From an uncultured Eubacteriales bacterium (GTDB lineage: Bacteria > Bacillota > Clostridia > Christensenellales > CAG-138), in NCBI GenBank assembly GCA_902787375.1, contig CADAGD010000020.1, positions 1 to 62,820 of the forward strand: a DNA stretch of 62,820 nucleotides, read 5' to 3'. Below the pieces are notes generated by a model that saw only the letters and a program-made list of their open reading frames with translations, was not told the DNA's origin and made no database searches. The stretch's first letter is position 1. Every line of letters begins with the position of its first letter. A program made the position numbers and the translations under genes. Shown here piece by piece: positions 1 to 62,820 of this stretch.

Positions 1-176
1 GCTGCTTCGGCGTTCCGTTAAAATTGCAACACCGTTGCGATTTCTTAACACTACACGCTCGCGCGGCTCCCTTTGGTCGCAATATCAATACTATCAGAGC
101 TTGTTTGATTTAATCAGCGTTTACTCAAACAGACGATGATAAACTAACAATCAGCAACAATTGTGGGGATGTCAAT

Positions 177-455
177 TTAAAGCATGTGCTCGTCGATGTA
201 ATTCGTCTTATATAGCAGCTCCAGCCAATAACCGGTTTCACTTGCCTCTTTGAGGGCGATCTCAAGCCTGGAAATGAAATCTTTCCTTCCCTGCGCATAG
301 TTGGCTCCGTATATATTCGCGCCAATGGAAGTACCGGAACGTCCGATCTGATTGGAGATAACGGATTCGTGTTTGGACTTCAAGTCTTTTACAAGGTTGA
401 TTATCTGAACGGAAAAATCCATGGACAGTTCTGCAAGCTTATTCTCTTCTTTCAT
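177..455 (-). pseudogene. Four-helix-bundle protein (23S rRNA IVP / Avd-like family), C-terminally truncated
   Basis: ATG at 455 with AGAGGTG RBS. MKEENKLAELSMDFSVQII...NQIGRSGTSIGANI..A..AQGRKDFISRLEIALKEASETGYWLELL is the family signature. It stops after 92 aa, apparently lacking the last helix. Confidence 0.8.
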
Positions 456-504
456 AACAACACCTCTGGGAGATGCATAAAATGTAACATATAGTTGGCG
501 ACAA

Positions 505-650
505 ATCAATGATGCCACCGCCTTTGGCGGCTGATGATGTTTCGGCTGACGCCGAAATGATGCAGATCGCTGCGCGATCAATGATGCGATGTTTGCCCTA
601 ATGTGCCCGCAGGCACACATCATTAGCGAAGCGGCATCATGCGCGAAGCA
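505..650. repeat. ATGATG/CATCAT hairpin-array element, copy A
   Basis: Short hairpins separated by ATGATG (left half) and CATCAT (right half). 552-650 is identical over 99 bp to 1701-1799. Confidence 0.9.
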
Positions 651-720
651 TACCAAAGCATAGAAAGAACGCCTAAAAAACATTCCTGCGGGCAGCTCTG
701 CAAAAAGCTGTCCGTTCCGG

Positions 721-1575
721 CTACCGATCACCGAACCGTTTTGCAGCGAAAACGCTGCTGTATATCTCCAAAAAGCCGAGGGAATCATACAGGGTTCTGG
801 CCTTGTTGTTGCCGACCACGCACCAAAGAGTGGGCACGCCTTCGCCCTTCTCTATGATGCGGTTTACAAGAAACTGAACGAATGCGCGTCCAAATCCCTT
901 GCCCTGATGGGAGATCTTGACCGATACGAAATCCAGCTCGCTGCCGTCGATCATTGCGTGGCCGACGATCTCATCCCCGGACAAGTACACGTATCCGTCA
1001 TCCGCGTGTTCCGCCCAATACTTTCGTTCTTCCTCGTTTGGCTGAGCGATTACGGAATCCGGGAACCATCCCGTTCCCAGACGCATGACGTGAAATGCTT
1101 CAGCGTACATCGCAAATGCTTCGGGATAATCTTCGTCCCGGTAGTGCCGGATCGGCAGTTCCCGTTCGGGAAACTTGTCGCCCCGGTACTCCATCAGAGC
1201 GGACACATACTTTTTAACGTATCCGTGCTTCTCTGCAAGACGGATCGCTGCCGTACAGTCACTGCGGTACGTTGTCAAAATGCGGATCAAAGGGGATGCC
1301 TTTATCTGTTGTTCCATGGCCGTAACCGCCATGTTCCCATACCCTTTGTTCCGATAAGCCGGGAAAATATAAACATATAAGAAACCTTTGGGTTCATCCT
1401 CTATATATGAAAAGCCTATGACGGTATCGGCAAGACAGATCGCGTACAAACCTTCGCCATTTTCATAAACCACGTCAAAAAACCAAGGTGCATCCGAGTA
1501 ATCGATCTGGTCGATATACTTCACTGCAGCGTCTGATTTAACAATATCGATTTTCTTCGAAGTTGTATGTTCCAT
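721..1575 (-). CDS. Tandem-domain GNAT family N-acetyltransferase
   Basis: Two acetyl-CoA binding motifs (YRNKGYG, HQGKGFG) and NNKARTLYDSLGF. ATG at 1575 with AAGGAG RBS. Confidence 0.85.
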   Translation of the reverse strand: MEHTTSKKIDIVKSDAAVKYIDQIDYSDAPWFFDVVYENGEGLYAICLADTVIGFSYIEDEPKGFLYVYIFPAYRNKGYGNMAVTAMEQQIKASPLIRILTTYRSDCTAAIRLAEKHGYVKKYVSALMEYRGDKFPERELPIRHYRDEDYPEAFAMYAEAFHVMRLGTGWFPDSVIAQPNEEERKYWAEHADDGYVYLSGDEIVGHAMIDGSELDFVSVKISHQGKGFGRAFVQFLVNRIIEKGEGVPTLWCVVGNNKARTLYDSLGFLEIYSSVFAAKRFGDR

Positions 1576-1609
1576 ACTAATCTCCTTTTCCATACAGTTT
1601 GACGCAATG

Positions 1610-1638
1610 ATAGTATCATATTCACAGCGCAAATGCAA
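1610..1638 (-). promoter_or_regulatory. sigma-A type promoter of the GNAT gene
   Basis: TTGCAT-N17-TACTAT with an extended TG. Confidence 0.6.
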
Positions 1639-1675
1639 GAAGAAACCTCCCTAGCCCCAGTGGACAACAGAGGTT

Positions 1676-1850
1676 ATCAATGATGCTTCTCCGCTGCGCT
1701 CCGAAATGATGCAGATCGCTGCGCGATCAATGATGCGATGTTTGCCCTAATGTGCCCGCAGGCACACATCATTAGCGAAGCGGCATCATGCGCGAAGCAC
1801 GGCATCATGCGCGAAGCACACATCATTTGCCCGCAAGGGCAAACATCATT
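1676..1850. repeat. ATGATG/CATCAT hairpin-array element, copy B (most complete)
   Basis: Same architecture as copy A. Adds a 19-bp tandem duplication (1781-1799/1800-1818) and a TTTGCCC-GCAA-GGGCAAA hairpin. Confidence 0.9.
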
Positions 1851-1894
1851 CAAAAACGCCTCTTTTGTCCGGTAGACAAAAGAGGCGTTTTTGA
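1850..1894 (-). terminator. Intrinsic terminator directly after tRNA-Pro
   Basis: Perfect 20-bp stem TCAAAAACGCCTCTTTTGTC-CGGTA-GACAAAAGAGGCGTTTTTGA. Confidence 0.8.
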
Positions 1895-1971
1895 TGGTCG
1901 GAGCGGCGAGATTTGAACTCGCGACCTCCTGGTCCCGAACCAGGCGCGCTACCGAACTGCGCTACACCCCG
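1895..1971 (-). tRNA. tRNA-Pro(CGG)
   Basis: CGGGGTGTAGCGCAGTTCGGTAGCGCG-CCTGG-TTCGGGA-CCAGG...GTTCAAATC...CCA; 77 nt cloverleaf. Confidence 0.97.
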
Positions 1972-1990
1972 GAAAAAATATTCAAAAAAA

Positions 1991-2066
1991 TGGAGCCAAT
2001 GCAGGGATTCGAACCCTGGACCTGCGCATTACGAATGCGCTGCTCTACCAGCTGAGCTACATTGGC
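1991..2066 (-). tRNA. tRNA-Thr(CGT)
   Basis: GCCAATGTAGCTCAGCTGGTAGAGCA-GCGCA-TTCGTAA-TGCGC...GTTCGAATCC...CCA; 76 nt. Confidence 0.97.
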
Positions 2067-2276
2067 TTGCACGGTTATTTATTATAACAGATTAATTCGA
2101 GTTTGTCACTACCTTTTTTATCCAAAAGTGGGGTTTTCTCAAAATATATTACTCGCGGAAAATATACTTTATTATATGCGGAATCCTTCTTGTTTTTCCT
2201 TGCGCGGAAAGTTATAATTGTATTTGATAAATAACCATAATGGCTCAAAATGGGCCTTATGGAAAAACTCTTATAA

Positions 2277-5807
<3,531 letters not shown>

Positions 5808-5829
5808 TCTTGTAAAGGCTTAAAAAACG

Positions 5830-5866
5830 TCACCTCACGCGGATACCCTCCGCGTGAGGTGATTTC
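5830..5866 (+). terminator. Intrinsic terminator after PFOR
   Basis: Perfect stem TCACCTCACGCGGA-TACCC-TCCGCGTGAGGTGA followed by TTT. Confidence 0.7.
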
Positions 5867-5875
5867 ATAAGTGAT

Positions 5876-6751
5876 ATGGACAATAAGAAAAGCTTTGACG
5901 CGGCTATAATGGAAGCGTTTACCGATCGTCCCCTGTCCGGCAACGCGGCGGGCGTTATATTCCTCGGCAGCAATGTTTTTCCGACGGACGTCGCCTGCAT
6001 AGGCATCGCATCGGAGCTTAAGCACTCCGAAACGGCTTTTATACGGCAGCTCTCTCCCGTGGAGTTTGAAATAAAATACTTCACCCCTGTTTGCGAGGCG
6101 GCACTCTGCGGCCACGCGACAATCGCCTCATTCTCGTTCCTGCGAGACAGCGGAGTTTGCGGCACTGGCGGCACGGGCGAAATGCTCGTCCATACAACCG
6201 CGGGCGATATTCGCGTGACCGTTGAAAAGGACTCCGTATGGCTCGACATGGCGCGTGCCGAAACATTGTTCGAGGTTGATAATAAAACCTGCCGCGAGCT
6301 TTATTCCGCATTCGAGCTTCCGTACAGAGCCGATGTGAACGGACTTGTTCCCAAAGCAGTATCGGTCGGACTGACCGACATAATGCTCCCCGTGAATGAT
6401 TTGGAGGAGCTGAGTGCTGCGAAGCAGAACGAATCGCTCGTATCGGAAATCAGCCGCAGACTTGATGTAACAGGCGTCCACATGTTCTGCATAGCCCATG
6501 ACGAATATGCCGCACATTGCCGCAATTTTGCTCCGCTTTACGGTATTCCCGAAGAATGCGCGACCGGAACCTCCAACGGCGCGCTGTTCCACTACCTTTC
6601 CGAATACGGCGTAACAGGCTCCTCCCCCGTCCGCTTCATTCAGGGAGAGAGCATGGGCAGACCGTCGATAATCAAAGCACGCCTTGACGGTTCAAAAGTC
6701 CGCGTGGGCGGCTCGGCGTATACACTCCTTTCAGGTCGAATACAGGTGTGA
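5876..6751 (+). CDS. PhzF family epimerase/isomerase
   Basis: AFT..PLSGNAAGV, SETAF, LCGHATIA, EECATGTSNG and QGESMGRPS motifs. Confidence 0.9.
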   Translation: MDNKKSFDAAIMEAFTDRPLSGNAAGVIFLGSNVFPTDVACIGIASELKHSETAFIRQLSPVEFEIKYFTPVCEAALCGHATIASFSFLRDSGVCGTGGTGEMLVHTTAGDIRVTVEKDSVWLDMARAETLFEVDNKTCRELYSAFELPYRADVNGLVPKAVSVGLTDIMLPVNDLEELSAAKQNESLVSEISRRLDVTGVHMFCIAHDEYAAHCRNFAPLYGIPEECATGTSNGALFHYLSEYGVTGSSPVRFIQGESMGRPSIIKARLDGSKVRVGGSAYTLLSGRIQV

Positions 6752-6762
6752 TGTTTCCATTT

Positions 6763-7092
6763 TCAACCCGCCGCATAAGCTTTCCGCCTGCTCTCCTCAT
6801 CAAGCCTCCAAAGCATGGCATGGACAAACTCCAATGGCGTCGGCGGTACTGTCGAGTACGGAAATAGGCTCCTTATGCCGCCCTCATTCATATCCCATGC
6901 GTATCGTATCGCGTATCTCATGCAACGCTCAACCTGACGCATTTCGCGTTCGTTATCCGACAGCCTTATCGCCTCGCTCACATCACAGCCGCTCGACTCG
7001 GCTTTTCTCAATGCCTTGCTCAGATAATGAAACCCCTTGTGACGCGGTGAAAGACCCATCATAAACATTTCCTTTTCCACAGATACTCCCAT
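6763..7092 (-). CDS. Stand-alone Spo0A C-terminal DNA-binding domain protein
   Basis: HKGFHYL..A, QVERCMRYAI..AW and PTPLEFV match the Spo0A effector domain; no receiver domain; GAGGAGG RBS. Confidence 0.8.
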   Translation of the reverse strand: MGVSVEKEMFMMGLSPRHKGFHYLSKALRKAESSGCDVSEAIRLSDNEREMRQVERCMRYAIRYAWDMNEGGIRSLFPYSTVPPTPLEFVHAMLWRLDEESRRKAYAAG

Positions 7093-7337
7093 ATTACCCT
7101 CCTCATTCGCGTTTTGTTGCCTTGTACTTCAGACAGACGGCAATGTAATCAGCTAAAAGCTTCCATTCTTGCCTATTATTATCATATCACTTAAAGTGAA
7201 AACATTCGACTTATTTCACCCTTAAAGCAATCTCAACCACAGGTTTAATCCTGTGTCAAAACGGATGCTGTACATCCGCTCAAAAAAGCTGTATTATATT
7301 GCCGTCAGCTGAACAAACAATGAAAGAGGAGAATAAC

Positions 7338-8360
7338 ATGGAACTCAGCAACAAACTTCATGCCCTCAGAACGTCAAAGGGCATAACTCAGGAAAAGCTC
7401 GCCGAGTGCATTGGCGTAACCGCTCAAGCGGTTTCAAAATGGGAGCGCGGTATTGCCCTGCCCGACATCAGCCTTCTGCCGGAACTCTCCGTCTATTTCG
7501 GAGTCAGCATCGACGATCTTTTCGGCTTGACCGAGGAAAAGGAATACGACCGCATACAGAACATGCTCTGGGATGAGCGGCTGCTTTCTGCGGATGAGAT
7601 ATACCGCACCGAGCGTTGGGTTGATGAGAAGGTAAGGGCGGGCTACCGTCCTGCCGACTGCATAAGGCTCAAAGCGGATATGTACAACCATCTCGCCCGC
7701 GCCTACAACGATATGGCGGCGGATGCCGCGATGGAGGCTTTGACGCTCGATCCCAACTGCAAGGATGCTCACGGCGAGCTGAACGAGGGACTTCGCGGGT
7801 TCATTCCCGATTGGAACGCACGCAATCATTACAAGCTCATATCCTTCTACAAGGATTTTGTGAAGAAGAACCCGGACGACTGGCGCGCCCATATGTGGCT
7901 GCTTGACAATCTGCTTGACGATATGCGCCTTGAAGAAGCCGAGGAGGCTCTGCGCGGGCTTGAAAAATGCGACAGCACGTTCCGCACGCCCCTCTACCGC
8001 GCCAAGCTGCTCTGGGCAAGGGGAAAATGCGACGAAGCGCGAGAGGTGTTCAAGCAGATGGAAACCGACTTTGCCGATGAGTGGATGGTGTTCTTTGAAA
8101 TATCCGAGCTTTGCGTGCTTGAGGGCGATTACGCTTCCGCCATCGAGTACATGAAGAAGGCACAGGCAAAGCAGGAAAAGCCCCGCTTTGCCGATACCTA
8201 TGAGGCTCTCGCTCAGCTCTATGAGATAGTCGGCGACTATCCCCACGCTGTTGAAATGCTCGAAGGGGAACTCCGCCTGTTCAAGGAGGATTGGGGCTTT
8301 GATAAGGGTGAAACCGCCGATTATGTAAGACGCGAAATAGCAAGGTTGAAAAATATGTAA
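7338..8360 (+). CDS. XRE-family HTH regulator with C-terminal TPR repeats
   Basis: ITQEKLAECIGVTAQAVSKWERG..LPDISLLPELS HTH, followed by helical TPR-like repeats; GAGGAG RBS. Confidence 0.85.
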   Translation: MELSNKLHALRTSKGITQEKLAECIGVTAQAVSKWERGIALPDISLLPELSVYFGVSIDDLFGLTEEKEYDRIQNMLWDERLLSADEIYRTERWVDEKVRAGYRPADCIRLKADMYNHLARAYNDMAADAAMEALTLDPNCKDAHGELNEGLRGFIPDWNARNHYKLISFYKDFVKKNPDDWRAHMWLLDNLLDDMRLEEAEEALRGLEKCDSTFRTPLYRAKLLWARGKCDEAREVFKQMETDFADEWMVFFEISELCVLEGDYASAIEYMKKAQAKQEKPRFADTYEALAQLYEIVGDYPHAVEMLEGELRLFKEDWGFDKGETADYVRREIARLKNM

Positions 8361-8374
8361 ACCCATATGCGGCG

Positions 8375-8410
8375 ACGGGGAAGCGTTGTGATGCGCTTCC
8401 CCGTTCTTCT
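8375..8410 (+). terminator. Intrinsic terminator
   Basis: ACGGGGAAGCG-N8-CGCTTCCCCGT plus a T-rich tail. Confidence 0.65.
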
Positions 8411-8518
8411 GTATCGCACATAATTCCGCAGACATTCTCAAAATGTCGATAGAAAATGGAGAACTTTTTTGCTCTATAATTCACAAAAAGTTCCCCATAA
8501 AAGTCAATTATTTTATAA

Positions 8519-8743
8519 TCATAAATTCATGCTCGGATCATCGGTTCTTCCAACTATGTAATCCAATGATACACCATACAGATCGGCAATGCGGATAAGT
8601 ATTTCCAACTTAGGCTCCCGCGTCATAAGCTCATAGTTTTGATAGGCTTTCTCAGTTATATCACAATACACAGCGACCTGCATCTGAGTAAAGCCTTTTT
8701 CCTTTCTGCACGTTTTCAGACGTTCGGCTAATATCTCCCGCAT
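8519..8743 (-). CDS. Small XRE-family HTH regulator
   Basis: RLKTCRKEKGFTQMQVA...YQNYE...EPKLEILIRIADLYGVSLDYIVGR; AGGTGG RBS. Confidence 0.85.
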   Translation of the reverse strand: MREILAERLKTCRKEKGFTQMQVAVYCDITEKAYQNYELMTREPKLEILIRIADLYGVSLDYIVGRTDDPSMNL

Positions 8744-8838
8744 AAAACACCACCTACGTTTGTTCTTGACATAATAATTGTAGGCAATTATCATTACTGA
8801 TATACCAACAATCGTTGGTTAATGAGAGGAGTAATGAA

Positions 8839-9258
8839 ATGATCGTAGCATTTTGTGGACATCGAGAAGTGCAGCAACCGGAAAATGTCAGAAAATGGTT
8901 GGTAAAGATCGTTGAGGACTTAGTGTTTGAAGGAGCTGATTGCTTTTTTATCGGTGGTTATGGTCAATTCGATGCCATGGCTGCTGGTGTCGTTCTAAAT
9001 CTAAAGCAAAAATATCCGCATATACGTTCCGTACTTGTGCTGCCATACTTGGATCGAAAATATGATGCAACCATGTATGATGAAACAATCTTTCCTCCAC
9101 TTGAAAATGTGCCAAGGCGGTATGCCATTCTAAGACGTAATGAATACATGGTAGATTGCGCCGACATAATAGTCGCGTATGTCAATTATAATATTGGAGG
9201 TGCAGCAAGAACCCTTCAATACGCAGAAAGGAAACACAAGAGAATCATCCGTTTCTGA
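8839..9258 (+). CDS. SLOG superfamily (YpsA/DUF1273-like) protein
   Basis: VAFCGHR, FFIGGYGQFD, RRNEYMVD and GGAARTLQYA motifs. Confidence 0.8.
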   Translation: MIVAFCGHREVQQPENVRKWLVKIVEDLVFEGADCFFIGGYGQFDAMAAGVVLNLKQKYPHIRSVLVLPYLDRKYDATMYDETIFPPLENVPRRYAILRRNEYMVDCADIIVAYVNYNIGGAARTLQYAERKHKRIIRF

Positions 9259-9347
9259 TGGTTTGGCTCTATCAATCGAACATAACAAAGGAGCAAAGCT
9301 TATTAGCCTCGCTCCTTAAAATCCCTTATTTCACTTAACTTTTCGGC

Positions 9348-9893
9348 TTATTTGAAGTACCTCTCAAGCAGGCCCTTCAAAGCCTTGCCGTGCCTTGCCT
9401 CGTCGCGTGCCATCTCATGGACTGTATCGTGGATGGCGTCAAGTCCGAGCTCCTTAGCGCGCTTGGCGAGGTCGGTCTTGCCGGCGGTCGCGCCGTTCTC
9501 GGCGTCAACACGCATTTCGAGGTTCTTCTTGGTGCTGTCGGTGACGACTTCGCCGAGCAGCTCCGCGAACTTGGCGGCATGCTCCGCCTCTTCAAAGGCT
9601 GCCTTCTCCCAGTAAAGACCGATTTCGGGATAGCCTTCACGGTGTGCGACCCTCGCCATGGCAAGGTACATACCAACCTCTGTGCATTCGCCATTGAAAT
9701 TGGCGCGCAGATCGTTTATTATATCCTCACGCGCACCCTGGGCGACGCCTACAAAATGCTCGGCAGCCCAGCTCATTTCCTCAGCCTGCTCGTTGAACTT
9801 GGAGCCGGGAACCTTGCACTGGGGACAGAACTCAGGGGGAGTGGGCCCAACATGAACATAACCGCATACGGGACATACCCATCTTTTATTCAT
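9348..9893 (-). CDS. Reverse rubrerythrin / NADH peroxidase
   Basis: N-terminal rubredoxin CPVC...CPQC plus di-iron motifs EAEH and EARH. Confidence 0.92.
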
Positions 9894-9974
9894 AGTAAAA
9901 AACCTCCGTTAAAATAAGTTTATGACCAAATCCGATCAATCATGATGATATTATATCAGATATTTCATCCTGTG

Positions 9975-11060
9975 TCAATGCTTGAAATAGAGCTTTCCCG
10001 GAGTGACGGTGATACTGCCGTGGGTGACTCCACCGGTGGCGGATACCATTGCCACGCTTTCCATGACGGTTATCTCCAGAGGCAGATAGGAACCCTTTGA
10101 GTCCTTGTTCAAATCCTTCTCTTTGGGGAGAGCTTTCACCTTGTACTTTATTGTGATTATGGAGCCGGACATCTGAACTCCGCCATATTCAAACGACGTT
10201 AAAAACAGCGCGACCACCGTATAGTGTTTTCCGGCTATGCCATAGGGAACATTGCCCGTCATGCCCTCATAATTTATGTTATACACGACACGCGGGACGT
10301 CCGACCACGGCTCATCATCATCCCATGTTTCGTTTATCTTCGCCACAAGGCTGCCGTCCCTCGCGTCATAGCAGGCAACGGGCTCTATGTATTCATCGGG
10401 ATACATCACAAGCCAATGCCCGGCATACAGGCAGCTTTTCTCATTAGACAAATCGAACGACCAGAGGAACGTGTCCCCGACCTTGAGATTTGAGCAATCG
10501 ACCTCACCGCCCGTGTACACGGCTTCAAAGTCGTTCGGCACATCGGGCTTGGGTACTGAGGGTTGGCTGCCCTGTGTTGGCGAGGTCGTATTGCCGGGAG
10601 CCGCTGTGGGCTTGGGCGTACCCGGCTTTTCGGTCGGCTTATTTGTCGGTTTATTCGTCGGCTTGTTCGTCGGTTCGCCCGGCTTTGGCGTAACCGCTGC
10701 CGCAGTCGGCGCAGGCGAAGCGCTTTCGGTTCCTGCCGCTGTATTGGTCGGCTTCGCGCTGTCTAAAGCCGCGGTATACGGAGTCGCCGTCGGCCCCTCG
10801 GTCACCTGCCCGTCCGGGGATTGGGTTATGACCGGAACATCGGTCGCGGAGTCTTCCGTCAGCCCTGCCTCCTCGTTCGCTTTTGAGCTGTTCTCAGGCG
10901 TCGCCGTCGGCCCCGCCGTCACGGATTCGTCGGCGGATTGGGTAACAACCGGCACATCCGTCCAGTTCACGGTTTCCTCATTGTTTCCTTCGGGCTTGAC
11001 GCACGAAACCGCGGACAACAAGACTGCCGAGCATAGCATCAATGAAAGTATTCGTTTCAT
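9975..11060 (-). CDS. Lipoprotein with a Pro/Thr linker and a C-terminal cohesin-like beta-sandwich
   Basis: Lipobox SAVSC and a long PT linker. The C-domain (KVGDTFLWSFDL..AGHWLVMYPDEYIEPV...GSIITIKYKVK) follows the cohesin strand pattern; that domain call is by eye. Confidence 0.6.
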   Translation of the reverse strand: MKRILSLMLCSAVLLSAVSCVKPEGNNEETVNWTDVPVVTQSADESVTAGPTATPENSSKANEEAGLTEDSATDVPVITQSPDGQVTEGPTATPYTAALDSAKPTNTAAGTESASPAPTAAAVTPKPGEPTNKPTNKPTNKPTEKPGTPKPTAAPGNTTSPTQGSQPSVPKPDVPNDFEAVYTGGEVDCSNLKVGDTFLWSFDLSNEKSCLYAGHWLVMYPDEYIEPVACYDARDGSLVAKINETWDDDEPWSDVPRVVYNINYEGMTGNVPYGIAGKHYTVVALFLTSFEYGGVQMSGSIITIKYKVKALPKEKDLNKDSKGSYLPLEITVMESVAMVSATGGVTHGSITVTPGKLYFKH

Positions 11061-11086
11061 ATTGTTAACCTCCTGTTACTACCTGT

Positions 11087-11698
11087 TTATCGCTGACCTT
11101 CGTCACCGTTCGGACTGTAATCACCGTCCGCAAGCCCCATAAGGTACTCCTTTTGGAGCATCGCGTAATGAAAGATACTGCGCCAGCCGTATCTTCCCGA
11201 AACCCTTGTGTAGCACGATTTTATAAAATGCGCTTCCCTTCGCATACCCACGGCTTCCAGCACCCTGACCGATTGGATGTTCTTATCATCGCAGCAGGCA
11301 TAGGCCCTGTGAAGCTCAAGTCCCAGAAAAGTGAATCTCAGAAGACCTCTTACCGCCTCCGACGCATACCCGTTATGCCAGAAACGCTTCGTGAGTATGT
11401 AGCCGACGGACGCCTGACGGCGATCGTCCTCAAGCGCAAGCTTTACCGTTCCCACAAATCCATCGTTTTCTTTCAGGCAAAGCGCAAGCACAAAGCTTTT
11501 GCGGGGACTCTCTATCATGTCGGCAATACCCCTTTTAACAAAGGCTTTCGTGTCATCCATGCTCATGGGCGACCACGGCATGAAGCCTGAATTGAATATG
11601 TCGGAGGCGTATTCAAACACGTTCTCGGCGTCACTCGGAACAAGCTCACGCGCATACAGGCGTGCTGTTTCAAAGACCACGTTTGAAGCAGAGTTCAT
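11087..11698 (-). CDS. RimJ/RimL-type GNAT acetyltransferase
   Basis: ETARLYAREL, VGYILTKRFWHNGYASEA, NIQSVRVLEAVGMRRE. Confidence 0.9.
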   Translation of the reverse strand: MNSASNVVFETARLYARELVPSDAENVFEYASDIFNSGFMPWSPMSMDDTKAFVKRGIADMIESPRKSFVLALCLKENDGFVGTVKLALEDDRRQASVGYILTKRFWHNGYASEAVRGLLRFTFLGLELHRAYACCDDKNIQSVRVLEAVGMRREAHFIKSCYTRVSGRYGWRSIFHYAMLQKEYLMGLADGDYSPNGDEGQR

Positions 11699-11710
11699 TC
11701 AAGCCTCCCG

Positions 11711-12505
11711 TCATATCCTGCCCATCAGGAAATACGATACTATCGCAACGGATTCCCTCATGTAGTCATTCAGCGCAAGGTACCAAACGCCCTTCGCGGG
11801 GATCCCTTCCGCCTCAATGCCCATCTTTGCCGCTACGCGCTCGGCACGGAAAACATGGAAGCCCGTCGTGACGAACACTATCGTCCCATCCTCCCCCATG
11901 CGCTCCTTAATGAGCTTCATGGAGAACGCAAAGTTTTCGGCGGTGCTTTCCGACTTCTCCTCCTTCATCACACGCTCGGAGGAAACGCCGTGCGCTATGA
12001 GATAATCGTACATTACCGAGGCTTCGGAGACTATCTCGTCATGTCCCTGACCTCCGCTGACGACGACCATTGTCTGAGGGTTGTCCTCCAGATACTCCAA
12101 CGCGGCGTCAAGTCTGTATTTAAGCGTCAGCGTGGGACTTGTTCCGCGGATGCCTCCGCCGAGGACTATAAGCACATCCGCGCCGTCCGCCGGAGCGGAG
12201 GAATTTATCAGTATGAGCGACGTCGTTATGGTGAATGTGAGTATGAACAGCCCATAGCAGGCAATGACCGCATATGCCAATGCCCTTGCCGCCCTCGAAC
12301 GCTTGCAGACAGCCATGAGCTTATTCATAAAGCAGCCCGCAAGTATCATAGGAACACCCAAAACAGCCGGGAGAAGCACTCCAAAATTGACGCCGCTGCG
12401 CGTCAGGACAAACATTGTATCTGCGACGAGCAGCAATCCGATAACAACGAGTATCGCTCGAATCACAGCTTGCTTTAAGACTTTTTTCAAATCATTATTC
12501 CTCAT
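11711..12505 (-). CDS. YdcF/ElyC/SanA (DUF218) family membrane protein
   Basis: N-terminal TM helices, then IVLGGG, VSGGQG..E..SEA, EEKSESTAEN and VTTGFHVFRA. Confidence 0.9.
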   Translation of the reverse strand: MRNNDLKKVLKQAVIRAILVVIGLLLVADTMFVLTRSGVNFGVLLPAVLGVPMILAGCFMNKLMAVCKRSRAARALAYAVIACYGLFILTFTITTSLILINSSAPADGADVLIVLGGGIRGTSPTLTLKYRLDAALEYLEDNPQTMVVVSGGQGHDEIVSEASVMYDYLIAHGVSSERVMKEEKSESTAENFAFSMKLIKERMGEDGTIVFVTTGFHVFRAERVAAKMGIEAEGIPAKGVWYLALNDYMRESVAIVSYFLMGRI

Positions 12506-12579
12506 ATTCCATATGATACGACAAATCAGCGTGTTTGTCAAATGTTCCGTCTTGCTGACATAAAATCGTTCAAAGCACG

Positions 12580-13055
12580 TCACTCATTGTATTCATTGCC
12601 CACATCCGCGCCGAGGTCACAGGTGAAAAGAAACTCTATGTGGGGAAAACCCCGTTCACCCTGTACTCCCAACCGCTCATCGGCCCGCAATCGAACTCAT
12701 ACAGATTGTTTATGCCCTCGACATATGCCGTTCCGAACGCCGGCACAAACTCCGCCTCGATATGTATATTGCGCGCAAGCAGCTCCCTCAGCATTATATC
12801 GTAAACAGAATCCCCGTCCTCGAACCCGACCGTGACCTTGGGAAGTATTATCCCGTCTTCCGGGACAAGCTCGACTTTATCGGGGTTGAGCATATCCATG
12901 TTTTTGAGGATGCTCTTGCAATCTATGTACAGCGTGCAATGCAGGCTGTAATCGTCCCTGACCTCCGGCTTGGCGCATGAAACCATGAACGCCGCCATGA
13001 GCATCAGAATCACAAGCCGAACAATGCTTGCTGTCTTAAAACTACTTCTTCGCAT
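12580..13055 (-). pseudogene. DUF4430 (transcobalamin beta-domain-like) lipoprotein, frameshifted near the C-terminus
   Basis: Lipobox MVSC; YVEGINNLYEFDCGPMSGWEYRVNGVFP, then a stop at 12636. The expected tail IEFLFTCDLGADVG continues in another frame to 12580. Confidence 0.75.
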
Positions 13056-14490
13056 TTGCTCTCCTTACGATTACCGTGACCAATCCCGCTGACAGCATGA
13101 ATGCAGCCGCCGCTATTATGATGGTTTTGAGTGCGGAATCCGGCGCATGTCCGTTATTCCCGTCTTGCTCCGCCTTCTGCGAGGAAAGGACTCCATCGGT
13201 CTTTCCGGCATTTTCGTTGTTTTCGGTGCTTTCGGCTATTGCGTTGCTTTCGGTACTTGCCGCGCTTTCCGTTTCCGAAGGGGCTGTCTCCGTCAACGGC
13301 TCCGCGCTGTACGTCGGTTCCGCGCTCTCCGGCTGCTGAGTTTCATATGCCGTCGGTTCCGCGGACTTGAGAGCCTCGGTTGCCGCCGCCTTTTCCGTCG
13401 GCATTGGGGTTTCGTCGGTCTTAGGCTGCGCGGTCGGCTTCGGCGTCGCAGACGGCTTCGGCGTCGCGGTCGGCTTCGGAGTTGCGGTCGGCTTCGGCGT
13501 CGCGGTCGGCTTCGGAGTTGCGGTCGGCTTGGGCGTACTGCCTATAAAGCTGACGTCATTCATATCATACAAGTCCCTTCTGCCGTTTCTCATCCTGTCA
13601 TATGCGCAAAGGGCATATGCCGCCTGTTCGCTCGCCATTCTGTTGACCGAGCCTCCGCTCATATGTGCAAAGCCGCTCCCCATGTGGTACTCTATTAATG
13701 CCGCAAGGAGCGATTTACCGTTCTTTACAAAGCGGGAATCCCTGTCGGCGTCGATGCCGATCGTGGAAAGCGCGACAACGACCTGAGCGCAGCTTTCGCA
13801 TGTGGAATTGCCCGTGGTTGCAAAGCCTCCGTCGGGAAGCTGCATATCCGAAAGCTTTGAAACCGCCCTGCCTATCGCCTGTGACGCCTTTGAATACGGC
13901 GCGAGCGCGGTTATAACCGCCGCTGTCACATCGGGGTCAGCTTTATTTCCGAGCGACCAGCCGCCGCCATCAAGCTCTCTGGCTATGAGGAAATCCACAT
14001 ACGCATTCCTTGTACTGCCGTATCCGTATGCGGAATTGGAGCCAAGCGCAAGCAGCGCGTACGCGACGCCCGTGGTGCCCTGTCTTTTTACAAAGCTCTG
14101 CTCTGTCAGCGGCTCCAATATATTGTAACCCGCCACATTTCGCGCGTCCCTGCCAATCGAAGTCAGCGCAATGGCAAGGCGGGAGTTATCGGTCGCCTTA
14201 TTGGGGTTCATCTTTGGACTGCCAATGCTCCCGACATAAGCCTCTATGCTCTCGTAATAGGCTTTGCAGTACCCGCTCGTCGGGCTTACCCTTGACGCTC
14301 TTGCGAGTGTGAATACCGCCCATTCCCCTCCGACCGAGCCGAATGAGGGCGTTGCTTCCGCAACATAGCTCAATACGGCGGAGTATGGGCCTTGATAGTC
14401 CGTCGCGGCGTATGAGTAAAGCGGCGCCGCCGCCAATAAAACGATGGCAAGCAGCGCCGTTGTAATTCTTCTGAATGCGTTTTTTATCAT
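13042..14490 (-). CDS. Secreted alpha/alpha-barrel (prenyltransferase/squalene-oxidase repeat) protein with a PT linker and C-terminal TM anchor
   Basis: Signal peptide; ELDGGGW, DPDVTAAVITAL, QLPDGGF, ESCAQVVVAL; (TPKPTA)n linker; TM followed by RRANAKK. Confidence 0.8.
   Translation of the reverse strand: MIKNAFRRITTALLAIVLLAAAPLYSYAATDYQGPYSAVLSYVAEATPSFGSVGGEWAVFTLARASRVSPTSGYCKAYYESIEAYVGSIGSPKMNPNKATDNSRLAIALTSIGRDARNVAGYNILEPLTEQSFVKRQGTTGVAYALLALGSNSAYGYGSTRNAYVDFLIARELDGGGWSLGNKADPDVTAAVITALAPYSKASQAIGRAVSKLSDMQLPDGGFATTGNSTCESCAQVVVALSTIGIDADRDSRFVKNGKSLLAALIEYHMGSGFAHMSGGSVNRMASEQAAYALCAYDRMRNGRRDLYDMNDVSFIGSTPKPTATPKPTATPKPTATPKPTATPKPSATPKPTAQPKTDETPMPTEKAAATEALKSAEPTAYETQQPESAEPTYSAEPLTETAPSETESAASTESNAIAESTENNENAGKTDGVLSSQKAEQDGNNGHAPDSALKTIIIAAAAFMLSAGLVTVIVRRANAKK
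13428..13534 (-). repeat. 18-bp coding tandem repeat (TPKPTA x6)
   Basis: Repeated GCGGTCGGCTTCGG(C/A)GT(C/T) units. Confidence 0.85.
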
Positions 14491-15488
14491 GCTAATGTAT
14501 TGCGCAGAACGAGCAGCGCGTCGGTCATGTTAACGCTTCCGTCGCCGTTCACGTCGGCAAGCTCCATAGCCCTATCGCTCAGCTTTTCGATGCCCATGGC
14601 GGCACGCATGATGGAAAGAGCGTCGGAAATATCCAGCACGCCGTCCATATTGACGTCGCCGGACTCGTATTCGTTGGTATCCAGAACCTCAAGCAGCGCG
14701 GCAAGCGTGCTGTCTATCTCCTCCTGAGTGGCTTCGGGATCATAGAAAGCCATGATGAAATCAACTACTTCCTCATATTCGTTCTCAGTCAAAAGCTCCA
14801 TAAGCTCCTCGTCGGCGTCTATGAGAGCAATCATCCTTGAAGCCTCGGTTCTGTCAACACCCTCCATGGGGTTGTTGAACGCGGGGAAGCAGCCCCAGCC
14901 ATCGCTTATACCGTAATCCATGCCCCATCCGTATATGGTGAATATCCATGTATACACGCTGCCTATTGTGACTGTCACATCATCGGCAGTTGAGGGAATC
15001 GAAACATTATCCTCAAGCAGCATCCAGCCGGAGAGGGTGCAGTATTCAAACTCGGAGAGCATCTCGTCATCGACATATGTTCCTGTCCACTCGCCGAGAT
15101 TGTAGCCGAGGTTCTCCTCCGCCCATGCGGGATACGCCTCTATCTGCTCCATGAGATAATCGGGAACACAGGGTTCCTTCTCATAGCAGCCTATGCCGGA
15201 AAGATAATATCCGTACTCACCTGTACCCGAATTATAGCTCCAGCCGAGCATATCAAACGCCCTTGTCGTCATTTCCGCAAGCGATTCGCCCTCATGTACG
15301 GGAATGAGAACAGGGTCTATGATGTATGTCCAACCCATTGTCAGGGCGGATACGGCAAATGTTACATAGCCGTCATATCCTTCGGGAACTTCGGGATACT
15401 CAGGTGATACCGCCGCGAACGCAGGCAGGCACACACACAGCATGGCAGTCATAACAACTGCCGCAATGATACGCTTGAAAGTCTTCAT
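14487..15488 (-). CDS. Secreted DUF4430-like protein with a C-terminal dockerin
   Basis: Signal peptide; YYLSGI, LSEFEYCTLSGWM and YTWIFTIYGWGMD. Duplicated Ca-binding loops GDVNMDGVLDISDAL / ADVNGDGSVNMTDAL. Confidence 0.8.
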   Translation of the reverse strand: MKTFKRIIAAVVMTAMLCVCLPAFAAVSPEYPEVPEGYDGYVTFAVSALTMGWTYIIDPVLIPVHEGESLAEMTTRAFDMLGWSYNSGTGEYGYYLSGIGCYEKEPCVPDYLMEQIEAYPAWAEENLGYNLGEWTGTYVDDEMLSEFEYCTLSGWMLLEDNVSIPSTADDVTVTIGSVYTWIFTIYGWGMDYGISDGWGCFPAFNNPMEGVDRTEASRMIALIDADEELMELLTENEYEEVVDFIMAFYDPEATQEEIDSTLAALLEVLDTNEYESGDVNMDGVLDISDALSIMRAAMGIEKLSDRAMELADVNGDGSVNMTDALLVLRNTLA

Positions 15489-15519
15489 GTTAAATAAAAC
15501 CTCCTGTTTTTATGTTTAA

Positions 15520-15548
15520 AATATACCACTTAACATGCGATTTGTCAA
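15520..15548 (-). promoter_or_regulatory. sigma-A promoter of the DUF4430-dockerin operon
   Basis: TTGACA-N17-TATATT with TG; only about 25 nt of 5' UTR. Confidence 0.65.
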
Positions 15549-15563
15549 CATATCCCGCCTTTT

Positions 15564-16226
15564 TTACGCCGACAGCACCTCCGCCGCGATATGGTTGTGT
15601 CCGATAAGAAGCACCGCCGCGAGCGCAAGTGCCATAATCAATATGGAAACCGCCGATACATACCATCTTCCCTTATCGTTAAAATGATAAAAGTCCTTCC
15701 AGCCTCCTCCGCCTTCGCCCCTGACCATGACCATATAATAGTAAAGCACGGAGTATATAAGCACCGGTACGGCGGCTATTATGATGACCTCCAAGCCGAG
15801 CTTTTCTCCCCTGTCAAAGCATACAAACGATACGAGCGCAAGCAGAGGGGATATGAGATGCAGATAGAGGCTGTTGCCCTCTATCATGAATTTCAAGCCC
15901 GTTGAGGGAACGAATATGAACATGACGACCGAAAATGTTACCATAACCGCAACGGTTCCCACATGATACAAAAGCGTCGCCCAATAGGGTATGCCCACGG
16001 ACGGGTCGATTGCCTTTCTTATACTGTAAACAAGCGTTATCGCGGCGGCTGTTGCCATCAGCATATTGGAATCAACGGTGAAATACTTGAAAGCATCCGT
16101 CTTTCTCACTTTCATGTTTCCCCTGCCTCCGACGGTAAAGAAGCCTATCAGCGATTTGACCATGAATAACACTATCAGCAGGTTGCTCAAAAGCGAACAG
16201 TAATTCATTATTAATCCCGTATTCAT
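15564..16226 (-). CDS. Integral membrane protein (Pr6Pr/FAR-17a-like)
   Basis: About 6 TM helices; FKYFTVDSN, LYLHLISPLL and WKDFYHF motifs. Confidence 0.7.
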   Translation of the reverse strand: MNTGLIMNYCSLLSNLLIVLFMVKSLIGFFTVGGRGNMKVRKTDAFKYFTVDSNMLMATAAAITLVYSIRKAIDPSVGIPYWATLLYHVGTVAVMVTFSVVMFIFVPSTGLKFMIEGNSLYLHLISPLLALVSFVCFDRGEKLGLEVIIIAAVPVLIYSVLYYYMVMVRGEGGGGWKDFYHFNDKGRWYVSAVSILIMALALAAVLLIGHNHIAAEVLSA

Positions 16227-16319
16227 AAAAGAAACATACCCCCTTTATTATAATTGCGGAGCCAGCATAACCCAAAAGTTAATGAAGGCTCCGCAAAAGC
16301 AATTATTCATTATTCAATA

Positions 16320-18971
16320 TCAAAACTGCTCAGCCTCTGTCCAGAACTCGTTGGCGAACATATCTGTCAGGCAGTATGTCACAAGGCACTTGGCGTCGCC
16401 TATTTCGACATTGGACACCTCGATATCGCCCTTGACTATGATGGGTTCGCCGAAGTAATAGCTGGCATTGTACTCCTTGTCGTAGGAATAGTAATCGCAC
16501 AGGAACTCCAGCTTATCGCCGTCCTTCAGCTCTACAAGGCCCCTTGCTATGGTATCGGTCTCATCATTTGTATAGATGTACCTTGCGCCGATAACATAGC
16601 CGTACTCGTTCTCCTCCTTTTCATCGTCGAAGGCGATCATTATATCGACGCGCTCGCCGTTAAGCATGGCTGGAACCCTGCCAATGTAGGCGTAATGCTC
16701 GCCGTCATGGGCTTCGCTTACCACATAGTACGGCACGACCTGACCGTCAAGCGCAAGCCATGTGCGGTCGTAATCTATCTTGAGATCGCCGTCCTTGTCA
16801 AACTCATACACGTTATCCATGCCGAGGTCAATATAGCCCTCGCCGTCGTCGAGGAACACGTTCAGACGCACGTTTTCAACAAGGCTCCACTTCGCACCGA
16901 GTGACAGCACCTTGCCGCCGTCCTTTTCGGTCAGGAGCATATCATTGGAATAGATGGCATTATCATCGTAATAGTCGAGATTCTGCAATACCCTGCCGCT
17001 GTCGAACCAATCGGAAGAGCCGCCGAGTATTGTCGAGAGCAGATCGCCGCCGCTTCCGCTTCCGCTGCCGCCAAGCAGGAGGGACAGCAGGTCGGACGCG
17101 GAGGAGCCGCTTCCGCCAAGCTCACCAAACAGGGAGCCTATCGGAGATGATGTGCCGCCCGTTGCTATCTGACCGCCTGCCGCAAGGCTCGCAAAGCTCC
17201 TCAGACAGGCAGAGTAGTCGGAATCCATGCCTATGGAGTTATAAAGCGATACGGCGGAGTTGACTCCGGAGAAGCTTGTGAACGGGAAGTATATCGACAT
17301 ACCATAGGAGTTTGTCATCGACCTTGAAGTACGGTTGTACTTTATGCAGCCCTTGAGCGCGTCAGCAAGGTTCTGAGCGTCCTGTGTTCCAATGCGGCTC
17401 GCAAGATGTATAAGATCAACATGGTTGATGCCGGAGGAGGCTCCAAACTCCCTTGCCCCGCTTCTGGCGTCAGCGACCACCTCATACTCGCTGCCGTCAA
17501 GCATATCTCCGATATTGGAGGCAAACTTGTTGAACGCTTCGGGAACCGTACCCGCGAACTCGGCAAGGTCAACTATTGAGAGCGTAGTGCTGTCGCCCGC
17601 GTTGTTCTTCTTGCAGACGTCGTTGAAGTCGTCGATTATGGTCTTGGCAAGCTCGACCGTCTTTATGGACGGGTTCTTGGAGAGCTTTGTGAGCCAGTTG
17701 GTATAGTACCAGCCGCAGCCGGGCTCGGTCTCCTCGGAGCCGATAAGATAATCGGCGTACTGCTCGGTAACTACCGCGGTTTCCATAGTAGCCATGAGGC
17801 AGGCGTCAAAGCCTATAAAATCGAACTTTACACCGCCGTTCTTCAACGCCTTGTTTATCTTATCAAGCGTCATGGAGCCGGAATGCTTCTGGTCGTAACC
17901 GTAGCCGGAAAGCGATCCTCCGCCATGATCCCAGAGTATCAGCATATTGCGGTTAGCGGGATATTTGCTGCTGCAATACCTTATAAACTCGGTAAGCGTG
18001 GCAGGATCGGTCATGGACTTGTTGCCGACGTCCTTCTCAAGGCACTCGATACCGCCGTTTCTGACCCTGTAAATCTGATTGGTGGTATTGGAGATGACCG
18101 AGTTCTTCCACTGCTTGGTGCCGCCCGTTTCGACGATTATGTTCAGATGCTCGTCGTTGAGCGTCGCGTGCAGCATCTCATTCAGGTCATTGGTCGCCAT
18201 GCCGTACTTGGACTCAAGGTCCGTACCGCAAAGGTAAACCATAACCGTTACCTCATCATTTCCGCCGCCCTTGATTGTGGTATACCTGCTCCTTGCGGCG
18301 TTGGAAACGGTGGTGTCAAGATTTGAGGTTGAGGTGCTCGCGCTTATGGCAACGGGCGCGGAAGCATCGGACAGCGAGAAATTATCATATCCCGTCGATA
18401 TGGTCTGCGAGAAGTTTTCAAGCCCTCCAAGTCCGCCGGAGCCGCCTTCTCCGAGTATATCGCTCAAGCCGGAGCAGTTCCCACCGAATGTTTTAAACAC
18501 GATTATAACCGCCAGAATCACGAGCGCGATCTTGATTATCTTTCCAAGCCCGCTGCCCGAACTGCCTGAGCTGCTTGAGGATGAATGCCCGCTGCTCTGG
18601 GAGCCTCCCAAAAGGCTTCCTATAAGATTGGGGGCTGAATTTGAGGAATTGTTGTTATTGCCGCCTGCCGCGTTCGACGCCATGCCGCTTATGACCGCGC
18701 CGATTATATCCGTGCCAAGCCCGCGATCATCCTGAGAGCCGTTATTGCCATGCGCGTTCTGCTGGCTCGAACCGTGCTGACTTCCGCCATGATGCGCTCC
18801 CTGCGGGTTTATCCCGCTCTGGTGCGCGTTATGCGTCTGCTCATGCCTACCGGCATAACCGTCCTGACGACCTACCGGGCCGTTCGTTTCAGCTCTGCCG
18901 GTTTTGCCGACATTTCCATTCCCTTGGGTGACACGCTTTTTTCTGCCACCCGAATTTGGTGTGTTATTCAT
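16320..18971 (-). CDS. Membrane-anchored clostripain-family (C11) cysteine peptidase
   Basis: MVYLCGTDLES, catalytic WDHGGG and FDACLM, GSEETEPG. Low-complexity N-terminus followed by one TM helix. Confidence 0.9.
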   Translation of the reverse strand: MNNTPNSGGRKKRVTQGNGNVGKTGRAETNGPVGRQDGYAGRHEQTHNAHQSGINPQGAHHGGSQHGSSQQNAHGNNGSQDDRGLGTDIIGAVISGMASNAAGGNNNNSSNSAPNLIGSLLGGSQSSGHSSSSSSGSSGSGLGKIIKIALVILAVIIVFKTFGGNCSGLSDILGEGGSGGLGGLENFSQTISTGYDNFSLSDASAPVAISASTSTSNLDTTVSNAARSRYTTIKGGGNDEVTVMVYLCGTDLESKYGMATNDLNEMLHATLNDEHLNIIVETGGTKQWKNSVISNTTNQIYRVRNGGIECLEKDVGNKSMTDPATLTEFIRYCSSKYPANRNMLILWDHGGGSLSGYGYDQKHSGSMTLDKINKALKNGGVKFDFIGFDACLMATMETAVVTEQYADYLIGSEETEPGCGWYYTNWLTKLSKNPSIKTVELAKTIIDDFNDVCKKNNAGDSTTLSIVDLAEFAGTVPEAFNKFASNIGDMLDGSEYEVVADARSGAREFGASSGINHVDLIHLASRIGTQDAQNLADALKGCIKYNRTSRSMTNSYGMSIYFPFTSFSGVNSAVSLYNSIGMDSDYSACLRSFASLAAGGQIATGGTSSPIGSLFGELGGSGSSASDLLSLLLGGSGSGSGGDLLSTILGGSSDWFDSGRVLQNLDYYDDNAIYSNDMLLTEKDGGKVLSLGAKWSLVENVRLNVFLDDGEGYIDLGMDNVYEFDKDGDLKIDYDRTWLALDGQVVPYYVVSEAHDGEHYAYIGRVPAMLNGERVDIMIAFDDEKEENEYGYVIGARYIYTNDETDTIARGLVELKDGDKLEFLCDYYSYDKEYNASYYFGEPIIVKGDIEVSNVEIGDAKCLVTYCLTDMFANEFWTEAEQF

Positions 18972-19073
18972 AGCATTTTTCTCCCATTTAGGATTTAGTG
19001 ATTTAATTATAACATATATCCGACAAAATTATAAGGGGGTATAAAAAATAATTCGAACACCTTAAAAGCCGCA

Positions 19074-19108
19074 AAACAGCCCTGAAGACACGGGCTTCGG
19101 GGCTGTTT
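19074..19108 (-). terminator. Intrinsic terminator downstream of cotJC
   Basis: AAACAGCCCTGAAG-N7-CTTCGGGGCTGTTT. Confidence 0.6.
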
Positions 19109-19203
19109 CATGGTCTTTCGCGCTCCGCCGTTTCATGCGGGCAATCATACGTTATCTATGTAAATCATGCCTTTGTCAAAAACTATGACGTGGCATGAGG
19201 GTT

Positions 19204-19788
19204 TTATTTGCAGAGCTTATTCTGTCTGCCGTTCGGATAGATCTCCTTGAGTATGTTCATGCACTCGGAGAACCTCTGGAAATGCACTACCTCACGTTCG
19301 CGCAGGAACCTGAGCGGGGCGAGATACTGCTCACAGTCGGTCTGGTTCATTATATGTTCATACGCCGCCCTTGCCTTCTGCTCTGCCGCAAGGTCCTCAT
19401 AAATATCCGCAATCGGGTCGCCCGTTGACTGGATATAGCTTGCCATGAACGGAACGCCGTTCGGATCGGACGGATACACGCCATGACCGTGCAGGGTGTA
19501 ATATCCGAGAAGCCCCGCCGCCTCAAGCGCGGAGAGGGACGCTCCCTCTATGGTCTGATGGATCATGGTTCCGATCATCTCCCAATGGGCGATCTCCTCG
19601 GTTCCTATGTCGTTCAGCGTCGCGCGCAGACGATCATCCGGCATTGTAAATCTCTGTGTTAGATAGCGCACGCCTGCCGAAAGCTCGCTGTCAGGGCCTC
19701 CATACTGCGCCATAAGCGCCTTAGCGATCCTCAGATCGGGATTTGTGATGTTGATTGGAAACTCCAGCTTTTTCTGATAAATCCACAT
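19204..19788 (-). CDS. cotJC: Manganese catalase family spore coat protein CotJC
   Basis: MWIYQKKLEFP, QYGGPDSE, DIGTEEIAHWEM, EDLAAEQKAR, FLREREVVHFQRF. Confidence 0.92.
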   Translation of the reverse strand: MWIYQKKLEFPINITNPDLRIAKALMAQYGGPDSELSAGVRYLTQRFTMPDDRLRATLNDIGTEEIAHWEMIGTMIHQTIEGASLSALEAAGLLGYYTLHGHGVYPSDPNGVPFMASYIQSTGDPIADIYEDLAAEQKARAAYEHIMNQTDCEQYLAPLRFLREREVVHFQRFSECMNILKEIYPNGRQNKLCK

Positions 19789-19803
19789 GAATTTTAGTCC
19801 TCC

Positions 19804-20049
19804 TTATCTCTTTTCCCAAGGCCATTCGGAGCATACCCAACAGCCCGTATTTGTCGGTGAATGACCGAAGCCCTGTAGGGGACCGTACTCCGCCTCATAC
19901 TGTGCTATAAGCTCCGCAAGCAGAGTCGAATAGCTGTAATAGTCATTCCTCGCATCCTGATCGGCAGGATGGGTGTCAAGGTATAGGTTCAGCTCAACGC
20001 ATACAAACTGTACCTCGCTGATCCTGTTTTGAAGTTCACACTGACTCAT
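19804..20049 (-). CDS. cotJB: Spore coat protein CotJB
   Basis: ELNLYLDTHP..., YEAEYGPL, WV...WPWE. Confidence 0.9.
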   Translation of the reverse strand: MSQCELQNRISEVQFVCVELNLYLDTHPADQDARNDYYSYSTLLAELIAQYEAEYGPLQGFGHSPTNTGCWVCSEWPWEKR

Positions 20050-20060
20050 CAAGCCACCTC

Positions 20061-20285
20061 CTAATATTCGCTTATCAGTTCGGGAAACATGGTTCCCTTT
20101 TCAAGCGCAAGTCCGGGACACAACCCCGCTGAATAATTTTGATTCACGGCGATCATCCTCGGAAGCTTAACCGACGCCGTTTCATAGCCGCATACGGCAA
20201 GATCGACCGAAACCTCACCTGCCGATACCGTTGTAAAACCGTCGCTGTTGCTCAAGTCCACGCGACATGTATTGCATTCACACAT
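20061..20285 (-). CDS. cotJA: Spore coat associated protein CotJA-like
   Basis: C-terminal ALEKGTMFPEL motif; first gene of the cotJ operon; AGGAGG RBS. Confidence 0.75.
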   Translation of the reverse strand: MCECNTCRVDLSNSDGFTTVSAGEVSVDLAVCGYETASVKLPRMIAVNQNYSAGLCPGLALEKGTMFPELISEY

Positions 20286-20313
20286 TGTTTTTGACCTCCT
20301 TGATGGATTTATA

Positions 20314-20342
20314 CATACTATGTCGAAAGCTGTCGATTGGTT
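20314..20342 (-). promoter_or_regulatory. Mother-cell sporulation sigma (SigK/SigE-like) promoter of cotJABC
   Basis: AACC-N16-CATAGTATG matches the mACm-N16-CATAnnnT consensus. Confidence 0.55.
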
Positions 20343-20512
20343 CATAGCGGCGGTAAAACAGCAGCCTGAGTTTCCGGCATTGTCTGCTGCCGAGCGTGTG
20401 CTGATTATATATTAAAAAATCGTCAAAGTTTTGGGAACCTGTGTGCGGTATTAACCGTTTTATATTTGGATGTTAAGACGTCCCGAATGAATAAAAAAGG
20501 AGAAACATCAGA

Positions 20513-21529
20513 ATGAAAAGGATAATATCACTCGCAATGGCCGCCGCTCTTGCAGCCTCCCTTGCCGCCTGTACGGTCAAGCCCGTAACTCCCGCAGACG
20601 CAACCGACGAACCCACAACCGAGCCCACCGAAGCCGTGACCGACGAGCCTTCAACCGAACCCACCGAAGCCGTGACCGACGAGCCTTCAACGGAGCCCAC
20701 CGAAACCGTTACCGCGGAAAGACCCTCCTGCGAATACTCCGAGTACCCGATCGTTGACGGCTCCACGGCAAACATTCCCATGGCACTTGGACTTGTCAAG
20801 CTCGTCACGGGCTGCTCCGACGACGACGCCGAAAACACCATAAACTTCTCCACCACCGATTATTCCTATGAGGCGCTTGCGGAAAAGCGCTGCGATATGC
20901 TGCTCGTCTATGAGGCAAGCCGTCCCACCAAGGAAAAATACGATCCCGAAAACAGCTTTGACATGCACCCCATCGGTCTGGACGCGCTTGTTTTCATAAC
21001 CAATAAGGACAACCCCGTCGATTCCCTGACGACCGAGGAGATACGCGGCATATTCAGCGGCGAAATCACCAACTGGAGCGAGGTCGGAGGTCTTGACGCT
21101 CCTATAACCGCTTTCCAGCGTCCTGAGCTTTCGGGCTCGCAGACCCTCATGCTCGACCTCTGCATGTGCGATGTTCCCATGGCTCCCGTTGAGAAGATAA
21201 CCGTATCCGAGAGCATGGCTGACGTCATAGACGATATTGCGGCATATGACAACACATCCAACGCCATCGGCTATTCCGTCTACTATTATGCCAAGAATAT
21301 GTACACCTACCCCAATCTCAAATTCATAACCGTTGAGGGCATAACTCCATCCAACGAAACCATAAACTCCGGCGAGTATCCATTCATCAACCCCTTCTAT
21401 GCCATACTGCCCAAAACCGACGCGAATCCCATCGCCTCCGAAATGGTCGCATGGCTCGAATCCGCCGAGGGACAGTCCTTCGTATCCCAATGCGGTTACG
21501 TTCCCTGCATGAAGGGCATAGTCAAATAA
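20513..21529 (+). CDS. PstS-like phosphate-binding lipoprotein (PBP superfamily)
   Basis: Lipobox LAAC; TEP repeats; IVDGSTA, IGLDALVFITN, IFSGEITNWSEVGG, QRPELSGSQT. Confidence 0.85.
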   Translation: MKRIISLAMAAALAASLAACTVKPVTPADATDEPTTEPTEAVTDEPSTEPTEAVTDEPSTEPTETVTAERPSCEYSEYPIVDGSTANIPMALGLVKLVTGCSDDDAENTINFSTTDYSYEALAEKRCDMLLVYEASRPTKEKYDPENSFDMHPIGLDALVFITNKDNPVDSLTTEEIRGIFSGEITNWSEVGGLDAPITAFQRPELSGSQTLMLDLCMCDVPMAPVEKITVSESMADVIDDIAAYDNTSNAIGYSVYYYAKNMYTYPNLKFITVEGITPSNETINSGEYPFINPFYAILPKTDANPIASEMVAWLESAEGQSFVSQCGYVPCMKGIVK

Positions 21530-21542
21530 AAGGAGCGAATCT

Positions 21543-22745
21543 ATGAAACGGATAGCTGTACTGCTGTTTGCGCTCACAATGCTCCTCACATCATGCGTTC
21601 CCTCACAATCCGTTCACGGCGACGAAACCGCCGCGACTTGTACGGAATCCCCAACGGACGCTCCCTCCGAGCTTCCGACCTCTGAGCCTTCCGAGCTTCC
21701 CTCCGCCGAGCCTTCCTTCGAGGTGAATGAATTTCCCGATTTTTCGGATCTCATCCCCAAGACCGGCAGGCTCGTGGACGGGCCCATATTCCCCGAACCC
21801 TACAAATACCTCGTCCTGTCCGGGGAAAGCGACATGCACTATGTCTATAACAATATGGGCGAGCTGCTGTATTCCTTTTCGGCGTTCGTTGACGAGGAAG
21901 GCGACCCTCCATGCAGCGGTCTTTTCACCGCCGACGGCATAAGCTGCTGGCACCGTCTGAAGGACAATACCGTTACCACTCCGTTCCGCGTTTTCCACGA
22001 TCTGGCTGTCACGGTCAAATGGTTCGAGGATGAGGACGGCTTCGACTCCCATGCGTGCATAACCCTCATACGCGATATGAATCTCGAAAACCCGCGTGAG
22101 TTTGCCAAGGATGAATTGAATCTCGGAAACATAGGCGGTTTGATGAAGTTCGGGGATAAATACCTTCTTGTCAAGAGGGATGATCTGTCAATATATTCGG
22201 ACGACGGTAAATGTGACGACACAATAACCGTTCTTGACAGCAATTTCAACAAAATCGGCAGCTTGGACTCCGAGTTGTTCCCCCAAATAGCAGGTGTTTG
22301 CGGCGATAAATACATAGTTTGCTACAAGTCCGTGGGAGAAAACTATTGGACTGATACCACTTACAGCATCTACTCGCTTACCGGAGAGCTTCTGATGGAC
22401 GACGTAACGGTTCTTTGCAACGATTCATTCTACCTTAACAGCGAGCTCGGTTCTGTGTTCGGATTCTTTGAAATAAAAGCCCTTACCGATAAGGACGGAA
22501 ATCACTTTGATGAAAATCTCAAGCGCATTGAAGGGCATTTCGACAATCGCGTATACTATGTTCCCGACCGCTTTTTCGGAACATACGAAGCCGACGGCTT
22601 CACCGTTTACGACCGTTATACCTACAAATACTCCGACGTCTACTCAGGTATAAAGGACAAGGACGGAAACTGGGTATTCCGCATATACTCTCCCGCCTTC
22701 GCTTCCGACAGCGACAACACCCGCTGGGGATTCTTTGACGATTAG
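21543..22745 (+). CDS. Hypothetical beta-rich lipoprotein
   Basis: Lipobox LTSC, PSE linker, AAGGAG RBS; 13 bp downstream of the PstS-like gene. Confidence 0.75.
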   Translation: MKRIAVLLFALTMLLTSCVPSQSVHGDETAATCTESPTDAPSELPTSEPSELPSAEPSFEVNEFPDFSDLIPKTGRLVDGPIFPEPYKYLVLSGESDMHYVYNNMGELLYSFSAFVDEEGDPPCSGLFTADGISCWHRLKDNTVTTPFRVFHDLAVTVKWFEDEDGFDSHACITLIRDMNLENPREFAKDELNLGNIGGLMKFGDKYLLVKRDDLSIYSDDGKCDDTITVLDSNFNKIGSLDSELFPQIAGVCGDKYIVCYKSVGENYWTDTTYSIYSLTGELLMDDVTVLCNDSFYLNSELGSVFGFFEIKALTDKDGNHFDENLKRIEGHFDNRVYYVPDRFFGTYEADGFTVYDRYTYKYSDVYSGIKDKDGNWVFRIYSPAFASDSDNTRWGFFDD

Positions 22746-22910
22746 AGCGTTGAAGTTTTTGACATTAATTTACAATCGCTTTTTTCAAAAAATGAATTAA
22801 AAGCGAGCCATGACGCAAAATATCAATAAGCCGCGCTTAAAGTCCCGCTTTACCGTATTCCGGCAGGGCTTACGGCGCGGTTTATTATTAAGTATGAAAG
22901 GGTGATATTA

Positions 22911-23099
22911 ATGAGAAAAACGCTTCCTTACATCATGGCTCTGCTGCTCATCGCCGCAATGATCCTGAGCCTTGGATTTGCCGCAGGAGCCGACATCAAA
23001 AGCGACACGGCGTTTGAAGGCGCATCGTTCGTATTCGCGCCCGTTCGCCATCCGAGCGATGTCGGGATGTATGCCCGCACCTCGGTGATAAATCCATGA
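22911..23099 (+). CDS. Small signal-peptide-bearing hypothetical protein
   Basis: GAAAGGG RBS; MRK plus a hydrophobic stretch plus AGA. Confidence 0.4.
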   Translation: MRKTLPYIMALLLIAAMILSLGFAAGADIKSDTAFEGASFVFAPVRHPSDVGMYARTSVINP

Positions 23100-23362
23100 A
23101 AACGGAAAAGGACGTATATATACTGCCTGATCTGGGCGGTATAATCGGCGGGCTTCCCCATCCTGCCGAAAAGGAAATACGGCGCAAGGAGCTGCCCGGA
23201 GCGGAAGAAAGCCACGAGCCCGTTGAGGCGCACTTGGATGTCTGACGCTATGAGCAACAATACCGTCGATTTTAAGCCATAACCGGCGTTCCGTAAAACA
23301 TCGGAGCGCTTTTTTATTCTTCTTTTAATGCGCATATGTAAAAAAAACCATCAAGCTCCTTA

Positions 23363-23391
23363 TTGCATTGTGTTGACTTTTCATGTATAAT
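23363..23391 (+). promoter_or_regulatory. sigma-A promoter of the capD-like gene
   Basis: TTGCAT-N17-TATAAT. Confidence 0.65.
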
Positions 23392-23444
23392 GCACACGTT
23401 AAATCAATTCCAATAAGGAAACAGCATTTAAGGAGATGTATTAA

Positions 23445-25391
23445 ATGGACAGCAACACAGGGGTTGCAAGGGTATCGCGCGTATTATCACTCATACTGCT
23501 CGACATAGTATGCTGTATAGCCGCTTTTGCGCTTGCGACATGGTTCCTTCATATGGCGGTAGAGGGCGGATACGGCCTTCTTTTTAAAGCCTCTTCGGTT
23601 CCGAACGGGCCTCTTGAGGCATACTTTACCAACATTCAGGCGGGTGTATTCGTAGCCTTGTTCATTCTGTCGTTTGCCTGCTTCCGCCTTTACAGCAGCA
23701 TTTGGAGCGTATCGGGACTCAACGAGGGCATCATGGCGATCGCCGGCGTGGGCGTCGGAACCTGCCTGTGTCTCATAGTCAATTATTTGCTGTCACTCTT
23801 CCCTGAAACGTACCAGCTCGGCTTCCGGAATTCCGAGAGGACGGGCATACTGCTTGCCGGCATATTCATCTGCATGATGGTATTTGTCACGAGGTTCGGC
23901 TACAGGGGCGTCCGCAGAATACTGAACAGCATCGGGCGCAATAAGAACAAGGACAAGAAGGCTACCCTCATAATCGGCGCGGGCTATTTCGGCGCGTATG
24001 TTCAATCTCAGATCAACAACGGTCAGAGCGCGACCGACTGTTACCTTGTCGGATTTGTTGACGACAACAAATCCAAGCTCGGCATGAGGATAGGCGGCGT
24101 AAAGGTGCTTGGAACCTCCAAGGACATACCCGCAATAGTCAAGCAGAGGCATGTCGAGGAGATAATAATAGCCATACCGTCGCTCTCATCAAAGGACAGG
24201 GCGGAGCTTGTAACAACATGCCGCGATACAAAATGCCATGTGCGCATTGTATCCCCGCTCAACGAGCTTTCCGAAAAGCCCTCCATGAAGGATCTGAACG
24301 AGATAAACATTTCGGATATGCTTTTCAGACCGGAGGTAAATCTTGACGTCAGGAGCATTGAAGGCATCATAGAGCATAAATGCCTGCTCGTCACGGGCGG
24401 CGGCGGCTCCATAGGCTCCGAGATATGCCGTCAGGCGGCGGTGTTCTACCCTGCGACTATTGTCATATTCGACATATACGAGAACAACGCATATGAGCTT
24501 TACTGTGAACTTAAACAGAAGCGTCCGTGGCTCAATGTGGTTATCAGAATAGGCTCCGTAAGGGATAAGGACAGGGTCGATGCCGTAATGGAGGAGTTCC
24601 ATCCCGATATAGTCGTTCATACGGCAGCGCACAAGCATGTTCCGCTCATGGAGGACAGTCCCGCAGAAGCGGTCAAGAACAACGTCATAGGCACGATCAA
24701 TGTGCTTGAGTCCGCTGACAGTCACGGAGTAAAGCGTTTTGTGATGTTGTCAACGGATAAAGCGGTCAACCCCACGAACGTAATGGGCGCGACCAAGCGC
24801 ATAACCGAGCTTATAGTTCAGCAGTACGCGAGAAAGAGCATAATGCGCTGTATGACGGTTAGATTCGGCAACGTGCTCGGCTCTCACGGAAGTGTAATAC
24901 CCCTCTTTGAGAGGCAGATTAAGCAGGGCGGGCCCGTGCTTGTCACGGACAAGAACATCACAAGGTACTTCATGACGATACCGGAGGCCTCCCAGCTTGT
25001 GCTTCAGGCGGGCGCACTCGGTGAATCGGGAGCCATATATGTGCTTGACATGGGCGAACCCGTAAAGATTTATGAGCTTGCCGAGAAGGTGATACGCTTC
25101 CACGGCTATGAGCCCAATGTGGACATGCCCATTGAGATAATAGGTCTGCGTCCCGGTGAAAAGATGTACGAGGAGCTTCTGACCGACGACGAGCAGAACG
25201 CCATGGAAAAGACGGCGCACGGACGCATATTCAAGGCACTTCCCGAACCCGTTGACGCCGAGGCTTTCGACGACAAGCTTGCCGAGCTTTGCGAGCTTGC
25301 GAGGATGAACAGCAGCGCGGTTATCGACTGCATATCCGAGATCGTCCCGAACTTCGACCATAAGGAAAACCGCGTAAGCATGACAGCGTAA
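23445..25391 (+). CDS. CapD/PglF-like nucleoside-diphosphate sugar 4,6-dehydratase
   Basis: 4 TM helices, IIGAG, VTGGGGSIGSE, HTAAHKHVP, STDKAVNPTNVMGATKR, RFGNVLGS. Confidence 0.93.
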   Translation: MDSNTGVARVSRVLSLILLDIVCCIAAFALATWFLHMAVEGGYGLLFKASSVPNGPLEAYFTNIQAGVFVALFILSFACFRLYSSIWSVSGLNEGIMAIAGVGVGTCLCLIVNYLLSLFPETYQLGFRNSERTGILLAGIFICMMVFVTRFGYRGVRRILNSIGRNKNKDKKATLIIGAGYFGAYVQSQINNGQSATDCYLVGFVDDNKSKLGMRIGGVKVLGTSKDIPAIVKQRHVEEIIIAIPSLSSKDRAELVTTCRDTKCHVRIVSPLNELSEKPSMKDLNEINISDMLFRPEVNLDVRSIEGIIEHKCLLVTGGGGSIGSEICRQAAVFYPATIVIFDIYENNAYELYCELKQKRPWLNVVIRIGSVRDKDRVDAVMEEFHPDIVVHTAAHKHVPLMEDSPAEAVKNNVIGTINVLESADSHGVKRFVMLSTDKAVNPTNVMGATKRITELIVQQYARKSIMRCMTVRFGNVLGSHGSVIPLFERQIKQGGPVLVTDKNITRYFMTIPEASQLVLQAGALGESGAIYVLDMGEPVKIYELAEKVIRFHGYEPNVDMPIEIIGLRPGEKMYEELLTDDEQNAMEKTAHGRIFKALPEPVDAEAFDDKLAELCELARMNSSAVIDCISEIVPNFDHKENRVSMTA

Positions 25392-25412
25392 AGCCTTTCG
25401 GACTTGAAACAA

Positions 25413-26345
25413 ATGAATTGTTTTCTTAAAAAAGCAAAAGGAACAGCTACTCGCGATCATAAGTCCCTTGATTCCAAGGGACGAGGTAAAGCGGTACTGT
25501 TCCTTTTCGCTGCGTTCTTTATCGCTTTCGCGCTGCTCGACGCCCACAGGTGCGGAAGCGACTTTATCGTAAAGAAGTACGCCATCGAAACCCCAAAGGC
25601 GTCTGCGCCCATAAGGATAGCTATGCTCTCCGACCTGCATGAGAGCGAATTCGGCGTCGGGAACGAGAGGCTTATTGAGGCGGTAAACGAAGCCAAGCCC
25701 GATATAATACTCTGTCCGGGAGATATAATAACCCGCACGGTATCCGACGACGAGCTGCATATAGGACTTGATCTGATGCGCGCTCTGGTTCAATACGCGC
25801 CCGTCTATATGTCCCTCGGCAACCATGAAAGGGACTATATAAGGGAACACGGCTCGGCGATACTCGACTCCTACGAAAGCACGGGAGTGCATATACTTGA
25901 CTGTGCTTATGAAAACATCCATGTATCCGATCAAGCCCTGCGCATAGGCGGCATAAGCGAAAACTGCTTCAGCTCATCCGATTCGGACAAAACCACCCTG
26001 ACGGAACGGAAGGCCTTCCTGTCCGAATTGAGCGGCACGGATGCCTTAACCATACTTTTATGTCACAGACCCACGGACTTTGTTTCCCAAAACGCCGAGG
26101 ACTATTCCGATTTGAATATCGACCTTGTTCTTTCGGGACATACCCACGGCGGGCTTTGGCAGATACCCTTCATCGGCGCGGTTTTTCTTCCGCAGGAGGG
26201 CTTTTTTCCAAGCTATGCCAAGGGACTTAAAAGCGTCGGAGGCTCCCGTATGATAATAGGCGCGGGGCTTGGAAGCGAACGCCTGCTTTTCAGAATAAAC
26301 AATCCCTGTGAGCTTGTGCTGATCGACATAGTGCCATGCGGTTGA
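25413..26345 (+). CDS. Calcineurin-like metallophosphoesterase (YkuE-like)
   Basis: SDLH, GD, GNHE, LLCHRP and SGHTHGG motifs; start codon uncertain. Confidence 0.9.
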   Translation: MNCFLKKAKGTATRDHKSLDSKGRGKAVLFLFAAFFIAFALLDAHRCGSDFIVKKYAIETPKASAPIRIAMLSDLHESEFGVGNERLIEAVNEAKPDIILCPGDIITRTVSDDELHIGLDLMRALVQYAPVYMSLGNHERDYIREHGSAILDSYESTGVHILDCAYENIHVSDQALRIGGISENCFSSSDSDKTTLTERKAFLSELSGTDALTILLCHRPTDFVSQNAEDYSDLNIDLVLSGHTHGGLWQIPFIGAVFLPQEGFFPSYAKGLKSVGGSRMIIGAGLGSERLLFRINNPCELVLIDIVPCG

Positions 26346-26362
26346 TTCCCGATGTATTGAAA

Positions 26363-27415
26363 ATGAGTATTCGGCTTCATTTAAAGCGCGTTTGTATTTG
26401 CGTTTGCGTCGTTGCAATCATAATGCTTGCGGCTCTGAGCGGCTGTAAGCGTCTTCCTTCAAAAAGGACTTACGTCATATATGACTGCTTCGACACGGTC
26501 ATAATACTGACCGCGTATACCGATGATGAAAGAACCTTCAACGAAGCCTGCGAGCAGGTGCATGAAGGCTTTTTATACTACCATCGCCTGTTTGACATAT
26601 ACAATGAGTACGAGGGCATGAGCAACTTGGCTCTGCTCAACCGTAACGCAGGAGAGTTTGTTGATGTGGAACCGCCTGTCGCGGAGCTTTTAAAGCTCGG
26701 AAAGGAATACGCAAAGCTCACCGACGGCAGCGTGAATATAGCTATGGGAGCGGTATTGAAGCTGTGGCATGAATGCCGTGCCGAAGCCGAAAGCGGCGGT
26801 GATGCGCGTCTGCCTGACATGGAATCGTTAAGGGAGGCGTCGCTGCATTGCGATATTGACGATATAATGATTGAAGGCGAAGCCGTAAAGCTTGCCGACC
26901 CCAAAATGAGCGTTGACGTGGGAGCCATTGCCAAGGGCTTTGCCGTTGATAAGCTCGCGGACAGATTGAACGAATACGGATTCGCCTGGATGCTGAACTG
27001 CGGCGGAGCCGTTTATGCCGACGGAGCAAAGCCCGACGGCAGCGCATGGAGTGTGGGTATCGAAGACCCAAACGGCGACGGCGGCTTTATTGAAAGGCTT
27101 ACGCTGTCTCAGGGTGCGCTCTCGACAAGCGGTGCTTACCTGCGAAAATACATTGTTAACGGCAGGGAATACGGGCATATAATAGACCCCGAAACCCTGC
27201 TGCCCGCCAACCTCGGCTCCGACGATGGCTCCTTGGCTTCGGTATCCGTGCTTTGCAGGGAAAAAAACAGCGCGGCTCTTGCCGACGCCGTTTCCACCGC
27301 GTGCTACATATTGGGAGCGGAGCGCGGCAAATCGCTCGTTCAAAGCATCAAACAGACGGAGGCATTGTTCGTATTAAGCGACGGAGCTCCGATAAAGACC
27401 GACGGCTTTCATTAA
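26363..27415 (+). CDS. apbE: FAD:protein FMN transferase lipoprotein
   Basis: Lipobox LSGC; DVGAIAKGF, LSTSGAY.R, HIIDP.T, ADAVSTA; start codon uncertain. Confidence 0.9.
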   Translation: MSIRLHLKRVCICVCVVAIIMLAALSGCKRLPSKRTYVIYDCFDTVIILTAYTDDERTFNEACEQVHEGFLYYHRLFDIYNEYEGMSNLALLNRNAGEFVDVEPPVAELLKLGKEYAKLTDGSVNIAMGAVLKLWHECRAEAESGGDARLPDMESLREASLHCDIDDIMIEGEAVKLADPKMSVDVGAIAKGFAVDKLADRLNEYGFAWMLNCGGAVYADGAKPDGSAWSVGIEDPNGDGGFIERLTLSQGALSTSGAYLRKYIVNGREYGHIIDPETLLPANLGSDDGSLASVSVLCREKNSAALADAVSTACYILGAERGKSLVQSIKQTEALFVLSDGAPIKTDGFH

Positions 27416-27521
27416 ACGTCGGCAACCGGCAAAAGTCCGCATTTTACAAGCTTTTACCGCCGTTTTTTCAGATTTTATAATATATTACTGTAGTTTTAGC
27501 CCTCATGTCTTATTTTCCCTG

Positions 27522-27550
27522 TTGCAAATTCAAGCCGGTTGTGTTATATT
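27522..27550 (+). promoter_or_regulatory. sigma-A promoter of the scaffoldin gene
   Basis: TTGCAA-N17-TATATT with an extended TG. Confidence 0.55.
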
Positions 27551-27645
27551 ATCATAGTAATTATGTACCCATGCCGGCTAAATACCGCTCAAGCGTCGTG
27601 CCGCATGGATATAAAGTTATTAATTCAGGAAGGAGTATTCCCCAA

Positions 27646-29448
27646 ATGAAGAAATTCTTCGCACTTATCATTGCTGTAGCAATGGTTCTCTCCCTTGTTG
27701 CGATCCCCGCGAGCGCATCGGAGGAGAGCGTAGTATTCACAGTAGGTTCTGTGAGTGACGTTAACCCCGGCGACGAGGTTGTAATCCCCATTTCCGTAAG
27801 CGGTCATTATGAAGCTCATACCGTTAAGATCAAGCTTTTCTTCGACCCCGAAAATGTGGAATATGTAGGCCTTGAGAAGAACACGGAGCTTAATCCCTAC
27901 TTCACCTATGAAGAGCTGTCCGCAAACGCCGATTTCCTCGGTATAGCCATCCTGGGTCTTACCGATCCCTTCTCCGTTGAGGGCGTTCTCTACAATGTAA
28001 CCTTGAAGGTTAAGGAGAGCTGCACAGAGGATCAGCCTGTTACTCTTGAGGTAGGCGACTTCTTCTATTCTCCCATCGGTCAGGGTCATACATCCATTCC
28101 CTTCTCCGTAAATCCCGATGGTATGATCAGCCTCCATGTTGATCCTACTCCTGAGCCCACTGCCGAGCCCACCGTTGAGCCCACCGAGGCTCCCGCTGAG
28201 CCTACCGAAGAGCCCACCGAGCCCACCGAAGAGCCTGCCGAGCCCACCGAAGAGCCCGCTGAGCCCACCGAAGAGCCTACTGAGCCCACCGAGGAGCCCG
28301 CTGAGCCCACCGAAGAACCCGTTGAGCCCACCGAGGAACCCGCTCCCCATGCCGTATTCACAATGGAGAGTGCTGAGAATGTTCTTCCCGGCAGCGAGAT
28401 AACCCTTGCCTTCTCGATCGAGGGCGAGTATGAGGCTTCCACCCTCTATGCACAGCTTAATTACGACGCATCCGTTCTCCAGGTCGTCGGTTTCACACAG
28501 GGCGATGTTCTTGACGCTCATGAGAATGCCATCATAGTTACCGATTATGAGACCATCCCCGGTTCCGTCCGTCTCGGCGTTATTATGCCCACCGGCACGA
28601 TGACAGAGAACGGCACACTCCTGAATGTAACATTCAAGGTATCCGAGGACTTCACAGAGCCCACCGATATAGTCATCAATATCAACGAGTTCAACTACGT
28701 TCCCGAAACAACCGAAATTCCCGTTGAGTTCGAAACCGTTGACGGTGTTGTATCCCCCTTCGTAAACGGCCCCGCCACAATAACCATGGGCAGCGCCTAT
28801 GAAGTACCCGGCGGCTCCGAGATTACCCTCCCCCTGACCGTCGAAGGCAACTACATGATCCATACACTCAACATCTTCGTTGATTACGACGTTGATGTTC
28901 TCACAATCGAGAATGTTGAGCTTGGCTCTCTGATCGCCCCCTCAAGGGACGGAAGCGATCCCGTTGTTGTTCTTGATTACGAAACCGTTCCCGGTTCCAT
29001 CCGTCTTGGCGTTATAATGCCCGATGAGGCTCTCACAGGCGAAGGCGAGCTTCTGAATGTTACATTCAAGGTAGCTGACGAGTTCAACGCTCCCACAGAC
29101 CTGCCTGTTACCGTAAACGAGTTCGGCTATATGCCCGTTGGTGCTATCAACCAGGAGCCCATTGACGTTGTTGTTGTCGATGGTATCGTAACTCCCGTTG
29201 AGGTTGTCGAGCCCACTGAGCCCGTTGTCGAGCCCACTGAGCCCGTTGTCGAGCCCACCGAGCCCGTTGTCGAGCCCACCGAGCCCGTTGTCGAGCCCAC
29301 TGAGCCTGTTGTCGAGCCCACCGTTGCTCCCACAAACGCTCCTACACCCAAGCCCCCTGTAACAGGTGCTATCAGCCTTGTAGGTCTTGGTATTGCGGCA
29401 ATAGCTGCCGGTGCCGGCATCGTTATCTTCCGCAAGAAAGAGGACTAA
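27646..29448 (+). CDS. Cell-wall-anchored mini-scaffoldin with three cohesin-like domains
   Basis: Signal peptide and three homologous ~140-aa modules (V.PG.E.....S.EG.Y..., YD..VL.V, G.LLNVTFKV). E/P/T linkers; PPVTG plus TM plus RKKED sorting signal; AAGGAG RBS. Confidence 0.8.
   Translation: MKKFFALIIAVAMVLSLVAIPASASEESVVFTVGSVSDVNPGDEVVIPISVSGHYEAHTVKIKLFFDPENVEYVGLEKNTELNPYFTYEELSANADFLGIAILGLTDPFSVEGVLYNVTLKVKESCTEDQPVTLEVGDFFYSPIGQGHTSIPFSVNPDGMISLHVDPTPEPTAEPTVEPTEAPAEPTEEPTEPTEEPAEPTEEPAEPTEEPTEPTEEPAEPTEEPVEPTEEPAPHAVFTMESAENVLPGSEITLAFSIEGEYEASTLYAQLNYDASVLQVVGFTQGDVLDAHENAIIVTDYETIPGSVRLGVIMPTGTMTENGTLLNVTFKVSEDFTEPTDIVININEFNYVPETTEIPVEFETVDGVVSPFVNGPATITMGSAYEVPGGSEITLPLTVEGNYMIHTLNIFVDYDVDVLTIENVELGSLIAPSRDGSDPVVVLDYETVPGSIRLGVIMPDEALTGEGELLNVTFKVADEFNAPTDLPVTVNEFGYMPVGAINQEPIDVVVVDGIVTPVEVVEPTEPVVEPTEPVVEPTEPVVEPTEPVVEPTEPVVEPTVAPTNAPTPKPPVTGAISLVGLGIAAIAAGAGIVIFRKKED
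28145..28345 (+). repeat. 21-bp coding tandem repeat (EEP[T/A/V]EPT) linker
   Basis: Repeated GAGCCCACCGA(A/G)GAGCC units. Confidence 0.85.
29203..29322 (+). repeat. 21-bp coding tandem repeat (VVEPTEP)
   Basis: GTTGTCGAGCCCAC(T/C)GAGCC(C/T) x5 plus a partial unit. Confidence 0.9.
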
Positions 29449-29476
29449 TAAAAGCTAAAACCGAATAGGTAAAATG

Positions 29477-29507
29477 AACCTGCCGGCAAGTGATTGCCGG
29501 CAGGTTT
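29477..29507 (+). terminator. Intrinsic terminator after the scaffoldin
   Basis: Perfect stem AACCTGCCGGCAA-GTGA-TTGCCGGCAGGTT. Confidence 0.75.
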
Positions 29508-29639
29508 GATATTAGCGATTTTCAGAAAATCACGCTGCGTTTGGTTTGGATACTCCCCTTACACTTTTTACTAAGATCGGCGAAGCCGAGATGTCAAAAA
29601 AGACGCCGTTGGAATTAACGTTTTAAACGTACCTTAGTA

Positions 29640-30227
29640 TTACCTCAGAGATACAGCGTAAAGCCCGTGACGGTTGCAGTAGAACAAAATCCTTCGCACC
29701 ATTCTCAGCTTGAAGCGTGCCTCGGCGCTTCCTTCAGGATACAGCTTTACAAGCTCGAATCCGTCATCCTTGACTGCGGCTATAAAGGATATGTAGTGCT
29801 TTTTGAGCATATCATGTGAAACCGTCACATAATACTCGTCCTCGACCTTCTCAATGCTTACCCGATGCCCGTCATCCGCAGGCTCGGCTTCAAGCGTGGG
29901 CAGCACTATACCACAGCAGCTTATCACCGCTTCGCCAATGCTCTGAATGACATTTCCACATATGGGACAGACATGGAGCTTCATCCGCCGCATATTAGCC
30001 ATCCTGTTCCTGTTGACCACATCCTCACCCGAAAACAGCTCTATGACCGAAACTCCCAAGGCGGCTGACAACGGCTCAATAAGCGATATGTCGGGATACC
30101 CCCTCGCCGTTTCCCACTTGGATATGGTCTTGTCGCTGACATTCAGCTTAGCCGCAAGCTGCTGCTGTGTCAGTCCCCTCGCCTCGCGCAGACGTTTGAT
30201 CATCGTTCCCGTAACATATTGATTCAT
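29640..30227 (-). CDS. XRE HTH regulator fused to a desulfoferrodoxin-like metal-binding domain
   Basis: HTH (TQQQLAAKLNVSDKTISKWET), CPICGN, CCG, H.M.K.HYI and YCNRHGL. Confidence 0.88.
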   Translation of the reverse strand: MNQYVTGTMIKRLREARGLTQQQLAAKLNVSDKTISKWETARGYPDISLIEPLSAALGVSVIELFSGEDVVNRNRMANMRRMKLHVCPICGNVIQSIGEAVISCCGIVLPTLEAEPADDGHRVSIEKVEDEYYVTVSHDMLKKHYISFIAAVKDDGFELVKLYPEGSAEARFKLRMVRRILFYCNRHGLYAVSLR

Positions 30228-30250
30228 ACTTTCCTCCTCCTTATGCCGCA

Positions 30251-30293
30251 ATGATACAGCACCACATCAGCACCGTCAACCTGCGCAGCGTAG
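30251..30293 (-). promoter_or_regulatory. sigma-A promoter with an adjacent imperfect palindrome (possible autoregulatory operator)
   Basis: TTGACG-N17-TATCAT; CTACG-CTG-CGCAG immediately upstream of the -35. Confidence 0.5.
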
Positions 30294-30302
30294 AGTATGA
30301 AT

Positions 30303-30516
30303 CAGTTGAGCATGGAATATGACATAAAGAAAACTCCCTCCGTCCTCTGCCACATATTAAGAGAGCTTGTACCAAGACCCGCGTCAATTATAAAACGCTC
30401 CGTCTTCTCTCTTGAAAACGGAGGTTCAATGTATCGCATTCATCGTCCGACATGAGCGTGTACATACCGTCCAAATCGCTCAATGCCGTTTTTCCAATCG
30501 CAATATCAATATCCAT
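30303..30516 (-). pseudogene. Frameshifted, truncated RimJ-type GNAT remnant
   Basis: MDIDIAIGKTALSDLDGMYTLMSDDE, then after a frameshift MRYIEPPFSREKTERFIIDAGL. Confidence 0.6.
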
Positions 30517-30528
30517 ATTTTAACTGAG

Positions 30529-31020
30529 TCACGAAAGTGCTTTAAGCATTCGGGGAATAAAGCCCTGTATCCTCTTTGTCAAAAGCTCATCACCGTTCAT
30601 GCCGATCAGAGCGTCCCTGCTTATCCACCTGTAATCGACGGTTTCGCCCTCTTGCAATGTGATATTATCCTTATCCCAATCCGTCACGCACAGAAATTCT
30701 ACATATATGGTGCTTGCGGTAACGACCCTTCCGACCTCCTTCAACTCAGGAGCGACTATGCCCGTTTCCTCTGCAAGCTCTCGCTTGGCACATTCGAGCG
30801 GTTCCTCACCGACAAGTGCCGAACCGCCTGCGGTTGCCTCCCACAGGCCTCCGTGCCGCTTTCGCGGATCCCTTTTCATCAGAAGGAATGTTCCGTCCAT
30901 GTGCTTGACAAGTATTTCACAAACCATATGGCGAAATCCCTTGGGTATCGGCTCGCCCCTGACAAGCGTCATACCCTCCACTCTTTCGCATTTCTCATTA
31001 TACGCATCCCACAATTCCAT
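30529..31020 (-). CDS. NUDIX hydrolase
   Basis: MELWDAY; Nudix box GGSALVGEEPLECAKRELAEETG. Confidence 0.9.
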   Translation of the reverse strand: MELWDAYNEKCERVEGMTLVRGEPIPKGFRHMVCEILVKHMDGTFLLMKRDPRKRHGGLWEATAGGSALVGEEPLECAKRELAEETGIVAPELKEVGRVVTASTIYVEFLCVTDWDKDNITLQEGETVDYRWISRDALIGMNGDELLTKRIQGFIPRMLKALS

Positions 31021-31112
31021 TTCCAATCCCTTCCGCATAGCTGCGCTTATACATTCAATGCGGGATAGCCGCTTCGGAACAAAGCCAAGCCTCCCCATGT
31101 CCGACGCCCTTC

Positions 31113-31742
31113 CTATGCCTTCCTTATCGGATGCCTTATGACGGTTTTGAGCCTATTGGGAGCCGTCCTTCGCGCATCGCTCATGTATATCTCGTGATGG
31201 TATCTATCCCCTATATCGAGCGTATAGCCCTTCTCTGCCATGAAGTTGTGCATCAGCTTCACCGTCGCAGGCTCGCTGTTGTATGAGCCTATATGCAGAC
31301 ATTGAACACACAAGCCTTCGTCATATGTGAAGAACTCCACATCCGAGAAGTCCGCCTTCTTCTTGGCGGAAGCCACCTTAGCAGCCCATTCAACATCCTG
31401 CTTTGTAACGAAGTCCGGCAGCCTTATGACGGATATCCACTCAAAGCTCTCCTTATTTTTGTAGTCAACTTCGGCTGCGCCCTCCTGCCACCAAAAACCC
31501 TCCAGCGGAGGAACGACGAAATCGAAGAAGCCTTCAATATTATGACCGCTTTTGCCGCTCATCCTAATGGTGTATACAACGCCGTAAAGCAGCCCTATCG
31601 CCCTCTTATACTCGCCATCCTCGGCATTCGGATCGCCCTTGCCGCGCACAGCCGCAAAATTCATCGGCGGAACAGTAACTATGTAGGGCTTGCTGCAAGG
31701 CATATAAAACTCCCTGTATTCCTTTTTAAAGTCAAATGCCAT
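31113..31742 (-). CDS. GyrI-like small-molecule-binding domain protein
   Basis: MAFDFKKEY, VVPPLEGFWW, EGLCVQCLHIGSY, HHEIYMSD, LKTVIRHP. Confidence 0.88.
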   Translation of the reverse strand: MAFDFKKEYREFYMPCSKPYIVTVPPMNFAAVRGKGDPNAEDGEYKRAIGLLYGVVYTIRMSGKSGHNIEGFFDFVVPPLEGFWWQEGAAEVDYKNKESFEWISVIRLPDFVTKQDVEWAAKVASAKKKADFSDVEFFTYDEGLCVQCLHIGSYNSEPATVKLMHNFMAEKGYTLDIGDRYHHEIYMSDARRTAPNRLKTVIRHPIRKA

Positions 31743-31778
31743 AGGTTGCTTCCTTTTTTGATCCTTTATGCCCTCGGC

Positions 31779-32432
31779 TCATTCCATGACGCTCATGCTG
31801 CAATTCAGTTGGGCAACGAGCTTATCGTAGAACGTGATGTAGAACAATATGCGCTCCCTCCATATCTCCTCCGCCGAGCGGGTTCCCATCTGTATAACCT
31901 TCATCTCATAGAGTCTGGCAAGCCTTTTAACGGATATCTCCAACTTCTCCCTTGTACTCTTCTGAATGAAGCCGTCATGGCAGAGTGTTTCGTGAATCCT
32001 GTAAGCGTCGAAACGATCTATGTTATCCGCGTCGCTTACGGAAACGGCAAATGGCGTCCTCTCTCCCGGAAAATCCGCTTTATCGTCAACATGTATGGCT
32101 ATGCCATAGCAGATTTCGTTTACGCGCTCCTCCGCCAGTCCCAGCTCCATAAGGAACGGACGCGCTATCTGCGCGGAACGCCTCCCATGCTCCTTCCAGC
32201 CGTCTTCGTCAAACTCCTCGCAATACGAGATGTCATGGAGCAAACAGGCTATTATCATCTCCGTTTCATCAAAGCCCTCCCTTATGGCTATCTGACGGCC
32301 TATGTTCGCCACACGGTATGTGTGTTCCAAACGATAAACCTTCTGCTCAGGATGAGCTGCGAAAAACTTACTCTCCTCGAACTTCTGCTTTAATAATGCC
32401 TCCGCAAGCCTTACCTGTTCCCTGTTTATCAT
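31779..32432 (-). CDS. HD domain phosphohydrolase
   Basis: RLEHTYRV, LLHDI, EHGRRSA, DADNIDR. Confidence 0.88.
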   Translation of the reverse strand: MINREQVRLAEALLKQKFEESKFFAAHPEQKVYRLEHTYRVANIGRQIAIREGFDETEMIIACLLHDISYCEEFDEDGWKEHGRRSAQIARPFLMELGLAEERVNEICYGIAIHVDDKADFPGERTPFAVSVSDADNIDRFDAYRIHETLCHDGFIQKSTREKLEISVKRLARLYEMKVIQMGTRSAEEIWRERILFYITFYDKLVAQLNCSMSVME

Positions 32433-32664
32433 ATTACACTCTCCTTACCATAGATTTTTACGCCATAGTCTATCACATTTTTATCAATAATTCAATACAT
32501 TTTTCAACATCACTTATATGTAATGTTTACTGTAAATCATGTGAATTTCCGTATCGGACAAAAAGCTTGCATTCGCACAGCAGTAAATATATTTTCACAC
32601 AGTGATGTATGCAATATCTCCAATAAACCCTAAGAAACACCTATGCTCAGACCGCAATCCTGCT

Positions 32665-33222
32665 TTATAAACGCCATTCCTTTTTCAGTATGGCATACTC
32701 CATTGTGTTTTCATAATGCGGAGTACCATCCGGCTCGTTTACAAAGGATATGAACTCCATATACATTCCCTCGCGGCGCATACCGAGCTTTTCGCAGAGG
32801 TGCTGACTTGGCAAATTATAATCCTCTGTATAGGCGTAAATGCGCCGCATACCCTTTTCATTGAACAGATAGTCGAAATACGCCCTTGCCGCCTCAAATG
32901 CGTAACCCCTGCCGGAATAATCGAGGTTCAGCATCCAGCATGGGCTGAATGTGTCCGCCGTGTTATCATCCTCCGAATGCTCATGTCCTTCGGGACATCC
33001 GAATATCTCGCCTATAATCTTTCCGCTCTCCTTCAGCTCTATGGCAAAATAGTATTCGGCGTCTTCGGCACGCTGTTTCATAGCCTCCTTCGCCTCATCG
33101 AGCGAATCAAGCTTCATCGAAGCAAAACAGTTCACCGCAGGCTCATGCAGGTATTCGTATACATCCGCCGCATCATCCTCCGTAAACGGACGGAGTCTGA
33201 GTCTTTCAGTTTCAATCATCAT
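32665..33222 (-). CDS. RimJ/RimL-type GNAT acetyltransferase
   Basis: IETERLRLRPF, YSGRGYAFEA, NLPSQHLCEKLGMRREG. Confidence 0.9.
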   Translation of the reverse strand: MMIETERLRLRPFTEDDAADVYEYLHEPAVNCFASMKLDSLDEAKEAMKQRAEDAEYYFAIELKESGKIIGEIFGCPEGHEHSEDDNTADTFSPCWMLNLDYSGRGYAFEAARAYFDYLFNEKGMRRIYAYTEDYNLPSQHLCEKLGMRREGMYMEFISFVNEPDGTPHYENTMEYAILKKEWRL

Positions 33223-33315
33223 ATCATTTACCTCTCAATACTCATTTGTATGACTATAAGTCTAACACAAACCTGCCTGCAATTCAACGTGATAATCAAA
33301 AAGGCCGTCTATATG

Positions 33316-33344
33316 TTGACAGCATTAGCCGTATGTGCTAATAT
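33316..33344 (+). promoter_or_regulatory. sigma-A promoter of the CotH-dockerin gene
   Basis: TTGACA-N17-TAATAT with TG. Confidence 0.6.
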
Positions 33345-33399
33345 ATAATAAGGAGGTTTTAAAAGCCTTTAAAAAACAGGAAAAATTCGGGGGTACAAT

Positions 33400-35202
33400 A
33401 TGAAACGATTTTTAGCTCTGTTGCTTGCCGCGCTGTTTTTTACGCTGCCTTTATCCGCTTTGGGAGAGGGGAACGCAGAGGCCGAATCCGGCGATATGAA
33501 GTCATCGGTTTATCGGCTTGAACCGCGGTATTCCGACGGCGTGGAGCTTCGGGAGAACTATGAAGGCTCCATGGAGATAATGGCACATGAAGATGGGGAT
33601 TATCTCGTCTTTGACGAAAGCAAGAGCCTTGTTGTAGAGGTTGTCCTATCGGACGGATGGTCGCTCTGTACGAGGTATTCAAGCTTCTTTACGGGGGACA
33701 GCCGCGCATATCTTTTGAACCCGGAATCAGGCGTGTACGAATACTTTTTCGATGCCGAAGCAGGCGGACGTGTCAAACTGTCCGTCTGGAATAGTGTGGC
33801 TATAAACGCCTCCTGCTCGGAGCTTCCCAAGCTCTATATAAACGCCGAGGCTTCGTTTGATGAAATCGGCAAGACGGAGTGGGTTGACGCAAGCTTTTCC
33901 CTCACTCTCGGCACCAAGGAATTCAAGAGCGGCGAATACGAGGGCAGCGGCGAGGTAAAGGGCAGGGGCAATACCTCATGGGGATATCCCAAGAAGCCCT
34001 ATTCCATCAAGCTTGACAGCAAGGCGTCCCTGCTCGACATCCCCAAGACAAAGAAATATGCCATCATACCGAGCTACACAGACGGTACTTTGATAAGGAA
34101 TTTTATCACATACAAGGTCTTTCAGGGGCTTGAGGGGATAGGCTATGTTCCCAAATGCGAACTGGTGGATGTTTATTTGAATGGCGAGTACAACGGCATT
34201 TACATACTTGTTGAGCGCATCGCCATCGAAAAGAGCAAGATAGATATTGACGAGGCTGATGCGGACAATCTTACCGGCGGCTATCTTATCGAGAAGGACG
34301 TAACCGGAAAGGTCGATTTCAACAGCGATCTGTGGTTCGATTGTCCCTACTGGGCGAATCAGACGCAGGATTATTTCGTCATGAAAGGCCCCGAACCCAA
34401 CGATCCGCAGCTTGTAAACGCCATGCTCGACTACCTTACAGGCTTCATGCAGAACGTCCACGACTGCATAATAGGCGAGAACGGCGAGGACTACACTCGA
34501 TATGTGGATGTCAGCTCATGGGTGGATTTCATAATCGTGCAGGAGATTTCCAAGAACATCGACGGCAATTTCAAAACGAGCTGTTACATGTATAAGGAAA
34601 AGGACGACGACCATCTCTATATGACCGCGCCATGGGATTTCGACTTCGCCTACGGAAGGGTATCCTGGAACAATCAAAGCGCGGAGCATAACGATGTGGA
34701 CGATTGCCCGGATGCCAATACGCCCGAAGGCTTTATGTGCGTGAACAGCTCTAATCCGTGGATGGATAAGCTCTATGATACCAAGCCGGAGTTCCGTCGT
34801 GCTCTGATGGAACGCTATACACAATACCGTCACACGCTCATTGACGAGCTTTTTGCCATGATCGAGGAGCAGGCGGCATACCTGAGCATTGTGCAGGAGC
34901 CCAATTATCAGCTCTGGAACAAGCCTTTCAATGTTGCCGTAACCAATCTCAAAAACTGGCTGACGAACAGAATCGCGTGGCTTGACGAGCAATGGCTTAT
35001 TGAGGAACCCTCCTATCAGCTTGGCGACGTCAATATGGACGGAATAATTGATTCCAATGACGCTCTCCTCCTGCTGCGCTTCTCGCTCGGACTTGCTGAC
35101 CTCGGCGATGGTATGGAGCTTGCCGACGTCAATGATGACGGCGAGGTTTCACTCGACGACGCGCTTATCGTGCTGCGTATCGCGCTGGGAATGAAGGATT
35201 GA
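33400..35202 (+). CDS. Secreted CotH-family kinase with a C-terminal dockerin
   Basis: Signal peptide; KGRGNTSW..PKKPYSIKL, YLNGEYNGIY, N.DG, PWDFDFA, WLTNRIAWLD. Dockerin GDVNMDGIIDSNDAL / ADVNDDGEVSLDDAL. Confidence 0.9.
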   Translation: MKRFLALLLAALFFTLPLSALGEGNAEAESGDMKSSVYRLEPRYSDGVELRENYEGSMEIMAHEDGDYLVFDESKSLVVEVVLSDGWSLCTRYSSFFTGDSRAYLLNPESGVYEYFFDAEAGGRVKLSVWNSVAINASCSELPKLYINAEASFDEIGKTEWVDASFSLTLGTKEFKSGEYEGSGEVKGRGNTSWGYPKKPYSIKLDSKASLLDIPKTKKYAIIPSYTDGTLIRNFITYKVFQGLEGIGYVPKCELVDVYLNGEYNGIYILVERIAIEKSKIDIDEADADNLTGGYLIEKDVTGKVDFNSDLWFDCPYWANQTQDYFVMKGPEPNDPQLVNAMLDYLTGFMQNVHDCIIGENGEDYTRYVDVSSWVDFIIVQEISKNIDGNFKTSCYMYKEKDDDHLYMTAPWDFDFAYGRVSWNNQSAEHNDVDDCPDANTPEGFMCVNSSNPWMDKLYDTKPEFRRALMERYTQYRHTLIDELFAMIEEQAAYLSIVQEPNYQLWNKPFNVAVTNLKNWLTNRIAWLDEQWLIEEPSYQLGDVNMDGIIDSNDALLLLRFSLGLADLGDGMELADVNDDGEVSLDDALIVLRIALGMKD

Positions 35203-35240
35203 TATTTAATGGCAAATGCCTTGCTCCAAATGAATGTATT

Positions 35241-35453
35241 ATGTATAGACGTATTCGTGAACTGCGTGAGGACAACGATTTGCTGCAAAAGGACTTGGCA
35301 AAGTATCTGAATTGTACGCAGGTTGCTTATTCACGATATGAACTTGGGACAAGAGATATTCCCACAGAAGTCTTGATTGCTTTGGCAAAGCTTTACAATA
35401 CCACGACTGATTATATTTTAGGTTTGAGTAAGCAGAGGAATGTCATTAAATGA
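35241..35453 (+). CDS. Small XRE-family HTH regulator
   Basis: MYRRIRELREDNDLLQKDLAKYLNCTQVAYSRYELG.RDIP. Confidence 0.88.
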   Translation: MYRRIRELREDNDLLQKDLAKYLNCTQVAYSRYELGTRDIPTEVLIALAKLYNTTTDYILGLSKQRNVIK

Positions 35454-35462
35454 AAGTGAAAT

Positions 35463-35544
35463 CTTTTGCCTCCTCAGATCTTAACCTTTACCGCAAAGCC
35501 CGAAGGCCAGAATTAAAAAGTTCGTCTGATTCTGCTTTGGTGGA
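35463..35544. repeat. ~82-bp imperfect direct repeat / distal att-like site (copy 1)
   Basis: Matches 40842-40922; both copies end in GTTCGTCTGATTC(T/C)GCTTTGGTGGA. Confidence 0.85.
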
Positions 35545-35715
35545 ACAGCATCGTTCACCGCTGAACATGTGCCGCAATCAGCCTCTCAAACGATAGGTGC
35601 ACCTTTTCAAACGATAGGATGCACCCGTTTGCACCCGCTTGTGTACATTTCAAAAAGACTTGACTTTTGTGCCTTTTTGAGCGATAGATAGCACAACCGC
35701 AAGGAGGTGCTGTCA

Positions 35716-35943
35716 ATGGAGCCAGTGTGCAATAACGATCGTGAGGGACAGATCATAAGGGATTGCCGCATCGAGCTGGGACTGACCCAGGAGCAGGCGG
35801 CGATGGAGCTCGGCATAAGCCTGCAGCAGTATCAGCGATACGAATATGGGGAGCGCAGGTTCTCAAACTGCCCCATGCGGATAGGCCTCCGCATTTGTGC
35901 TGTGTTGGAGCTCGATCCTTTTGAAGTCGTCGGAGCGGAATGA
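35716..35943 (+). CDS. Small XRE-family HTH regulator
   Basis: RIELGLTQEQAAMELGISLQQYQRYEYGER; AAGGAGG RBS. Confidence 0.85.
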   Translation: MEPVCNNDREGQIIRDCRIELGLTQEQAAMELGISLQQYQRYEYGERRFSNCPMRIGLRICAVLELDPFEVVGAE

Positions 35944-36711
35944 TTACAGATCCGCCTGCTTGTTTACCAGATCCTTTACCACCTCGCCGCAGATGATCAG
36001 CCCGGCGACGGATGGCACGAACGCCGTCGAGCCCGGGATATCCCTTCTTACCGTGCATTTTCTTGCAGTGCCGGGCGGGCATACGCAGTGCGTGCGGCAG
36101 CTTATCTCCATATCCTCGTCGGGGCGGATCGGCTGCTCCCTGGAATAGACGACCTTGAGACGCTTTATACCGCGCTTTTTCAGCTCCCGTCGCATTACGC
36201 GCGCTAAGGGGCAGATGGAGGTTTTGTAGATATCGGCCACCTCGAATGCGGTGGGATCGAGCTTGTTGCCCGCGCCCATGCAGCTTATGATGGGCGTGCC
36301 CGCGGCGTTCGCCCGCATGACGAGCTCTATCTTGCCCGTCACGGTATCTATCGCGTCGATGACGTAATCGAATACGGTAAAATCGAATTCATCGGCGGTC
36401 TCGGGCGTGAAGAAGGTCTTGTACGTGCGGACGACGCAGTCGGGGTTGATATCGTGTATGCGCTCCTCCGCGACGTCCACCTTGTATTTGCCTATGGTCT
36501 TTCTCGTCGCGTGGAGCTGACGGTTGAGGTTGGTCAGGCAGATACGGTCGTCGTCGATGAGATCGAGCGCGCCGACGCCGCTTCGCGCGAGCGCCTCCAC
36601 GGCATAGCCGCCCACGCCGCCGATACCGAATACCGCGACGCGGGAAGCCTTGAGCTTTTCTATTCCTTCTCTGCCTAAAAGCAGCTGTGTTCTTGAAAAT
36701 TGATCGAGCAT
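35944..36711 (-). CDS. tcdA: tRNA threonylcarbamoyladenosine dehydratase (ThiF/E1-like)
   Basis: FSRTQLLLG, GIGGVGG, TNLNRQ, DAIDT, MGAGNKLDP, CPLARVMR, PGSTAFVPSVAG. Confidence 0.92.
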   Translation of the reverse strand: MLDQFSRTQLLLGREGIEKLKASRVAVFGIGGVGGYAVEALARSGVGALDLIDDDRICLTNLNRQLHATRKTIGKYKVDVAEERIHDINPDCVVRTYKTFFTPETADEFDFTVFDYVIDAIDTVTGKIELVMRANAAGTPIISCMGAGNKLDPTAFEVADIYKTSICPLARVMRRELKKRGIKRLKVVYSREQPIRPDEDMEISCRTHCVCPPGTARKCTVRRDIPGSTAFVPSVAGLIICGEVVKDLVNKQADL

Positions 36712-36737
36712 ATGTAATTCTCCGATTTCTATTCTGC

Positions 36738-37241
36738 TTATTCCGTCGGCCCCTTCCACGAGGCGAAGCTGTCCCTCATGGCATCGAGCGAAACCACGGG
36801 AACGGTGATGCTGTCCTCGCCTATAACGGCGCCTTCTATGGGCCAGGGGAAGCAGCCGCTTGAGGAAAGGCCCACCTGCTCCGAGGTAAAGGCGTTGCCG
36901 CAGTTCTCACAGATAAGGACCTCGCCCCGCTGTACGAAATACGCCTTTGGAGAGGGAGAACAGCTCTTGCAGGTGTTGTATGAGATGTGCGCCTTGCCGC
37001 CCGGATCACGGATGGCGAGGAGCTGCACCGTCACGCCGTCCGCGTCGTAGTTATAGAACGAAGCGACGGTCGTTATATTCTCCAACGGGATAACGACGTT
37101 CCCATCCGCGTCCGCAGTGATGGACGAATACTCGTGCGCAAGCGCAGGCGTATCGTTCCTTTCCCCGCTTTGGACGCAGGCAGCGAGCGCCGCGCAAAGG
37201 CAGAACAGCATTATAATAACAAGTTTCTTTTTGACCCTCAT
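36738..37241 (-). CDS. DUF2318-like Cys-rich (Fe-S/metal) lipoprotein
   Basis: Lipobox LAAC; NTCKSC, ICENCGN.F, GCFP.P. Confidence 0.8.
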   Translation of the reverse strand: MRVKKKLVIIMLFCLCAALAACVQSGERNDTPALAHEYSSITADADGNVVIPLENITTVASFYNYDADGVTVQLLAIRDPGGKAHISYNTCKSCSPSPKAYFVQRGEVLICENCGNAFTSEQVGLSSSGCFPWPIEGAVIGEDSITVPVVSLDAMRDSFASWKGPTE

Positions 37242-38564
37242 TTATGAGCCTCCTTTGGTAAAATATCCCGGATCGTCTATGACCTTTATCCTGTTCCTGA
37301 TCATGTTCATCCAGCAGGTGAAGGTATAATCGCCTGTTTCCGACGGTGTAAACTCTATCACGTTGTCGCCGGGGCTTATTTTTACGTCGAATCCGAAGTC
37401 TTGGCTTACTGTCTCGTTATTGCAGCCGGTTATCTTCCCCTTGTCGGCGTGAAGTATCACTCGCACGGGAACGCCCTTCTGCACGATAATATCGCCGAAG
37501 CTGTCGTAGTCGAGCTCCAGCTCCACCGTCTGCACGCCGTCCCCGAGCACGGCTGCGGTATAGCCCTCGTATTTCTGCGGCAGTATGCGCGTCACATCCA
37601 TGCCCAGCGCAAGCAGCCCGCGGCTCAGCATCGAAAAGGAGAGCACGAGTATCAGCACGGAGGCGACCTTGCCGATGATGGCCCTCGCTTTGCCGCGCGT
37701 CAGGTTTATGAGCGCGCCGGAGGCGAGCATCAGCGGCACTGTGCCGAGCGCGAACAGCAGCATTGCAAGAGCGCCCTTCAGGAAGCTCCCTGTGGAAAGC
37801 GCGTAAAGCTGCATTGCCTGCAGGGGCCCGCAGGGCATGAGGCCGTTAAGCAGACCCATAAGGAACGCGCCGAGCCTGCCGCGGCTCTTGATATTAAAGA
37901 GCTTTGGCAGGCGGATATCGACTATGCCGAGCATCGAAAGCGCCATGAAAAACATAAACATGGCGGCGATGAGTATTATGACGCCGCGAAGCGTTTGGCT
38001 TATGCTTAATACGCTCCCTATAAGCCCGACCAAGCCGCCGATCAGAGTGTACGACAGCACGCGGCCAAGGTTATAGAGGATCGGTCGGCGCAGACTGCGC
38101 GCGCCTGTTTTCTCGGACGAAGCGTATATGCCTATCGCTCCGCACATCAAAACGCAGTGAATGCTCGTCAGTAAGCCGGTCACGAAAAGCATGCCGTAGG
38201 AAACGCCGCTGTCCACCGCCGGGATCGCGTTGAAGATATTGTAACCGAACAGCTTGTTGATAAGGAAAGTGAGCAGGACTATCGCGGCGGTAATGCCGAG
38301 CACCTCGTACCATTTGATCGTCAGCCTGCTTCGTTTGGTGCTTATTTTGCTTTCGTCCGTTTCATAGCCCGCGTTTTTTATCGCGGTCACTATTCCTTCG
38401 GGATCGAGCGGGCTGACCGAAACGACCTCAGCGATATTTCCGCACATGGAAACGCCCGTCACGCCGCTAAGCCCTTCAAGGGCCAGCGCGACGGTATCGG
38501 CGCAATGCTCACAGTACATCCCTTCCACGCGGACGTACAGGCGGTTCTTATCATCGGTCTTCAT
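37242..38564 (-). CDS. HMA + TauE/SafE(DsbD_2)-like membrane domain + cupredoxin fusion
   Basis: VEGMYCEHC, SIHCVLMCG, YNLGRVLSY, GLMPCG, FALGTVP, FTCWMNMI. Confidence 0.88.
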   Translation of the reverse strand: MKTDDKNRLYVRVEGMYCEHCADTVALALEGLSGVTGVSMCGNIAEVVSVSPLDPEGIVTAIKNAGYETDESKISTKRSRLTIKWYEVLGITAAIVLLTFLINKLFGYNIFNAIPAVDSGVSYGMLFVTGLLTSIHCVLMCGAIGIYASSEKTGARSLRRPILYNLGRVLSYTLIGGLVGLIGSVLSISQTLRGVIILIAAMFMFFMALSMLGIVDIRLPKLFNIKSRGRLGAFLMGLLNGLMPCGPLQAMQLYALSTGSFLKGALAMLLFALGTVPLMLASGALINLTRGKARAIIGKVASVLILVLSFSMLSRGLLALGMDVTRILPQKYEGYTAAVLGDGVQTVELELDYDSFGDIIVQKGVPVRVILHADKGKITGCNNETVSQDFGFDVKISPGDNVIEFTPSETGDYTFTCWMNMIRNRIKVIDDPGYFTKGGS

Positions 38565-38589
38565 GCGTTTCCCTTTTCACAGTCAACTT

Positions 38590-39741
38590 TCAGTAATCCT
38601 CCAAGAAGCTGTGCCTTATCCCGTCCTTCTTATACTCGATCACTGTATCGAGGTTGACGTTCTCCATGCTCCTGAAGATATTGGCTTCGATATTTGGGTT
38701 GTCCTTTTTAAGCTCGGCTATAAGGTTTTTGATATCAAGCCGTTTAGAGGACGTCGTCCCGTCTGTGTGGCAGGTGGTGCAGGTGTCGGTAAAATGGCAG
38801 GCACACTGCAGAAAATGCAACTCGTTAAAGTCCCTCCACGCGCAGATATCCTTCTCCCGTATAAGATACATCGGCCTTATAAGCTCCATGCCCTCGAAGT
38901 TCGTGCTCCTGAGCTTCGGCATCATAGTCTGGATCTGTCCGCCGTGGAGCATACCCATCAGGATCGTTTCTATAACGTCGTCATAGTGATGCCCCAAAGC
39001 GATCTTATTGCACCCGAGCTCCTTCGCCTTGCTGTAAAGGTGTCCGCGTCTCATTCTGGCGCAGATATAGCACGGGCTTTTCTCTATTCCATCGACCGCG
39101 TTGAAAATATCGCTTTCAAATACGTTTATAGGGAGCCCCAACGCCTCCGCGTTGCGTTCGATCAGCGCTCTGTTTTCCCTGTTATAACCGGGATCCATCA
39201 CAAGGAACGTGAGCTCGAAGCCGACTTTTCTGTGCCGCTGTATCTCCTGAAAGAGCTTTGCCATCAACATGGAGTCCTTGCCGCCTGAAATGCATACGGC
39301 GATCCGGTCCCCTTCGCCTATGAGCTCGTAGGTCTTGCAGGCCTTCGCAAACGGAGAAAACAGGCGGGTATGAAACCTCGTGCGGATGCTTTCCTCCGCT
39401 CTGCGCTGTTTTTCCACCCTGTCGGCTTCCGAAAGAAACCCGGTGCTGATATAGCGGGCATATCCGCCTTCAAGGCTCAGGCATTCACGCTCCGAAAAAA
39501 AGGGAAGATCTTCAAGCTCTTTCGTTCTGCGGCCGATCTGGCAGTAGAATACGAGCGTTTTGTCCTTCGAAAGGCCGGATATCTTTTTCCCAAAATCCGA
39601 ATCCGATTCTTCGAGCGGGATATTGACCGCACCGGGGATCATGCCGTATTGAACAAGCCTCTCATCCCTGACATCGATCAGTTCATAGGATTCCCTTGGC
39701 ATTTTCAAAAGCTTTTCAACGGATATTTCTTTCATTGTCAT
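38590..39741 (-). CDS. ttcA: Rhodanese-domain + TtcA-family tRNA thiolation (PP-loop) fusion protein
   Basis: LIDVR...GMIPGAVNIP...FYCQIG (rhodanese); SGGKDS, CYICARMRRG, GHHYDD, IRPM, CAC..C..C. Confidence 0.85.
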   Translation of the reverse strand: MTMKEISVEKLLKMPRESYELIDVRDERLVQYGMIPGAVNIPLEESDSDFGKKISGLSKDKTLVFYCQIGRRTKELEDLPFFSERECLSLEGGYARYISTGFLSEADRVEKQRRAEESIRTRFHTRLFSPFAKACKTYELIGEGDRIAVCISGGKDSMLMAKLFQEIQRHRKVGFELTFLVMDPGYNRENRALIERNAEALGLPINVFESDIFNAVDGIEKSPCYICARMRRGHLYSKAKELGCNKIALGHHYDDVIETILMGMLHGGQIQTMMPKLRSTNFEGMELIRPMYLIREKDICAWRDFNELHFLQCACHFTDTCTTCHTDGTTSSKRLDIKNLIAELKKDNPNIEANIFRSMENVNLDTVIEYKKDGIRHSFLEDY

Positions 39742-39838
39742 ATGGAACCTTTCAGTGGCTTGCCGATACTGTAACATTTCGTCCGTACAGACGGATGGTT
39801 TTGGAAATCGCTTTCCGTAAGCACTCTCCCGAGAGCGA

Positions 39839-40054
39839 TTATCTTACGAACGGCGCTCTGTATTCGGCGTTGATCTCGCTTATCTCCTTAAGCCCGTCGA
39901 TGTAGGGCTGATAGATAGCCTCGATCCTGCCGCCGCCTCTGTTATCGCACCCCGATCAGAATTCGCAGTCGCTCCCGCAGCTGCCGTAAAGCGCCTTTCG
40001 GATTATCTCCTCTCGTTCTTCGCGTGTGGTGTCTTTAATTAGGATCGATCTCAT
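39839..40054 (-). CDS. 71-codon Cys-rich small protein with an in-frame UGA (candidate selenoprotein, or a pseudogene); not in the ORF track
   Basis: MRSILIKDTTREEREEIIRKALYGSCGSDCEF[UGA]SGCDNRGGGRIEAIYQPYIDGLKEISEINAEYRAPFVR-TAA; TGA at 39958-39956. Confidence 0.7.
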
Positions 40055-40140
40055 TATTCAAATATACGCCTTTCCGATTTTCCGCTTATTTCAAGTAAAG
40101 TCTATCATATTTCCGGCGCTTTTTCAATCAGGACTAAGAA

Positions 40141-40195
40141 AAAAAACGCTTCCGCCGCCCGCTGCGCGCGATACGGGAGCGGCTTTTTTCTTTTC
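40141..40195. terminator. Bidirectional terminator-like hairpin downstream of the GNAT gene
   Basis: A-tract, CGCTTCCG...CGGGAGCG, T-tract. Confidence 0.5.
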
Positions 40196-40279
40196 TTCGA
40201 AAAATACTTTTATCATTTTCACCTCAAAAAATAGATTCAGCGGGATTTATGATAATTATTTTCCCTGCACGGCGTTCCG

Positions 40280-40738
40280 TCACACGAGCTCCAGAACGTA
40301 TTTATATGCGCTCTCGGGGGGCTCGCCAAAATACCCTTCTTCGATCCTGTTCAACCGATATCCGCAGTCCTCGAAGACCTTCTGCATGGCAAAGTTCGTT
40401 TCCCTTGTTTCTCCGCAGAATCGCTTCATGCCGAGCTTATTCATCTCCGCGGTTACGTGCTCGAGCAGTTTGTGCGCAAGCCCGCTGCCGCGGTGATCCG
40501 GCCTGACAGACAGATTCATTATCTTGACGTAGTCGTATTCGCCCTGCCAGTTATAAATGAAAACGTTCCCGACGAGCTCTTCGCCGTCGAGCAGTGCGTA
40601 ATAGACCGCGCGCGGATCCGAAAGGAGCTCTCGCCAATCCTCTTCCTTCCAAAAGTCCGTCGGAAAGCAGAGCTTGTTGAATTCGATAAGCTCCGCTTCG
40701 CTTTCGCTGCCAAGGATCCTGATTGTTATTTCGCTCAT
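40280..40738 (-). CDS. RimI-like GNAT acetyltransferase
   Basis: IMNLSVRPDHRGSGLA, ETRETNFAMQKVFE..GY, YF.EPPESA. Confidence 0.88.
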   Translation of the reverse strand: MSEITIRILGSESEAELIEFNKLCFPTDFWKEEDWRELLSDPRAVYYALLDGEELVGNVFIYNWQGEYDYVKIMNLSVRPDHRGSGLAHKLLEHVTAEMNKLGMKRFCGETRETNFAMQKVFEDCGYRLNRIEEGYFGEPPESAYKYVLELV

Positions 40739-40841
40739 AATTGACCTCGCGATATTATATCGGGATAAGTTTACCATATCCGCGCCTGTGTTTCAACATC
40801 TCCAAAACAAAGAATGCCACCCACATCAGGAGGTGGCAAAA

Positions 40842-40922
40842 CTTTTGCGTCCTCAGATCTTCACCTTTACCGCGAACCCTGTGATCCAGAAGTAAAAGTT
40901 CGTCTGATTCCGCTTTGGTGGA
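40842..40922. repeat. ~82-bp imperfect direct repeat / proximal att-like site (copy 2)
   Basis: Matches 35463-35544; overlaps the displaced tmRNA 3' end. Confidence 0.85.
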
Positions 40923-40935
40923 GGCGAGGAGAGTC
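40916..40935 (-). other. Displaced intact tmRNA 3'-terminal 20-mer
   Basis: GACTCTCCTCGCCTCCACCA; its CGCCTCC pairs with the tmRNA 5' GGGGGCG, including the G3.U70 wobble. Confidence 0.9.
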
Positions 40936-41018
40936 TCCTCTCGCTGCGGCTCGGTCAGGGCGTGGCTCTGACCATCCACCGGATGGTCATTCACTCCCGC
41001 GCCCAGTTCGTCTCTCCT
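40936..41018. repeat. REP-like nested hairpin
   Basis: TGACCATCC-ACC-GGATGGTCA inside GGGCGTGG...CCGCGCCC. Confidence 0.7.
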
Positions 41019-41096
41019 CTCTTTTTCATGGGAAATGGATACGAAAAAGATGGATTTGCGTTTTTGACAGATGGATTCGAACCCGCGAAGGAATTG

Positions 41097-41217
41097 AATG
41101 ATGTCGGCGCTATGCGCCTAGTGATGTTTCTTCGCTGACGCTCTGAAATGATGTTGCTCCTTTCGGTCGCAATGATGCGATGTTTGCCCCTCATGTCCCG
41201 CAGGACACATCATTAGC
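41097..41217. repeat. ATGATG/CATCAT hairpin-array element, copy C (diverged, right half missing)
   Basis: Same motif spacing as copies A and B with different hairpin sequences. Shares AATGATGCGATGTTTGCCC...CCCGCAGG..CACATCATTAGC. Confidence 0.85.
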
Positions 41218-41565
41218 AGGCGAGGAGAGTCGAACTCCTGTCCGAAAACCTGTTTGCGTGAATTTCTACGAGTGTATTCGGTAGTTTAACATTCCCTCTG
41301 CCGAGCCCCTGCCGACAGGGTCACGGTTTCAGTAGTCTGTGAATCCCGCCGCAGTCCAGACAAGCTGCGGTTGGTTCCCCACATTAATGACGCCCGTATC
41401 TTATGTCGTGGGCAACACAAGGCGGACGATCGCGCCTTTAGGCAGCGATAGGCATGTAACTGTTATTGTCAGTTATTTTTAAAAATTTCCCGTTTTTAAC
41501 GAAGCACGGGGCTTCGACTCGCTTATCAGGCATCCATGATCCCCGTCGAAACCATTTACGCCCCC
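41218..41565 (-). ncRNA. ssrA: tmRNA, tag peptide (A)DNNSYMPIAA; the last 6 nt are not contiguous
   Basis: 5' GGGGGCGTAAATGGTTTCGACGGG; TAACT-GAC...GCT GCC TAA tag ORF; T-arm AGGAG-TTCGACT-CTCCT; adjacent to smpB. Confidence 0.95.
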
Positions 41566-41574
41566 ATTATTCAT

Positions 41575-41603
41575 ATCATACCACATTGCCCTGCCTTCGG
41601 CAA
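41575..41603 (-). promoter_or_regulatory. sigma-A promoter of ssrA
   Basis: TTGCCG-N17-TATGAT with TG. Confidence 0.65.
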
Positions 41604-41641
41604 TAGGATGACATTCCTTTTTAAGTATAAGCTTGATGGAA

Positions 41642-42112
41642 TCAATTATACCTTTCCTCTTTGCGACGCTGCTCTATCTGACGCTTGGCGTCACGCTCGG
41701 CTATATCGTGCCTCTTATCATAGAGCTTTTTGCCCTTCGCTACCGCAAGCTCCATCTTGACAAGCCCATCCCTTATGTAGAGATTCAACGGTATCAGGCT
41801 GTACCCCTCCGCCTCGGAGAGCGACTTGAGCTTTAGTATCTCCCTCTTATGCAAAAGGAGCTTCCTCTCCCTGAACGGGTCCCTGTTGAATATGTTTCCG
41901 TTCTCATACGGGGATATGTGCATACCTATAACGATGGCTTCACCGTTCTTTATTTTGACATAGGAATCCTTAATATTGACCTTCCCCGCCCTTATGGATT
42001 TGACCTCAGTCCCCACAAGCGCGATTCCCGCCTCGTATGTATCCTCTATGAAATAGTCATGCCTTGCCTTACGGTTCTCGGCAATCCTGCGTATGCCCTT
42101 CTTTACAGGCAT
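41642..42112 (-). CDS. smpB: SsrA-binding protein
   Basis: [41 protein letters not shown]. Confidence 0.97.
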
Positions 42113-42151
42113 TTAAGGCTCCCTCCTTAGAAAACGATAATCCATCAATAA

Positions 42152-42181
42152 AGCACAGCACCCTTTTGCCGAGCACTGTGC
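42152..42181 (-). terminator. Terminator after secG
   Basis: On the minus strand GCACAGTGCTC-N7-GGGTGCTGTGC-TTTATT (G.U-rich stem). Confidence 0.5.
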
Positions 42182-42203
42182 CAAGATTACCTTACGTTAC
42201 CCA

Positions 42204-42512
42204 TTAGATGAAATTGCGAATGACGTTGAGCATGGCACTTGCATCATCAGCAGGCGTTGTCCACTTCTTGAAAGCGGGCATGAGCAGCATGAGCAGAGCA
42301 AGCACGGCTACAATTATGCCGAATATAACTGTGAGCTTCTGGAGCTGCTTCTCGCGGCTTGCCTTCTTGCCCCTTGTGGAAAGAGCTGTCGTTTCGCCGC
42401 CGAACGCACCGCCAAGGCCTGCGCTCTTGGAATCCTGAGCCAACACTACTATTACCAGCAATACAGACGCTATAAGCAGAAGAATGTTGACGATGATTTC
42501 AAAAATATCCAT
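42204..42512 (-). CDS. secG: Preprotein translocase subunit SecG
   Basis: Two TM helices flanking VLAQDSKSAGLGGAFGG; conserved position upstream of smpB. Confidence 0.9.
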   Translation of the reverse strand: MDIFEIIVNILLLIASVLLVIVVLAQDSKSAGLGGAFGGETTALSTRGKKASREKQLQKLTVIFGIIVAVLALLMLLMPAFKKWTTPADDASAMLNVIRNFI

Positions 42513-42621
42513 AGTAAATTCCTTTCAAAATATCAACTGCATCAACCATTATACCACCTTACATTTAAATTTGCAAGGGTTAATCCGCTTTTTTCAACGA
42601 ATAAAATGTATATTATTCCTT

Positions 42622-44172
42622 TTATTCCCTGTTTCGACGCACTATCAGGCCGGAGCTTGTCATTGCTTCGGGCTTTGGAAGTCCCATCATGTCAAGGAGT
42701 GTGGGAGCGATATTCGATAGCTGTCCGCCGTCCCTCAGAGTGACGTCATTTGCGTCCTCACCTATGTAGATAAGAGGCACGGGGTTGACCGTATGCTTTG
42801 TCATGGGCTGTCCGTTTTCGACCATTGTTTCGCAGTTTCCATGATCGGCGGTTAAAAGGCAGGCTCCGCCCTCTTTGATTATTTCCTCAATTATGGTACC
42901 CACGCATTCATCGACCGTATGAACGGCTTTGATTATTGCTTCGGGTACTGCTGTATGCCCCACCATATCAGGGTTGGCAAAGTTCATAATCATAAGGTCA
43001 TATTCATGGCTCCTTATGACCTCGACAGCCTTCTGCGTCAGATCACGGGCGCGCATCTCCGGCGCGTCCTTGTAGCTTTCGACCTTCGGCGAATCGAGTA
43101 TGTACCAATCCTCACCGGGGCTTTTTTTGTCCGTTCCGCCGTTGAAGAAGAACGTGACATGGCGTTTCTTTTCGCTCTCGGCTATCCTTATCTGTTTTTT
43201 GCCCAACCTTGAGACATACTCGCCAAGCATATCCTCATAGTGAGCGGGCATGAACGCGATATGTGCGCGATCCACAAAATCGTCGCGGTAGCAGGTCATG
43301 CACACAAAGTACGTTTTCATGTACCCGCGTATGCGCTCGAAGCCCTCATAGTCCTCGAATATGAACGCCTCGGTCAGCTCCGTGGGACGGTCTGTGCGGA
43401 AGTTAAAGAATATGACGCTGTCATTCTCATTGACGGTCGCAACGGGCTTGCCGTCACGAACCATGACTATCGGCTCAATGAACTCATCGGTCTTGCCGTT
43501 TCGGTAGGATTCCTCGACGGCTTTAACGGCGTCCTCCGCCTTTTCGCCCACGCCGTCCACAATGGCGTCATAGGCGCGTTTGATGCGTTCGTAACGCTTA
43601 TCCCTGTCCATACCGTAATAGCGTCCCTGTATGGTAGCTATCTCTCCGACGCCTATCTCGCCGCATTTGGCGATTATCTCCTTTATGTAATTAACGCCTT
43701 CCATTATGGATGTATCGCGTCCGTCGGTAAGGCAATGTATGTATACCCTTTCGACGTCATTCATCCTTGCGAGCTTAAGGAGCGCATAGAGGTGCTTTAT
43801 CTCGGAGTGAACGCCGCCGTCGGAACACAATCCTATAATGTGCAGCGCAGAGCCATGCTCCTTGACATTTTCTATCGCTCCGACGAGCGCGGGGTTCTCA
43901 AAGAAATCCCCTTCCCTTATGGACTTGCTTATTCTGGGGCCGTCCATTACGGCGATTCGTCCCGCGCCGATATTCATATGCCCGACTTCGGAGTTGCCCA
44001 TCTGTCCGGGATCAAGTCCGACATATACATCGGACGCCTGTATAAGTGTGTGCGGATAGCTTTCCCAGAGTTTTCGGATATTCTTTACGCCGTCGATCAG
44101 TATGGCGTTATCCTCCTTCTCCTCACGGTAGCCAAAGCCGTCAAGTATCAAAAGTGCTGTGAGCTTTTTCAT
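42622..44172 (-). CDS. gpmI: 2,3-bisphosphoglycerate-independent phosphoglycerate mutase
   Basis: LILDGFG, GQMGNSEVGH, SDGGVHS, GRYYGMDRD, NFANPDMVGH, TADHGN. Confidence 0.97.
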   Translation of the reverse strand: MKKLTALLILDGFGYREEKEDNAILIDGVKNIRKLWESYPHTLIQASDVYVGLDPGQMGNSEVGHMNIGAGRIAVMDGPRISKSIREGDFFENPALVGAIENVKEHGSALHIIGLCSDGGVHSEIKHLYALLKLARMNDVERVYIHCLTDGRDTSIMEGVNYIKEIIAKCGEIGVGEIATIQGRYYGMDRDKRYERIKRAYDAIVDGVGEKAEDAVKAVEESYRNGKTDEFIEPIVMVRDGKPVATVNENDSVIFFNFRTDRPTELTEAFIFEDYEGFERIRGYMKTYFVCMTCYRDDFVDRAHIAFMPAHYEDMLGEYVSRLGKKQIRIAESEKKRHVTFFFNGGTDKKSPGEDWYILDSPKVESYKDAPEMRARDLTQKAVEVIRSHEYDLMIMNFANPDMVGHTAVPEAIIKAVHTVDECVGTIIEEIIKEGGACLLTADHGNCETMVENGQPMTKHTVNPVPLIYIGEDANDVTLRDGGQLSNIAPTLLDMMGLPKPEAMTSSGLIVRRNRE

Positions 44173-44221
44173 AGTTTTTTCCTTAATCTGTACCAATCAG
44201 GCGGGATATTTTTTGTGCGGC

Positions 44222-44254
44222 GACGCCGCGAAGGGCTTTCGCCCTTGCGGCGTC
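44222..44254 (-). other. Intergenic GC-rich stem-loop (GAAA tetraloop in the mRNA) between pgk-tpi and gpmI
   Basis: GACGCCGC(G)AAGGGC-TTTC-GCCCTTGCGGCGTC; no U-tail. Confidence 0.55.
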
Positions 44255-44284
44255 ATCACGGTTCAATCAATGCTTATTATTCAA

Positions 44285-46219
44285 TCAATCAATTACGACG
44301 TGTGAAAAATCAACGGGTTTGAGGCTTGCACCGCCTATAAGACCGCCGTCGATATTCTCCATGGACTTGAGTCCGTGGGCGTTCTTGGCGTTCATGGAGC
44401 CGCCGTAGAGTATGCGGAGCTTGCGTGCCGCGCAGCAGCCGTACATCTCACAGTAGACGCTCCTGATGGCTCCGATGGTGCGGTCAGCCTCCTCATCGGA
44501 AGCGGTCTTGCCCGTGCCGATAGCCCAGATGGGCTCATAGGCGATTATGACGGGAGCGGCTTCCTCGGCGGAAAGTCCCTCAAACGCGGCTCTTACCTGA
44601 CCTGCGAGGAAGTCATCTGTGATGCCCGCTTCGCGCTGCTCAAGGGTTTCGCCGACGCAGACGATGGGGATGATTCCGTTGGCAAGGGCGGCCTTGATGC
44701 GGGAATTGACCGTGGCGTCGGTTTCACCGAAATACTGACGACGCTCGCTGTGACCTATTATGGCGTACTCAACGCCCAGCTCCTTGAGCATGGCGGCGGA
44801 AATCTCGCCTGTGAACGCGCCCTTATCCGCCCAATGGATGTTCTGCGCGCCGAGCTTGACGTTGGTTCCCTTTATGATGGGAGCGACAAAGGGTATGTCG
44901 ATGAAGGGCGGGCAGACGACGACATCCGCCTCGGCGTCCTTTACAAGGGGCACAAGCTCCTTCACGAGGTTTTCCGCCTCGGAGGGGGTCATGTTCATCT
45001 TCCAGTTGCCGGCTATGAATTTCTTGCGGCAGGGCTTGTCGTTGAGAGCGGCGACACCGGGCAGGGTCTTGCCCTCAAGGAATTCGAGGGACGCGCCGCC
45101 GCCTGTGGAGATATGATCCATTTTGGAGCCAAGACCGAACTTATTGACAGCGGAAGCGGAATCGCCGCCGCCGATTATAGTCGTGCCGGCGCAGTTGGCG
45201 CAAGCCTCGGCAACCGCCTTTGTGCCTTCCGCGAACGCATCCATCTCGAAAACACCGAGAGGCCCGTTCCAGACGACGGTCTTGGCTTCCGCGATTATGT
45301 CGGAATAGAGCTTTGCTGTCTTTTCGCCTATGTCAAGTCCCTCAAAGCCGTCGGGGATGCTGTCGAAGGCAACCGTCATACGCTCGGCGTCCTCGGAGAA
45401 CTCCTTCGCCACAACGCAGTCAACGGGCAGGCACATCCTGACGCCCTTCTGCTTCGCCGTTTCCATAAGCTCCTTGGCAAGCTCGATGCTGTTCTCATCG
45501 AGGAGCGAATTGCCGATGTTGAGTCCCATTGCCTTGAAGAATGTGTAGCTCATGGCTCCGCCAATGAGGAGGGTGTCGCATTTATTGAGCAGATTTGTGA
45601 TAACGCCTATCTTGTCGGCAACCTTCTTGCCGCCGAGTATGGCGACAAAGGGTCTGTCGGGATTCTCAAGCGCCTTGCCCATAAAGCCCAGCTCCTTCTC
45701 GATGAGGAAGCCGCATACGGCGGGCAGATAATGCGCAACGCCCTCCGTGGAGGCATGAGCGCGGTGAACCGTGCCGAAAGCGTCCGAAACATATATGTCG
45801 GCATATGAAGCGAGCTTTTTTGCAAATTCGGGATCGTTCTTCTCCTCCTCGGCATGGAAGCGGAGGTTCTCAAGCAGCACTATTTCGCCCTCGTTAAGCT
45901 CGGCGACCTTCTTCGCCGCATCCTCTCCTATAACGTCGGAAGCAAAAGCTACCTTGACATCGGGAAGCAGCTCGGCAAGCCTCTTGGCTACGGGAGCGAG
46001 ACTCATTTCGGGAACGAATTTGCCCTTGGGTCTGCCAAGATGTGAGCAGAGTATGACCTTCGCGCCGTTCTCGACGAGATACTTTATCGTGGGCAGAGCG
46101 CCGAGTATGCGGCTCTCGTCGTCAATACCGAGTTCCTTATTGAGCGGTACATTGAAGTCCACGCGGACAAGCACCTTCTTGCCCTTAACACAGATGTCCC
46201 TAACTGTAAGTTTGTTCAT
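44285..46219 (-). CDS. pgk-tpiA: Bifunctional phosphoglycerate kinase / triosephosphate isomerase fusion
   Basis: RVDFNVP, SHLGRP, HRAHAS and [13 protein letters not shown], then in frame [31 protein letters not shown]. Confidence 0.95.
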
Positions 46220-46276
46220 TTCATGACCTCCGAATTTATTTATTGTATTATGCCCCAACGGGCGGGTTTGCATTTG

Positions 46277-47566
46277 TTACATTTCTCTCAGGATGTCCCC
46301 CGGCATGACGGGCTCCGGACAGCTTATAATAAGCCTCTCCTTGGGATGGGGTGCTGACGGGACGCTTTCCCCGTCCTCATTCTTTATCCAAGTCACGTTA
46401 AAGCTCCTTGCGACGTCCGAAGGAGCGAGTATGTTGAGGGAGTCCCCAACCTTGAAGTTGTTCCGCTGCTCGACAAGCGCGGTTTTCGCGCATTCATCAT
46501 AGCTCAACACCGTCGCCATTATGCGGCTGTCCTGAGTATAGCCTCCGGTCTGATACTCCATAAGCTCATCGGGTCTTTCGCCGTAGAGTATGTTGAGGGA
46601 GCTTTTGTTACCGTATGTGCCTCCCCTGCATTTCTCGCTCTCGCGGAAGGCGAAGCCCGTCGTGTACGGTCTGTGGCTAAGGCGCATAAGCTCCTTCATA
46701 ACAAGCTCGACTGGCGCGCCGTCAAGAGCCATTCTGTATGCGTTCGTGGCGGTTGCGACATAGAGTATGGACTTCATGCGTCCCTCAATTTTTATGCAGG
46801 AAATGCCCGCCTCCTCTATCTGCTTGAGGTAGGGAGCCATGCACATATCGCGTGAATTGAGTATGAAGCTCCCCTTTCCGTCGTCCTCTATAGTGAAATA
46901 TTCGCCGTTCTTTCCATGCTCGCGCACCTCGGCGGAATACACGCGCCCATCCTTGACCTCATAGTTCCATCTGCACGGCTGGACGCACTCACCACGATTG
47001 GAATCCCTGCCGTCGATATAGTTCGAGAGCAGACAGCGTCCCGAATAGCTGACGCACATCGCGCCGTGAACGAACATCTCAAGCTCAAGCTCTTCGGGTA
47101 TTCTTGAGCGTATAAGCCGTATCTCGTCAAGCGTCAGCTCACGGGCAAGCACAATGCGGCTTATGCCCTGCTCGTACCAGAACCTTGCGGCTTCCGAATT
47201 CAATGTGTTCGCCTGTGTGGACAGGTGGAGCGCAAGCTCCGGGGCAAGCCTTCGGCATATCCTGATAACGGCGGGGTCGTTGACAATAAGGGCGTCAGCC
47301 CCGCTTTCGCGGAGCAGAGCCACGGTATTTTTAAGCTCGTCAATATCATCATCCCTTATGAACGAATTGACCGTCACATAGACCTTGACATTGCGCTCAT
47401 GGGCGTATTCGATGGTTTCCGGCAGAGTATCGAGCGAAAAATTATCGGCAAGGTTCCTCAGTGAAAAGGATTGAAGTCCCATATAAACCGCGTCCGCGCC
47501 ATAGCGTATCGCTGTCTTGAAGCGTTCCATATTCCCCGCCGGGGCAAGAAGTTCCGGTTTGCTCAT
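46277..47566 (-). CDS. Peptidase U32 family protein (TrhP-like tRNA hydroxylation)
   Basis: PELLAPAG, HLSTQA, FVHGAMCVSYSGRC, NRGECVQPCR, KIEGRMK. Confidence 0.9.
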   Translation of the reverse strand: MSKPELLAPAGNMERFKTAIRYGADAVYMGLQSFSLRNLADNFSLDTLPETIEYAHERNVKVYVTVNSFIRDDDIDELKNTVALLRESGADALIVNDPAVIRICRRLAPELALHLSTQANTLNSEAARFWYEQGISRIVLARELTLDEIRLIRSRIPEELELEMFVHGAMCVSYSGRCLLSNYIDGRDSNRGECVQPCRWNYEVKDGRVYSAEVREHGKNGEYFTIEDDGKGSFILNSRDMCMAPYLKQIEEAGISCIKIEGRMKSILYVATATNAYRMALDGAPVELVMKELMRLSHRPYTTGFAFRESEKCRGGTYGNKSSLNILYGERPDELMEYQTGGYTQDSRIMATVLSYDECAKTALVEQRNNFKVGDSLNILAPSDVARSFNVTWIKNEDGESVPSAPHPKERLIISCPEPVMPGDILREM

Positions 47567-47568
47567 AA

Positions 47569-48882
47569 TCAGTTACCCCAGTAAGGCTTGTACTTTTCAA
47601 CATTTGCGGCATGTTCTTCCGCCGTCTTTGCGAATACGAGCGCGCCTGACTTGGAATCCATAAGGCAGAAGAACAGGTATTCCTCCTCCATATAGCTTTC
47701 ATTCGGGAAGAGTGCCGCCTCTATAGCCGCCATTCCGGGATTGGATATGGGGCCTGCGGGAAGTCCGCTGTACTTGTATGTATTATACGGAGAATCGGTT
47801 TCCAGCTCAGTCTGAGTGAATTCCATGCTGTTGCTCTTGAGTATGTAACCCAGCGTAGCGTCGGAATGGAGCTGCATACCCCGCTGCAATCTGAGATTGA
47901 ATACTGCCGAAACCTTTGTGAAGTCGAAGGGCTTTGCCTCCTTCTCTATCATCGACGCCAGTATAACGACGTCATCCATCGTCAGGTTAAGCTCCTCCGC
48001 CCTCTCAACATACCTTCTTGTATAGATGGCATTGAAGCGATCGAGCATCTTTTCGATAACCTCCTCCTCGGTAGCGTTCTCAAAGACCTCATATGTATCC
48101 GGGAACAGATAGCCCTCAAGCATATATATGCGTCCGCTCCTGCCCTCATCAACTATCTGCTTTACAAACCAGTATTTGTCGGCAAACTTCTTGCCGTCGG
48201 TACAAAGCTCAAGGAAGCGTTCGGTGGATTTTAATACGCCCTGCTCGACAAGCTTTTTGGCTACCGCCTCGACCGTCATGCCCTCGGATATGGTGAACTT
48301 GACCGAACTTCTCGCGGGATTGCCCGAACAGATTATATCCGTTATTTGACCTATATCCATATTGCGCGAAAGCACATATGTACCCGCCTTCAGCCCGGAG
48401 GATTTTCCGAGGAAGTCAACGTACACCTTGAAAACCGCTTTATTGCTTATGAGTCCTTTCTCGCCTTCACCGCCTGCCTCATACAGTATCTTGGCGATGG
48501 CGGACGCGCCGCTGCCCTTGGGTATCTCGACCACTATGGGCGTGGGATCGTTGACATCGACCGGACGTAAGAACTTGTTTACCGCAAAATTCACCGCGAC
48601 GATGACCACGACCAGAGTTATCAGTGCTGCTATAAGCATGGCGACCAAGGGGCTGACCTTGTACCATGCCATGTTATCATTTACGATGCCGGTCTTTTTC
48701 TTCTTCGGCTTCGGGATGTCCGCGGATTTGACATTGACAAAGCTGCCCTCGTCGCCGCGTATCTCCCTCGGCTTGCTTATGACGGTATGCTTCATTGTTT
48801 CGGCAATGTCGCGCCCCTGTTCAATAAGACCTCCGCCGTTTTCATCTTCCGGCTTTTCAAACGGTTTGATATGAATGTTCAT
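47569..48882 (-). CDS. mltG: Endolytic transglycosylase MltG
   Basis: One TM helix, LEGYLFPDTY, ASMIEKEA, SPYNTY...GLPAGPISNPG. Confidence 0.93.
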   Translation of the reverse strand: MNIHIKPFEKPEDENGGGLIEQGRDIAETMKHTVISKPREIRGDEGSFVNVKSADIPKPKKKKTGIVNDNMAWYKVSPLVAMLIAALITLVVVIVAVNFAVNKFLRPVDVNDPTPIVVEIPKGSGASAIAKILYEAGGEGEKGLISNKAVFKVYVDFLGKSSGLKAGTYVLSRNMDIGQITDIICSGNPARSSVKFTISEGMTVEAVAKKLVEQGVLKSTERFLELCTDGKKFADKYWFVKQIVDEGRSGRIYMLEGYLFPDTYEVFENATEEEVIEKMLDRFNAIYTRRYVERAEELNLTMDDVVILASMIEKEAKPFDFTKVSAVFNLRLQRGMQLHSDATLGYILKSNSMEFTQTELETDSPYNTYKYSGLPAGPISNPGMAAIEAALFPNESYMEEEYLFFCLMDSKSGALVFAKTAEEHAANVEKYKPYWGN

Positions 48883-48893
48883 TTTGATTCCTT

Positions 48894-49232
48894 TCAGTCA
48901 AGCATACTCAGATCAAGCTCGCAGGCTTCGGCGATTATCCTGTAAACATCCCCGACAAGTCGGCTCAGGCTGTATTCCGCCATCAGAAATTCCGAAGCCT
49001 CCCCGTCCATCTGCAAAAGCTCACCGAGCTTTCCGAGCTTTTGGATGCACTCCTCGTCCGTTTCGCCTGAAACCATTGCCGCCTGCGCCCTTAATTGCAG
49101 CTTTTTATACTCCTTGAGCAAAGTATCCGCCATCGACCCGGCTTCTATCCTTTCCTTGGCGGCGGCATATCTTTTGAACTCGCCGCTCTCCCTTATGAGG
49201 GCTGCAAGCTCATTCGCCTTATCGTAAACCAT
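48894..49232 (-). CDS. YlbF/YmcA family regulator
   Basis: VYDKANELA..IRESGEF..Y; FLMAE; helical. Confidence 0.8.
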   Translation of the reverse strand: MVYDKANELAALIRESGEFKRYAAAKERIEAGSMADTLLKEYKKLQLRAQAAMVSGETDEECIQKLGKLGELLQMDGEASEFLMAEYSLSRLVGDVYRIIAEACELDLSMLD

Positions 49233-49235
49233 AAC

Positions 49236-50903
49236 TCAATCGACCTCTATGAATATCGGCATGAGCAGCGGAGCCCGCTTTGTCCTTCCGTAAAGACAGC
49301 TCTTAATGCTCGATTTTATCATATTCTTGATATTGCCCCACTCCGTCTTGTCGCATGATTCAAACATCAACGCCTGCTCACGGGCAATAGCCCTCGCCTC
49401 CTCAAGAAGCTCCTCCGAATCCTTGGCAAAGACGAATCCCTTCGATATAATCTCAGGCTCGCAGGCAAGCTTTCCCGTCTTCTTCTTAATGGCTATGACG
49501 ATAGCGAACATTCCGTCATGCGAGAGCAGCCTTCTTTCGCGCAGTACAGCCGAGCCTATATCTCCGACGCCCGCTCCATCGACCAGGATATTGCCGGATA
49601 CGACCGAGCCGTTGAGCTTTCCGCTCCTTCTTGACAGCTCCAGCACATTGCCGGTATCCATTACAAATATGTTCTGCTCCTTTATTCCGAGCGTTGACGC
49701 CAGACGCGCATGATGGTAGAGATGCCTCGCCTCGCCGTGTACGGGTATGAAGAATTTGGGCTTTATGACGCGCATCATAAGCTTCAGCTCCTCGCGCCTT
49801 GCGTGGCCCGAAACATGGACGTCGGCAAGCCTGTCATACACGACGTTCGCGCCGCGCAGGAAGAGCTGGTTTATGACCTTGCCCACCGCCTTTTCATTGC
49901 CGGGTATAGCGGATGCCGATATGACCACCGTATCGCCCTTGCCTATGTTGAGCTTATGGTTGGCGTTCGCCATGCGGAACAGCCCGCTCATGGATTCACC
50001 CTGTGAGCCTGTCGTGAAAACGCATACCTTGCTGTCCTCGAACCGTTTCAGCTTTTCGACCTCGACTATCGACTCTTCGGGTATATTGAGGTAGCCAAGC
50101 TCCACAGCGATGCGCATTATCATTACCATTGAACGCCCCTGGAAGCACAGCACGCGCCCATGTCTTATGGCGACGTCCGCTATCTGCTGTATTCTGTACA
50201 CGTTCGACGCGAATGACGCCACTATAACCCTGCCGTCGGCGGTATCAAAAACATTCTCGAACGTGCGTCCAAGCTCCATCTCGGAGGGCGTATAGCCCGG
50301 CAGCTCGGCGTTTGTGGAATCCATCATAAGCGCAAGCACGCCTCGGCTTCCGTAATACGCGAATCTCTCAATGTCGATGGGTTCATTGTCTATGGGGGTA
50401 TAATCGACCTTGAAATCCCCCGTGTGTATCACGACGCCGACGGGCGTTGTGATGGCTACAGCCAGCGCACCCGCTATCGAGTGGCTGACCTTTATGAACT
50501 CTATTTTGAAGCAGCCGAGCTGTATGGTATCGCCGGCTACAACGCATCTCAAATCCGCCTTCTTTATCTTATGCTCCTCAAGCTTATGCTCTATAAGCGC
50601 AAGCGTGAACTTTGAGCCGTAGAAAGGCACGTCAAACTTCTGCATGGCAAACGGAACCGCGCCTATGTGATCCTCGTGGCCATGGGTTATTACGAATCCG
50701 CGAACCCTGTCAAAATTATCCTCAAGATACGTCATGTCGGGTATGACCAAGTCAACACCCAGCATATCCTCATCGGGGAATGACAGTCCGCAGTCAACTA
50801 CTATTATATCATCTTCGTACTCCAGGACGGTCATGTTCTTGCCTATCTCGCCAAGACCGCCAAGGGGTATTATTCTAAGCTTTGGGCTTTTCTTTCTTGC
50901 CAA
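49236..50903 (-). CDS. rnj: Ribonuclease J
   Basis: PLGGLGEIGKN, THGHEDHIG, HTGDFK, TGSQGE, HVSGHA, PVHGE. Confidence 0.96.
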   Translation of the reverse strand: MARKKSPKLRIIPLGGLGEIGKNMTVLEYEDDIIVVDCGLSFPDEDMLGVDLVIPDMTYLEDNFDRVRGFVITHGHEDHIGAVPFAMQKFDVPFYGSKFTLALIEHKLEEHKIKKADLRCVVAGDTIQLGCFKIEFIKVSHSIAGALAVAITTPVGVVIHTGDFKVDYTPIDNEPIDIERFAYYGSRGVLALMMDSTNAELPGYTPSEMELGRTFENVFDTADGRVIVASFASNVYRIQQIADVAIRHGRVLCFQGRSMVMIMRIAVELGYLNIPEESIVEVEKLKRFEDSKVCVFTTGSQGESMSGLFRMANANHKLNIGKGDTVVISASAIPGNEKAVGKVINQLFLRGANVVYDRLADVHVSGHARREELKLMMRVIKPKFFIPVHGEARHLYHHARLASTLGIKEQNIFVMDTGNVLELSRRSGKLNGSVVSGNILVDGAGVGDIGSAVLRERRLLSHDGMFAIVIAIKKKTGKLACEPEIISKGFVFAKDSEELLEEARAIAREQALMFESCDKTEWGNIKNMIKSSIKSCLYGRTKRAPLLMPIFIEVD

Positions 50904-50971
50904 AATAATTACCTCTGTAAATCATTCATTATGCCTTTTGTTTTCAACCGACAAGCCGATAAAGCTTAAAC

Positions 50972-52894
50972 TCACGCCCCCGTAAGCTCCGAAAGCCTTT
51001 GGGCGGCGTTCTCCCATTCCTCATAGAGCTTTTCAAGCCTTGATTGAAGCTCGTCAGCCTTTTTTGACAGCTCTCCCGCTTTCACATAGTCCGAGGCATA
51101 CTCATTTGAAGAAAGCTTTTCATTGACATTTCCAAGCTCCGCCTCAGTATCTGCTATGCTCTTTTCAGCGCGCGAAACGGCTGTGCGCGCCTTTGTTATC
51201 TCGCTCTGGAGCTGTTTTTTCTCCTTATATTCCATGGCGTTCGCGGAAAGCTTTTTGCCATCGGCGTTTGAAGTCTCCGCTCTGCTTTCCTTGACCGCCT
51301 CAAGGTAATCGTCATAGCCGCCTATGTATTCACGCATACCGTCGGGGGTCATGTGCAGTATCCTGTCAGCAAGCCTGTTCACAAGGTATCGGTCATGGGT
51401 GACGACTATGACCGTGCCGTCGTACTCATCCAAGGCGTTCTCAAGCGCCTCACGCGAGGCTATATCCAGATGGTTCGTAGGCTCGTCGAGCAAAAGCAGG
51501 TTCGCCCTTGTGAGCATCAGCTTCAGAAGCTGCACCCTCGCCTTTTCACCGCCTGAGAGGAGCGATATCTTCTTTTCCACCTCGTCGCCCCTGAAAAGGA
51601 AGGCGGCAAGCGCGTTTCTTATATCCCTGTGGGATATTGTATTGAAATATTTGTCCCAGACCTCATCAAGCACGGTGTTGTCCGGGTTGAGCGACGCCAT
51701 TGTCTGCTCATAGTATGCCGCCTCGATGTGTGCGCCAAGACAGCACAGTCCCGACGTCGGGCGCATAACGCCCGCGATTATGTTAAGCAGCGTCGATTTG
51801 CCGCAGCCGTTATCGCCCAGCACGAACACCTTCTCGCCCTTTTTGACGAGCATATCAAGTCCGCTGAAAACCTTTTTCGCGCCAAAGCTCTTTGCGAGTC
51901 CTTTGGCTATTACGACGTCATTTCCTCCGCCTTCCTTGGCATGGAACGAGAACTTGATCGCGGCGGAATCCTTTTCAGGCTCGACCAGCGTTTCCTTTAT
52001 GCGGTCAGCCGCCTTCTGCTTGTGCGCGGCGGTAATAAAGTTATGCTCCTGTCCCCATCTGCGCTGCTGCTCGACCATGCCCTCTATGCGCTTTATCTCC
52101 TTCTTCGCTCTGAGATAGCGGCGCATCTCAAGCTCCCTCGCCGTGGAGCGAAGCTCCATATGCCTTGAATAGTTCCCCTTGGATTTAAAGAGCTTCTTGT
52201 CTTTAAGCTCCATTATCTTATTCGTTACCCTGTCAAGGAAGTACCGGTCATGGGATATGACAATGAAGGCTCCCCTGTAAGCCGAAAGGAAATCCTCAAG
52301 CCATTCTATAGCCTTTATATCAAGATGGTTCGTCGGCTCGTCAAGCAGGAGCAGATTCGCGCCCGAAAGCAGCAGCTTTGCAAGCTGAGCCTTATTTCGC
52401 TGTCCTCCCGAAAACAGGCTGACGTCTTTCAAAAGCTCATCCTCGCTAAAGCCCAGCCCCAGGAGCGTTGAGCGCGTCCGCGCCCTGAACGTCATGCCTC
52501 CGGCGTCCTCATATCGCTCACGCAGCCTGTGCTGACGGTCTATAAGCTTATCGTCGGGGCCGTTTTTCAAAAGCTCGTCGTTTATGCCGTCAAGCTCCTT
52601 CTCCATATCAATAAGCTCCGAGAACACGCTTTCAACATAATCGTAAAGAGTGGCGTCCTTTGCCATGACGGTCTGCGCCATGGTTCCTATTCGTGTATCG
52701 TGACCGAACGCGATCATGCCCTCGTCATAAGCCTCCCTGCCCTCTATTACAGAGAACAGCGTTGATTTGCCGCATCCGTTCACGCCTATAAGTCCCACAT
52801 GATCCCCCGGCTCTATCTCGAAGGATAAGCCGTCAAAGAGAACCCGTGTGACAAATGATTTTTTTAAGTTATTAACAGCCAATAAAGGCATCAT
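50972..52894 (-). CDS. ABC-F family ATP-binding protein
   Basis: Two NBDs (GVNGCGKST / GDNGCGKST, LDEPTNHLD x2), no TM domain, coiled-coil tail. Confidence 0.93.
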   Translation of the reverse strand: MMPLLAVNNLKKSFVTRVLFDGLSFEIEPGDHVGLIGVNGCGKSTLFSVIEGREAYDEGMIAFGHDTRIGTMAQTVMAKDATLYDYVESVFSELIDMEKELDGINDELLKNGPDDKLIDRQHRLRERYEDAGGMTFRARTRSTLLGLGFSEDELLKDVSLFSGGQRNKAQLAKLLLSGANLLLLDEPTNHLDIKAIEWLEDFLSAYRGAFIVISHDRYFLDRVTNKIMELKDKKLFKSKGNYSRHMELRSTARELEMRRYLRAKKEIKRIEGMVEQQRRWGQEHNFITAAHKQKAADRIKETLVEPEKDSAAIKFSFHAKEGGGNDVVIAKGLAKSFGAKKVFSGLDMLVKKGEKVFVLGDNGCGKSTLLNIIAGVMRPTSGLCCLGAHIEAAYYEQTMASLNPDNTVLDEVWDKYFNTISHRDIRNALAAFLFRGDEVEKKISLLSGGEKARVQLLKLMLTRANLLLLDEPTNHLDIASREALENALDEYDGTVIVVTHDRYLVNRLADRILHMTPDGMREYIGGYDDYLEAVKESRAETSNADGKKLSANAMEYKEKKQLQSEITKARTAVSRAEKSIADTEAELGNVNEKLSSNEYASDYVKAGELSKKADELQSRLEKLYEEWENAAQRLSELTGA

Positions 52895-52900
52895 TCTACC

Positions 52901-53413
52901 TCAAATATCCACAGTTACAATATCAATGCCGCCCCGCCTTGCCATGCGCATTGTGGCGGCTGTGCCTGAGCTTTCCTCCCCGGAAAACCCGCAGATGATT
53001 CGCACGGAATGCTCAACAAGGAATCGGTTCCGCTCCATGTAGCAGGACGGCACATAGTCTCTGTAAAGCGAAACAACACGGTAGGCGTGCCTCGCGCAGC
53101 GGCGTTTGCGTTTGGTACTCCCAACGCCGTACGGAAAAACCGCCACAAGCTTCATCTCCTTGAGCTTATGGGACAGCTTCAGAACTATCTCGGCGGCATA
53201 TATATCCACCCCGTCCGCCATGCCGGAAAGGAAGTATCTCGCGCCCTCATTATACGCCCTTATTATCTGGGCCTCAAGTCTCTTTTTGAATCTCAGGCAA
53301 TCCTCGTCGTCCTCAAACTCCCCCCATGGGAGCTTATCGGTTCTGTGTCCCGTGAAGCTCACGCTCAGATTCCTGTCGATGTCATAGCCTTCCGTGCCGT
53401 ATTTAAAACCCAT
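52901..53413 (-). CDS. SLOG superfamily (YpsA/DUF1273) protein
   Basis: SFTGHR..KLPW, FLSGMADGVD, ERNRFLV, SGTAATMRMA. Confidence 0.85.
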   Translation of the reverse strand: MGFKYGTEGYDIDRNLSVSFTGHRTDKLPWGEFEDDEDCLRFKKRLEAQIIRAYNEGARYFLSGMADGVDIYAAEIVLKLSHKLKEMKLVAVFPYGVGSTKRKRRCARHAYRVVSLYRDYVPSCYMERNRFLVEHSVRIICGFSGEESSGTAATMRMARRGGIDIVTVDI

Positions 53414-54126
53414 TACAAGCCTTTCTCTGTATACCTGCCCCAATCCCTGTGCATATAGCGTTCTATCGGGTAGGCTTTGCCTATGTATTCGGGAGCTATC
53501 CCCCTCTCCCGCGCTTCATCTATAAACGCGGAGAGTATTTCGGGCGTTCCGACAGTACCTATAATGGGCAGTCCCGTCCTGCGGCTCACCTCTTTTGTCA
53601 CCTCAAGCCCGTCAAACAGATCGGCTGTTGAGGTTTCATGGGACAGATTGGTGTTATTGAGTATCCCGGTTATATTGAGCCTGCTCACGCCGGTTATCTT
53701 CCGTATCATCTCGATATTCTCCTCGACGCCGGAAGAAAGCGGACGGCGGCAGTTTATTACATACCAAACCTCGAAATTCTCAAGCTCCTTGAAATACCCG
53801 TAATACTGCCCCATTGCGATGGAGCCGACCGGATCGCCACCCACGTCGAATATGACGAGATCCGAATTGTCCGAAAACACCGAGAATATCTCAGGAGGTA
53901 TGCTCGGAACCTCAACACCTGAGCTTGTGAAATTGGGCGATATGAGCCTTATGCCCGCCGCGTCAAGCTCCGCCTTTCTCTCGGTTGAGCGGAAGTACGG
54001 GTTTATGACGTCGATATCGACGAGCGTCACCTTCTGACCTTCCGCCGCCGCCTCAAACGCCATGTTGAGCGCAAGCTCCGTCTTGCCGGAGCCGAAGTTT
54101 CCTATAATTACATAATACCTTTTCAT
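53413..54126 (-). CDS. P-loop ATP-binding protein (MinD/CobQ-like)
   Basis: GNFGSGKTE, DIDVINPYFRS, DVGGD..G, INCRRP, NNTNL. Confidence 0.85.
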   Translation of the reverse strand: MKRYYVIIGNFGSGKTELALNMAFEAAAEGQKVTLVDIDVINPYFRSTERKAELDAAGIRLISPNFTSSGVEVPSIPPEIFSVFSDNSDLVIFDVGGDPVGSIAMGQYYGYFKELENFEVWYVINCRRPLSSGVEENIEMIRKITGVSRLNITGILNNTNLSHETSTADLFDGLEVTKEVSRRTGLPIIGTVGTPEILSAFIDEARERGIAPEYIGKAYPIERYMHRDWGRYTEKGL

Positions 54127-54163
54127 TTATGCCTCTAATTCAATAATGCTTGCCTTTTGCACA

Positions 54164-55759
54164 TCATTCCGCTTTATAGATCGCCATTATGCGTTCGGCG
54201 GCACGCATACCGTCAACCGCCGCGCTGACTATTCCTCCTGCGTACCCGGCTCCCTCGCCCACGGGGTAGAGTCCCTTGAGCCTTGTAGCCTCGCCAAGCT
54301 CGTCGCGCTGTATCCTGACGGGTGCGCTTGTGCGGCTCTCTACCGCCGTAAGCACCGCCTCATCCATATCGAAGCCCTTGATCTGACGTCCGAACGCGCG
54401 TATGCCGTCCGCGACTCCGCGATAGATGGTTCCGGGGAGGCATTTTCTCAAATCCCTCGGAACCGCCATGGGACGGTATGTGGGCTTGACCGACGTGAAA
54501 GCCTGCGGAGCGTCGCCGTTCAGGAAATCGACCACTCTCTCCGCCGGCGCGGAATAATCCCCGCCGCCGAGCCTGAACGCCGCTCTCTCGATCTTCTCCT
54601 GAAACTCAAGTCCGCACAGAGGAGCGCCTCCCAAATCCTTGGGGTTGACCTGGACGATTATGCCCGAATTGGCGTTTTCGGCATCCCTCGCGGCATAGCT
54701 CATGCCGTTCGTGACGACCTCTCCCTCATTCGATGAGGAGGCGACGACGAATCCTCCCGGACACATGCAGAATGTGTAAACGCCCCTTGAGCCGCTTCTG
54801 CCGGTCAAGCGGTACTCCGCGGCTCCGAGCCTCGGATGCCCCGCGAACTTTCCGAACTGCGACCTGTTTATAAACGTTTGAGGATGCTCTATGCGGACGC
54901 CTACGGCAAACGGCTTTGCGACTATCTCGACGCCCTTGTCAAACAGCATCCGGTATGTGTCCCTCGCGGCTTGTCCGAGCGCAAGCACGACCGCGCAGCA
55001 CTGTATTTTTTCATTTTCGTTCACCGTGACGGCGGTTATCCTGCCATCCTCGGAATGAATATCGGTAAGCTTCGCGGAAAACCTGACCTCGCCGCCCGCT
55101 TCCTCGACAGCCCTTCTTATATTATAGACCACTTTGCGAAGCACATCCGTTCCGACATGGGGCTTGGCATCTATGAGTATCCTTTCGGATGCGCCGTATT
55201 TGACCAAAGCTTCCGACACGAGCGCGGCCCTGGCGTCCTTTATCCTTGTTGTGAGCTTGCCGTCGGAGAAGGTTCCCGCGCCGCCCTCACCGAACATTAT
55301 ATTGCTCTCGGTATCGAGCTTTGCCGACGTCCAGAATGTATCGACATCCCTTCTGCGTTCGTCAATGGGACGTCCCCTTTCTATGAGTATGACCTTGTAT
55401 CCCCTTACCGCAAGCGTGTGCGCGGCAAAAAGCCCGGCAGGGCCCGCGCCGACAACGACTATCGGAAGCGTCTGTGGAGTTTCCCCTGTTTCCCTCGCAA
55501 TAACGGGCGTTTCGGGAGCCTTTGCGACCGTCTTTGAGAACCTTGAACCATACTTATTATAATCCTTCTCGTCAACCTCGAATGTCGCCGAGTAGATAAA
55601 ACGTATGTCGTTTTTGTCCCTTGCGTCAAGTGAGCGTTTGACAATTCTCACATCACTTATCGCATCGGCTTGAAGCCTTGTGTCCGCCGCTATGAGCAGA
55701 CGTATTGTCGATTCGTCCGCGTTGAACGGCATACTGAGATTGGTTGCTATAAGCTTCAT
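54164..55759 (-). CDS. FAD-dependent oxidoreductase
   Basis: VGAGPAGLF, FGEGGAGTFSDGKL, TFCMCPGG, GEGAGYAGGIVSAAVDG. Confidence 0.9.
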   Translation of the reverse strand: MKLIATNLSMPFNADESTIRLLIAADTRLQADAISDVRIVKRSLDARDKNDIRFIYSATFEVDEKDYNKYGSRFSKTVAKAPETPVIARETGETPQTLPIVVVGAGPAGLFAAHTLAVRGYKVILIERGRPIDERRRDVDTFWTSAKLDTESNIMFGEGGAGTFSDGKLTTRIKDARAALVSEALVKYGASERILIDAKPHVGTDVLRKVVYNIRRAVEEAGGEVRFSAKLTDIHSEDGRITAVTVNENEKIQCCAVVLALGQAARDTYRMLFDKGVEIVAKPFAVGVRIEHPQTFINRSQFGKFAGHPRLGAAEYRLTGRSGSRGVYTFCMCPGGFVVASSSNEGEVVTNGMSYAARDAENANSGIIVQVNPKDLGGAPLCGLEFQEKIERAAFRLGGGDYSAPAERVVDFLNGDAPQAFTSVKPTYRPMAVPRDLRKCLPGTIYRGVADGIRAFGRQIKGFDMDEAVLTAVESRTSAPVRIQRDELGEATRLKGLYPVGEGAGYAGGIVSAAVDGMRAAERIMAIYKAE

Positions 55760-55776
55760 ACTGCCTCCGTTTTGAA

Positions 55777-57177
55777 TTATTCCGTAGTCATTCTATAGCC
55801 TATTTTAACATGTACCACAGGCTCGCTGAACGTAATGGTCATATCGCCGAATGTTTCCACATTCAGCGGTTTGGATTCAATGTCTATATCATAATCGCCC
55901 ATGCCGCGCCCCGCCAGATTGACTATGACCATTATGTCGGAGGTTACGAAGCCCCCAACCAGCTTTGCCGGCCCGTAAACGGTTATATCAACACTCTTGA
56001 ACGAATACTCATAGCTGAACTCCGGGTTCTCGTTCACAAAGCTTATCGGCACATTGGTATAGTTGGCGCTTATGTACCTGTCGGATACCGTCACCGTCAA
56101 CTGAATGCTGTTTATGTCAACGTCGTCCAGTATGACCGCCTTTTCGGGTATTCCTCCGAGGGAAAGGGTATACTCATAATCCCCTGTTTCATTGATGCTC
56201 GCAACCGATATGGGAGCGGCCTCTATGGTTTCCAACGCGGCAAGCACATCCGGCTCCGCCGCGATGTCTATGGAGCTTACGCTCAATGTTTCGCCCTGTA
56301 TCTCATATATATCGGGTATCTGCTCCCTGTCAATCAGCTCATAGTTGATATTGACGTGCTTATGCGGCAGCACCTTCATCTGCACATTGACCGCGGGTAT
56401 GCTCCTCTTGAAAATCGAATTGCTCAGCACATTCCCGTCATTGTCGAGTATCTTGAGCGGTATGGAGCGGTTCACCGACGACGTCACTCCTGTGACGTCA
56501 ATATAGCAGACCGCGCTGGAAACATTTTCGATGTCCGTTCTCGCGCCCTCAAGGTCTATCGAGGTTGTGGGTATCGAGGGATCGTCGTGCCAGTACGCCT
56601 CAGGCATGGTTCCGACTATATCCCATTTGACAGGCACATTGCGGATTATGACGTCATCGACCGTGACGGTTATCTTGCTCGGCTCAACCGAAGTAACCCT
56701 GCCTATATTGCTCGTCGCCTTGACCTCCAGCTCATACGTTCCCGCCTCATGGACGTCCGTCAGGCTCACCGTAGCCGCTATATTGTTTTCGTCTATGCGC
56801 ATTACGTCGGTCAGGGGCGCCGATACGGTCACGTTCACCTTCTGGAGTATCTCCGATATGTTGCCGTAAATCGTGAGCTTTCTTGTATCAAGGTCGGCCA
56901 CCGCGCCCGATTCAAATGTGGGCGTGATATTTGTTACCGTTTTTTCCCTGTCGGGATTCTGATCCATCAGAACATATCCCCAAAGGAGCATGGCAAGGAA
57001 CAGGGACACAACGGCGTATATAACCTTTTTGACTATGCCGGTCTTATCGACCGCTTTTTTATCGTCTGAGCCGGCATTCAGATTGTTCTCCGCTCCTTCG
57101 GCGGATTTCGCCTGTGTATCGGGAGACTCCTTGGGGCTGTTCTTATCTTTTCTCTTTACTTTCGATATCTTCCACAT
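55777..57177 (-). CDS. cdaR: CdaR (YbbR-repeat) regulator of diadenylate cyclase
   Basis: TM helix SLFLAMLLWGYV followed by beta-rich YbbR repeats (EPSKITVTVD); directly follows cdaA. Confidence 0.85.
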   Translation of the reverse strand: MWKISKVKRKDKNSPKESPDTQAKSAEGAENNLNAGSDDKKAVDKTGIVKKVIYAVVSLFLAMLLWGYVLMDQNPDREKTVTNITPTFESGAVADLDTRKLTIYGNISEILQKVNVTVSAPLTDVMRIDENNIAATVSLTDVHEAGTYELEVKATSNIGRVTSVEPSKITVTVDDVIIRNVPVKWDIVGTMPEAYWHDDPSIPTTSIDLEGARTDIENVSSAVCYIDVTGVTSSVNRSIPLKILDNDGNVLSNSIFKRSIPAVNVQMKVLPHKHVNINYELIDREQIPDIYEIQGETLSVSSIDIAAEPDVLAALETIEAAPISVASINETGDYEYTLSLGGIPEKAVILDDVDINSIQLTVTVSDRYISANYTNVPISFVNENPEFSYEYSFKSVDITVYGPAKLVGGFVTSDIMVIVNLAGRGMGDYDIDIESKPLNVETFGDMTITFSEPVVHVKIGYRMTTE

Positions 57178-58036
57178 CTATCACCGTCTCCTCCCCTGTC
57201 AAATTCTCATCAGCTCCGTCCTTCTTTGTATTGAATATAATGAAACCCTTGTCAGGCGACGGATTGAAATGCTCATTGAGAAGCTCCTCAAGCGCGTCGT
57301 GATCGACGTTCCTCGTGAGCCTGCCGTCCATTGCGTAGGATATTATGCCCGTTTCCTCGGAAACGACTATCGTTATGCTGTCGCTGACCGTCGATATTCC
57401 GAGGGACGCCCTGTGCCTTGTGCCAAGCTCCCTTGCTATGTCCGGGGCGTCAAAGAGCGGAAGCACGCAGGCAGCCGCGTATATGCGCTCGTTCCTTATT
57501 ATCATGGCTCCGTCATGGAGCGGCGTCTTAGGCTCAAATATGTTCTCTATCAGCGCGTCGCTTATCTCCGCGTCGATTATGGTTCCTGTATGCACGTAAT
57601 CACCGAGCTTCGTATTGCGTTCCAGCACTATCAACGCGCCGACCCTGCGCCTTGACATATTCTCTATGGCAAGACATAGCTGCTTGACTATCTCAAATGA
57701 CGGCGTCGTGCGCTGGGCTATGTTCAGTTTGAAACGGCCTATCCGCTCCAACGCGCGCCTTATCTCCGGCTGGAACAGCACAACTGCCACGACAATACCC
57801 GAAACAAGGAATGAATTGAGCAGATATTTTATCGTCATAAGATTGAGCAGGTTGCTTACAAGCAGCAGCAGTATAAGCACTCCGACTCCCTTCAGAACCT
57901 GTGACGCTCTTGTATTTGCGGTAAACTGAATAAGCTTGAAAAACACGAACGCGAGTATGAGTATCTCAAGCAAATCCTGTATTCTGAACTGCGAAAAGCC
58001 AATTCCCATGGCGTCAAGTACATCGGATATTGACAT
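57143..58036 (-). CDS. cdaA: Diadenylate cyclase CdaA
   Basis: Three TM helices, FQPEIRRALE, TPLHDGA, GTRHRA, VSEETG. Confidence 0.95.
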   Translation of the reverse strand: MSISDVLDAMGIGFSQFRIQDLLEILILAFVFFKLIQFTANTRASQVLKGVGVLILLLLVSNLLNLMTIKYLLNSFLVSGIVVAVVLFQPEIRRALERIGRFKLNIAQRTTPSFEIVKQLCLAIENMSRRRVGALIVLERNTKLGDYVHTGTIIDAEISDALIENIFEPKTPLHDGAMIIRNERIYAAACVLPLFDAPDIARELGTRHRASLGISTVSDSITIVVSEETGIISYAMDGRLTRNVDHDALEELLNEHFNPSPDKGFIIFNTKKDGADENLTGEETVIDVEDIESKEKR

Positions 58037-58319
58037 CTGTGTTCACTTCCTTCGGCTTAGTCTGCGGCTGTCAATGCCGTGAAAGCGGGCATGGGTCGCG
58101 CTGAAGAACAAATCAATTCCATACACAGCTCATAAGATGCGGCATCAAACGCTCGCAGAACCCACATTTTCACACATTGTTCGGGGTACAAAAAATTTCC
58201 CTTATTATAATACCATACATTCGGATAAATTTGTACCCCCCAATTATCTTTTTATTAAAAAAACCCACATTACTTTTCCGTATAAACCGTGCGTATGGGG
58301 CATAAAAAGCATTTTTCAT

Positions 58320-58348
58320 TTGCCATGCACCGTATTATGTGCTATAAT
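58320..58348 (+). promoter_or_regulatory. sigma-A promoter of PBP1A
   Basis: TTGCCA-N17-TATAAT with TG. Confidence 0.65.
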
Positions 58349-58381
58349 CATCATGGATAATTCTGTGAAAGGCAAAATCAT

Positions 58382-61342
58382 ATGGATAAAGATAAATTTA
58401 TAAAAACAGATTCCGAAAGCACCGTCGCATTCAATGCTCCCGAAAGCGAAGAGCTGATATCGGTTGACACGAGCGGCAGGGTTATAAAACGCGAAAGGGC
58501 CTCCCGCAAGGAGCAGCGTTCCAATGAGGATCGCCGCGTTTTTCGCAGGCGCGACAAGCCGAGGCCCTTTGCTCTGAGCATAGTATTCAATGTGATGAAG
58601 CTCATGGCGGCTGTCGTATTGCTTGCCGCGATAGGAGTTTTCGGCTTGGTAGCCGGCGTTGCCAAGGCATATGTTGACACCACTCCGACGCTTGACGTAT
58701 CGAGGCTCACAATATCGGAGCGCACAAGCTACATATACGACAAGGACGGCAACTTCATAACGACGTTTGCCGGCATGGAATACCGCGACTGGGTCGATAT
58801 AACCGAGATACCCGACATGCTCAAGAACGCCCTCATATCCGTTGAGGACGTACGCTTCTACAAGCACGGGGGCATCGACTTCAAGAGGCTCTTTTCCGCG
58901 ATAGTCAACACGTTTCAGAATTCAAACACCCACGGCGGCTCCACGCTCACGCAGCAGCTCATAAAGAACAAGATACTCACCAATGAGCAGAGCTACAAGC
59001 GTAAGATACAGGAGGCGTATCTTGCCTATGAGCTTGAGAACGTCATGAGCAAGGACAAGATACTTGAGGCATACATGAACGATGTTTTCCTCGGTGAATC
59101 GAACTATGGCTTTGCCTCCGCCGCCAAGGACTATTTCGGCAAGGAGCTGAATCAGCTTACCATCAGGGAATGCGCAATGCTTGCCGGCATGGTTCAGAAG
59201 CCCTATTACACCAATCCGCGCGCGAACACCTACTCTCGCTTTAACGAGGACGGCACGAACAAGATGGACGTCACGAACAAGAGGACGGACACGGTGCTTG
59301 CCGCCATGTACAACGCCGGATACATAACGCACGAGCAGTACAAATCCGCCCTTGACGAGGAGGTTCGCATAATCGAAAAGAGCGAGAAAAAGCAGCTCTA
59401 CGATATGCCCTACTTCGTCGAGTACGGCGTATACGACGTCATAACCCATATGCTCCAGCAGCGCGGAATCGAGGACAACAAGGCGAATCGCTCCGCGCTC
59501 GAAAACGAGCTTCGCACGGGCGGCTATCACATATACCTGACGGTCGATCCCAAGATACAGAACACCGTTCAGGATACCATAACCAACTGGGCAAGCTATC
59601 CCGGACTTCAGAACCCGTCGGCGGGAGTACAGATAACCACCACATCCGACGGCACGACCCTTGAGGTGCTTCAGCCCCAGGCTTCCGCCGTCATAATCGA
59701 CCAGCACACCGGCGAGCTTCGCGCCGTAATAGGCGGCAGGCAGGCTCCCACCCTCAAAAAGCAGCTCAACCGCGCCTATCAGAGCTCAATGCCGGTCGGC
59801 TCCGCCATAAAGCCGCTGTCGGTCTACGGCCCCGCGCTCGACCTCGGTCTGTCCTGCAACTCGACGATACTCAACGCCGAATTCCCCATTGAAGGCTACG
59901 GCGGAGAGAAGGGCTATCCCTCGCTCGGCTCGACCAAGTGGATAGGCATGATGCCCATTCGACGCAGTATTGAAAAATCGCTCAACATAGTCGCCGCAAG
60001 AACGCTTTTTGACGTCGTAACCCCTCCCGTCGGAGCGGAATACCTCATAAAGCTCGGCGTCAATCCCTCAAGGATAAATGTTGACGGTCCCGGTCTTGCG
60101 CTCGGCACAACGGGCATAACCCCCATCGAGATGGCGTCCGCCTATGCCACAATCGCAAACGGCGGCGTTTACAACGAGCCGATAGCCTTCACGGTCGTGC
60201 TTGACAAGGACATGAAGGTCGTGCTTGACGCCAAGAAAATACAGAAGAGCTATCGTGTATTCGAGGAGTCGAGCGCGTTCATGCTCATAGACATGCTCAA
60301 GGACGTCGTAAAGACCGGTACCGGTACGAACGCGCAGATAGACGGCTTAACCGTCGCCGGAAAGACCGGTACGAACAACGATTACACCAGCGTCTACTTT
60401 GCCGGCTTCACGGGCTATTACACCGGTTCGCTCTGGATAGGTCACGATCTGTACGCGGAAAAGCTCGCCACGGGCTCCACCGGCGGAAACTCCGCCGCTC
60501 CGCTCTGGCAGTCATTCATGAAAAAGATACACGAGGGACTGAGCGACAAGCCTATACTGGACGTTTCACCCGCAGACATAGGCGTTACCAAGGTGACGCT
60601 CTGCGCCGTATCGGGCAAGCTTGCAACCGAGGCTTGTATGCACGATTCGTACAATCCTCCGATAACGGACTGGTGCGCCGTTGACAAAATACCCACCGAG
60701 GAATGCGATATGCACTTCCTTGCGGACGGCTGCACCTCCTCATATCAGATAGCCGGCCCTTACTGCCCGTCCTCGCTCAGATACAGCAAATGCCTGCTGC
60801 TCGTCCATCCCGATTCGGTATTTGCCAAGCTGAGGGATTATGAGAACGCCATTTCAAGCGGTGAGCTTACCGGCGACCAGTATTCGGGCTTCAACCCCGT
60901 CTACCGCAAGATATTCCCCAACGCCGTGCTTACAAGTCTTGGCGGCGAGGAGTATCTCGCCTACTGTCTGCGCGAGGGCAAGGTATGCCAGATACACGGT
61001 CACAGCAGCAGTCAGCCAAGCGATCTGCAAACGCTCATCTCAAAAGCCAACAGTCTGATTTCCGAGGTCACAAAATACCTTGAGAGTGTTCAGACGCTGC
61101 CCGCAACCGACAGGGCGAACCTTGAGTCGCTCATTGCGAGCCTCAAAGCCGCGGTCGCCGTGCAGAACAGCACCAACATCAGAACGGCGCACAATCAGCT
61201 CAAGACAAGCTATGAGTATCTGTCTTCGCTGTATCCCCTGCCCGTTTCGACGGTCACTCCCGAACCCTCGGAAGCCCCGGTCGATACGACGACGCCGGAT
61301 ATTACTCCCGAAGTCACAACGGCTCCGACGACAAATCCGTAA
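58382..61342 (+). CDS. Class A penicillin-binding protein (PBP1A family)
   Basis: Transglycosylase EDVRFYKHGG, GGSTLTQQLIKN, RKIQE; transpeptidase SAIK, SLN, KTGT; Cys/His-rich C-terminal region. Confidence 0.95.
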   Translation: MDKDKFIKTDSESTVAFNAPESEELISVDTSGRVIKRERASRKEQRSNEDRRVFRRRDKPRPFALSIVFNVMKLMAAVVLLAAIGVFGLVAGVAKAYVDTTPTLDVSRLTISERTSYIYDKDGNFITTFAGMEYRDWVDITEIPDMLKNALISVEDVRFYKHGGIDFKRLFSAIVNTFQNSNTHGGSTLTQQLIKNKILTNEQSYKRKIQEAYLAYELENVMSKDKILEAYMNDVFLGESNYGFASAAKDYFGKELNQLTIRECAMLAGMVQKPYYTNPRANTYSRFNEDGTNKMDVTNKRTDTVLAAMYNAGYITHEQYKSALDEEVRIIEKSEKKQLYDMPYFVEYGVYDVITHMLQQRGIEDNKANRSALENELRTGGYHIYLTVDPKIQNTVQDTITNWASYPGLQNPSAGVQITTTSDGTTLEVLQPQASAVIIDQHTGELRAVIGGRQAPTLKKQLNRAYQSSMPVGSAIKPLSVYGPALDLGLSCNSTILNAEFPIEGYGGEKGYPSLGSTKWIGMMPIRRSIEKSLNIVAARTLFDVVTPPVGAEYLIKLGVNPSRINVDGPGLALGTTGITPIEMASAYATIANGGVYNEPIAFTVVLDKDMKVVLDAKKIQKSYRVFEESSAFMLIDMLKDVVKTGTGTNAQIDGLTVAGKTGTNNDYTSVYFAGFTGYYTGSLWIGHDLYAEKLATGSTGGNSAAPLWQSFMKKIHEGLSDKPILDVSPADIGVTKVTLCAVSGKLATEACMHDSYNPPITDWCAVDKIPTEECDMHFLADGCTSSYQIAGPYCPSSLRYSKCLLLVHPDSVFAKLRDYENAISSGELTGDQYSGFNPVYRKIFPNAVLTSLGGEEYLAYCLREGKVCQIHGHSSSQPSDLQTLISKANSLISEVTKYLESVQTLPATDRANLESLIASLKAAVAVQNSTNIRTAHNQLKTSYEYLSSLYPLPVSTVTPEPSEAPVDTTTPDITPEVTTAPTTNP

Positions 61343-61388
61343 TTTGCAATGCGTAATTCGTAATTCGTAATGCGTAATTCGCAATCAC
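61340..61388. repeat. Intergenic heptamer tandem repeat (T/C)AAT(T/G)CG x7
   Basis: TAATTTG CAATGCG TAATTCG TAATTCG TAATGCG TAATTCG CAATCAC. Confidence 0.85.
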
Positions 61389-61475
61389 GAAACCGCAGCC
61401 GTTTACAAAATGGCAGGCTGATTCATATATTTGGTATAGGGGGTTTCCCCCATTCTACCGAATGGAGTTGATTTA

Positions 61476-62612
61476 ATGATTTATTTTGATAACAGCGCAA
61501 CGACCGTATGCCTTCCCAAGGCAGCGGAAACGGCGCGCGCATATATGCTGGAGAGCTACTTTAATCCTGCCGCCGCATACGCCCCGGCGGTACAGCTTGA
61601 GCGTGACATATCGTCCGCGAGAGCGGTCATAGCCGCGGAGCTTAGGGCTGAGCCGTCGGAGCTTATATTCACATCCTGCGGAACCGAATCCAACAACACC
61701 GCGATCTTCGGCTCCCTTAAAGCCATGCGCGGCAAGGGACGCGTCATAGTTTCAGCCGTCGAGCATCCCTCCGTTTACGAGGCGGCAATGGAGCTTCGTG
61801 AAGCGGGCTATGACGTGCGATTCGCTCCCGTTGACCGAACCGGCAAGGTGATACTCTCCGAGCTTGCCTCCCTGCTGACAGGCGATACCCGGCTTGTCAG
61901 CGTAATGCACGTCAACAACGAGAGCGGCGCGATAAACGACATCGACGACATATACGCTCTGCTGCGGCGCAATGCTCCCGATTGTCTTCTGCATGTTGAC
62001 GGGGTTCAGGCGTTTATGAAGGAGGCTCCCGTCAAATGCGATATGTATTCGGTCAGCGGGCATAAGCTGCACGCTCCCAAGGGCATAGGCGCGCTGCTCA
62101 TAAGAAAAGGCGTTCGCGTAAAGCCCTACCTCATCGGCGGCGGACAGGAATCGGGTATGCGCTCCGGCACATCCAACGCGCCATCGATAATGGCGTTTTC
62201 CGCTGCGGTATCCGACTATGCCGAGCATAGAGCCGAATACCGCGAAGCCATGCTGGCGGTAAAAAAGCGGCTTTTCTCCAATCTGTCACGCATTCGTGAC
62301 GTGCGTCTTAATGGCCCGGATATGGAGCATTCCGCCGCTCACATACTCAATATGAGCTTCATGGGCGTGAGGGGCGAGGTACTCCTGAATGCCCTTTCGG
62401 AAAAAGGGCTTTGCGTTTCAACAGGCTCCGCCTGCGCCGCTCACAAGCGCGGCAAGAACCGCATTCTGAACGCCATGGGCATAACGGGCGACAGGCAGGA
62501 CGGCGCGATAAGATTCAGCTTCTCCCACTTCAATACGGTTGAGGAGGCCGATATTGCCGCCCAGCTCATCGAGGAGCATGTAAACCTGCTTCGCAGATTC
62601 AGAAGGCGCTAA
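61476..62612 (+). CDS. Cysteine desulfurase (IscS/NifS family)
   Basis: IYFDNSATT, FTSCGTESNN, MHVNNE, SGHKLHAPKG, STGSAC. Confidence 0.94.
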   Translation: MIYFDNSATTVCLPKAAETARAYMLESYFNPAAAYAPAVQLERDISSARAVIAAELRAEPSELIFTSCGTESNNTAIFGSLKAMRGKGRVIVSAVEHPSVYEAAMELREAGYDVRFAPVDRTGKVILSELASLLTGDTRLVSVMHVNNESGAINDIDDIYALLRRNAPDCLLHVDGVQAFMKEAPVKCDMYSVSGHKLHAPKGIGALLIRKGVRVKPYLIGGGQESGMRSGTSNAPSIMAFSAAVSDYAEHRAEYREAMLAVKKRLFSNLSRIRDVRLNGPDMEHSAAHILNMSFMGVRGEVLLNALSEKGLCVSTGSACAAHKRGKNRILNAMGITGDRQDGAIRFSFSHFNTVEEADIAAQLIEEHVNLLRRFRRR

Positions 62613-62658
62613 AAAGCCGCCAGACCGCTGACAAACCCCAAATGCGCCGGAAATACCT

Positions 62659-62811
62659 GCCTTCCCCTGTGAGGGGAAGGGGGACCGCCGCCTCAGCGGT
62701 GGTGGATGAGGTGGAAAAAAACTCAATAAGCACTTAGTTTTTTTGATAACGCCATTGTTTCCACCTCATCAGTCAGACTTCGTCTGACAGCTTCCCCTCA
62801 AAGGGGAAGCC
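62659..62811. repeat. REP-doublet (REPIN-like) palindromic element
   Basis: Terminal hairpins CTTCCCCT-NNN-AGGGGAAG at both ends, inner hairpins, and a GATGAGGTGGAAA/TTTCCACCTCATC stem around a spacer. Confidence 0.8.
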
Positions 62812-62820
62812 AAGGAAAGC

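Follow-up and report, generated by a model that had tools for sequence, protein, structure and literature searches.

REP/BIME elements combine a short conserved word with a hairpin, and occur as dispersed copies and as arrays in both orientations, in intergenic DNA near gene ends. Integron attC sites are structured, imperfect inverted repeats found 3′ of small accessory genes, which often encode acetyltransferases. To our knowledge, the Rfam motif Gut-1 (RF01706) has been an orphan from 2010 on, described only as an RNA of three hairpins in gut metagenomes, and we know of a function for the large protein family PF05635 only within diversity-generating retroelements. In the passages of Weinberg et al. 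2010 (Genome Biol 11:R31, PMC2864571) that treat the motif, Gut-1 is classed as a likely RNA and not as a cis-regulatory one. PF05635 is treated as Avd-like in a section of PMC10053308, and a section of PMC4990558 gives RNase III excision as shown for the 23S rRNA intervening sequence (IVS) with S23p of Coxiella burnetii.

We analysed a 62,820-nucleotide stretch of DNA (the window) from an uncultured Eubacteriales bacterium. The initial annotation had described in it three hairpin arrays with the words ATGATG/CATCAT, and we could confirm all three, each with one strand switch midway. CATCAT occurs at 63 sites on both strands of the window, against 42.3±5.9 expected, a number reached by 0 of 100 shuffles; 18 of these sites fall within the three blocks (6 at 509-640, 8 at 1680-1849 and 4 at 41098-41213). 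The blocks and their neighbours are the following:

177 to 467, minus strand: PF05635 gene (23S rRNA intervening-sequence protein / Avd-like), E 1.5e-22, profile positions 2-88 of 106.
505 to 650, minus strand: copy A, with partial left arm 650-618, core 617-591 and right arm 590-505.
651 to 670, minus strand: remainder (20 nt of about 60 nt) of the 3′ module, a conserved module that follows cassette genes.
721 to 1575, minus strand: GNAT acetyltransferase gene between copies B and A, PF00583, E 1.7e-19.
1676 to 1850, minus strand: copy B, with left arm 1850-1767, core 1766-1736 and right arm 1735-1676.
1850 to 1894 (45 nt), minus strand: terminator hairpin that separates tRNA-Pro from copy B, preceded by an A-run and followed by a T-run, two-way by shape.
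1895 to 1971, minus strand: tRNA-Pro(CGG), in the same orientation as copy B.
1991 to 2066: tRNA-Thr, upstream of tRNA-Pro.
40916 to 40935, minus strand: second tmRNA 3′ end (T-loop to CCA), displaced by about 300 nt in the downstream direction.
41097 to 41217, minus strand: copy C, core and right arm only, beginning within the last left-arm unit.
41215 to 41565, minus strand: tmRNA gene, its 3′ end joined to copy C, without encoded CCACCA.

The left arm of copy B holds five units of ATGATG and hairpin, and its right arm is made of hairpin and CATCAT units. The stem type of the terminator at 1850-1894 recurs at further copies (D, D2, F and C5) and in genomes G004, G087 and G086. In copy A, the right arm (590-505) holds four hairpin and CATCAT units on the minus strand, in tRNA-to-gene orientation, and ends at a promoter-like TTGATT..TACATT (read by eye and unlisted in the promoter scan), with the PF05635 four-helix-bundle gene next. 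Bases 552-650 of copy A are 100% identical to bases 1701-1799 of copy B. Metagenome contigs from two independent studies run from position 651 through 23 further bases into a terminator and the full left arm of copy A (the 23 bases, present in contigs X1 and X2, belong to the 3′ module), and in nature copy A is probably a full element, which corrects the initial annotation; the stretch from 582-650 through to the copy A junction was covered by none of the contig pieces listed, which were the longest ones. Copy C is truncated and its junction with the tmRNA gene lies inside the tmRNA 3′ end; in a relative (genome G002) the tmRNA 3′ end is uninterrupted. The described placement of copies B and C at the 3′ ends of tRNA-Pro and tmRNA, in the same orientation, is borne out, with the 45-nt terminator lying between tRNA-Pro and copy B, and so is that of copy A before a four-helix-bundle gene, the adjoining gene being PF05635.

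The three blocks are very probably Gut-1-type hairpin-array repeats in which the word ATGATG/CATCAT replaces GUGAAAU. The initial annotation recognised no named family for them, which proved incorrect, as Rfam Gut-1 has the same architecture and sister copies in the source genome exceed its threshold. The gathering score of the Gut-1 covariance model is 50 bits; canonical copies in the source genome scored 77.4, 68.1 and 55.7 bits, and relatives with the word GTGAAAT scored 77.3, 76.5, 53.2, 50.9 and 50.0 bits, the two arms of a single element giving matches on opposite strands. Every Gut-1 match represents a single arm of an element that has two. Copy B matched the model at 1778-1851 (minus strand) with 28.8 bits and E 0.0036, and copies D and D2 with 23.2 and 29.1 bits, all below the gathering score; copy A gave no match to the model. 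As in Gut-1, the window arrays consist of three to four successive units, each a conserved word and then a hairpin, and start directly after a T-run. They differ in that copies A, B and C carry ATGATG and not GUGAAAU, and in scoring at most 28.8 bits against the 50 required; in addition, the Rfam model contains a single arm only. The variants GTGATG and GTGAAG bridge ATGATG to GTGAAAT, and the first-hairpin stem is identical in copy B and a canonical copy at contig C6, despite the differing word. Gut-1 matches were present in 52 of 151 genomes of the bacterial family. The account of Gut-1 in the relevant passages of PMC2864571 contains neither the mirror arm nor the closing helix, the word variants, the tRNA/tmRNA position or the protein link. 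One weak Gut-1 match, at contig C24:16638-16722, was discarded as coding sequence.

While all three described copies are real, many more exist, about 17 arrays in the source genome. Words change in concert between elements (ATGATG, GTGATG, GTGAAG, GTGAAAT and others), and nine word types were seen. The array starts at most 50 nt downstream of a tRNA or tmRNA in 6 of the 17 arrays, for which chance would give 0.06%, and 12 of 32 in the bacterial family lie at a tRNA/tmRNA 3′ flank, which upholds the preference for these flanks first proposed from the window. Some arrays stand directly behind tRNAs with no cassette, and some copies are truncated or nested with other repeats. Taken together with its relatives, the element is a dispersed repeat of rumen and gut Clostridia, of which the window copies are a diverged ATGATG-word variant. 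We set aside carriage by phages or plasmids: blastn of a canonical copy against phages and of copy B against plasmids gave no match, and two word-pattern scans of IMG/VR returned at least 237 loci, of which 15 runs passed a hairpin filter, the 8 of the 15 that were inspected being plain tandem or coding repeats and not copies of the element.

We measured hairpin formation on 118 distinct inter-word spacers from 30 arrays of the source genome and related genomes, counting uninterrupted Watson-Crick stems of 4 bp or more. Such a stem was found in 78 of the 118 spacers (66%), compared with 7.2% on average and 13.6% at most in 300 shuffles. In nine aligned arms, 91.5% of cells were paired (72.6% in shuffles), the covariation score was 0.524 versus 0.175 and was equalled by 0 of 500 shuffles, and word-to-word pairing was kept at 100% and covaries. 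Of 34 elements, 17 retain the closing helix, which occurs in 14 different sequences. Whole-element folds gave z-scores of only −3.5 and −4.1 for copy D as RNA and of −2.5 and −1.5 for copy B as DNA. The hairpin excess and the covariation bear out that stems vary while pairing persists, and support the earlier proposal of a dispersed element with a repeated word that is selected for structure. A box C/D or K-turn reading of ATGATG...CTGA was set aside because of a register misfit, as judged by eye.

On the strand that reads as hairpin followed by the CATCAT-type word, loops are purine-rich in 56 cases, pyrimidine-rich in 13 and tied in 9, in agreement with the strand-specific loops of the initial annotation; on the strand modelled as RNA by Rfam, these loops read UUC/UUU/UUGC. 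Interior wobble-type mismatches favour the Rfam RNA strand by 24 to 12, with some spacers counted more than once, and a smaller mismatch set points in the opposite direction by 3 to 0. The two indicators of the acting strand, loop bias and wobble-type mismatches, disagree, and the mismatches lean weakly toward the Rfam strand.

Complete copies lie in front of a PF05635 gene. Copies A and D have such a gene directly beside them; copies B and C are without one. At copy D, a perfect TTGACA-17-TATAAT starts at the last word. The protein encoded at 177-467 matches PDB entry 2RLD, which has five chains, with E 7e-24, and its gene breaks off at profile position 88 of 106. Beyond this gene, positions 1-130 of the window are a high-copy repeat. 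The source genome has four PF05635 genes, three of them broken, and both genes linked to ATGATG arrays are among the broken ones (one truncated, one with an internal TGA). No PF05635 partner for the GTGAAAT- and GTGATG-word copies was found in the source genome, which is 93.6% complete. Across the family, a strict detector found an array at 9 of 28 PF05635 loci, and more were seen by eye. The 15 hairpin-linked PF05635 proteins fall in one clade (SH-aLRT 96), within which word types cluster, and arm type changes 2 times on the PF05635 tree versus 10.6 times in shuffles, a value equalled by 0 of 500 shuffles. The suggested link to four-helix-bundle genes is supported by these loci and by the single-clade tree, although the tree result may reflect linkage alone, as kin share labels. 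About 12 of 60 genomes without PF05635 hold Gut-1 matches (29 in G107 and 14 in G103), a count that assumes that two genome samples overlap. We dropped a HEPN link of the PF05635 protein, as PMC3710099 makes no mention of Avd, S23 or intervening sequences.

The locus and its relatives tie the Gut-1 motif to the PF05635 family. They place the motif in a two-armed context, with a word that varies in step with the protein clade and a high preference for the site directly behind tRNA/tmRNA genes, where it bounds small acetyltransferase-rich cassettes. The arrays deserve attention in the annotation of rumen and gut Clostridia, and assemblies break there.

We tentatively favour the reading that the arms are a putative cis site of the PF05635 protein family, with a folded single strand that may display 4-5 words. 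A full element, read in the sense of the upstream tRNA, runs from terminator through left arm and core to right arm, and complete copies add a promoter of the sigma-70 type followed by the PF05635 four-helix-bundle gene. The left arm comprises 4-5 units of word and GC mini-hairpin, and the right arm 3-5 units of mini-hairpin and reverse-complement word; the far side of the core pairs with the first word and the first half-hairpin, closing the left arm. The words are spaced irregularly (17-27 nt), which would speak for a folded strand rather than for phased binding to duplex DNA; in such a strand hairpins of any length would set neighbouring words side by side. So folded, the array could be equivalent to the gap-free arrays of heptamers flanking other PF05635 genes, and might offer 4-5 identical words to a ring-shaped (pentamer-type) protein. 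Counting against this reading are the broken ATGATG-linked genes, the GTGAAAT- and GTGATG-word copies for which no PF05635 partner was found, the Gut-1 matches in genomes that lack PF05635, the conflict between the two strand indicators and, for the single-stranded form, the absence of promoter-like sites within the arms and of RNA contigs (run X16) over the arrays. Because most copies in the genome are orphan and both ATGATG-linked PF05635 genes are broken, the window would hold mostly relics, presumably left at the preferred sites of the family, directly after tRNA/tmRNA terminators and where small accessory-gene cassettes end.

An unlikely alternative is that the element is a structured non-coding RNA that stands on its own, the view published for Gut-1. 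Transcription of the left arm would then follow the tRNA direction, through read-through or co-transcription with tRNAs and other genes, and the product would act as an RNA, for example as a multi-site sponge for some protein. Besides the listing of Gut-1 as a likely RNA that is not cis-regulatory in those passages of PMC2864571, it is favoured by the larger set of interior mismatches, which fit G-U pairs on the Rfam strand, and by the compact fold formed by the closing helix and three inner hairpins; a site directly behind strongly expressed tRNAs would supply transcription. However, a terminator lies directly before the arm with no promoter-like site between, and the promoter scan found none within the arms either. 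The smaller mismatch set points the other way, and a mirror-image second arm, the concerted change of words and the tie to one protein clade are left unexplained. In addition, contigs of RNA run X16 cover parts of the GNAT gene and tRNAs and leave the arrays uncovered, which is weak evidence, as contigs only were available.

It is quite unlikely that the element is a selfish or neutral, MITE-like palindromic repeat with its own terminator and no dedicated protein, accumulating in 'safe' post-terminator sites and spread and reshuffled by host recombination. Such a repeat would agree with about 17 arrays facing only four PF05635 genes, three of them broken, and with the truncation and nesting of copies. 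The 99-bp perfect repeat that flanks the GNAT gene (at least about 175 bp when the metagenome contigs are included) also fits plain homologous recombination. Yet sequences differ between genera and the hairpins, the closing helix and the uniformity of the words persist, which needs selection on the element itself. Likewise, the excess behind tRNAs, at least 10-fold relative to the share of tRNA operons among terminators (a share that was estimated, not counted), calls for a targeting step.

By analogy with integron attC sites, or with the arm sites of tRNA-targeting integrative elements, the arrays could be a recombination site that joins gene cassettes behind tRNAs, with the folded array as the substrate of a recombinase; we regard this as very unlikely. 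Runs of small genes do follow four tRNAs (Pro, Trp, Tyr and Gln), and among 15 cassette ORFs checked behind tRNAs 7 were GNAT genes, alongside APH, UPF0167, Rce1-like and HTH genes. The 3′ module of about 60 nt has 8 copies in the genome, all 8 just after a stop codon, and 6 of the 8 lead into a terminator and array. In the window, the GNAT gene is flanked by two direct, near-identical copies of the element, and metagenome contigs of two studies close on themselves across it, as would fit a tandem or a circle. The resemblance to integrons thus lies in structured repeats 3′ of small, GNAT-rich genes and in direct copies that flank a gene. Unlike integrons, the arrays have repeated words and not a single core site, they are anchored at tRNA genes, their cassettes carry promoters and terminators, and no integron-type integrase is near. 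None of the four tyrosine recombinase genes (PF00589 matches) of the genome lies on the stretches that carry arrays, which covers integron-type integrases too, with contigs ending at two of the arrays. Also against such a site, the cassette genes possess promoters of their own, some arrays stand directly behind a tRNA with no cassette, and the direct repeats are long enough for RecA-type recombination. Joints in run X3 (573 to 1823 and 684 to 1872) were rejected as an empty-site variant, as their sides are at most 30 letters and the joints probably come from other copies or strains.

A broader version would make the arrays, the 3′ module of about 60 nt and the terminator the joints of a tRNA-anchored gene-cassette system of Clostridia, a functional analogue of the integron with the PF05635 protein as site-recognition factor, which we consider most improbable. 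In this scheme, recombination at the folded arrays would capture small accessory genes, for the most part GNAT acetyltransferases, and stack them behind tRNAs, and the ring-forming four-helix-bundle protein would recognise the site for a putative recombinase.

It is extremely improbable, and for this bacterial family largely refuted, that the element is of the REP/BIME type and is moved by a RAYT-like Y1 (HUH) transposase recognising hairpin and word in single-stranded DNA: the unit of hairpin and short conserved word in arrays of both orientations does resemble REP/BIME, but here hairpins are diverse in sequence with only the word constant, in a fixed two-arm plan with 4-5 units per arm, PF01797 was not found in the source genome, array-rich genomes (G066, G103, G128 and G154) have no Y1 gene, Y1 genes (51 of 151 family genomes) and Gut-1 matches (52 of 151) overlap in 22 genomes versus 17.6 expected by a hand count, and arrays lie beside 1 of the best 30 Y1 loci of the family (with an unrelated word) versus 9 of 28 PF05635 loci. 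The 'REP-like' of the initial annotation does not hold in the RAYT sense.

Returning to the PF05635 protein as the partner of the arms, the diversity-generating retroelements share with this locus an Avd-like neighbouring protein family that matches a five-chain PDB entry, and differ in that no reverse transcriptase and no template/variable repeat pair lies beside the arrays. The sole reverse transcriptase gene of the genome is elsewhere (contig C7:52526-53152) and unlinked to them; an origin of the tRNA-terminator-arm junction by tRNA-primed reverse transcription is an idea only. With ORF-bearing 23S rRNA IVSs the locus shares a PF05635 protein, inverted word arrays (6-8 nt per word) next to the gene, and a position in or next to stable-RNA genes. 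As in the IVS type, two arrays of one word in opposite orientation are found. In contrast to the 23S rRNA IVS, mini-hairpins separate the words and the element follows a terminator and is not within rRNA, and, compared with IVS-type cassettes, the two arms usually stand next to each other upstream of the gene and not around it. The source genome also has plain heptamer-arm versions, behind tRNA-Cys, tRNA-Ser and tRNA-Arg.

We read positions 1-2400 and 40500-41700 of the window and found three ORF-free blocks (copies A, B and C) in which the word ATGATG recurs at a spacing of 17-27 nt and then switches to its reverse complement, CATCAT. Over both strands of the window CATCAT occurs at 63 sites, as compared with 42.3±5.9 expected, a number reached by none of 100 shuffles; 18 of these sites lie inside the three blocks. 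Because tRNA-Pro, tRNA-Thr and tmRNA are all encoded on the minus strand, copies B and C each follow a stable-RNA gene, and both do so in one orientation. Copies A and B share 99 bases with 100% identity (552-650 and 1701-1799).

Blocks of the window and their neighbours
177-467, minus: PF05635 (four-helix-bundle protein) gene adjoining copy A; E 1.5e-22; ends early, at profile position 88 of 106
505-650, minus: copy A, ORF-free, ATGATG then CATCAT
Between copies A and B: GNAT acetyltransferase gene
1676-1850, minus: copy B, ORF-free, ATGATG then CATCAT
1850-1894, minus: 45-nt terminator between tRNA-Pro and copy B
1895-1971, minus: tRNA-Pro (ARAGORN and Rfam)
1991-2066, minus: tRNA-Thr (ARAGORN and Rfam)
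41097-41217, minus: copy C, ORF-free, ATGATG then CATCAT
41215-41565, minus: tmRNA (ARAGORN and Rfam)

The initial annotation had described arrays of hairpins and words with strand-biased loops, and this description proved correct. Thirty arrays from this genome and related ones gave 118 distinct inter-word spacers. An uninterrupted Watson-Crick stem of 4 bp or more is present in 78 of these (66%); over 300 shuffles the share averaged 7.2% and never exceeded 13.6%. On the strand that reads hairpin plus CATCAT-type word, purine-rich loops outnumber pyrimidine-rich ones by 56 to 13, with 9 ties; the bias was 146 to 50 in a larger set, in which some spacers are counted more than once. When nine arms were aligned, one hairpin and the pairing between words were 91.5% paired, versus 72.6% in shuffles and 23-54% in slid controls, and the covariation score was 0.524 versus 0.175 (reached in 0 of 500 shuffles).

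In a permissive Rfam scan, the left arms of copy B and of two further copies of this genome (D and D2) matched Gut-1 (RF01706, word GUGAAAU) at 28.8, 23.2 and 29.1 bits, respectively, against a gathering score of 50. The model consensus is three units of word and hairpin followed by a last word. Relatives with the word GTGAAAT scored 77.3, 76.5, 53.2, 50.9 and 50.0 bits, and in these both arms of a single element match the model, on opposite strands. This genome also carries three canonical Gut-1 copies (77.4, 68.1 and 55.7 bits); the one on contig C6 has the first-hairpin stem of window copy B and a different word. The sub-threshold matches, together with the architecture and stem shared with canonical copies, identify the window elements as diverged, sub-threshold relatives of Gut-1; the initial annotation had recognised no named family. 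Words seen by eye and by word scan are ATGATG, GTGATG, GTGAAG, GTGAAAT, ATGAAAT, ATGAAGA, GTTATAT, GCTAAAT and ATGATAT, each uniform through its element and mirrored in the second arm. RF01706 matches occur in 52 of 151 sampled genomes of the bacterial family, with up to 29 per genome and in 37 of the 52 above the cut-off. The window feature is real, and carries a new word for a motif that has been catalogued but not explained. Gut-1 is listed, in available excerpts of Weinberg et al. (2010; PMC2864571), as a likely non-coding RNA known solely from human-gut sequence, and our literature search for Gut-1 yielded, beside that paper, one on structure-prediction benchmarks. The window adds numbers for the bias towards tRNA/tmRNA 3' flanks, a helix that closes the left arm, and a cassette context.

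This genome contains ~17 arrays. A strict detector returned 20 regions, as compared with 0-2 in block-shuffled genomes, though by eye at least 6 of the 20 are coding or other repeats, and the detector passed over some established copies, B and D among them. A same-strand tRNA or tmRNA lies upstream of the array start within 50 nt in 6 of the 17 arrays, within 215 nt in 7 and within 3.5 kb in 14; the probabilities for random place and strand are 0.064%, 0.2% and 2.1%, respectively. Likewise, 12 of 32 Gut-1 matches (the top match in each of 30 genomes, with two additional copies from ours) have a same-strand tRNA/tmRNA ending within 400 nt upstream, with gaps of 30-46 nt, the length of one terminator, in 11 cases and 215 nt in one; the remaining matches stand behind hairpins at protein-gene ends. 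The suggested preference for tRNA-like 3' ends was therefore borne out. In nine relatives of the genus each, no array was found within 650 nt after tRNA-Pro or within 500 nt after tmRNA, making copies B and C lineage-specific. In these relatives the corresponding flanks are occupied by small tandem units, each terminated by a duplicate of the tRNA or tmRNA 3' end, and some flanks have candidate integrase genes.

Behind tRNA-Pro, tRNA-Trp, tRNA-Tyr and tRNA-Gln we observed runs of small genes. The 15 cassette ORFs checked comprise seven GNAT, APH (a phosphotransferase family), UPF0167, Rce1-like, HTH, alpha/beta hydrolase, two PF05635 and one without a family. A conserved module of ~60 nt follows directly behind the stop codon of eight unrelated small genes, and in six of the eight leads into a terminator and an array. 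The module also occurs in five relatives (G003, G012, G078, G070 and G020).

Cassette runs and the ~60-nt 3' module
Contig C7, 21.9-26.9 kb: run behind tRNA-Tyr; module at 23790-23847, 24691-24728 and 26098-26155
Contig C25, 4.6-9.0 kb: run behind tRNA-Gln; module at 5811-5869 and 8008-8058
Locus L001, 4.7-7.7 kb: run behind tRNA-Trp; module at 6081-6146 and 7376-7445
Window, 177-1894: run behind tRNA-Pro; module at 651-670

Contigs from two independent metagenome studies (X1 and X2) pass from window position 651 into 23 more module bases, the terminator and a left arm missing a single 19-nt unit, and stop within the shared repeat that also holds their start; a third run (X3) has a diverged form of this joint. 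This path implies that in those samples copy A is a full element, with direct, near-identical copies on both sides of the GNAT gene. The window junction 650/651 represents a deletion variant or else an assembly shortcut; none of the contig pieces listed extends to it from the 650 side. There is some support for the arrays being recombination sites that join cassettes, but no tyrosine recombinase was found at the cassette arrays, and repeats of this length would suffice for ordinary homologous exchange.

All four PF05635 genes of this genome lie downstream of a same-orientation tRNA; ATGATG arrays (A and D) stand before two of them and plain inverted heptamer arrays before the other two. The plain heptamer arrays surround a small terminator-like hairpin (C18:27387-27950, C16:20340-22000 and C18:67020-67120). 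One follows tRNA-Cys directly and has an intact PF05635 gene; another, without a gene, directly follows tRNA-Arg; and one stands ~1 kb behind tRNA-Ser, past an ORF that by eye resembles an HTH gene and before a PF05635 gene interrupted by a TAA. PF05635 is present in 21 of 81 family genomes. About half of 28 loci inspected have hairpin arrays and about half gap-free heptamer arms (the strict detector found arrays at 9 of the 28), in three layouts: left-right-gene, right-gene-left and left-gene-right. In a tree of 31 proteins (two rows under 80 residues were excluded), 15 hairpin-array-linked proteins and two heptamer-linked ones form one clade (SH-aLRT 96), within which word types cluster; arm type changes twice, versus 10.6 times in shuffles (reached in 0 of 500). 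Because kin share labels, the tree shows joint inheritance of word and protein, and not binding. The window protein matches PDB 2RLD, a five-chain entry (E 7e-24), and available excerpts of PMC10053308 treat PF05635 as Avd-like.

Read from tRNA to gene, on the minus strand of the window, the full element starts with a terminator. The left arm follows, with 4-5 repeats of the pair word plus GC mini-hairpin, then a core, and then the right arm, in which mini-hairpin plus reverse-complement word is repeated 3-5 times. The best complete copy is D (contig C55:6181-6359), where a perfect TTGACA-17-TATAAT begins at the last word and is predicted to be the promoter that drives the PF05635 gene. The first word and first half-hairpin have a 9-13-nt complement ~80-104 nt further on, in the core, so that the left arm is able to close on itself; this pairing is present in 17 of the 34 elements and is made by 14 different sequences. 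The words are the only constant letters of the arms and change in concert over all units of both, with irregular spacing. Hairpins of whatever length, once folded, would place neighbouring words side by side, and the folded array would then be equivalent to the gap-free heptamer arrays beside other PF05635 members. For these reasons we tentatively propose, as somewhat short of an even chance, that the arms are a platform of 4-5 words each, recognised in the folded single strand by a ring-shaped four-helix-bundle protein. The complex might regulate itself at the promoter beginning at the last word, process read-through RNA as in the rRNA intervening sequences of Coxiella (excerpts of PMC4990558), or serve the spread of the element. 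Against such a platform, both ATGATG-linked PF05635 genes here are broken, PF05635 was not found in several array-rich genomes, no promoter-like site was found inside the arms, the RNA contigs (contigs only) do not cover the arrays, and two indicators of the acting strand point opposite ways. A free-standing RNA, the published view of Gut-1, is possible, but leaves the terminator in front, the mirror arm and the concerted word change unexplained. The initial "REP-like", if taken in the RAYT sense, fails: this genome has no Y1 gene, Y1 and Gut-1 co-occur without excess (22 genomes versus 17.6 expected, hand count), and arrays stand at 1 of 30 Y1 loci.

Several further features were observed around these sites. 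Window 1-130 is a high-copy repeat (contig depth 400-900 in three metagenomes versus ~10 for neighbours) that ends the contig, removes the last helix of the PF05635 gene beside copy A, and recurs at C25:5565-5620 between a 3' module and an array. At 40916-41217 (minus), the tmRNA gene is fused at its acceptor 3' strand to the interior of copy C and has no encoded CCACCA; further downstream, by ~300 nt, lies a better copy of its 3' end. In G002, the closest relative, the tmRNA site is uninterrupted and is followed by the same GNAT gene as in the window; in our genome the junction reflects either an actual deletion or a misassembly. After the tmRNA region comes a RimI-like GNAT gene (40280-40738, minus), which has the same place in G002 and thus is not part of the insert. 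G005, G012 and G003 have one or two tandem small units behind an intact tmRNA, each a terminator, 100-150 nt and a tmRNA 3'-end copy. In several species of the genus, tandem ~130-nt units, each ending in a 3'-end copy (T-loop to acceptor) of tRNA-Pro or tRNA-Thr, fill the flanks downstream of these genes (L030, L034, L036 and L037); they look like miniature integrative elements or scars of them. An opposite-strand ORF in the same flanks of G009, G011 and G008 is, by eye, a candidate integrase. Behind tRNA-Asn, the array has another repeat, of at least ~260 nt, inserted in one of its right-arm hairpins, with ~19-20 nt duplicated; this repeat also adjoins the array behind tRNA-Leu, in opposite orientation (sites at contig C8 1500-1770 and contig C54 ~21440-21700); similar sequence also stands behind Gut-1 arrays in several other genera.
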